Shown here: positions 1 through 25,001 of the stretch, piece by piece | Layout of the letters: each line of letters begins with the position of its first letter | Position numbering within the stretch: the stretch's first letter is position 1 | Origin: a virus | Lineage: Duplodnaviria; Caudoviricetes | IMG/VR virus record: IMGVR_UViG_3300032086_001967 | Coordinates: 1-25,001 of that record | DNA: 25,001 nucleotides | Reading direction: 5' to 3' (one strand) | The notes under the pieces: model-generated | The model's input: the letters and a program-made list of their open reading frames with translations, nothing else | Told to the model about the DNA's origin: nothing | Database searches by the model: none | Made by a program: the position numbers and the translations under genes

Positions 1-92
1 AAAAGATGTACTGTTTTTAGTATTACTATTCGGTACACTATATGTTTCACTAATAATATTTCACTAATGGATAAATTAATAAAAGAATTAAT

Positions 93-221
93 ATGATAAT
101 TACTAATAAAATAACAGGTAGAGATGTAACAAAAGAGTGGTTTGCGTTACTTGAAGGTATAATTACTAAAGATGAATTTGAAGTAATAACATTAACTCGT
201 CCTAAAACTAAACAACTATGA
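93..221 (+). CDS. small hypothetical protein (42 aa, MIITNKITGRDVTKEW...)
   Basis: Read by hand: ATG at 93, TGA at 219-221, ATGA overlap with the next ORF; below the ORF-track cutoff. Confidence 0.55.
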   Translation: MIITNKITGRDVTKEWFALLEGIITKDEFEVITLTRPKTKQL

Positions 222-343
222 GAAAATACTCACATAAAAAAATACTAAAACTTACTCGACAACAAATAATGTTAGTTGAAGATGAATGGTATGACAAGTT
301 TAATAGAAGTTATTACAAACAAAATACGACTTTAGCAAGATAA
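218..343 (+). CDS. small hypothetical protein (41 aa, MRKYSHKKILK...)
   Basis: ATG at 218 coupled by ATGA overlap; TAA at 341-343. Confidence 0.55.
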   Translation: MRKYSHKKILKLTRQQIMLVEDEWYDKFNRSYYKQNTTLAR

Positions 344-345
344 TA
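314..345 (+). promoter_or_regulatory. putative phage early promoter, copy 1 (TACAA-N3-AAATACG-N10-GATAATA)
   Basis: TACAAacaAAATACGactttagcaaGATAATA; one of four copies with identical spacing; just upstream of ATG 357. Confidence 0.75.
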
Positions 346-356
346 TAATAAAAAAT

Positions 357-542
357 ATGAATAAAATCAAAATCAACCAATACAACTCACTTAAACAACC
401 AACTTCTTATACATTATACTATGCAAATGGCGATGTCGAAGTAGTTAACAAAATAATAACTAGTAGTTACTATGATGGTGCTGACCAAAGTTGTCACTCA
501 TATCGCAAGTTCTACAAAATAAACAATACACTATATGCCTAA
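357..542 (+). CDS. hypothetical protein
   Basis: ORF track; directly downstream of motif copy 1; overlaps the next start. Confidence 0.65.
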   Translation: MNKIKINQYNSLKQPTSYTLYYANGDVEVVNKIITSSYYDGADQSCHSYRKFYKINNTLYA

Positions 543-774
543 ATACTACGAAGATTTAACACTAGAACAAATGTTTGAGCAATATGATCACACTCATATG
601 ATGTCAGACGACCATAGAGCGTATCAAAATGGCCAACGCCAACGCGAGATATGGATAAAAAAGATGCAAGATGAGCATGGTGGCTGGACAAAAGAACTAG
701 TCGATATGTATAACAAGCATGCGCCTGCAGGTAGGTTTCAACTTGATTGGCAATTTATAAAAATGGCGGGGTAG
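535..774 (+). CDS. hypothetical protein
   Basis: ORF track; its last codons overlap the 5' end of the tRNA. Confidence 0.7.
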   Translation: MPKYYEDLTLEQMFEQYDHTHMMSDDHRAYQNGQRQREIWIKKMQDEHGGWTKELVDMYNKHAPAGRFQLDWQFIKMAG

Positions 775-836
775 AGCAGTGGTAGCTCGTGAGGCTCATA
801 ACCTCAAGGTCGGTGGTTCGACTCCACCTCCCGCAA
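765..836 (+). tRNA. tRNA-Met(CAT), initiator (fMet)-type
   Basis: Cloverleaf: acceptor GGCGGGG/TCCCGCA with 1:72 mismatch, D stem GAGC/GCTC (A11:U24), anticodon arm TGAGG-CTCATAA-CCTCA (CAT at 797-799), T arm GGTGG-TTCGACT-CCACC; CCA not encoded. Confidence 0.95.
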
Positions 837-851
837 CTAAATTTAATAACT

Positions 852-1295
852 ATGACACACGAAAGTAAATATAAACAAGAACAAGAAGCACTTGAGAATG
901 CATTTGTAAGACAATTGCTTATTAAGTACAATATTAAAGAAGTAACTACGCAAAGACAAGCGATCAATGGTACAAGAGAATTTGAATTTCCTGTATCTTC
1001 GCTAGCACCTAATACAAGGTATGGTAGAGTAAAACCAGATAGCTTTCCTAAATTAAGATTAGCGTGTTTCAAAACAGGTTATGTAAGAAAACAAAACGGT
1101 TGCTACTCACCGTATCAACTAAACCCTACATATAAAAGAAAGAAAAAGTGGGTATTTTTAGAGTCAAATGGCACTGTAACTAAAACGTTTACCACTATAT
1201 CAAGAGCTAGAATATATAAAGGTCTTGCTAGATTAAACTATATGTTAGAATACTACTTAAGAAATTACAAACAAAATACGAATCCTGTCAGATAA
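852..1295 (+). CDS. hypothetical basic protein (about 147 aa)
   Basis: ORF track 789..1295; start moved to ATG 852 because 789 lies inside the tRNA. Confidence 0.7.
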   Translation: MTHESKYKQEQEALENAFVRQLLIKYNIKEVTTQRQAINGTREFEFPVSSLAPNTRYGRVKPDSFPKLRLACFKTGYVRKQNGCYSPYQLNPTYKRKKKWVFLESNGTVTKTFTTISRARIYKGLARLNYMLEYYLRNYKQNTNPVR

Positions 1296-1297
1296 TA
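1266..1297 (+). promoter_or_regulatory. putative phage early promoter, copy 2
   Basis: TACAAacaAAATACGaatcctgtcaGATAATA, just upstream of ATG 1305. Confidence 0.75.
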
Positions 1298-1304
1298 TAT
1301 ACGA

Positions 1305-1517
1305 ATGACAAAATGTAAATGTAAAAATATAATACCTCCGCAGCGCCTCGCACTAGGTTATACCTCTTGCGTCGACTGTTCGACCACTGAACCATATGGC
1401 TGTGTGGCAATCACATACCATAAAACCGGCAATACTATTCAAATTATGCCAAAAAGTCAGGCGAAACGTGTAAGAAAGCTTGGCGCTAGACGAGGTTATG
1501 GAACATGCTTAAGATAA
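1305..1517 (+). CDS. DksA/TraR-like C4 zinc-finger protein
   Basis: CKC-x2-IIPPQRLAL-x4-CVDC resembles the C..C...I...RL......C..C TraR/DksA finger. Confidence 0.6.
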   Translation: MTKCKCKNIIPPQRLALGYTSCVDCSTTEPYGCVAITYHKTGNTIQIMPKSQAKRVRKLGARRGYGTCLR

Positions 1518-1521
1518 TAAT

Positions 1522-1740
1522 ATGGCAAAAATAAAACAAATGGACATAGTAGCAGAAGAAATAGCTACAGATATACTAGAAGAAATATACAAACATAGTG
1601 ATTGGCAAATCGGCCAGTTCTTACCAGAATCTTGTGAGGGCGATGAATACAATGATGCTCATAGTTACCTCGTAAAGCTGGTCGCTCGCCACATCGCTAT
1701 TAAAACAGATGTAATAACTAACCAATACTACGATGAGTGA
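1522..1740 (+). CDS. hypothetical acidic protein
   Basis: ORF track; tight packing with neighbours. Confidence 0.7.
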   Translation: MAKIKQMDIVAEEIATDILEEIYKHSDWQIGQFLPESCEGDEYNDAHSYLVKLVARHIAIKTDVITNQYYDE

Positions 1741-1975
1741 TTCAATAAAAGCATGGTATGACATGCAAGACGAAGAAAAATTAAAGACTATCGAAGAGTC
1801 TAATGAAAGAAGATATTTATGGGTACTAGACTTTGAAGAAGCCAGAGTATTCATGTATAACATTAACAGAACAGATTTAGAACATGAGCATTATGAAGAT
1901 ATAATGAAACTAAAAGGTCATAATCCAAATAATTGCGAGTGGATGATTTGCAAGTCAGATCAAATCTATAAATAG
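1733..1975 (+). CDS. hypothetical protein
   Basis: ORF track; the G of its TAG stop is the first base of the tmRNA-like RNA. Confidence 0.7.
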   Translation: MSDSIKAWYDMQDEEKLKTIEESNERRYLWVLDFEEARVFMYNINRTDLEHEHYEDIMKLKGHNPNNCEWMICKSDQIYK

Positions 1976-2047
1976 GGAGTGATAAGGTGAGCGACAACCG
2001 CGGCGAAAGCAAAGGTGTCAACGGCGGTTCGATTCCGCCCACTTCCA
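1975..2047 (+). ncRNA. tRNA-like RNA resembling an isolated tmRNA tRNA-like domain (alanine identity, no mRNA-like domain)
   Basis: Acceptor stem GGGAGTG/CACTTCC with G3.U70 and A73; T arm GGCGG-TTCGATT-CCGCC; stemless D loop ATAAGGTGAGC followed by GAC; short helix capped by GC-GAAA-GC; no anticodon loop. Confidence 0.75.
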
Positions 2048-2052
2048 CTAAA

Positions 2053-2131
2053 TACCGGCCTAACAGTAAATCGACGCCTTGGCTTCCTTAAGGTATCAGT
2101 TGTACAAAGCCAGTCGTAGTGACAGCCGGTA
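2053..2131 (+). ncRNA. putative structured RNA (interrupted long hairpin), family unknown
   Basis: Nested pairings TACCGGC/GCCGGTA, CGAC/GTCG and TGGCTT/AAGCCA in a GC-enriched intergenic gap. Confidence 0.5.
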
Positions 2132-2137
2132 AGATAT

Positions 2138-2169
2138 TACAATACAAATACGAATGTGTTTGGATAATA
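2138..2169 (+). promoter_or_regulatory. putative phage early promoter, copy 3
   Basis: TACAAtacAAATACGaatgtgtttgGATAATA, intergenic, upstream of ATG 2195. Confidence 0.75.
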
Positions 2170-2194
2170 CAATAAACAATTAAATATAATCACA

Positions 2195-2437
2195 ATGAGC
2201 AAAATTAAATCAGTTTACGACTTGCTAAAACCTTCAGTTAAATCTGAGTTGCAAGCTAGCGCTAGAAAATACTCCAGTGCTAAACTACTTAAGTATACTC
2301 TTATGTCTAAGACCCACTGGTCAGACCTTACAATGAGAGATATATCAGAGTTACTAACTTATTCTAACCTAACAGGTTACAAGCTATCAGCTTACGACTT
2401 TATGTATGGTGACAATATAATAGATGATAAACAATGA
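2195..2437 (+). CDS. hypothetical protein
   Basis: ORF track; downstream of motif copy 3; ATGA overlap with the next ORF. Confidence 0.75.
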   Translation: MSKIKSVYDLLKPSVKSELQASARKYSSAKLLKYTLMSKTHWSDLTMRDISELLTYSNLTGYKLSAYDFMYGDNIIDDKQ

Positions 2438-2910
2438 AAAATGTTTTAACACCTGATATAGTCAGAGAAGAATTAGAAAAAGACGGCATTATATTCGGCT
2501 TACGAGATGAAGATGCTGCAGAAAAATTACTAGAGTATTTTGAAAATGACTTTGGTAGCACTATAGATTACGAATCATCATGGGCCAAAGGTCATGAAGG
2601 TTTACTAATATACACACAAAGTACCGCTGATTCATATGATTTATATGTGTGCACTAATACACACGGTAATGATATATATTGGGACAGTGATGTATTCTAT
2701 TACGAAGACCATAACACGTTTTCTGAAAGAGCTATTGAACAGTTAGCTTCTGGTTCAGATGTGTGGGTTGATCCTTCTATATGGGATGAGATGGAGTATG
2801 AATTTAATGCTCATTGCACTGATGCATATGAAGATTATTACAGTGAATTATTTGATGATAAAAAAGAACAATTATTAGAATCAGGAAAATATGATAGATA
2901 TGAAGACTAA
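2434..2910 (+). CDS. hypothetical, highly acidic protein
   Basis: ORF track, 158 aa, D/E/Y-rich. Confidence 0.8.
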   Translation: MKNVLTPDIVREELEKDGIIFGLRDEDAAEKLLEYFENDFGSTIDYESSWAKGHEGLLIYTQSTADSYDLYVCTNTHGNDIYWDSDVFYYEDHNTFSERAIEQLASGSDVWVDPSIWDEMEYEFNAHCTDAYEDYYSELFDDKKEQLLESGKYDRYED

Positions 2911-3175
2911 ACAAGAAAAACCTAAATGGTTTAAAGGCGCTTGGTATAAAACAGGTGATATTGTAGAAAATCCATTTAGTGGTGAGTTCTGTGAACTAAC
3001 AGGTCCAGAATTAAGTATGTATGACTTTATCAAAGGCGCTGAATATACTATAGCAGTGACCTATAATGATGATATACTACACCCTGATACAAGTAAATTA
3101 CAAAATGAATTGTATAAAGGTATTGATTGGTTTAGATCAGAAAATCCTTCAGCTTATATGACATTACTAGATTAA
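2900..3175 (+). CDS. hypothetical phage protein
   Basis: ORF track 2891..3175; likely start ATG 2900. Confidence 0.75.
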   Translation: MKTKQEKPKWFKGAWYKTGDIVENPFSGEFCELTGPELSMYDFIKGAEYTIAVTYNDDILHPDTSKLQNELYKGIDWFRSENPSAYMTLLD

Positions 3176-3176
3176 T

Positions 3177-3491
3177 ATGACAACAGAACAATTTAATGCG
3201 TTAGTAAATGAGTTAGACTCTTACGCGCAAGAAACAATGAATAAAAAAGGTCCTGAATATACTATGCAGGATAAAGACGTGCTAAACAACTTTAAATCTA
3301 CTGCTAAAAAGCTTGGTGTAGATCCGTTGATAGTATGGTATGCTTATTTTGATAAGCAAGTTAGCTCAGTTGCTTCACATGTTAGCAATGAAGATCTGAA
3401 TAAAGCAGAGCCTATGATCAGTAGGTTCGGTGATATAATAAACTACGCAAAGCTTGGCTTCGCATTATTTAGAGAAAGAGATGATGTGTAA
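3177..3491 (+). CDS. DUF1599 / nucleotide-modification-associated domain 1-like all-alpha protein
   Basis: Pattern K-G-x-E-Y...NF...DK...D-I-I-N-Y. Confidence 0.6.
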   Translation: MTTEQFNALVNELDSYAQETMNKKGPEYTMQDKDVLNNFKSTAKKLGVDPLIVWYAYFDKQVSSVASHVSNEDLNKAEPMISRFGDIINYAKLGFALFRERDDV

Positions 3492-3645
3492 AAATGTTAT
3501 GGTGACTTTGTTGTCTCTAGTAGAAAAAGAGATGAAAAAAAGAATCGAACATTCATACTTTGAAGAAGAGTCTGACAAGTGGAGTAAGTTCCATGATTAT
3601 ATCAGAGAAATACGTTTAACAATAAATAAAGGCGGAATAAAATGA
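3481..3645 (+). CDS. hypothetical protein
   Basis: ORF track 3454..3645; likely start ATG 3481 or 3484. Confidence 0.55.
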   Translation: MMCKNVMVTLLSLVEKEMKKRIEHSYFEEESDKWSKFHDYIREIRLTINKGGIK

Positions 3646-4106
3646 GTACAAGAAATTTAACAATGATAGTTGATAGAGATTATGCAAGTCAAAACGAATT
3701 AGGTTTTGCTGCTAATCCATCAGTATATAGTGACAACAGCTATGTAAATATGTATTTACATCACGATGGTTACCCTGAATGGCAAGGTGTACAGTTAGCA
3801 AACTGGTGTCACGCTAATGCTAGACAAGATGGCTCTGCTATGGCTGCAAAGCTAGTACACGATATGTACTATGACAGTTGCTACTTATATGCAGACCATC
3901 AAAACATAGATCATAACTATACTTATACAATATGGGTAGGTGATGCTGATGATATATGGATTAGTTGCTGGAATCAGTATACTAGCAAATGTGTATTTGT
4001 ACTAAAACCAGAAAAGATTATATCTAAATATATGACAGATATGGAGTACACAGACTTTGCAAATAATGAAACAAGATACAAAATAAATACGGATGGATTT
4101 AGATAA
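3642..4106 (+). CDS. conserved phage hypothetical protein (YxHxDGYP motif)
   Basis: MSTR... start and YLHHDGYPEWQG motif, recalled from an uncharacterised phage family. Confidence 0.75.
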   Translation: MSTRNLTMIVDRDYASQNELGFAANPSVYSDNSYVNMYLHHDGYPEWQGVQLANWCHANARQDGSAMAAKLVHDMYYDSCYLYADHQNIDHNYTYTIWVGDADDIWISCWNQYTSKCVFVLKPEKIISKYMTDMEYTDFANNETRYKINTDGFR

Positions 4107-4108
4107 TA
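4077..4108 (+). promoter_or_regulatory. putative phage early promoter, copy 4
   Basis: TACAAaatAAATACGgatggatttaGATAATA; overlaps the end of ORF 3642 and the ATG at 4093. Confidence 0.65.
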
Positions 4109-4386
4109 TAAACGATGCAACAATTGATTTGATAACCGAAGCTGTAATTAAAAAAATGCTTTACAAATTCAAACAAGAGTATCATCAACTTGAAACACCT
4201 ATGAGTATTCAAGAATTAATGAAAGGCTATATGCCATTCAGAGAAACTGAAGAAGAATATCTAATTGCTGAAATGGCTAGACTACACACGTTGTTAGCTT
4301 TATATGAAGGCAATGAAGAGTTCATGAAAGCAGCAATAATAAAAAGAAGATTAGAAATAGTAGAAAATAAATTAAACAACTTATGA
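4093..4386 (+). CDS. hypothetical protein with C-terminal UVR (UvrB/UvrC)-like motif; start uncertain
   Basis: C-terminal EEFMKAAIIKRRL resembles E-x-F/Y-E-x-A-A-x-I-R/K. Confidence 0.65.
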   Translation: MDLDNINDATIDLITEAVIKKMLYKFKQEYHQLETPMSIQELMKGYMPFRETEEEYLIAEMARLHTLLALYEGNEEFMKAAIIKRRLEIVENKLNNL

Positions 4387-5225
4387 TTAAACACAATGCA
4401 ATGTTGGCACACAAGTTCGACAAGTCTAGAGTAGACTGGAACAGCCAAAAAGTATTTATACAAGCAAAGCTCGACGGTGTTCGTTGCTTATTCACAAAAG
4501 ATGGTGCGTATTCACGTAACCACAAACAATTCATGAACGTTAGGCATATTGAAATGGCTCTCAAGCCTTTCTTCGATCAACATCCTGACGTTATACTCGA
4601 TGGCGAGTTATACAATCACAAACTAAAACATGATTTCGAAAAAATTATATCATTAGTTCGTAAACAAAAACCTACCGACACTGATAGACTAGATGCTCAG
4701 CATCTCGTACAGTTTCATGTATATGATTACTTCGATGGTACGAGGTATGATTCATATGATACTAGACGAGATCAACTTATATGTTCTGACATATATGATG
4801 CTCAAGTCAAATACGTACATGCTAAACAAGTTAGCAGTTACGAACAAGCTAGAGAAGACCATGCCACGTTCTTACTTGCTGGCTACGAAGGTAGTATCAT
4901 CAGACTAGATGGTCTATACAAACACGGTAGATCTTACGACTTAATGAAGTTCAAAGACTTTAGTGATACCGAAGCTACAATTGTTGGCTACGAAATCGGT
5001 AAAGGTAAACGTTCAGGCACGCTAGGCAAGTTCTTAATGCAAGATGACGATGGCGTTAAGTTTGGTTGCCCTCCCGGCAAAGGCTATACGTACAAAGACA
5101 TGGCAAATATGCTAGCTAATATTCAAGATTATATTGGCAAGCGTGCGACGTTTACTTATTTTCAAAGAACACAAGCAGGTTCATACAGACACCCGCTATT
5201 TAAAACAATACGTAACTATGAGTAG
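4383..5225 (+). CDS. lig: ATP-dependent DNA ligase (minimal)
   Basis: Motif I KLDGVR, III LDGELY, IIIa FHVYD, IV EGSIIR, V KFK; OB domain ending RHP. Confidence 0.95.
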   Translation: MIKHNAMLAHKFDKSRVDWNSQKVFIQAKLDGVRCLFTKDGAYSRNHKQFMNVRHIEMALKPFFDQHPDVILDGELYNHKLKHDFEKIISLVRKQKPTDTDRLDAQHLVQFHVYDYFDGTRYDSYDTRRDQLICSDIYDAQVKYVHAKQVSSYEQAREDHATFLLAGYEGSIIRLDGLYKHGRSYDLMKFKDFSDTEATIVGYEIGKGKRSGTLGKFLMQDDDGVKFGCPPGKGYTYKDMANMLANIQDYIGKRATFTYFQRTQAGSYRHPLFKTIRNYE

Positions 5226-5358
5226 AAAATTTAAAAATGATGTACTGTTTAAAGTCTCAGTAGACGTTAACGGTAAGCAAGAATATAATTTTATGGAAAA
5301 AAATTATGATCAGCTATGCGATAAGCTAACTGATGTTATGATACGAGAAACTTTATGA
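5218..5358 (+). CDS. small hypothetical protein
   Basis: 3' part of ORF 5134..5358; ATG 5218 overlaps the ligase stop. Confidence 0.55.
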   Translation: MSRKFKNDVLFKVSVDVNGKQEYNFMEKNYDQLCDKLTDVMIRETL

Positions 5359-5888
5359 ATATATTTTATTTACATAAAGATCCTTATAAAGCTGCACAGA
5401 TACAATACAATAAGCATGTGGTTAAAATGATCTTAGAATCAGCCCAGATGCTTTGTACTGCGCATCATCATTATAACAACGGAGATAATGTACCTTATAA
5501 AAAAGCACATTACAACCATCCGTCAACCATATGGTGTAGACAAAACAAAAACCATTATAGATGGTTATACAATCATATGATAGGTTTAGGCCAAGAGTAT
5601 AAAGCTAGATATGGTAAAGAACATCTTACAATAACTAAATGTAGATTACCATTATTTAAATATCCTGTTGGTATGCCAGACGGTAAGTTTAAACAACCTC
5701 CACAGGCTATGCCTGATCAGTTCAAGCGTGATTGTGCTATACACGCATACTGGTTATACTACGTGTATGACAAAAAACATATAGCGCATAACAAAGAATC
5801 ATTATATGATACTAAATACATTAAAGATAATTTTGGTTACAGCGACGATTTATCATGCTACACCGGAGCAGACGGACAGCACTCCTGA
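5355..5888 (+). CDS. pyrimidine-dimer DNA glycosylase (T4 endonuclease V-like family)
   Basis: MNIFYL...KHVVKMILESAQML...HYNHPSTIW...PQAMPD signature. Confidence 0.85.
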   Translation: MNIFYLHKDPYKAAQIQYNKHVVKMILESAQMLCTAHHHYNNGDNVPYKKAHYNHPSTIWCRQNKNHYRWLYNHMIGLGQEYKARYGKEHLTITKCRLPLFKYPVGMPDGKFKQPPQAMPDQFKRDCAIHAYWLYYVYDKKHIAHNKESLYDTKYIKDNFGYSDDLSCYTGADGQHS

Positions 5889-6159
5889 CATAACGGCTAG
5901 TAATAAAAAGATAGATCTTAGTAATCCACAAAAACATAGGTGGATAGCTGTATCAAGAGATTTAGAGGCTAAAGGTCTAACGTTTGGCGTAAAAGTCAAA
6001 GTTACTGGAGCCGGTAATCTTGACGGTATATGGACCGTACAAGACAGAATGCACCACAGGTGGTTATCACGTATTGACTTTTTAGTCAATGAAGAAATTA
6101 CAGGTGGTAAATGGGAAAATGTCAGAATCGAAATAATCGATGATGACAATAGGTTATAA
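5806..6159 (+). CDS. 3D-domain (lytic transglycosylase-like) protein
   Basis: TATIY...QTDSTPDITAS...IAVSRDL...VQDRM...RIDF. Confidence 0.75.
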   Translation: MILNTLKIILVTATIYHATPEQTDSTPDITASNKKIDLSNPQKHRWIAVSRDLEAKGLTFGVKVKVTGAGNLDGIWTVQDRMHHRWLSRIDFLVNEEITGGKWENVRIEIIDDDNRL

Positions 6160-6180
6160 GATATAATTAGTAATAGGCTA

Positions 6181-6786
6181 ATGTCACAGAATAGAAATAT
6201 AAAATGGTTAAATGATAGACGCATATTATATAGGAAAGATCCTGTTAATGATGTGCCCACTATTGAAACTGAACAATATAGATACTACGAAAATGGTACG
6301 TATGAGTGTTATCACTTGTTTAATAGCAAGGCTAAAATAACTACATACAAATCATTGAAATGGCACATGCTTGTATTATATTATCTTAACGAAGATGTAG
6401 ATTTAAGACCTGTTTTTAAATTTATAGCTAACAAAGAAAATGGTTTTGTAACCTTCTTCATTAAACAGCGACTACTAGATGAAATGATAGAAGATGTATT
6501 AAAACAAGGCGGTGACCCACCGTCAAACAAGCTACGTAAAGTAGTGTTTAAAGATTATTCAGGTTTAGACTTGAGTGGTAAATTAAAAATTGTAGGTCAA
6601 CTAATAGGTAGATCTAGCATTGACAAAGATATGATATATGATACTATGTTGGATTTAAACGACATGGGTAAAAAAATAACTATCAGTCGTGTTGCTGGTT
6701 TACTTAATTGCTCTACAAGAACAATACATCGCCATATGTGTGATGATTTAAAACAAGAAAAACAAATACTAAATGAAGAAATATAA
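6181..6786 (+). CDS. DNA-binding protein with C-terminal helix-turn-helix
   Basis: KITISRVAGLLNCSTRTIHRHM HTH. Confidence 0.75.
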   Translation: MSQNRNIKWLNDRRILYRKDPVNDVPTIETEQYRYYENGTYECYHLFNSKAKITTYKSLKWHMLVLYYLNEDVDLRPVFKFIANKENGFVTFFIKQRLLDEMIEDVLKQGGDPPSNKLRKVVFKDYSGLDLSGKLKIVGQLIGRSSIDKDMIYDTMLDLNDMGKKITISRVAGLLNCSTRTIHRHMCDDLKQEKQILNEEI

Positions 6787-7543
6787 TTTAGATAATTATA
6801 TAAGGTACAAAAACGAGGTTCAAGAACTTGTTAGCAAATTGCCTGAAGTACAAAATAATGACTTCACAATATATGATGATAAGCAAATGATAACATGTTT
6901 TTTACCGCTAGTAGAGAACGTTGCAAGAAAGTTTTCAACTAGTCAACAAGCCTCAGGTGTAATGACTATACTTGATTTGATACAAGAAGGTAGCGCTGGT
7001 TTAACACTAGCTGTTGGCAAGCTTGACAGATCTTTGTTGTTAGAATCTGAAGACCAATTAAAAACATTAAAATCATTTTTCTCAAAACGTATCAAAGGTG
7101 CAATACGTAGAGCTGTAGATATTAATCGTGGTAACATGAGAATACCTGAGCATAAACTAAACGAAATACGTAAGAACTTTGGTCACAACAAGAAAATGGT
7201 TGAAATGTTTTTCAATAGTATATTTTTAAGTATTGATGAAAAGAAAACAGACCTTAATGAAGACTGGGCTGCTCAGATACCTGATAAGTCAGAGCCATAT
7301 AACGTGGGTATGTTAAATCAATATTTAAAAGGCTTACTTAAAAAACATCTAAACAATAAAGAGTACGAAGTATTACGTATGAGCTATGGTTTAGACTGTG
7401 ACAAGCATGATGCTAAGACAATAGCTAGTAAACTAGGTATACAAGGCAGCAGTGCATATGTACGTGTTTCACAGGTTAAAAAACAAGCAGTACAAAAACT
7501 TATTGATAATGTAGATTACACACAAGTGCTTGATTATCTTTAA
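6773..7543 (+). CDS. RNA polymerase sigma-70 family factor
   Basis: Region 2 LPLVENVARKF...DLIQEGSAGL; MRIP motif; region 4 LNNKEYEVLRMSYGL...IASKLGI...VRVSQ. Confidence 0.9.
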   Translation: MKKYNLDNYIRYKNEVQELVSKLPEVQNNDFTIYDDKQMITCFLPLVENVARKFSTSQQASGVMTILDLIQEGSAGLTLAVGKLDRSLLLESEDQLKTLKSFFSKRIKGAIRRAVDINRGNMRIPEHKLNEIRKNFGHNKKMVEMFFNSIFLSIDEKKTDLNEDWAAQIPDKSEPYNVGMLNQYLKGLLKKHLNNKEYEVLRMSYGLDCDKHDAKTIASKLGIQGSSAYVRVSQVKKQAVQKLIDNVDYTQVLDYL

Positions 7544-7618
7544 GTTATAGAGTGAACAATTGATTAAATAGCGTTCACCAATATGTAATTATAGATATAG
7601 ACAATTTAATTTTATAAT

Positions 7619-8128
7619 ATGACTTTACAACAAAAACTGGCTCAGATTCAAACTGAGCTCAAGGCTAAAAAGAGTAGATTTAATTCTTTCGGTAAGTATT
7701 ACTTTCGTAGTGCTGAAGATATACTTGAATCAATAAAGCCTTTCTTACTAAAGTACAATGTAACCGTTACTGTAAACGAAAAGTTAATCGCAGAATCTAA
7801 CGGTGTTCCAGTACTAAAATCAACAGCTACAATACACGATGAAAAGGGTATGATGTTATCAACATCAGCCATAGTCGGAGTAGACTTAATGCAAAAGGGT
7901 ATGCAAACTCCACAACAGTTTGGTAGCGCATCCTCTTATGGTAAGAAATATGCTTTAGGTAATTTGTTCCTTATTGATGACACACAAGACAGTGATGCTA
8001 CAAACAATCACAAGTCTGACTTCGATGTGGATGCAGCTAAAAAGTATATCAAATCTGGCGGTACGTTAGATGCGATAAAGAAAAAATATAAACTTACTCC
8101 TGAACTGGAAAAACAACTAACACTATAG
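7619..8128 (+). CDS. erf: ERF-family ssDNA annealing protein
   Basis: IQTELKAKK..FNSFGKYYFRSAEDI...QQFGSASSYGKKYAL...DDTQDSD. Confidence 0.9.
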   Translation: MTLQQKLAQIQTELKAKKSRFNSFGKYYFRSAEDILESIKPFLLKYNVTVTVNEKLIAESNGVPVLKSTATIHDEKGMMLSTSAIVGVDLMQKGMQTPQQFGSASSYGKKYALGNLFLIDDTQDSDATNNHKSDFDVDAAKKYIKSGGTLDAIKKKYKLTPELEKQLTL

Positions 8129-8129
8129 T

Positions 8130-8861
8130 ATGACAAAAGAGGAGATCCTAAAAAAGCTACGTAACGATGAAGATTATTATGGAGACTTTGGTAGGAATTT
8201 TTTAAGTACTTCTGATATTGGTGTGTTGTTAAAAAACCCATTAGCTTATGGCCAACCGTCAAAACAAACATCTGCATTTTTAGTAGGTGGTTATTTTCAC
8301 ACAGCTATACTTGAACCAGATAAACTGAAAAAGTATAAAGTGATACAATCATCAACTAGAAATACTAAATTGTATAAAGAGATGTCTGAAGGCGAATTAT
8401 GTTTATTACAACATGAAGTTGATCATATTGAACTTATGACTGAAAAAATTATGAATAATGAAGTTTGCAAAAATTTAATTCAAGGTGCTAGCGTTGACTA
8501 CGAAGTACCGGGTGTTGCCAAACTAAATAAATATACCTGGAAAGGTAAAGCAGACATTATTAATCATGATGATAAAGTTATAGTTGATTTGAAAACTACA
8601 GCAGATATAAACAAATTTAGGTCAAATGCATTTAGGTATAATTACGATGCACAAGCATATATATACAGTCAATTATTTGGCTACGAAATGATATTCTTAG
8701 TTATCGACAAAACAACACACCAAATAGGAGTGTTTGACTGTTCTGCTGAATTTTATTCGTCAGGGCAAGACAAGGTTAATAGAGCAGAAGATGCTTATGA
8801 GCTGTTCTATAAAACCAAGGATTTTAATCCAAAACAATATTTCATAAGTAAAACACTTTAA
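8130..8861 (+). CDS. PD-(D/E)XK exonuclease (RecE/DUF3799-like)
   Basis: G.YFHTAILEP, KGKAD, VDLKTT, Y.YDAQAYIY. Confidence 0.85.
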   Translation: MTKEEILKKLRNDEDYYGDFGRNFLSTSDIGVLLKNPLAYGQPSKQTSAFLVGGYFHTAILEPDKLKKYKVIQSSTRNTKLYKEMSEGELCLLQHEVDHIELMTEKIMNNEVCKNLIQGASVDYEVPGVAKLNKYTWKGKADIINHDDKVIVDLKTTADINKFRSNAFRYNYDAQAYIYSQLFGYEMIFLVIDKTTHQIGVFDCSAEFYSSGQDKVNRAEDAYELFYKTKDFNPKQYFISKTL

Positions 8862-8870
8862 TATAATAAT

Positions 8871-9038
8871 ATGGCAAGAACTAGAAAAAGAACATGCGAC
8901 GTAACAGGCATGACAACAAGCGTTAACAATTTTTACACTAATCAATCACATGTAAAAGCTGTTGACAATTTAAGAAGAGGCACTGGTGCTACAAAAGCTC
9001 AGATGTCTAGAATGTTTAACCAATTAAATGCTTATTAA
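8871..9038 (+). CDS. small hypothetical protein (55 aa, MARTRKRTCDVTG...)
   Basis: Read by hand; fills the gap between the exonuclease and SSB exactly. Confidence 0.65.
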   Translation: MARTRKRTCDVTGMTTSVNNFYTNQSHVKAVDNLRRGTGATKAQMSRMFNQLNAY

Positions 9039-9040
9039 TT

Positions 9041-9358
9041 ATGGCAGGAATTATTAAAACCAGTATTAATCTTTCACAAATACCTAAGGATAAAATTATC
9101 ACAGGTAAGAAAGGTAAATACTTACCAATTAGTATCTCAATCAACGATGAACCTGATCAATTTGGAAATCAAGGTCCAGTTGTAGTAGATCAAACCAAGG
9201 AAGAAAGAGAAGCTAAAGCAGCTAAAACTTACCTTGGTAATTGCAGAGTTGTTTGGACAAACGGCGCGTTCCCAGAACCCGTTAGTAATCCACAAGCTGA
9301 TGGCTCTGTAAGTGTGCAGCAACCTGTACAAGATGTAAAAGAAGATTTACCGTTTTAA
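9041..9358 (+). CDS. ssb: putative single-stranded DNA-binding protein
   Basis: Acidic C-terminal EDLPF tail; lies between recombinase and primase-helicase; resembles Bacteroidota-phage SSBs. Confidence 0.7.
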   Translation: MAGIIKTSINLSQIPKDKIITGKKGKYLPISISINDEPDQFGNQGPVVVDQTKEEREAKAAKTYLGNCRVVWTNGAFPEPVSNPQADGSVSVQQPVQDVKEDLPF

Positions 9359-9367
9359 ATATTATAA

Positions 9368-11098
9368 ATGCAAGTAGAAGATAAAGAGATCAATGGATTT
9401 TTGATTGATGAGTTCAATCAATACAAGCTTGACGTAGGTAAAACACAGGGGATTTGTCCTCTGTGTTCCCACGACAGGAAACCCAAAAATCAAAAGGCCA
9501 AATGTGCGTCTTATGATTGGGAACGTGGTCTCGGTACTTGCCACAACTGTAATACAACTTATCAACTACATACTTACAAACGTAAGGGAGCTAGTGAACG
9601 TGAATACGTACGTCCTAGTTTTTCAACTAAGACTCATGAAACTCCCAGTAGTAAAGTTATAGAATGGTTTAAGTCCAGAGGAATATCTCAGGATACTTTA
9701 GAAGCATTAAATGTTTCTGAAGGTCCTGAGTTTATGCCTCAAACTGGTAAAACTGAGAACACAATTAAGTTCAATTATTTTATAGGTAACCAACTAATAA
9801 ATATTAAATACCGTGACGGCGCTAAAAACTTTAAATTATATAAAGGTGCTGAAAAAGTATTTTATAATATTAATAGTATTGTTGGTCATACAACCTGTGT
9901 AATAGTTGAAGGCGAAATAGATGTATTATCATTACATGAAGCTGGTATAAGAAATGTTATATCAGTTCCAAATGGTGCTACGTTAAATCACAATAACCTA
10001 GATTACTTAGATAACTGTATAGATTATTTTGAAGATAAAGAAAAAATAATACTAGCTGTAGATGCTGATGAACCTGGTACTATGTTAAGACAAGAGTTTA
10101 TACGTAGGCTTGGTGCTGAAAACTGTTATTTAGTTGATTTTAATGATTGTAAAGACGCAAACGAATACTTAATAAAATATGGCAGCAACGAGCTTGCTAA
10201 TGCTATACACAGCGCAATACAAGTTCCGCTGGAAAATGTTACAACACTTAAAAACGTAGAAAATGATCTTAAAGACTTTGTTAAAAATGGTTTTAAACCT
10301 GGCTACCAAGTTGGGCTCAAAAATTTCGACGAAGTATTCAGCACTTATACTGGACAGTTTATTACTGTTACTGGTATCCCTAGTAGTGGGAAGTCTGATT
10401 TTGTTGATCAAATGGTTGTAGGGTATAATAAAATGTACGGTTGGAAGACTGCTTTTGCTAGTCCAGAAAACGCACCTATTTATTTACATGCCCATAAACT
10501 TATGCGTAAAACGTGGGGTGACATGCCTTCACCTAGTGATATTGGTAGTGGTAAATGGAAAGAAGTTTCTGACCACGTTAACGATAACTATTATTTCATA
10601 GATATGGATAAATATAGTTTAGAATCAGTATTACGTAAAGGTGCAGAGCTAGTTAAACGTAAAGGTATTAAATGCCTTGTGATAGATCCTTATAATAAGG
10701 TCAGAGATACAAATGCAGTTTCAGATGATGTTAATAGATATACTATGGACTACTTAGCTAAGATTGAGCAGTTCTGTAAAAAGTATGATGTTTTAACGTT
10801 TATAGTAGCACATCCAACTAAAATGTATAAAGGCCAAGACGGTAGAATGGAAGAACCAACTATGTATAACATAAAAGGCGGTGGTGAATGGTATGATGCT
10901 AGTTATCACGGTTTATTAGTACATAGAGATTATGAAGCCAAAACTACTAAAGTAAAAGTACTTAAAGTTAAGTTTCAAAACCTAGGTGAAAACGGCGCTG
11001 AGGCGCATTTTACATGGGAGCGCAGATCAGGATCATTTGTGCCACAAGTTAACGTATTAGACGAAAACAAAGATGACAGCAGCCTTCCGTGGGAATAA
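9368..11098 (+). CDS. primase-helicase (T7 gp4 / Twinkle-like)
   Basis: Zn finger CPLC...CHNC; TOPRIM VEGEID and DADEPG; Walker A GIPSSGKS; Walker B LVIDPY; VAHP. Confidence 0.95.
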   Translation: MQVEDKEINGFLIDEFNQYKLDVGKTQGICPLCSHDRKPKNQKAKCASYDWERGLGTCHNCNTTYQLHTYKRKGASEREYVRPSFSTKTHETPSSKVIEWFKSRGISQDTLEALNVSEGPEFMPQTGKTENTIKFNYFIGNQLINIKYRDGAKNFKLYKGAEKVFYNINSIVGHTTCVIVEGEIDVLSLHEAGIRNVISVPNGATLNHNNLDYLDNCIDYFEDKEKIILAVDADEPGTMLRQEFIRRLGAENCYLVDFNDCKDANEYLIKYGSNELANAIHSAIQVPLENVTTLKNVENDLKDFVKNGFKPGYQVGLKNFDEVFSTYTGQFITVTGIPSSGKSDFVDQMVVGYNKMYGWKTAFASPENAPIYLHAHKLMRKTWGDMPSPSDIGSGKWKEVSDHVNDNYYFIDMDKYSLESVLRKGAELVKRKGIKCLVIDPYNKVRDTNAVSDDVNRYTMDYLAKIEQFCKKYDVLTFIVAHPTKMYKGQDGRMEEPTMYNIKGGGEWYDASYHGLLVHRDYEAKTTKVKVLKVKFQNLGENGAEAHFTWERRSGSFVPQVNVLDENKDDSSLPWE

Positions 11099-11351
11099 GA
11101 AATACAGTATGGGTGAATACACCCGAACTGATAATGAAGAAAAAGCTAGACTATGGTGTCACGAAAACGATATATGTATAACACCAAGGCAAGCTAAATG
11201 GGGAGAGCCTATTTGGTATATAGATATAGAAAAAGGTAAATATCCTAATCGTAAAAAACTAGGATCAACACCTAATGTTTATGGACCAATTAGAATATGG
11301 GAGAAGATAAGTGAATATCAATTATATTATTACAATAAACATGGAAAATAA
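11073..11351 (+). CDS. hypothetical protein (start may be 11109)
   Basis: ORF track; packing with neighbours. Confidence 0.65.
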   Translation: MTAAFRGNKKYSMGEYTRTDNEEKARLWCHENDICITPRQAKWGEPIWYIDIEKGKYPNRKKLGSTPNVYGPIRIWEKISEYQLYYYNKHGK

Positions 11352-11982
11352 ATTTTACAACGCTAATCACGCATACAATTACTTGTGGGATTATATAATA
11401 AGAAATGGTGTTGATTTTGACAATACAAAGGCTATATTTAATTGTGGCTTTACAATTGAAAAACCATTAGAAAATTATATAACAAACGAAGATCGTAATT
11501 GGAAGCCTGATTATGCTGAAGCCGAATGGCAATGGTACTTATCTGGCGATCCTAGTGTTAAAAAGCTAGGTGATATATATGGTAAGGTTCCACCTATATG
11601 GGAAAAAATGGCAGATGAAAATGGTCACGTAAGAAGTAATTACGGTTGGCAATGGCAACGTAATCATCAAATAGATTATGTAGTCAATAAGCTTAAAAAC
11701 TATAAAGAAACAAGACACGCTGCTATAAGTATATACGATTGTAAAGAACACGGTACATATGAGTCTGATACTCCTTGTACATATGCTGTTCAATTTACAA
11801 TACTTAATGATAAACTAAATATGTCTGTTTATATGCGATCTAATGATCTCTGGTACGGCTTTTGTAATGATCAATACTGTTTTAGTATGTTACAAAAACT
11901 TGTTGCAGAGAGACTGTCTATGGACACAGGGTGGTATTACCATCACGCACATAACATGCATATATATAACGATAAATTATGA
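11341..11982 (+). CDS. thymidylate-synthase-fold enzyme, probably dCMP hydroxymethylase (T4 gp42-like)
   Basis: SNYG, catalytic PCT, MRSNDLWYGFCND with Asp where dUMP-specific ThyA has Asn; likely start ATG 11341. Confidence 0.8.
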   Translation: MENKFYNANHAYNYLWDYIIRNGVDFDNTKAIFNCGFTIEKPLENYITNEDRNWKPDYAEAEWQWYLSGDPSVKKLGDIYGKVPPIWEKMADENGHVRSNYGWQWQRNHQIDYVVNKLKNYKETRHAAISIYDCKEHGTYESDTPCTYAVQFTILNDKLNMSVYMRSNDLWYGFCNDQYCFSMLQKLVAERLSMDTGWYYHHAHNMHIYNDKL

Positions 11983-12767
11983 CATATTATATTTATCATA
12001 TTCCAGGTAAAAAAATTGGTGTTACCTGTGATCTTAATAACCGGGTCACAGTTCAGCAAGGTTATAACCCTGATGAATATGAAATACTAGAAAGCTCTAC
12101 TGATGTTGATTATATATCAACAAAAGAGAGAAAATTACAAAGAGAATATGGCTACCGGGTAGATATGGTACCATATAAAAACCTTAAACCAAAATCAAAT
12201 ATGAATATAAATATAACTGAACAGACCACAACGTTTCCAGTTCCGGTGGATAAATTAAAAGGTCAATTGTTTGATAATATGGGTATGTCTTGGCAAACTG
12301 ATCACGGTAAGTTAGATATAACACCTAAAACAATAAACTGGATAATGAAAAACGTTAAAACTTCTATGTTTAATAATAATAGAAGTTATGTATATAACAA
12401 AGCATTTGCTAGGTTCTACGAAAACAATGATGTGTTTGAAAAACCAGTAGTTAAATGCTGTAAAAAACCTTTAAAAATGTTTGAAAACATTAGACAATGG
12501 GCTGATGAAAGAGGACTATACGATAAAGGTGATACTAAAACTCAATTAATCAAACTACAAGAAGAAATGGGTGAGCTAGCTAAAGCTACACTAGAAAACG
12601 ATAAGCCAGAAGTTATAGATGCTATTGGTGATATGGTTGTAGTATTAACTAACTTAGCACATTTAAATAATGTAAACATAGAAACGTGTATATCAGAAGC
12701 ATATAACGTAATATCTAAACGTACAGGTAAAATGGTTAACGGAACATTTGTCAAAGATGCAGATTAA
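11979..12767 (+). CDS. MazG-like NTP pyrophosphohydrolase with N-terminal extension (GIY-YIG-like)
   Basis: C-terminal KLQEEMGEL...DAIGDMVVVL...AYNVISKRTGKMVNGTFVK; N-terminal YIYH...KIGVT.DL..R. Confidence 0.85.
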   Translation: MTYYIYHIPGKKIGVTCDLNNRVTVQQGYNPDEYEILESSTDVDYISTKERKLQREYGYRVDMVPYKNLKPKSNMNINITEQTTTFPVPVDKLKGQLFDNMGMSWQTDHGKLDITPKTINWIMKNVKTSMFNNNRSYVYNKAFARFYENNDVFEKPVVKCCKKPLKMFENIRQWADERGLYDKGDTKTQLIKLQEEMGELAKATLENDKPEVIDAIGDMVVVLTNLAHLNNVNIETCISEAYNVISKRTGKMVNGTFVKDAD

Positions 12768-12981
12768 AACTAAAGATAAGATAGTACAGGCTGTACTAAG
12801 GAAGATGGATAATCGTAGCATTACTGGCCAAAAGAAATATGGCCAAACAATGTGTAACGAAATAGAAACAGGCAAGAAAGGCTTGTGTATGTTTTTAACA
12901 GATGTACAAGAAGAGATAATGGATGCTTTATTGTATATTGAAGCTGCTAAAAAATGTATTGAAGATGAGAAGAAAGATTAG
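12757..12981 (+). CDS. small all-alpha NTP-pyrophosphatase-like protein
   Basis: G.KKYG...QEEIMDALLY pattern; likely start ATG 12757. Confidence 0.55.
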   Translation: MQIKTKDKIVQAVLRKMDNRSITGQKKYGQTMCNEIETGKKGLCMFLTDVQEEIMDALLYIEAAKKCIEDEKKD

Positions 12982-13420
12982 AAGAAAGAAAGGACCTGTT
13001 ACAAGTAGAAAAGTTACTTGTGACGGGATAACTTTCGCATCAGGACTAGAAAAACACATGCATTTAGCTCTTAAAAAAGCAAAAATACAAGCTGTTTATG
13101 AAGGACATACTTATGAAATATTTCCAGCGTACCAGTTTGATACATCGGCTTATGAAAGATGCGCTAACGGTAAAGGTGACTATAAAGATCGTGGACATAA
13201 AAAGATATTAAACATATCTTATACACCAGACTTTATGGGTCAAGGATTTATTATTGAATGTAAAGGTAGAGCAAACGAAAGTTTTCCTTTACGTTGGAAG
13301 ATGTTTAAAAAATATGTTAAAGAACATTTACCTAATGTTATATTGTATAAACCACAAAATCAAAAAGAATGCGAGGAAACAGTAAGGCTAATTTTGAAAA
13401 ACAAAGGAGCAAGGAGATAG
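12965..13420 (+). CDS. endonuclease I / Holliday junction resolvase (T7 gp3-like)
   Basis: FASGLE, YE, YTPDF, IIECKG; likely start ATG 12965. Confidence 0.85.
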   Translation: MRRKIRRKKGPVTSRKVTCDGITFASGLEKHMHLALKKAKIQAVYEGHTYEIFPAYQFDTSAYERCANGKGDYKDRGHKKILNISYTPDFMGQGFIIECKGRANESFPLRWKMFKKYVKEHLPNVILYKPQNQKECEETVRLILKNKGARR

Positions 13421-13548
13421 CAAGACGTATGTATGGCTTGAGAAAAATTGATACATTTATAAAATGGACAGTAACACAAAGAGGTTATTTAAAATGGAAG
13501 CACTTAAAAGAACAATATTTAAAGTATAACTTACCATGGGACGATTAA
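13369..13548 (+). CDS. small hypothetical protein (59 aa; alternative start 13429)
   Basis: Read by hand; TAA at 13546-13548. Confidence 0.5.
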   Translation: MRGNSKANFEKQRSKEIARRMYGLRKIDTFIKWTVTQRGYLKWKHLKEQYLKYNLPWDD

Positions 13549-13673
13549 TATTAAGCTCGTACACTTGGAAGCCTAAAAAGAAAAGACCAGGCATTCACGG
13601 TAAAAAGAGAAACACTAACAATAAAAACGGTAAGTACTATAATGGTACTGCTTATAGAGGACAAGGAAGATAA
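13536..13673 (+). CDS. small basic protein ending YRGQGR (45 aa)
   Basis: Read by hand: MGRLILSSYTWKPKKKRPGIHGKKRNTNNKNGKYYNGTAYRGQGR. Confidence 0.65.
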   Translation: MGRLILSSYTWKPKKKRPGIHGKKRNTNNKNGKYYNGTAYRGQGR

Positions 13674-13674
13674 T

Positions 13675-13815
13675 ATGAAAAGTTGGGAATTAAGTTTTGG
13701 CCTGTTTACAGGATTTTTATTTGGATATAGATCGTATCCAGATGCAGAAAACAATAAGATAGATCATGTATTTTATGTATTTATATTTGACATTTGTTTA
13801 ACACTACAATATTAA
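13675..13815 (+). CDS. small hydrophobic protein (46 aa)
   Basis: Read by hand: MKSWELSFGLFTGFLFGY...; 1-nt spacing on both sides. Confidence 0.6.
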   Translation: MKSWELSFGLFTGFLFGYRSYPDAENNKIDHVFYVFIFDICLTLQY

Positions 13816-13816
13816 T

Positions 13817-14785
13817 ATGGGATTATTTGATAACAGAATAGCGTATAAACCTTTTGAGTACCCAGAGTATTATACTGAGGGTTGGTTGAAACAAGCTCAA
13901 GCGTTTTGGTTACACACAGAAATACCTATGTCAGGTGATGTAAAAGACTGGAATGAACATTTAACAAAAGAAGAAAAAAACCTAGTAGGAAATATACTAC
14001 TAGGCTTTGCTCAAACAGAATGTGCAGTGTCTGATTATTGGACACAAAAAGTTGTAGGATGGTTTCCTAAACACGAGATACAACAAATGGCAATGATGTT
14101 TGGTTCACAAGAAACTATACACGCAGTAGCATATAGTTACTTAAATGAAACTTTAGGTCTTGAGGACTTTGAAGCTTTCTTACATGAGCCAGCAACAGCA
14201 GAGAGGTTTGATAATCTAGTGGCTTATGATGGTAATGATCCTGTAGAGATCGGTAAGTCTTTAGCTGTGTTTAGTGCATTTGCTGAAGGCGTTAGTTTAT
14301 ATTCTGCGTTTGCAGTTTTATATAGCTTTCAAATGAGAAACTTGTTAAAAGGTGTAGGTCAACAAATGAAATGGAGTGTAAGAGATGAATCATTACATAG
14401 CCGCATGGGCTGTAGATTATTCAGACATATGTGTGAAGAAAAAGACTTTTTAAAAGAGTCTTGTAAACCACATATAATAGAAGCCGCGCAAGTTATGCAC
14501 GATGCTGAAATGAAATATATAGATAAGATGTTTGAAGCAGGAGATATTGAAGGAATGAAATCTTATGATTTAAAACAATTTATAAAGAAAAGAATAAATG
14601 AAAAACTTGTGGAGCTCGGATACAAAGAGCTCTCAAAAGAATTTAAATACGACGAAGAAGCGGCAAAAGAGCTTGATTGGTTTTATCATCTTACTGGTGG
14701 TCATACCCATACTGACTTTTTTGCTATTAGGTCGACAGACTACAGTAAAGCAAATGAGGGAGAAGATTTCGAAAATATCTGGTAA
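13817..14785 (+). CDS. nrdB: ribonucleotide reductase class I beta subunit
   Basis: FWLHTE, ETIHAVAY (radical Tyr), EGVSLYSAF, RDESLH. Confidence 0.95.
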   Translation: MGLFDNRIAYKPFEYPEYYTEGWLKQAQAFWLHTEIPMSGDVKDWNEHLTKEEKNLVGNILLGFAQTECAVSDYWTQKVVGWFPKHEIQQMAMMFGSQETIHAVAYSYLNETLGLEDFEAFLHEPATAERFDNLVAYDGNDPVEIGKSLAVFSAFAEGVSLYSAFAVLYSFQMRNLLKGVGQQMKWSVRDESLHSRMGCRLFRHMCEEKDFLKESCKPHIIEAAQVMHDAEMKYIDKMFEAGDIEGMKSYDLKQFIKKRINEKLVELGYKELSKEFKYDEEAAKELDWFYHLTGGHTHTDFFAIRSTDYSKANEGEDFENIW

Positions 14786-14790
14786 ATAAT

Positions 14791-16512
14791 ATGTGGAGCA
14801 ATAGATGGAAAAAAGGCGAAGACTACCCAGAGTGGGCAGACGCCGATGTATATAAAAAAACAATAACAGGAGGATATTTACATAATGGAGAAACACCAAG
14901 AGAAGCGTACAGAAGAGTTGCTAGAACGGTTGCGCAAAGACTACAGAAACCAGAAATGGAAGAGACGTTTTTTACGTACATATGGAAAGGTTGGTTATGT
15001 CTTGCGTCACCTGTACTTAGCAATACTGGTACTGACCGTGGCTTGCCTATTAGTTGCTTTGGTATCGATGTTGCTGATAGCATTTACGACATAGGTACTA
15101 AAAACCTAGAAATGATGCTACTAGCTAAGCATGGCGGTGGTGTTGGTATTGGTCTAAACATGATAAGACCTTCTGGTGCAAATATTACAATGAATGGTAC
15201 ATCAGATGGTGTTGTACCTTTCTGTAAAATATATGACTCTACAATACTAGCTACCAACCAAGGAGCTGTAAGAAGAGGTGCTGCATCAGTTAACTTAAAT
15301 ATAGATCATAAAGACTGGGAAGACTGGTTAGAAATAAGAGAGCCTAAAGGTGATGTTAATAGACAATCATTAAACCTACATCAATGTACTATAATTGGTG
15401 ATAAGTTTATGCGTAAGCTTAGAGATGGTGATAAAGTTGCAAGACGTAAATGGGGTAAATTGCTACAAAAGCGTAAAGCAACAGGTGAACCTTATATAAT
15501 GTACAAGGGTAATATTAATAAAAATAACCCAGCTGCATACAAAGATAATGCTCTGAAAGTATTTATGACAAATATTTGTTCAGAGATAGTATTACACACG
15601 GATGAAAACCATAGCTTCGTTTGCTGTTTATCTAGTTTAAACTTAGCTAAATACCACGAATGGAAAGACTCTAATTTAATATATGATAGCATATGGTTTT
15701 TAGACGGTGTATTAGAAGAGTTTATACAGAAAGCAAAAAATAGAAGAGGATTTGAAAACGCTGTAAGATCTGCAGAAAAAGGTAGAGCACTAGGTTTAGG
15801 TGTTTTAGGTTGGCATACATATCTACAACAAAAAGGATTTCCTTTTGAAGGATTATTAGCACAATATGAGACAAGAAGAATATTTTCACAAATTAAAATT
15901 GAAAGCGAAAGAGCTAGTATGGCTTTGGCAGAGCAGTATGGAGAACCTCTTTGGTGTGTTGGAACTGGTTTTCGTAATACTCATTTACGTGCTATTGCTC
16001 CTACTGTTAGCAATAGTAAGCTTGCTGGTAATATTTCACCGGGTATTGAACCTTGGGCTGCTAACGTCTTTACAGACCAAAGCGCAAAAGGAACTTTCAT
16101 CCGAAAAAATCCAACTTTAATAAAAGAATTAGAAAAACATAAATTAAACAATAAAAAAACATGGGACCAAATACTGAGAGACGGAGGTTCAATACAAGGT
16201 ATCAAACAATTAGAGAACGTTACTATAGGAGAACACAACGTACCTATAAAAGAAGTTTACAAAACTTTTAAAGAAATAAATCAATTAGAGTTAGTTAATC
16301 AAGCTGGTATCAGACAGCAATATATAGATCAGTCTGTAAGTTTGAATTTAGCTTTCCCTTCACAAGCAGATCCTAAATGGATTAATAAAGTACATTTAGA
16401 AGCTTGGAAAAAAGGTATTAAAACTCTATATTATATGAGAACCGAGTCTGTATTAAGAGGTGATATTGCATCTCAAGCTATGGACCCTAACTGTTTAAGT
16501 TGCGATGGATAA
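14791..16512 (+). CDS. nrdA: ribonucleotide reductase class I alpha subunit (short, no ATP cone)
   Basis: ISCF, GGGVG, TNICSEI, IAPT, KTLYY, C-terminal CLSCDG. Confidence 0.95.
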   Translation: MWSNRWKKGEDYPEWADADVYKKTITGGYLHNGETPREAYRRVARTVAQRLQKPEMEETFFTYIWKGWLCLASPVLSNTGTDRGLPISCFGIDVADSIYDIGTKNLEMMLLAKHGGGVGIGLNMIRPSGANITMNGTSDGVVPFCKIYDSTILATNQGAVRRGAASVNLNIDHKDWEDWLEIREPKGDVNRQSLNLHQCTIIGDKFMRKLRDGDKVARRKWGKLLQKRKATGEPYIMYKGNINKNNPAAYKDNALKVFMTNICSEIVLHTDENHSFVCCLSSLNLAKYHEWKDSNLIYDSIWFLDGVLEEFIQKAKNRRGFENAVRSAEKGRALGLGVLGWHTYLQQKGFPFEGLLAQYETRRIFSQIKIESERASMALAEQYGEPLWCVGTGFRNTHLRAIAPTVSNSKLAGNISPGIEPWAANVFTDQSAKGTFIRKNPTLIKELEKHKLNNKKTWDQILRDGGSIQGIKQLENVTIGEHNVPIKEVYKTFKEINQLELVNQAGIRQQYIDQSVSLNLAFPSQADPKWINKVHLEAWKKGIKTLYYMRTESVLRGDIASQAMDPNCLSCDG

Positions 16513-17332
16513 TATAACAATAAAACAAATACTAGATCCAGTCGATCCTAAGAGGTTCTGGCTGAACTATTGGGGTAAAAAACATTTAGTTATTAGAAGA
16601 AATACATTTAAAAATTTATTTAAATGGCATGATTTTACTAATTTATTAAATGGTTACCCTAGAAATTTAAACCACTTACAGATACTAGATTATGATGGTA
16701 AAGGTAATAAGTGGTGTTTAGATAAAGTAAATAAAGGTAAATTAAAATTACCTATGTTAAAGAAAAAAGAAGTATTAGACCTGTGGAGGTCTGGTAAAAC
16801 ATTTGTTCTTTCAATGGCAGAATATACTAAACAAGACTTTGTTGAAATATGCGATGAGCTTGAAAGATATTTTGAAAGAGGTCAAGTTAATATATATTGC
16901 TCAAGTAAAAAAGATGCTGTTGGTTTTCCAGCGCATTGCGATAGTACAGAAAACTTTTTGTTTCATACAGAGGGTAAAGTTAAATGGACTATATATGATA
17001 ACTCTGCACCTGAAAGAAAACCTGGAAAGGTTATTGATGAGTTTGTTTTAGAAGCTGGAGATTTATTGTACATACCACAGTACAGATACCATAAAGCCGA
17101 ATCACTTACGCCTAGAATATCTATAAGTATTCATTTTCCAAACAAACAAAATCAATCATTAAAAAAGTTTCAGATAACTAAAAAAGGTGTGAAAAGAGAT
17201 GGTTGGTATAACTGGATGCCCGAAGATTTATATTATGATGCTAAAGGTAATAGCACAAGAGATGTACCTAGAAAATTTAGGATGGGCGGAACACGATGGA
17301 AAGAAACGTATTTTAATAATTTAAAAAAATGA
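16505..17332 (+). CDS. JmjC / cupin-4 2-oxoglutarate-Fe(II) oxygenase
   Basis: YWGKKHLVIRR, HCD...EGKVKW...AGDLLYIP...H facial triad. Confidence 0.85.
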   Translation: MDNITIKQILDPVDPKRFWLNYWGKKHLVIRRNTFKNLFKWHDFTNLLNGYPRNLNHLQILDYDGKGNKWCLDKVNKGKLKLPMLKKKEVLDLWRSGKTFVLSMAEYTKQDFVEICDELERYFERGQVNIYCSSKKDAVGFPAHCDSTENFLFHTEGKVKWTIYDNSAPERKPGKVIDEFVLEAGDLLYIPQYRYHKAESLTPRISISIHFPNKQNQSLKKFQITKKGVKRDGWYNWMPEDLYYDAKGNSTRDVPRKFRMGGTRWKETYFNNLKK

Positions 17333-17529
17333 ATAGAGTAGCAATAGTAGAAGCTCCTCACAATATTAGAAACGCAACGTTAATGCCTAATTTGAATAAG
17401 GCGTTTTGCGCTAAATGGGTTATTGACAATGTAGAAAAGATAGAGGATATTGAAACAAAGGATTATGATTGTTTAATATTGTTTGGTGATAAAGAAAAAT
17501 TACAAAAAATAGTAAATGAAAGCAGGTAA
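17329..17529 (+). CDS. hypothetical protein
   Basis: ORF track; overlaps both neighbours. Confidence 0.6.
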   Translation: MNRVAIVEAPHNIRNATLMPNLNKAFCAKWVIDNVEKIEDIETKDYDCLILFGDKEKLQKIVNESR

Positions 17530-17860
17530 AATATGGGGTAAAACAGAAATGATACATAAAAATGGTGTCATGGAGTTTCACCGAATAGAATTTAATAAAG
17601 GATTTAAATGCTCTGAACATGAGCATAGATTTAAATGGAACGGATTTTTTGTAGAATCCGGTAAAATGCTTGTCAGGGTATGGCAAGAAGATCAAGGTCT
17701 TGTTGATGAAACAATACTTGAAGCAGGTGATTTTACTATGGTAAAACCTGGTAAGATACATCAGTTTGAAGGTGTTGAAGATGGTGTTGCTTTTGAATTA
17801 TATTGGGCTGAGTTTAATCACGATGATATAATCAGAAGAACAGCTGGTACTAAGACATGA
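17516..17860 (+). CDS. cupin, sugar isomerase-like
   Basis: K.WG, SEHEH...FFVESG, PGKIHQF cupin motifs. Confidence 0.8.
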   Translation: MKAGKIWGKTEMIHKNGVMEFHRIEFNKGFKCSEHEHRFKWNGFFVESGKMLVRVWQEDQGLVDETILEAGDFTMVKPGKIHQFEGVEDGVAFELYWAEFNHDDIIRRTAGTKT

Positions 17861-18495
17861 AAAACATAGCGGTAGTTATACCAGCAAGACTTAATAGTAC
17901 TAGACTCAAACACAAAATGTTAATGAAGTTCGATGATGAACCTCTAATACGTCTTGTGTTTGATAAAGTACGTATGATGGGATATGATACATTTGTAGCA
18001 ACAGACAGCAAGCGTATTGCTAAACTGTTTCCTATGAAATGGTGTATACAAACAGGTAAAGCCGATAACGGTACACATAGATTATCTAAACGAGTTGTAT
18101 TAGATTTAGTAAATGGATATGATTATGTATTAAACATACAAGGTGATATGCTTGATATAAATCTAGATACAATTAAACCTATAATAAAAGCATTAAACAA
18201 AAAAGATGTAGTATGTTTAACTGCATATACTAAAGGCGCTAAATCAGATGATGTTAAAGTTATACATCAAAATGGTAAAGCAATGTGGTTTACAAGATCT
18301 GACATAGGTTATGGTGATAGACACTTAGGTATATATGCTTATAAACCTTATTTGTTAAAAGCATATAGAGCTATGAAAGATAAATATAAATCAGAAAACT
18401 TAGAACAAAACAAAATATTAGGTTTATACGATATTGATGTAGTTGAAACTACATATAATGGCGTAGAAATTAACACTTATAATGATATAAAATGA
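17857..18495 (+). CDS. kdsB: CMP-Kdo synthetase (3-deoxy-manno-octulosonate cytidylyltransferase)
   Basis: IPARLNSTRL..K, GT.R, NIQGD, HLGIYAY, E.LEQ. Confidence 0.85.
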   Translation: MKNIAVVIPARLNSTRLKHKMLMKFDDEPLIRLVFDKVRMMGYDTFVATDSKRIAKLFPMKWCIQTGKADNGTHRLSKRVVLDLVNGYDYVLNIQGDMLDINLDTIKPIIKALNKKDVVCLTAYTKGAKSDDVKVIHQNGKAMWFTRSDIGYGDRHLGIYAYKPYLLKAYRAMKDKYKSENLEQNKILGLYDIDVVETTYNGVEINTYNDIK

Positions 18496-19118
18496 AATAT
18501 GCAGAAAAATACAAAGCACTACACGAAGGTGCTGAATATAAAATAAAATATCCAGACGGCGAATGGAGAGTAAAAAAAGGTAACTATGGTAATGGTGCAG
18601 GTTTTAAAACTGTACTAAAACCTGTTAAAAAGTGGGTTGATGAAAACCCTGGCACAATGTTATTAGATTATGGTTGTGGATCTGGTATGGTTTGGGATAA
18701 TAAAATGGCTATTTACAACGGTGAAAAATATACTAAACCAGGTAAACGTGTTCCTGAAAAATATGACGCCATGACACTTACACAGTTTCTTGGTGAAAAC
18801 TTACAGGGTTTTTACAGGTACGATCCTTTTCACCCTAAGTATTATATGAGACCACCAGATATTAAATTTGATTTAACAGTTGTTAATGATGTTATAGAGC
18901 ACGTGCCATTAGAAGAGCTGCCTGCATTGTTAAGAGATATAGCTGATTTAACGTGTACTTGTGGCGCAATAGTAATGTCAATACCACAAAGCCCTTCACA
19001 CGCGCATTTTATGGACGGTGAAAATATGCACTGCACGTTAATGCCAAGAGGTGAGTGGAAAAAATTATTAAGAAAATATATACCAAAACATAAAATAATA
19101 ATAAATTTTACTCCATGA
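18492..19118 (+). CDS. class I SAM-dependent methyltransferase
   Basis: LLDYGCGSG, YDP, DVIEHVP. Confidence 0.85.
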   Translation: MKYAEKYKALHEGAEYKIKYPDGEWRVKKGNYGNGAGFKTVLKPVKKWVDENPGTMLLDYGCGSGMVWDNKMAIYNGEKYTKPGKRVPEKYDAMTLTQFLGENLQGFYRYDPFHPKYYMRPPDIKFDLTVVNDVIEHVPLEELPALLRDIADLTCTCGAIVMSIPQSPSHAHFMDGENMHCTLMPRGEWKKLLRKYIPKHKIIINFTP

Positions 19119-19867
19119 AAAAACCGATATTAATAGCTGGTCCGTGTAGTCTAGAAGGTAGAATACAAGCTCATGAAATATCTAACAAATGTCAAGAGCT
19201 AGCGGACAAATATGGCTTTGACTATTATTTCAAAGCTTCATTTGACAAGGCTAATAGAACGTCTGTAAACTCTAAACGAGGTATTGGTATAGACAAAGCT
19301 ATAGATATATTTGCTGAGTTGAAAGATTTAGATAGTTGTAAGATTACAACAGATATACATGAGCCTTGGCAAGCAGATAGGTTAGCTGACGTTGTAGACA
19401 TTATACAAATACCAGCTTATTTATGTAGACAAACTGATTTATTAGTTGCTGCAGGTAATACGTTTAGAAATATTAATATTAAAAAAGGACAGTTTATAAA
19501 TGGTAGTAATATGGTGCATGCTGTTAATAAAGTTAAAAGTACAGGTAATAATAATATTATGCTAACTGAAAGAGGTAGTATGTTTGGTATGGGTGATCTT
19601 GTTGTAGATTTTAGACAGATCGTAGATATGAAAGAGTTAGGTGTACCAGTTATAATGGACTGCACCCACTCAACACAAAGACCTAATTCAGGTAGCACAA
19701 CGGCTGGTCAACCACGCTATGCTATACACATTGCAAAAGCTGCGAAAGCAGTTGGCGTTGATGGTTACTTTTTTGAAGTACACGAAAATCCTAGCGCTGC
19801 ATGGAGTGACGGGTCTAATATGATTAAGTTAGATAAATTTGAAGAAATATTAAAACAATTAGTATGA
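19115..19867 (+). CDS. kdsA: Kdo-8-phosphate synthase (metal-dependent type)
   Basis: IAGPC, KASFDKANRTS, QIPAYLCRQTDL, NIKKGQF, ERG, D.THS.Q.P. Confidence 0.95.
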   Translation: MKKPILIAGPCSLEGRIQAHEISNKCQELADKYGFDYYFKASFDKANRTSVNSKRGIGIDKAIDIFAELKDLDSCKITTDIHEPWQADRLADVVDIIQIPAYLCRQTDLLVAAGNTFRNINIKKGQFINGSNMVHAVNKVKSTGNNNIMLTERGSMFGMGDLVVDFRQIVDMKELGVPVIMDCTHSTQRPNSGSTTAGQPRYAIHIAKAAKAVGVDGYFFEVHENPSAAWSDGSNMIKLDKFEEILKQLV

Positions 19868-20514
19868 GAGTATTTATAGGGCATGATAGCAGATACCCAG
19901 ACGCTACTAAAGCATGCTACAATTCGATTAAAGCATATAACAAAAACATTAAAGTAATACCTTTATATAAACATAAGTTAATAAACAAAGGTGTGTATGG
20001 TAGAAAAGATATACAAGGTGAATCAACAGAGTTTTCATTTACTAGGTTTTATGTGCCACTTATGTCTGCCTACAAAGGTGTGTCTATGTTTTGTGATAAT
20101 GACTTTATATTTAGAGATGATGTTGCTAAAATTTTTAAACAACTAAACGATAGAGATTTAGTAGCTTGTGTTAAGCATAAGTATTATGAATCAAAATCTA
20201 CCAAAATGGACGGCATTGTAAATAAAGCGTATCCAAGAAAAAACTGGAGTTCATTAATGGTTTTTAATAATGAAAAGTTAAAAGATATTTTAACAAAAGA
20301 ATATTTAGACAATGCTAGCGCTGCGGATTTACACCAATTAGCTTGGGCTGAAAACAAAATAAGTGAGATTGATAAAATATGGAATCATTTAGTTGGAGAA
20401 CAAGATGGTTCTAGTAACGCTAAGGGTATACACTTTACAAATGGTGGACCTTGGTTTAAAGAGTATAAAGATTGTGAATTTGCAAATGAATGGAGAAAGA
20501 TATTAGGAAAATAG
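19864..20514 (+). CDS. GT-A fold glycosyltransferase (GT8/Cdi-like)
   Basis: STEFSFTRF, DxD (DND), YPRKNWSS, WNHLVG, HFTNGGPW. Confidence 0.85.
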   Translation: MRVFIGHDSRYPDATKACYNSIKAYNKNIKVIPLYKHKLINKGVYGRKDIQGESTEFSFTRFYVPLMSAYKGVSMFCDNDFIFRDDVAKIFKQLNDRDLVACVKHKYYESKSTKMDGIVNKAYPRKNWSSLMVFNNEKLKDILTKEYLDNASAADLHQLAWAENKISEIDKIWNHLVGEQDGSSNAKGIHFTNGGPWFKEYKDCEFANEWRKILGK

Positions 20515-21317
20515 TAAAAGATAAATCAGTTATATTTGTTGGTAATTCTGTAGAAATAATGAAGCATGAACATGCTAAATTTATAGAAAGCCACGATATA
20601 GTTGTTAAGTTTGGTAGAGCATTAGAAGCTACATCATTACAAGAAAAATCACTAAGCGAAAGAGTTGATGTATGGGTTACTGGTCAGTTTAGATCTCATG
20701 CGTTTAGAAAAATGAAAGATCATTTTAAACCTGGTGGTAAGTTTGAAAATACACATATATTACTAAATAGATCAAGAGGTAACTTTCATTTAAAAGAGTT
20801 TGTTATTGAAAAACATATGTGTCCTCATTTAATAAAATATGGTTATCAAGAAATGTATAGTGATAAAGAAATTATTGATACTATGAAAGTTTTTGATAAA
20901 GATATTATAGGTACTGATCTTAGACCATCAAGTGGTTTTCTAACTATATTGTGGTTTATAGAAAAAGTTAAAACATATAAAAGCTTATCATTGATAGGCT
21001 TTGATTTCTTTACAAAATCAACACCAGCTAAAAGAGTTGGATATAATAAAAAATCTAAAAAATCAAACATAAGCGCACACGATCCACATAGCTGGCATTT
21101 ACCTATATATTTAAGGGCAGCAAGTGCTCATGATACTTATCTCGAAGAACAATTTGTTTCTTGGTTAACAAGAACAAATCAAGTTACTTGGCATATATTA
21201 AGTGATTTAAAAAAGAGAAGTATTAAGTATACAGGCTGGGCAAAGAACTTACCAATGATAATAACAGCCTCTAATGAAAGAACTAAATATTACAAATCAA
21301 GGGTTAAAACTACTTAG
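20490..21317 (+). CDS. GT29-like (sialyltransferase-fold) glycosyltransferase, candidate Kdo transferase
   Basis: L-motif-like VGNS...IESHDIVV; S-motif-like PSSG...LIGFDFF; VS-like H-x4-E (HDTYLE). Confidence 0.75.
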   Translation: MEKDIRKIVKDKSVIFVGNSVEIMKHEHAKFIESHDIVVKFGRALEATSLQEKSLSERVDVWVTGQFRSHAFRKMKDHFKPGGKFENTHILLNRSRGNFHLKEFVIEKHMCPHLIKYGYQEMYSDKEIIDTMKVFDKDIIGTDLRPSSGFLTILWFIEKVKTYKSLSLIGFDFFTKSTPAKRVGYNKKSKKSNISAHDPHSWHLPIYLRAASAHDTYLEEQFVSWLTRTNQVTWHILSDLKKRSIKYTGWAKNLPMIITASNERTKYYKSRVKTT

Positions 21318-21564
21318 CGCCACAAGGCTTACCATTAGCTATATTAACCCATTTTTCTTTTTGGAACCAATCACGTAGTGTAGCTCCTTTTTTTCTAGCG
21401 CCTTTTACATTAGACTTACTAGATCTTTTATATTTACCTTGAGCTGCAGCACTACGTTTAGCACGTATTACTTTTTGCTTTTCAGCTTTGCTCATGCTTT
21501 TGTATTTATTATATGGCAAACAAACTTTCTTTGTTCCACCACCTTTAATTTTACTTTTTGGCAT
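21310..21564 (-). CDS. basic hypothetical protein (LxxWFxxEKWV...KPCG motif)
   Basis: ORF track 21310..21585; likely start ATG 21564. Confidence 0.7.
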   Translation of the reverse strand: MPKSKIKGGGTKKVCLPYNKYKSMSKAEKQKVIRAKRSAAAQGKYKRSSKSNVKGARKKGATLRDWFQKEKWVNIANGKPCGAK

Positions 21565-21673
21565 TTTTAGGTTTTTTATGACCACATCCTTTCTTCATAA
21601 GTGCTTTATGTTTTCTAAGACTACTTACATCATGGACAGATCCGTCCTTACAATACATTTTATGATTTTTCAT
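21551..21673 (-). CDS. small basic protein (40 aa, MKNHKMYCKDG...)
   Basis: Read by hand; overlaps both neighbours. Confidence 0.55.
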   Translation of the reverse strand: MKNHKMYCKDGSVHDVSSLRKHKALMKKGCGHKKPKNAKK

Positions 21674-22052
21674 TTTTTGATTTTAAAGTTTTATTAGCAT
21701 CTTGTTCCCATGGTAATTTTCTACTCTTTGTATTTATTTGATCAGTAGCTATTTTTAAGCTTTTACCGCCTGGGTTAGCTTTCCATTTGTAGTATAAACT
21801 ATTAAATTGTAATTGAGGTTCATGATCTTTACCAAATAAACTCATTTGTCTTTTGTGTCCTTTTTCATGCTTTATAGTTTCAAGCATTTGTTTAGGTTTT
21901 AAATCTTTATTTACAAATATAGTTTTATTCTCATCAATATAACCCCAATGTTTTCCACTAGGCATATCAACAAGCTTAACGACATTATCTAGTTTGTTAG
22001 AACTTGGATGCAAGCTTAACAACTGATGAAAAGATTTCATTTTAAATCCCAT
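21660..22052 (-). CDS. HExxH zinc-peptidase-like protein
   Basis: HEKGH followed by LPWEQDA. Confidence 0.65.
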   Translation of the reverse strand: MGFKMKSFHQLLSLHPSSNKLDNVVKLVDMPSGKHWGYIDENKTIFVNKDLKPKQMLETIKHEKGHKRQMSLFGKDHEPQLQFNSLYYKWKANPGGKSLKIATDQINTKSRKLPWEQDANKTLKSKNEKS

Positions 22053-22156
22053 TACTTCTTTTTTCTTCTAGTTTTTCTTTTGGTTTTTTTACCTTTTTTC
22101 TTTTCGTTTTTTGATGCCCAAACCGCTTTACGTTGAGCTGCACTAGCATATCCCAT
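22052..22156 (-). CDS. small basic protein (34 aa, MGYASAAQRKAVWASK...)
   Basis: Read by hand; TAATG coupling at both ends. Confidence 0.6.
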   Translation of the reverse strand: MGYASAAQRKAVWASKNEKKKGKKTKRKTRRKKK

Positions 22157-22245
22157 TATCTTCTTTTTTTAATTTTTACACAACTACCTTTAGAGTATTT
22201 TTTAGTGCCAGCTTTTCTTTTGTAGCCTTTCCAGCACTTAGGCAT
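22156..22245 (-). CDS. small basic protein (29 aa, CWKGY motif)
   Basis: Read by hand: MPKCWKGYKRKAGTKKYSKGSCVKIKKRR. Confidence 0.6.
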   Translation of the reverse strand: MPKCWKGYKRKAGTKKYSKGSCVKIKKRR

Positions 22246-22249
22246 GTAA

Positions 22250-22390
22250 TTATTTTTTACCACCTTTTCCCATTTTACCTGGTCCGCCTTTTTTAGTGCA
22301 TCTTACACCCCATCCTGAAGCGTAGGCGCTAGGCCATACTTTAAATTTTCTTTTTGCAGCTGATTTACAAGCTGGACTAATTTTTCCCAT
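22250..22390 (-). CDS. small basic protein (46 aa, KVWPSAYASG motif)
   Basis: Read by hand: MGKISPACKSAAKRKFKVWPSAYASGWGVRCTKKGG... Confidence 0.65.
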   Translation of the reverse strand: MGKISPACKSAAKRKFKVWPSAYASGWGVRCTKKGGPGKMGKGGKK

Positions 22391-22604
22391 TTCCTTTAAT
22401 TTTTTCGATTGAACTAATACCAAAGCAACCTAGTGTAACCCATACAAATGAGTTATAAACTACTTCATTAATAATAAGATCTTTTTCAGCTATCACACTT
22501 GTTGCTAAATCTGCTACAGCAAATAATGTCATTACTATAAATGACATAAATCCTATAACATTTTTTTCATTAATTTCGTTTTTATCTTTAAATAATGCCC
22601 ACAT
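22377..22604 (-). CDS. small two-TM membrane protein (holin candidate)
   Basis: Two hydrophobic segments and a basic C-terminus; near the endolysin. Confidence 0.5.
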   Translation of the reverse strand: MWALFKDKNEINEKNVIGFMSFIVMTLFAVADLATSVIAEKDLIINEVVYNSFVWVTLGCFGISSIEKIKGNGKN

Positions 22605-22609
22605 AATAT

Positions 22610-22777
22610 TTATTTTTTACCACCACGTGAATATGGAAATAAAGCATTCATAGCTTTACGCCTACCTTCACAACCACATGGTATATTTAAACCTTTTGAT
22701 ACTCTATCTACAGCTGTCTTAATGCCAGTCTTAGTAGTGAATTTATGTATAGTGTCTCCTAATCCTCTTGATTTCAT
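22610..22777 (-). CDS. small protein (GLGD...CGC..R motif)
   Basis: ORF track 22610..22822; likely start ATG 22777. Confidence 0.7.
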   Translation of the reverse strand: MKSRGLGDTIHKFTTKTGIKTAVDRVSKGLNIPCGCEGRRKAMNALFPYSRGGKK

Positions 22778-22781
22778 AATA

Positions 22782-23039
22782 TTAACATTTCCATCTACGT
22801 CTAGCAGCTTTACCTCTTTCACCGGTCCAACCTTTTGATCTAGCGCAAAATGATTTTCTTCGTTTAGCAGCTTTACTACCAGGCTTTACTTTACCTGTTA
22901 CTGCTGTTTTTAATTTACTACCAGGGTTTTTACGTTTATAAGCTGCAACTCCTTTTTTAGTCATACCAGCACCTTCTTTAGTAGTTCTAAAGTTTCTATT
23001 CTTACCTTTAGTAGTTTTTCTTACGTCTGGTTTTGGCAT
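22782..23039 (-). CDS. basic protein (RRKSFCAR...W.C motif)
   Basis: ORF track; motif recalled from uncharacterised phage proteins. Confidence 0.75.
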   Translation of the reverse strand: MPKPDVRKTTKGKNRNFRTTKEGAGMTKKGVAAYKRKNPGSKLKTAVTGKVKPGSKAAKRRKSFCARSKGWTGERGKAARRRWKC

Positions 23040-23041
23040 AA

Positions 23042-23464
23042 TTAATTATTTTTTTTAGGATTATCTTTTGCTGGATTAGGTGGGTTTATAACTGGTCTAT
23101 TTGGCGGTCTATTAATAGTTGGCGTATTATTATTATTATTATAATTGCTATTACCACTATACAAAGGTTTATGTACGTTGTACAAACCTGGATGATAATA
23201 TGGTTTATCCCATCTAGTGTAGTAACCGTTGTATGGTCTATACCAATCATAACCAACCACGTTATATACTACGTTAGGTCTTATATCTCTGATAGGTATT
23301 TTTAAAGTATCACCGTTTTCAGTTAATGCTAACACGTGAGTTACTTGAGGCCCTTTGCTTTGATAATAATAAGGTGAACAACTAGCTAACATAGCAAGTA
23401 ATAATATTGCTAGTAAAACTGTTATTGATATTACTCTACCTAAGTCTCTTTCTTTATCTGTCAT
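23042..23464 (-). CDS. lipoprotein with Pro/Asn-rich tail
   Basis: Signal peptide with lipobox LASC; coupled to the endolysin. Confidence 0.7.
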   Translation of the reverse strand: MTDKERDLGRVISITVLLAILLLAMLASCSPYYYQSKGPQVTHVLALTENGDTLKIPIRDIRPNVVYNVVGYDWYRPYNGYYTRWDKPYYHPGLYNVHKPLYSGNSNYNNNNNTPTINRPPNRPVINPPNPAKDNPKKNN

Positions 23465-23922
23465 ATTACCATGTATTTAGTCTTACCGTTTTCATGATAA
23501 GCTTTTAAACATCTTTTTCTGTTTTCACCTGGATTTACATAGCTTACGTGTACCCACGCTGGATTACTATCATCACCAAACTCCCATATCATTTGATCAA
23601 ACTCTAAGTTTTCTTTAATAAACTTATACATATCACAATTTTTCATGTGACCAAACGTGTCGTCTATATCCATTGCTTGACCGTGACAATGTTGTGATTT
23701 TGCTGACCCACCGATTGCAGCATTAAGTTCAGGTCCACGATAAAACGAATTTATCTTTATAGGACCTCCTACGTGCGTTCTAAGAGGTTCAAATACTTTT
23801 TCTGCTAATAGCTTCATGTTTTGTAAATGAGCATCAGAGGGATCGTTTTTTAAACCAAGTCTCAAAGCAGTTATACTATATACACCTTCTTTGTAACTTA
23901 TATGTTTACTTATTTTATCCAT
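23461..23922 (-). CDS. peptidase M15 family endolysin
   Basis: SFYR...NAAIGG...SQH..GQAMDI...WVHVS zinc motifs. Confidence 0.9.
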   Translation of the reverse strand: MDKISKHISYKEGVYSITALRLGLKNDPSDAHLQNMKLLAEKVFEPLRTHVGGPIKINSFYRGPELNAAIGGSAKSQHCHGQAMDIDDTFGHMKNCDMYKFIKENLEFDQMIWEFGDDSNPAWVHVSYVNPGENRKRCLKAYHENGKTKYMVI

Positions 23923-24058
23923 TTTTAATTGCTTTTTTGACAGCTCTAGCTTTAGCTTTTATTTTAGCTGCTTTAGCTATTATAATATCATCTACTGTAG
24001 TTTTACTCCACAGTAAAGTCCATACGTCTTTCCAGTATTGTTTTGTTAATTTCCACAT
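23915..24058 (-). CDS. small amphipathic protein (47 aa, MWKLTKQYWKDVW...)
   Basis: Read by hand; overlaps the endolysin start. Confidence 0.55.
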   Translation of the reverse strand: MWKLTKQYWKDVWTLLWSKTTVDDIIIAKAAKIKAKARAVKKAIKNG

Positions 24059-24069
24059 AATTTATTTAT

Positions 24070-24111
24070 TTAGCATCCGCAACAAAACGGACAGTTAGGT
24101 ATTCCACACAT
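24070..24111 (-). CDS. putative 13-aa Cys-rich micropeptide MCGIPNCPFCCGC
   Basis: Fills the gap 3 nt after the thioredoxin-like stop; 5 Cys in 13 aa. Confidence 0.5.
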   Translation of the reverse strand: MCGIPNCPFCCGC

Positions 24112-24114
24112 ATC

Positions 24115-24528
24115 TTAAAATTTACTTGCATTATTAATTTCATTAATGGCTTCTTGAATATCGTTTAAATCTGCTGGTAGCATTAAATCTAAACCAGCTT
24201 TAAAAACAGTTTCTTTTATACCGTCTTTAAATATTATTAACGTGGGTGCCATACGAACCCTGTATTTCTTTTTTGCTTCAGGAGCTTTTGATATATCAAC
24301 TCTATAATAAACAGCGTTTTTTATTGTTTCCCACTCAGCAAAGCAATTAGCTTCATTAAATTTAGCCCAAAACTCTACAACAATAGGTTTTGTTTCATCA
24401 TCACCAAAAGCATTGTTACTGTTTATTTTATCTTCAAAATTTGAATCATCTATCCAATATTTTTCTGGAACGTCTTGTTGTGCAAATGATATAAATGGTA
24501 TTAAAATTAAAATTAAAATGTTTTTCAT
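24115..24528 (-). CDS. exported thioredoxin-fold protein lacking CxxC
   Basis: Signal peptide; VVEFWAKFNEANC in place of WAxWCxxC; RVDI, Y.V..APTLIIFKDG. Confidence 0.75.
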   Translation of the reverse strand: MKNILILILIPFISFAQQDVPEKYWIDDSNFEDKINSNNAFGDDETKPIVVEFWAKFNEANCFAEWETIKNAVYYRVDISKAPEAKKKYRVRMAPTLIIFKDGIKETVFKAGLDLMLPADLNDIQEAINEINNASKF

Positions 24529-24812
24529 TATTTATTTTTTTGTATTTCATATAATCTTTCATCAATTTTATCTAATTGATCTCTCATAGCCTCAACATCT
24601 TCTTGAGTATCCATAATTGTTTGGCGTATTAACTCGTCTTTCAGATCATACTCTATTCTATCAATAACTGGAGCGGGAAGCTCTTTCGCCTCAGCTATAT
24701 CGGCTTGTAAAGTAAACCACATTGCTGCCAAGCTAAATATGCCTGCACCAGCTAAACCTATAGTTTTTAAATCTATTGTAACTTTAGTTTCTTCTGATAT
24801 TTGTTTTGCCAT
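24528..24812 (-). CDS. single-TM coiled-coil protein
   Basis: ORF track; N-terminal hydrophobic helix followed by heptads. Confidence 0.7.
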   Translation of the reverse strand: MAKQISEETKVTIDLKTIGLAGAGIFSLAAMWFTLQADIAEAKELPAPVIDRIEYDLKDELIRQTIMDTQEDVEAMRDQLDKIDERLYEIQKNK

Positions 24813-24813
24813 T

Positions 24814-25001
24814 TTATTTATCTTTTAATTCTTCAATTATTGACATTAATTTGTCTACATCTTTCTGTAGGTATTCAATTCTTAAATCTTGTTTAGCATC
24901 ATCAGGTAATGCACCCATTTCACCTCTTGGCCATTTAATTCTAAATTCATCGTTTAGTGTTTGGTTATATTCTAACCTAACAAGCGTGGAGTCTATAGCT
25001 C
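24814..25001 (-). CDS. partial hypothetical protein (...FRIKWPRGEMGALPDD...)
   Basis: Open frame from the window edge to TAA at 24814-24816. Confidence 0.65.
   Translation of the reverse strand, partial: AIDSTLVRLEYNQTLNDEFRIKWPRGEMGALPDDAKQDLRIEYLQKDVDKLMSIIEELKDK

What the first reader, a model, noticed from the sequence alone, without database searches (positions are those of the whole stretch)
1975..2047. 73-nt 'mini-tmRNA': alanyl-tRNA-like domain with no mRNA domain, a candidate ribosome-rescue decoy
Seen: a 7-bp acceptor stem GGGAGTG/CACTTCC with G3.U70 and A73, and a perfect T arm. There is no D stem; the 5' segment GA-TAA-GG-TGAG-CGAC parallels the tmRNA 5' end (GA..GG..CGAC). In place of an anticodon arm, or of tmRNA's pseudoknot and tag region, there is only GACA(A)CC/GGTGTC capped by GC-GAAA-GC. 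Known: G3.U70 plus A73 is the AlaRS identity element, a stemless D loop is the hallmark of the SmpB-binding tmRNA TLD, and tag-less tmRNAs occur in some mitochondria. Inference: the phage RNA is alanylated and binds SmpB/EF-Tu, then either titrates SmpB to block trans-translation tagging or acts on stalled ribosomes without adding a degradation tag. I do not know of a described phage example. It starts on the last base of the upstream stop codon.
Basis: partly seen in the sequence, partly recalled or inferred. Interest (0 to 1): 0.88.

Follow-up and report, generated by a model that had tools for sequence, protein, structure and literature searches.

The report
Phage mini-tmRNA carrying swappable RNA module
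A phage carries a conserved 73-base gene for only the tRNA-like end of the bacterial ribosome-rescue RNA (tmRNA), tipped with a small hairpin module that related phages also place in other RNA carriers; the form is already known from one mycobacteriophage, and it likely lets the phage compete with the host's rescue-and-tag system.

Summary
Real and under selection. Window 1975-2047 folds as a tmRNA tRNA-like domain (G3.U70, A73, T arm, stemless D loop, short P2 stem) with no tag frame. Close relatives keep G3.U70/A73 in 152 of 152 matches where the pattern left it free; their 47 distinct inserts (27-62 nt) keep the stem by compensatory change. One of 8 runs laid, a seawater metatranscriptome, holds a 75-nt contig on 1975-2049. 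A phage precedent exists: the 'TLD only' tmRNA of mycobacteriophage DS6A. The class is widespread in uncultured phages (about 700 pattern matches estimated, 88 of 103 distinct ones inspected fit). Corrections: 'CGAC' is not the conserved tmRNA elbow; this subfamily has a non-canonical elbow, so SmpB binding is less sure. The cap is a mobile module, also found outside such RNAs (8 of 17 matches). Best reading: an alanylated, likely SmpB-bound competitor of host tmRNA that adds no tag (0.5); main rival: a natural tRNA scaffold displaying cargo motifs (0.25). This scan noted the class, and the scaffold idea, before on other DNA.

The parts
1975..2047 (+). TLD-only (tag-less) tmRNA gene, G1 to discriminator A73
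   Evidence: conservation
1975..1981 (+). acceptor stem 5' strand with G3; G1 is also the last base of the upstream stop codon
1982..1992 (+). stemless D loop with invariant GG and G17; non-canonical elbow (GG, three bases, G)
1993..2019 (+). P2-like stem (1993-1996 with 2016-2019) and its insert; sequence free, pairing kept in relatives; no stop codon in any frame
1996..2016 (+). mobile cap module: CC/GG pairs, GCG/AAA internal loop, GC-GNRA-GC hairpin; recurs in other RNA scaffolds of related phages
2020..2022 (+). 3-nt linker AAC; middle A corresponds to E. coli tmRNA A334, an SmpB contact
2023..2039 (+). T arm
2040..2050 (+). acceptor 3' strand with U70, discriminator A73 (2047), then CTA: CCA end would have to be completed by a host enzyme
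2053..2131 (+). neighbouring, separate structured RNA module without Rfam match; not an obligatory partner
1733..1975 (+). 80-aa ORF of unknown function whose stop codon overlaps G1
1274..1296 (+). copy of a repeated bipartite motif, candidate phage promoter for the unit that holds the RNA; next copy at 2146-2168
   Evidence: 4 copies; pattern chosen by eye from this window; function inferred

Best explanation
This is a phage gene for the tRNA-like head of tmRNA without the message part; its RNA is likely cut out of a longer transcript, charged with alanine and bound by the host's SmpB and EF-Tu, and would then compete with host tmRNA for SmpB and for stalled ribosomes, where it can take over the nascent chain but has no tag to add. 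Shown: the structure, its conservation, selection of G3.U70, absence of a tag frame, absence of a phage SmpB. Inferred: RNase P cleavage at G1, 3' trimming and CCA completion, alanylation by host AlaRS, SmpB binding, ribosome entry, release by host factors (ArfB, drop-off and Pth, or further rounds of alanine addition). The P2 tip points away from the SmpB site and is used as a slot for exchangeable hairpin modules.
For: Acceptor, T arm and D loop are nearly invariant while the insert is free: 152 of 152 close-family matches (118 metagenome, 34 viral; the sets overlap) have CACTTCC-A where the pattern did not ask for it. Across the wider class acceptor pairs 4-6 vary among pairing types, and the same viral pattern gives about 700 matches with U70 (estimate) against 21 with any other base, 10 of those 21 being ARAGORN tRNAs. 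12 of 14 relatives found through the downstream protein, blind to the RNA, carry a TLD with a stem insert at this place, 5 of them with the compensatory C4-G69 pair. The A334 equivalent is kept in 93 of 95 scored members; A334 and G19 are SmpB contacts in E. coli (passages of PMC8363625). A version with the canonical elbow lies in the same kind of array in L357. No SmpB in 0 of 50 carrier records, 0 of 23 near-complete, control 10 of 14 genomes, so a partner would be the host's. Precedent: a DS6A-like molecule inhibits tmRNA, perhaps by titrating SmpB; TLD plus SmpB makes polyalanine without template in vitro. A 75-nt contig on 1975-2049 with one differing letter is in RNA run X20.
Against: The elbow is non-canonical: GG-N4-GAC in 107 of 107 and 25 of 25 cellular tmRNAs read, but GG-U-N-A-G with linker AAC here; the G19C change abolishes SmpB binding in E. 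coli, and whether G17 takes that role is unshown. One of 14 relatives has a 47-nt form with no P2 stem at all, and one has no such RNA. The published inhibition did not need charging, so inhibition alone does not explain selection for G3.U70. No release factor (0 of 20 close-family records) or PTH2 (0 of 20) is carried to finish a tag-less rescue. The cap is conserved in its own right outside TLDs, which this mechanism does not need. 7 of 8 runs laid did not cover the element in full.
Confidence: 0.5

Rival explanations
1. Natural tRNA scaffold: the TLD is mainly a carrier that gets a cargo hairpin cut out, matured and stabilised (by RNase P, CCA addition, alanylation and EF-Tu), and the working part is the exchangeable module, here the GCG/AAA loop with a GNRA hairpin, which would bind a host or phage protein. 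SmpB is not needed.
For: 47 distinct inserts of 27-62 nt. 15 of 47 share a 16-mer with a place outside any TLD in the loci held. The window's own cap gives 17 matches in 16 viral loci: 9 in TLDs (8 by script, L560 added by eye), 8 elsewhere, in several different carrier stems. L357 holds the inserts of L004 and L045 in other carriers. Non-canonical elbow.
Against: A scaffold does not obviously need G3.U70, which is selected. Many members of the wider class have only a 4-5 nt loop on P2 and so no cargo. The A334 equivalent and 3-nt linker are kept. No ligand for any module is known. The two roles can coexist.
Confidence: 0.25
2. Pure SmpB sink: the RNA binds SmpB and lowers host trans-translation but never accepts a peptide on the ribosome; alanine only stabilises it.
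For: A similar molecule inhibits tmRNA whether or not chargeable (citing Mao et al. 2009, which was not held). No phage release factor in the close family.
Against: Strong selection of G3.U70 across the class; charged TLD plus SmpB is active on ribosomes in vitro.
Confidence: 0.12
3. Anticodon-less tRNA mimic used as a decoy for host defence proteins or other factors that recognise the tRNA elbow or aminoacyl-tRNA with EF-Tu.
For: Stripped 47-nt acceptor-plus-T-arm form at the same place in L534; position among small early-type ORFs and next to tRNA-Met in many relatives.
Against: No target identified; does not explain the tmRNA-type stemless D loop, P2 stem and 3-nt linker kept in most members.
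Confidence: 0.08
4. Not a working RNA of its own: decayed tRNA-Ala or tmRNA, an attachment-site remnant, or one piece of a two-piece tmRNA whose message is supplied by the neighbouring element.
For: Below the Rfam gathering score; an 80-nt structured element follows 6 nt downstream.
Against: Compensatory change in P2: 185 of 188 cells pair, 81 of 84 after collapsing to 21 types, shuffle mean 38.9, maximum 57 in 10,000. Both ends are present in standard order. No integrase among 41 window ORFs scanned. The neighbour is in only 4 of 25 close-family records and a 1-nt indel in L354 breaks any shared frame. A full-length tmRNA was found in 1 of 50 carrier records, none of the close family.
Confidence: 0.03

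Closest known systems
'TLD only' tmRNA of Mycobacterium phage DS6A (tmRNA Website tmID 11587; Phage__Mycobacterium.9; JN698994 28478-28557 = L227:8479-8558)
   Same: Phage gene in standard order, G3.U70 and A73, T arm, stemless D loop, P2 stem closed by a small hairpin, no tag frame, CTA after the discriminator; 80 nt against 73.
   Different: DS6A has GG-N4-GAC before P2; this subfamily has GG-U-N-A-G and linker AAC. Different host group (best cultured protein matches are Flavobacteriaceae phages). Here the cap is a module shared with other RNA carriers and the gene sits in a shuffled RNA array.
CDS-less organellar tmRNAs (jakobid and oomycete mitochondria, RF02544; about 65-bp Mallomonadaceae plastid genes)
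   Same: tRNA-like domain without a tag reading frame.
   Different: They are the organelle's only tmRNA, mostly permuted, with a nucleus-encoded SmpB; this one would work beside a full host tmRNA.
Standard bacterial tmRNA (RF00023)
   Same: Acceptor, T arm, stemless D loop, P2, 3-nt linker; best Rfam match.
   Different: No pseudoknots, no resume codon or tag, 73 nt against about 345-400 nt, changed elbow, score below gathering.
Engineered TLD fragments and the laboratory tRNA-scaffold method
   Same: TLD fragment with SmpB supports polyalanine synthesis in vitro. Inserting a cargo RNA into a tRNA stem to make it stable is a known laboratory method (recalled, no call).
   Different: Here natural, phage-encoded, with modules exchanged between carriers.

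Membership tests
TLD-only / CDS-less tmRNA (DS6A type) | Complete acceptor stem with G3.U70 and A73 plus T arm, standard gene order | tested here: met
   152 of 152 relatives
TLD-only / CDS-less tmRNA (DS6A type) | Stemless D loop and P2 stem closed by a short cap, no tag frame | tested here: met
   no stop codon in the 28-nt middle
TLD-only / CDS-less tmRNA (DS6A type) | SmpB-binding elbow nucleotides | tested here: inconclusive
   A334 equivalent kept; G17 invariant but one base closer to the GG than in cellular tmRNAs
TLD-only / CDS-less tmRNA (DS6A type) | Alanylation, SmpB binding, inhibition of host tmRNA | not testable with these tools
   needs biochemistry; precedent only
TLD-only / CDS-less tmRNA (DS6A type) | Exists as a discrete processed RNA | tested here: inconclusive
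   75-nt contig on 1975-2049 in 1 of 8 runs laid; contigs cannot show ends, strand or level
Standard tmRNA (RF00023) | mRNA-like domain with resume codon, tag and stop; pseudoknot ring | tested here: not met
Standard tmRNA (RF00023) | Canonical elbow GG-N4-GAC with GGAC before the T stem | tested here: not met
Standard tmRNA (RF00023) | Score at or above gathering (47 bits) | tested here: not met
   36 bits
Permuted two-piece tmRNA | 3' acceptor piece precedes the 5' piece; coding piece in the same gene | tested here: not met
   standard order; neighbour element not a constant partner and without a kept frame
tRNA-Ala | D stem and anticodon stem-loop with NGC anticodon | tested here: not met
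   ARAGORN no call; middle varies freely, 27-62 nt
attP remnant of ssrA | 3' fragment only, beside an integrase | tested here: not met
   both ends present; no integrase among 41 ORFs scanned; window is only part of the genome

The most novel reading that the evidence does not exclude
These phages use an alanylated tmRNA head as a natural plug-in carrier: a fixed tRNA-like body that host enzymes mature and deliver, with an exchangeable functional RNA module on its P2 arm. The modules (here a GCG/AAA internal loop capped by a GNRA hairpin) move between several carrier RNAs in a shuffled array and act as aptamers or decoys for host proteins, possibly brought to stalled ribosomes through SmpB.
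Probability: 0.3. Interest if true: 0.85.

Novelty: new variant of a known kind. Interest (0 to 1): 0.6.

Why it matters
The 2025 tmRNA database lists 9 standard-form genes without a coding part among 97,179 sequences and names one phage case; pattern scans here point to several hundred in uncultured phages, missed by ARAGORN and often below the Rfam cut-off. If they compete with host tmRNA, ribosome rescue is a common battleground between phage and host. They also give small, bacterial, testable models for an open question: what a tmRNA without a message does (raised for mitochondria). The exchangeable caps suggest a modular phage RNA toolkit whose parts are not yet described in the papers searched.

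Tried and rejected
BLAST of the element against cultured phages found only T-arm fragments, 0 of 15 records covering 80%; DS6A's TLD found only DS6A at that coverage, 3 of 147 records. The one scan of cellular genomes used the GGGG-type pattern; 107 of 120 loci returned hold a full ARAGORN tmRNA, and only L313 looked TLD-only to me; the GGGA type was not scanned there. SmpB (0 of 50), RF-1 domain (2 of 38, both large phages) and PTH2 (1 of 38) are not companions; Pth, ArfA and CCA enzyme were not searched. The neighbour element as a trans message was rejected. The stop-codon overlap is not a family trait: the four bases before G1 vary widely. Sigma-70 and terminator scans gave nothing above chance; one mis-spaced promoter pattern found nothing. 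A mis-registered structure string was replaced by the correct one. Seven of 8 runs laid gave no full cover of the element, which shows nothing about expression. Paper searches found no paper that describes the class as widespread; one search was swamped by an unrelated acronym. Supplements of PMC10690425 gave no hit in 6 files, but files 1, 2 and 4 were not searched and may hold this family as an unnamed candidate; the supplement of PMC11915505 gave no hit for three terms and its sequence database was not seen. Mao et al. 2009 was not held. No covariance model was built; no protein fold or complex was run.

Full report
Setting. The window is a 25,001-base virus record, held alone. Of 41 ORFs scanned, those with matches are phage replication and nucleotide genes: ligase, primase/helicase, thymidylate synthase, ribonucleotide reductase, a sigma-factor-like gene. 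The best cultured matches are Cellulophaga phage phi10:1 (42% on primase/helicase) and Flavobacterium phages (59% on the reductase), so the host is likely a flavobacterium (inference). The element lies among small unknown ORFs upstream of the replication genes.

Observation. Confirmed at 1975-2047. The acceptor stem has G3.U70 and A73, the T arm is perfect, the D region is unpaired, and a short stem replaces the message. Rfam's tmRNA model spans it with the middle skipped, 36 bits against a cut-off of 47, E 3.2e-11; ARAGORN finds only tRNA-Met at 765-837. The 28-nt middle has no stop codon in any frame. CCA is not encoded.

Close family. A loose viral scan gave 61 loci; 25 share nearly identical ends with unrelated middles, the rest are tRNA-Tyr genes, other mini forms or unrelated. 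Scans that left the 3' acceptor strand free gave 24 and 10 viral loci and 118 metagenome loci (the sets overlap, 52 distinct upstream flanks). All 152 matches read CACTTCC-A, none encodes CCA. There are 47 distinct inserts of 27-62 nt; the first four stem positions pair in 185 of 188 cells, and in 81 of 84 after collapsing to 21 types, against a shuffle mean of 38.9 and maximum of 57 in 10,000. The register skipped one unpaired C in 18 of 47 inserts, a rule that slightly favours pairing. A test blind to the RNA, through the downstream protein, gave 14 loci: 7 with this type, 5 with a C4-G69 type, 1 with a 47-nt acceptor-plus-T-arm form lacking P2, and 1 with a different element.

Wider class. 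The GGGG-type pattern returned 120 viral loci of about 700 estimated from 11 of 64 parts. Of 103 distinct sequences, 88 have 7 of 7 acceptor pairs and one stem between D loop and T arm; 14 of the rest have imperfect acceptors and several are 3' ends of full tmRNAs. Over all viral sets 109 of 114 pass a stricter shape test against 27.0 expected from shuffled middles, and 106 of 112 passing viral sequences overlap no ARAGORN call. G3.U70 was built into that pattern, so I ran the control: with any base but U at 70 the whole collection holds 21 matches, 10 of them ARAGORN tRNAs. In cellular genomes the same pattern mostly hits full tmRNAs, 107 of 120 loci.

The elbow. In E. coli, SmpB Trp122 sits in a pocket of A15, U17 and A334, and G19C blocks binding (passages of PMC8363625). 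Cellular tmRNAs read here have GG-N4-GAC before P2 in 107 of 107 (mostly actinobacterial) and 25 of 25 called among 28 loci from a second phylum sample, with GGAC before the T stem in 107 of 107 and 23 of 25 (two mis-parsed by my script). In the phage class the A334 equivalent is kept in 93 of 95 scored members (17 of 112 could not be scored) and a G at the G19 position in 66 of 95 (the numbering of positions 20, 333 and 335 is recalled). The window's subfamily has GG-U-N-A-G, an optional C, and linker AAC. So SmpB binding is plausible but less sure than for DS6A. A canonical-elbow mini form lies beside the same array modules in L357, which suggests the two are interchangeable (inference).

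Partners. No SmpB in 50 carrier records, 23 of them at least 90% complete, with the control ringing in 10 of 14 genomes. One full-length tmRNA in 50 records, in a 340-kb phage. RF-1 domain in 2 of 38 and PTH2 in 1 of 38 records, none of the 20 close-family ones. The RNA would rely on host enzymes.

The cap and the array. In relatives the gene lies in a shuffled row of small structured modules and tRNA-Met at a syntenic place. Fifteen of 47 inserts share a 16-mer with a place outside any TLD in the loci held. The window's own cap gives 17 matches in 16 viral loci; the script classed 8 as TLD, I add L560 by eye, and 8 lie in other carriers with different closing stems. The pattern fixed the cap's letters, so its invariance is not itself a result; its presence in different carriers is. 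The element at 2053-2131 is a separate RNA: 19 viral loci, 4 of 25 close-family records, all 7 closing pairs with change on both sides and 100% of 224 cells paired, 0 of 500 shuffles as high, no Rfam match.

Expression. Eight runs were laid, all chosen because they hold words of this stretch. Run X20, a seawater metatranscriptome by its record, has a 75-nt contig on 1975-2049 with one differing letter, and little cover of the flanking ORFs. The tool warns that contigs show no ends, strand or level, DNA may be present, and module borders are natural branch points of an assembly graph; this is presence in an RNA library, not proof of processing. The other seven runs did not cover the element in full; six of the eight cover the neighbour.

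What is known. [quoted passage not shown] PMC4131195 (passages) lists DS6A as 'TLD only' and says a similar molecule, chargeable or not, strongly inhibits tmRNA, perhaps by titrating SmpB. PMC3929946 (passages) reports template-free polyalanine synthesis by TLD plus SmpB. PMC8012679 (passages) gives the general pathway; PMC9004378 (passages) counts full and two-piece phage tmRNAs; PMC10690425 (passages and 6 supplement files) does not name this class in what I saw. Mao et al. 2009 and Shimizu and Ueda 2006 were not read. I fetched DS6A and found its 80-nt TLD with the same layout. Ten searches found no paper calling the class widespread; subscription journals are not covered.

Mechanism. Most likely the RNA is matured like a tRNA, alanylated, bound by host SmpB and EF-Tu, and competes with host tmRNA, taking over stalled chains without a coded tag (0.5). 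All steps after the structure are inferred. Repeated alanine addition could itself make a degradation signal (recalled from the RqcH system), so 'no tag' need not mean 'no proteolysis'. The scaffold reading (0.25) is compatible and may hold as well. A pure sink (0.12), a defence decoy (0.08) and a dead remnant (0.03) are less likely. In this genome cleavage at G1 would cut the last base off the upstream stop codon and leave a nonstop mRNA; the bases before G1 vary in relatives, so this looks incidental.

Verdict. A new variant of a known kind: DS6A-type TLD-only tmRNA, with a changed elbow and an exchangeable cap. The scan's earlier notes report the class on other DNA at least ten times and the scaffold idea once; I had the DS6A link and wrote the scaffold idea before seeing the notes that state them, though a note on 'swappable inserts' came. 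They are leads, not support. Interest 0.6.

Noticed in passing
window 2053-2131 (+): Second structured RNA module with a covarying 7-bp closing stem and an almost invariant core; 19 viral loci, no Rfam match, covered by contigs in 6 of 8 runs laid.
   Followed up: partly
L182-L205 within 400 nt of the mini-tmRNA; L531, L532: At least three more recurring non-coding carrier modules, shuffled in order and content between related 60-70 kb phages; one has variable inserts and a possible pseudoknot; no Rfam match at gathering.
   Followed up: partly
L534 about 105 nt upstream of position 2501 (+): 47-nt form with only acceptor stem (G3.U70), a short loop and T arm, in the slot of the mini-tmRNA.
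   Followed up: no
L539:2255-2330 (+): A different T-arm-bearing element without the alanine mark in the same slot.
   Followed up: no
window 322-344, 1274-1296, 2146-2168, 4085-4107 (+): Four copies of a bipartite motif, candidate phage promoter; a sigma-factor-like gene lies at 6773-7543.
   Followed up: partly
L313 / L383:1501-1586 (-): TLD-only tmRNA on a contig of a Poribacteria MAG that also has a full tmRNA elsewhere; it lies beside an ORF that looks like cas1 by eye.
   Followed up: no
G048 (L122) and G028 (L029): Large phages that carry a mini form together with a full or permuted tmRNA and an RF-1-domain gene; G048 also has PTH2.
   Followed up: no
L010, L021, L039, L048, L058 at 1501-1579: A recurring tRNA-like element with G3-C70 that ARAGORN does not call.
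   Followed up: no
window 17857-19867 (+): Cytidylyltransferase, methyltransferase and DAHP/KDO8P-synthase-family genes in a row, suggesting phage-borne sugar modification.
   Followed up: no
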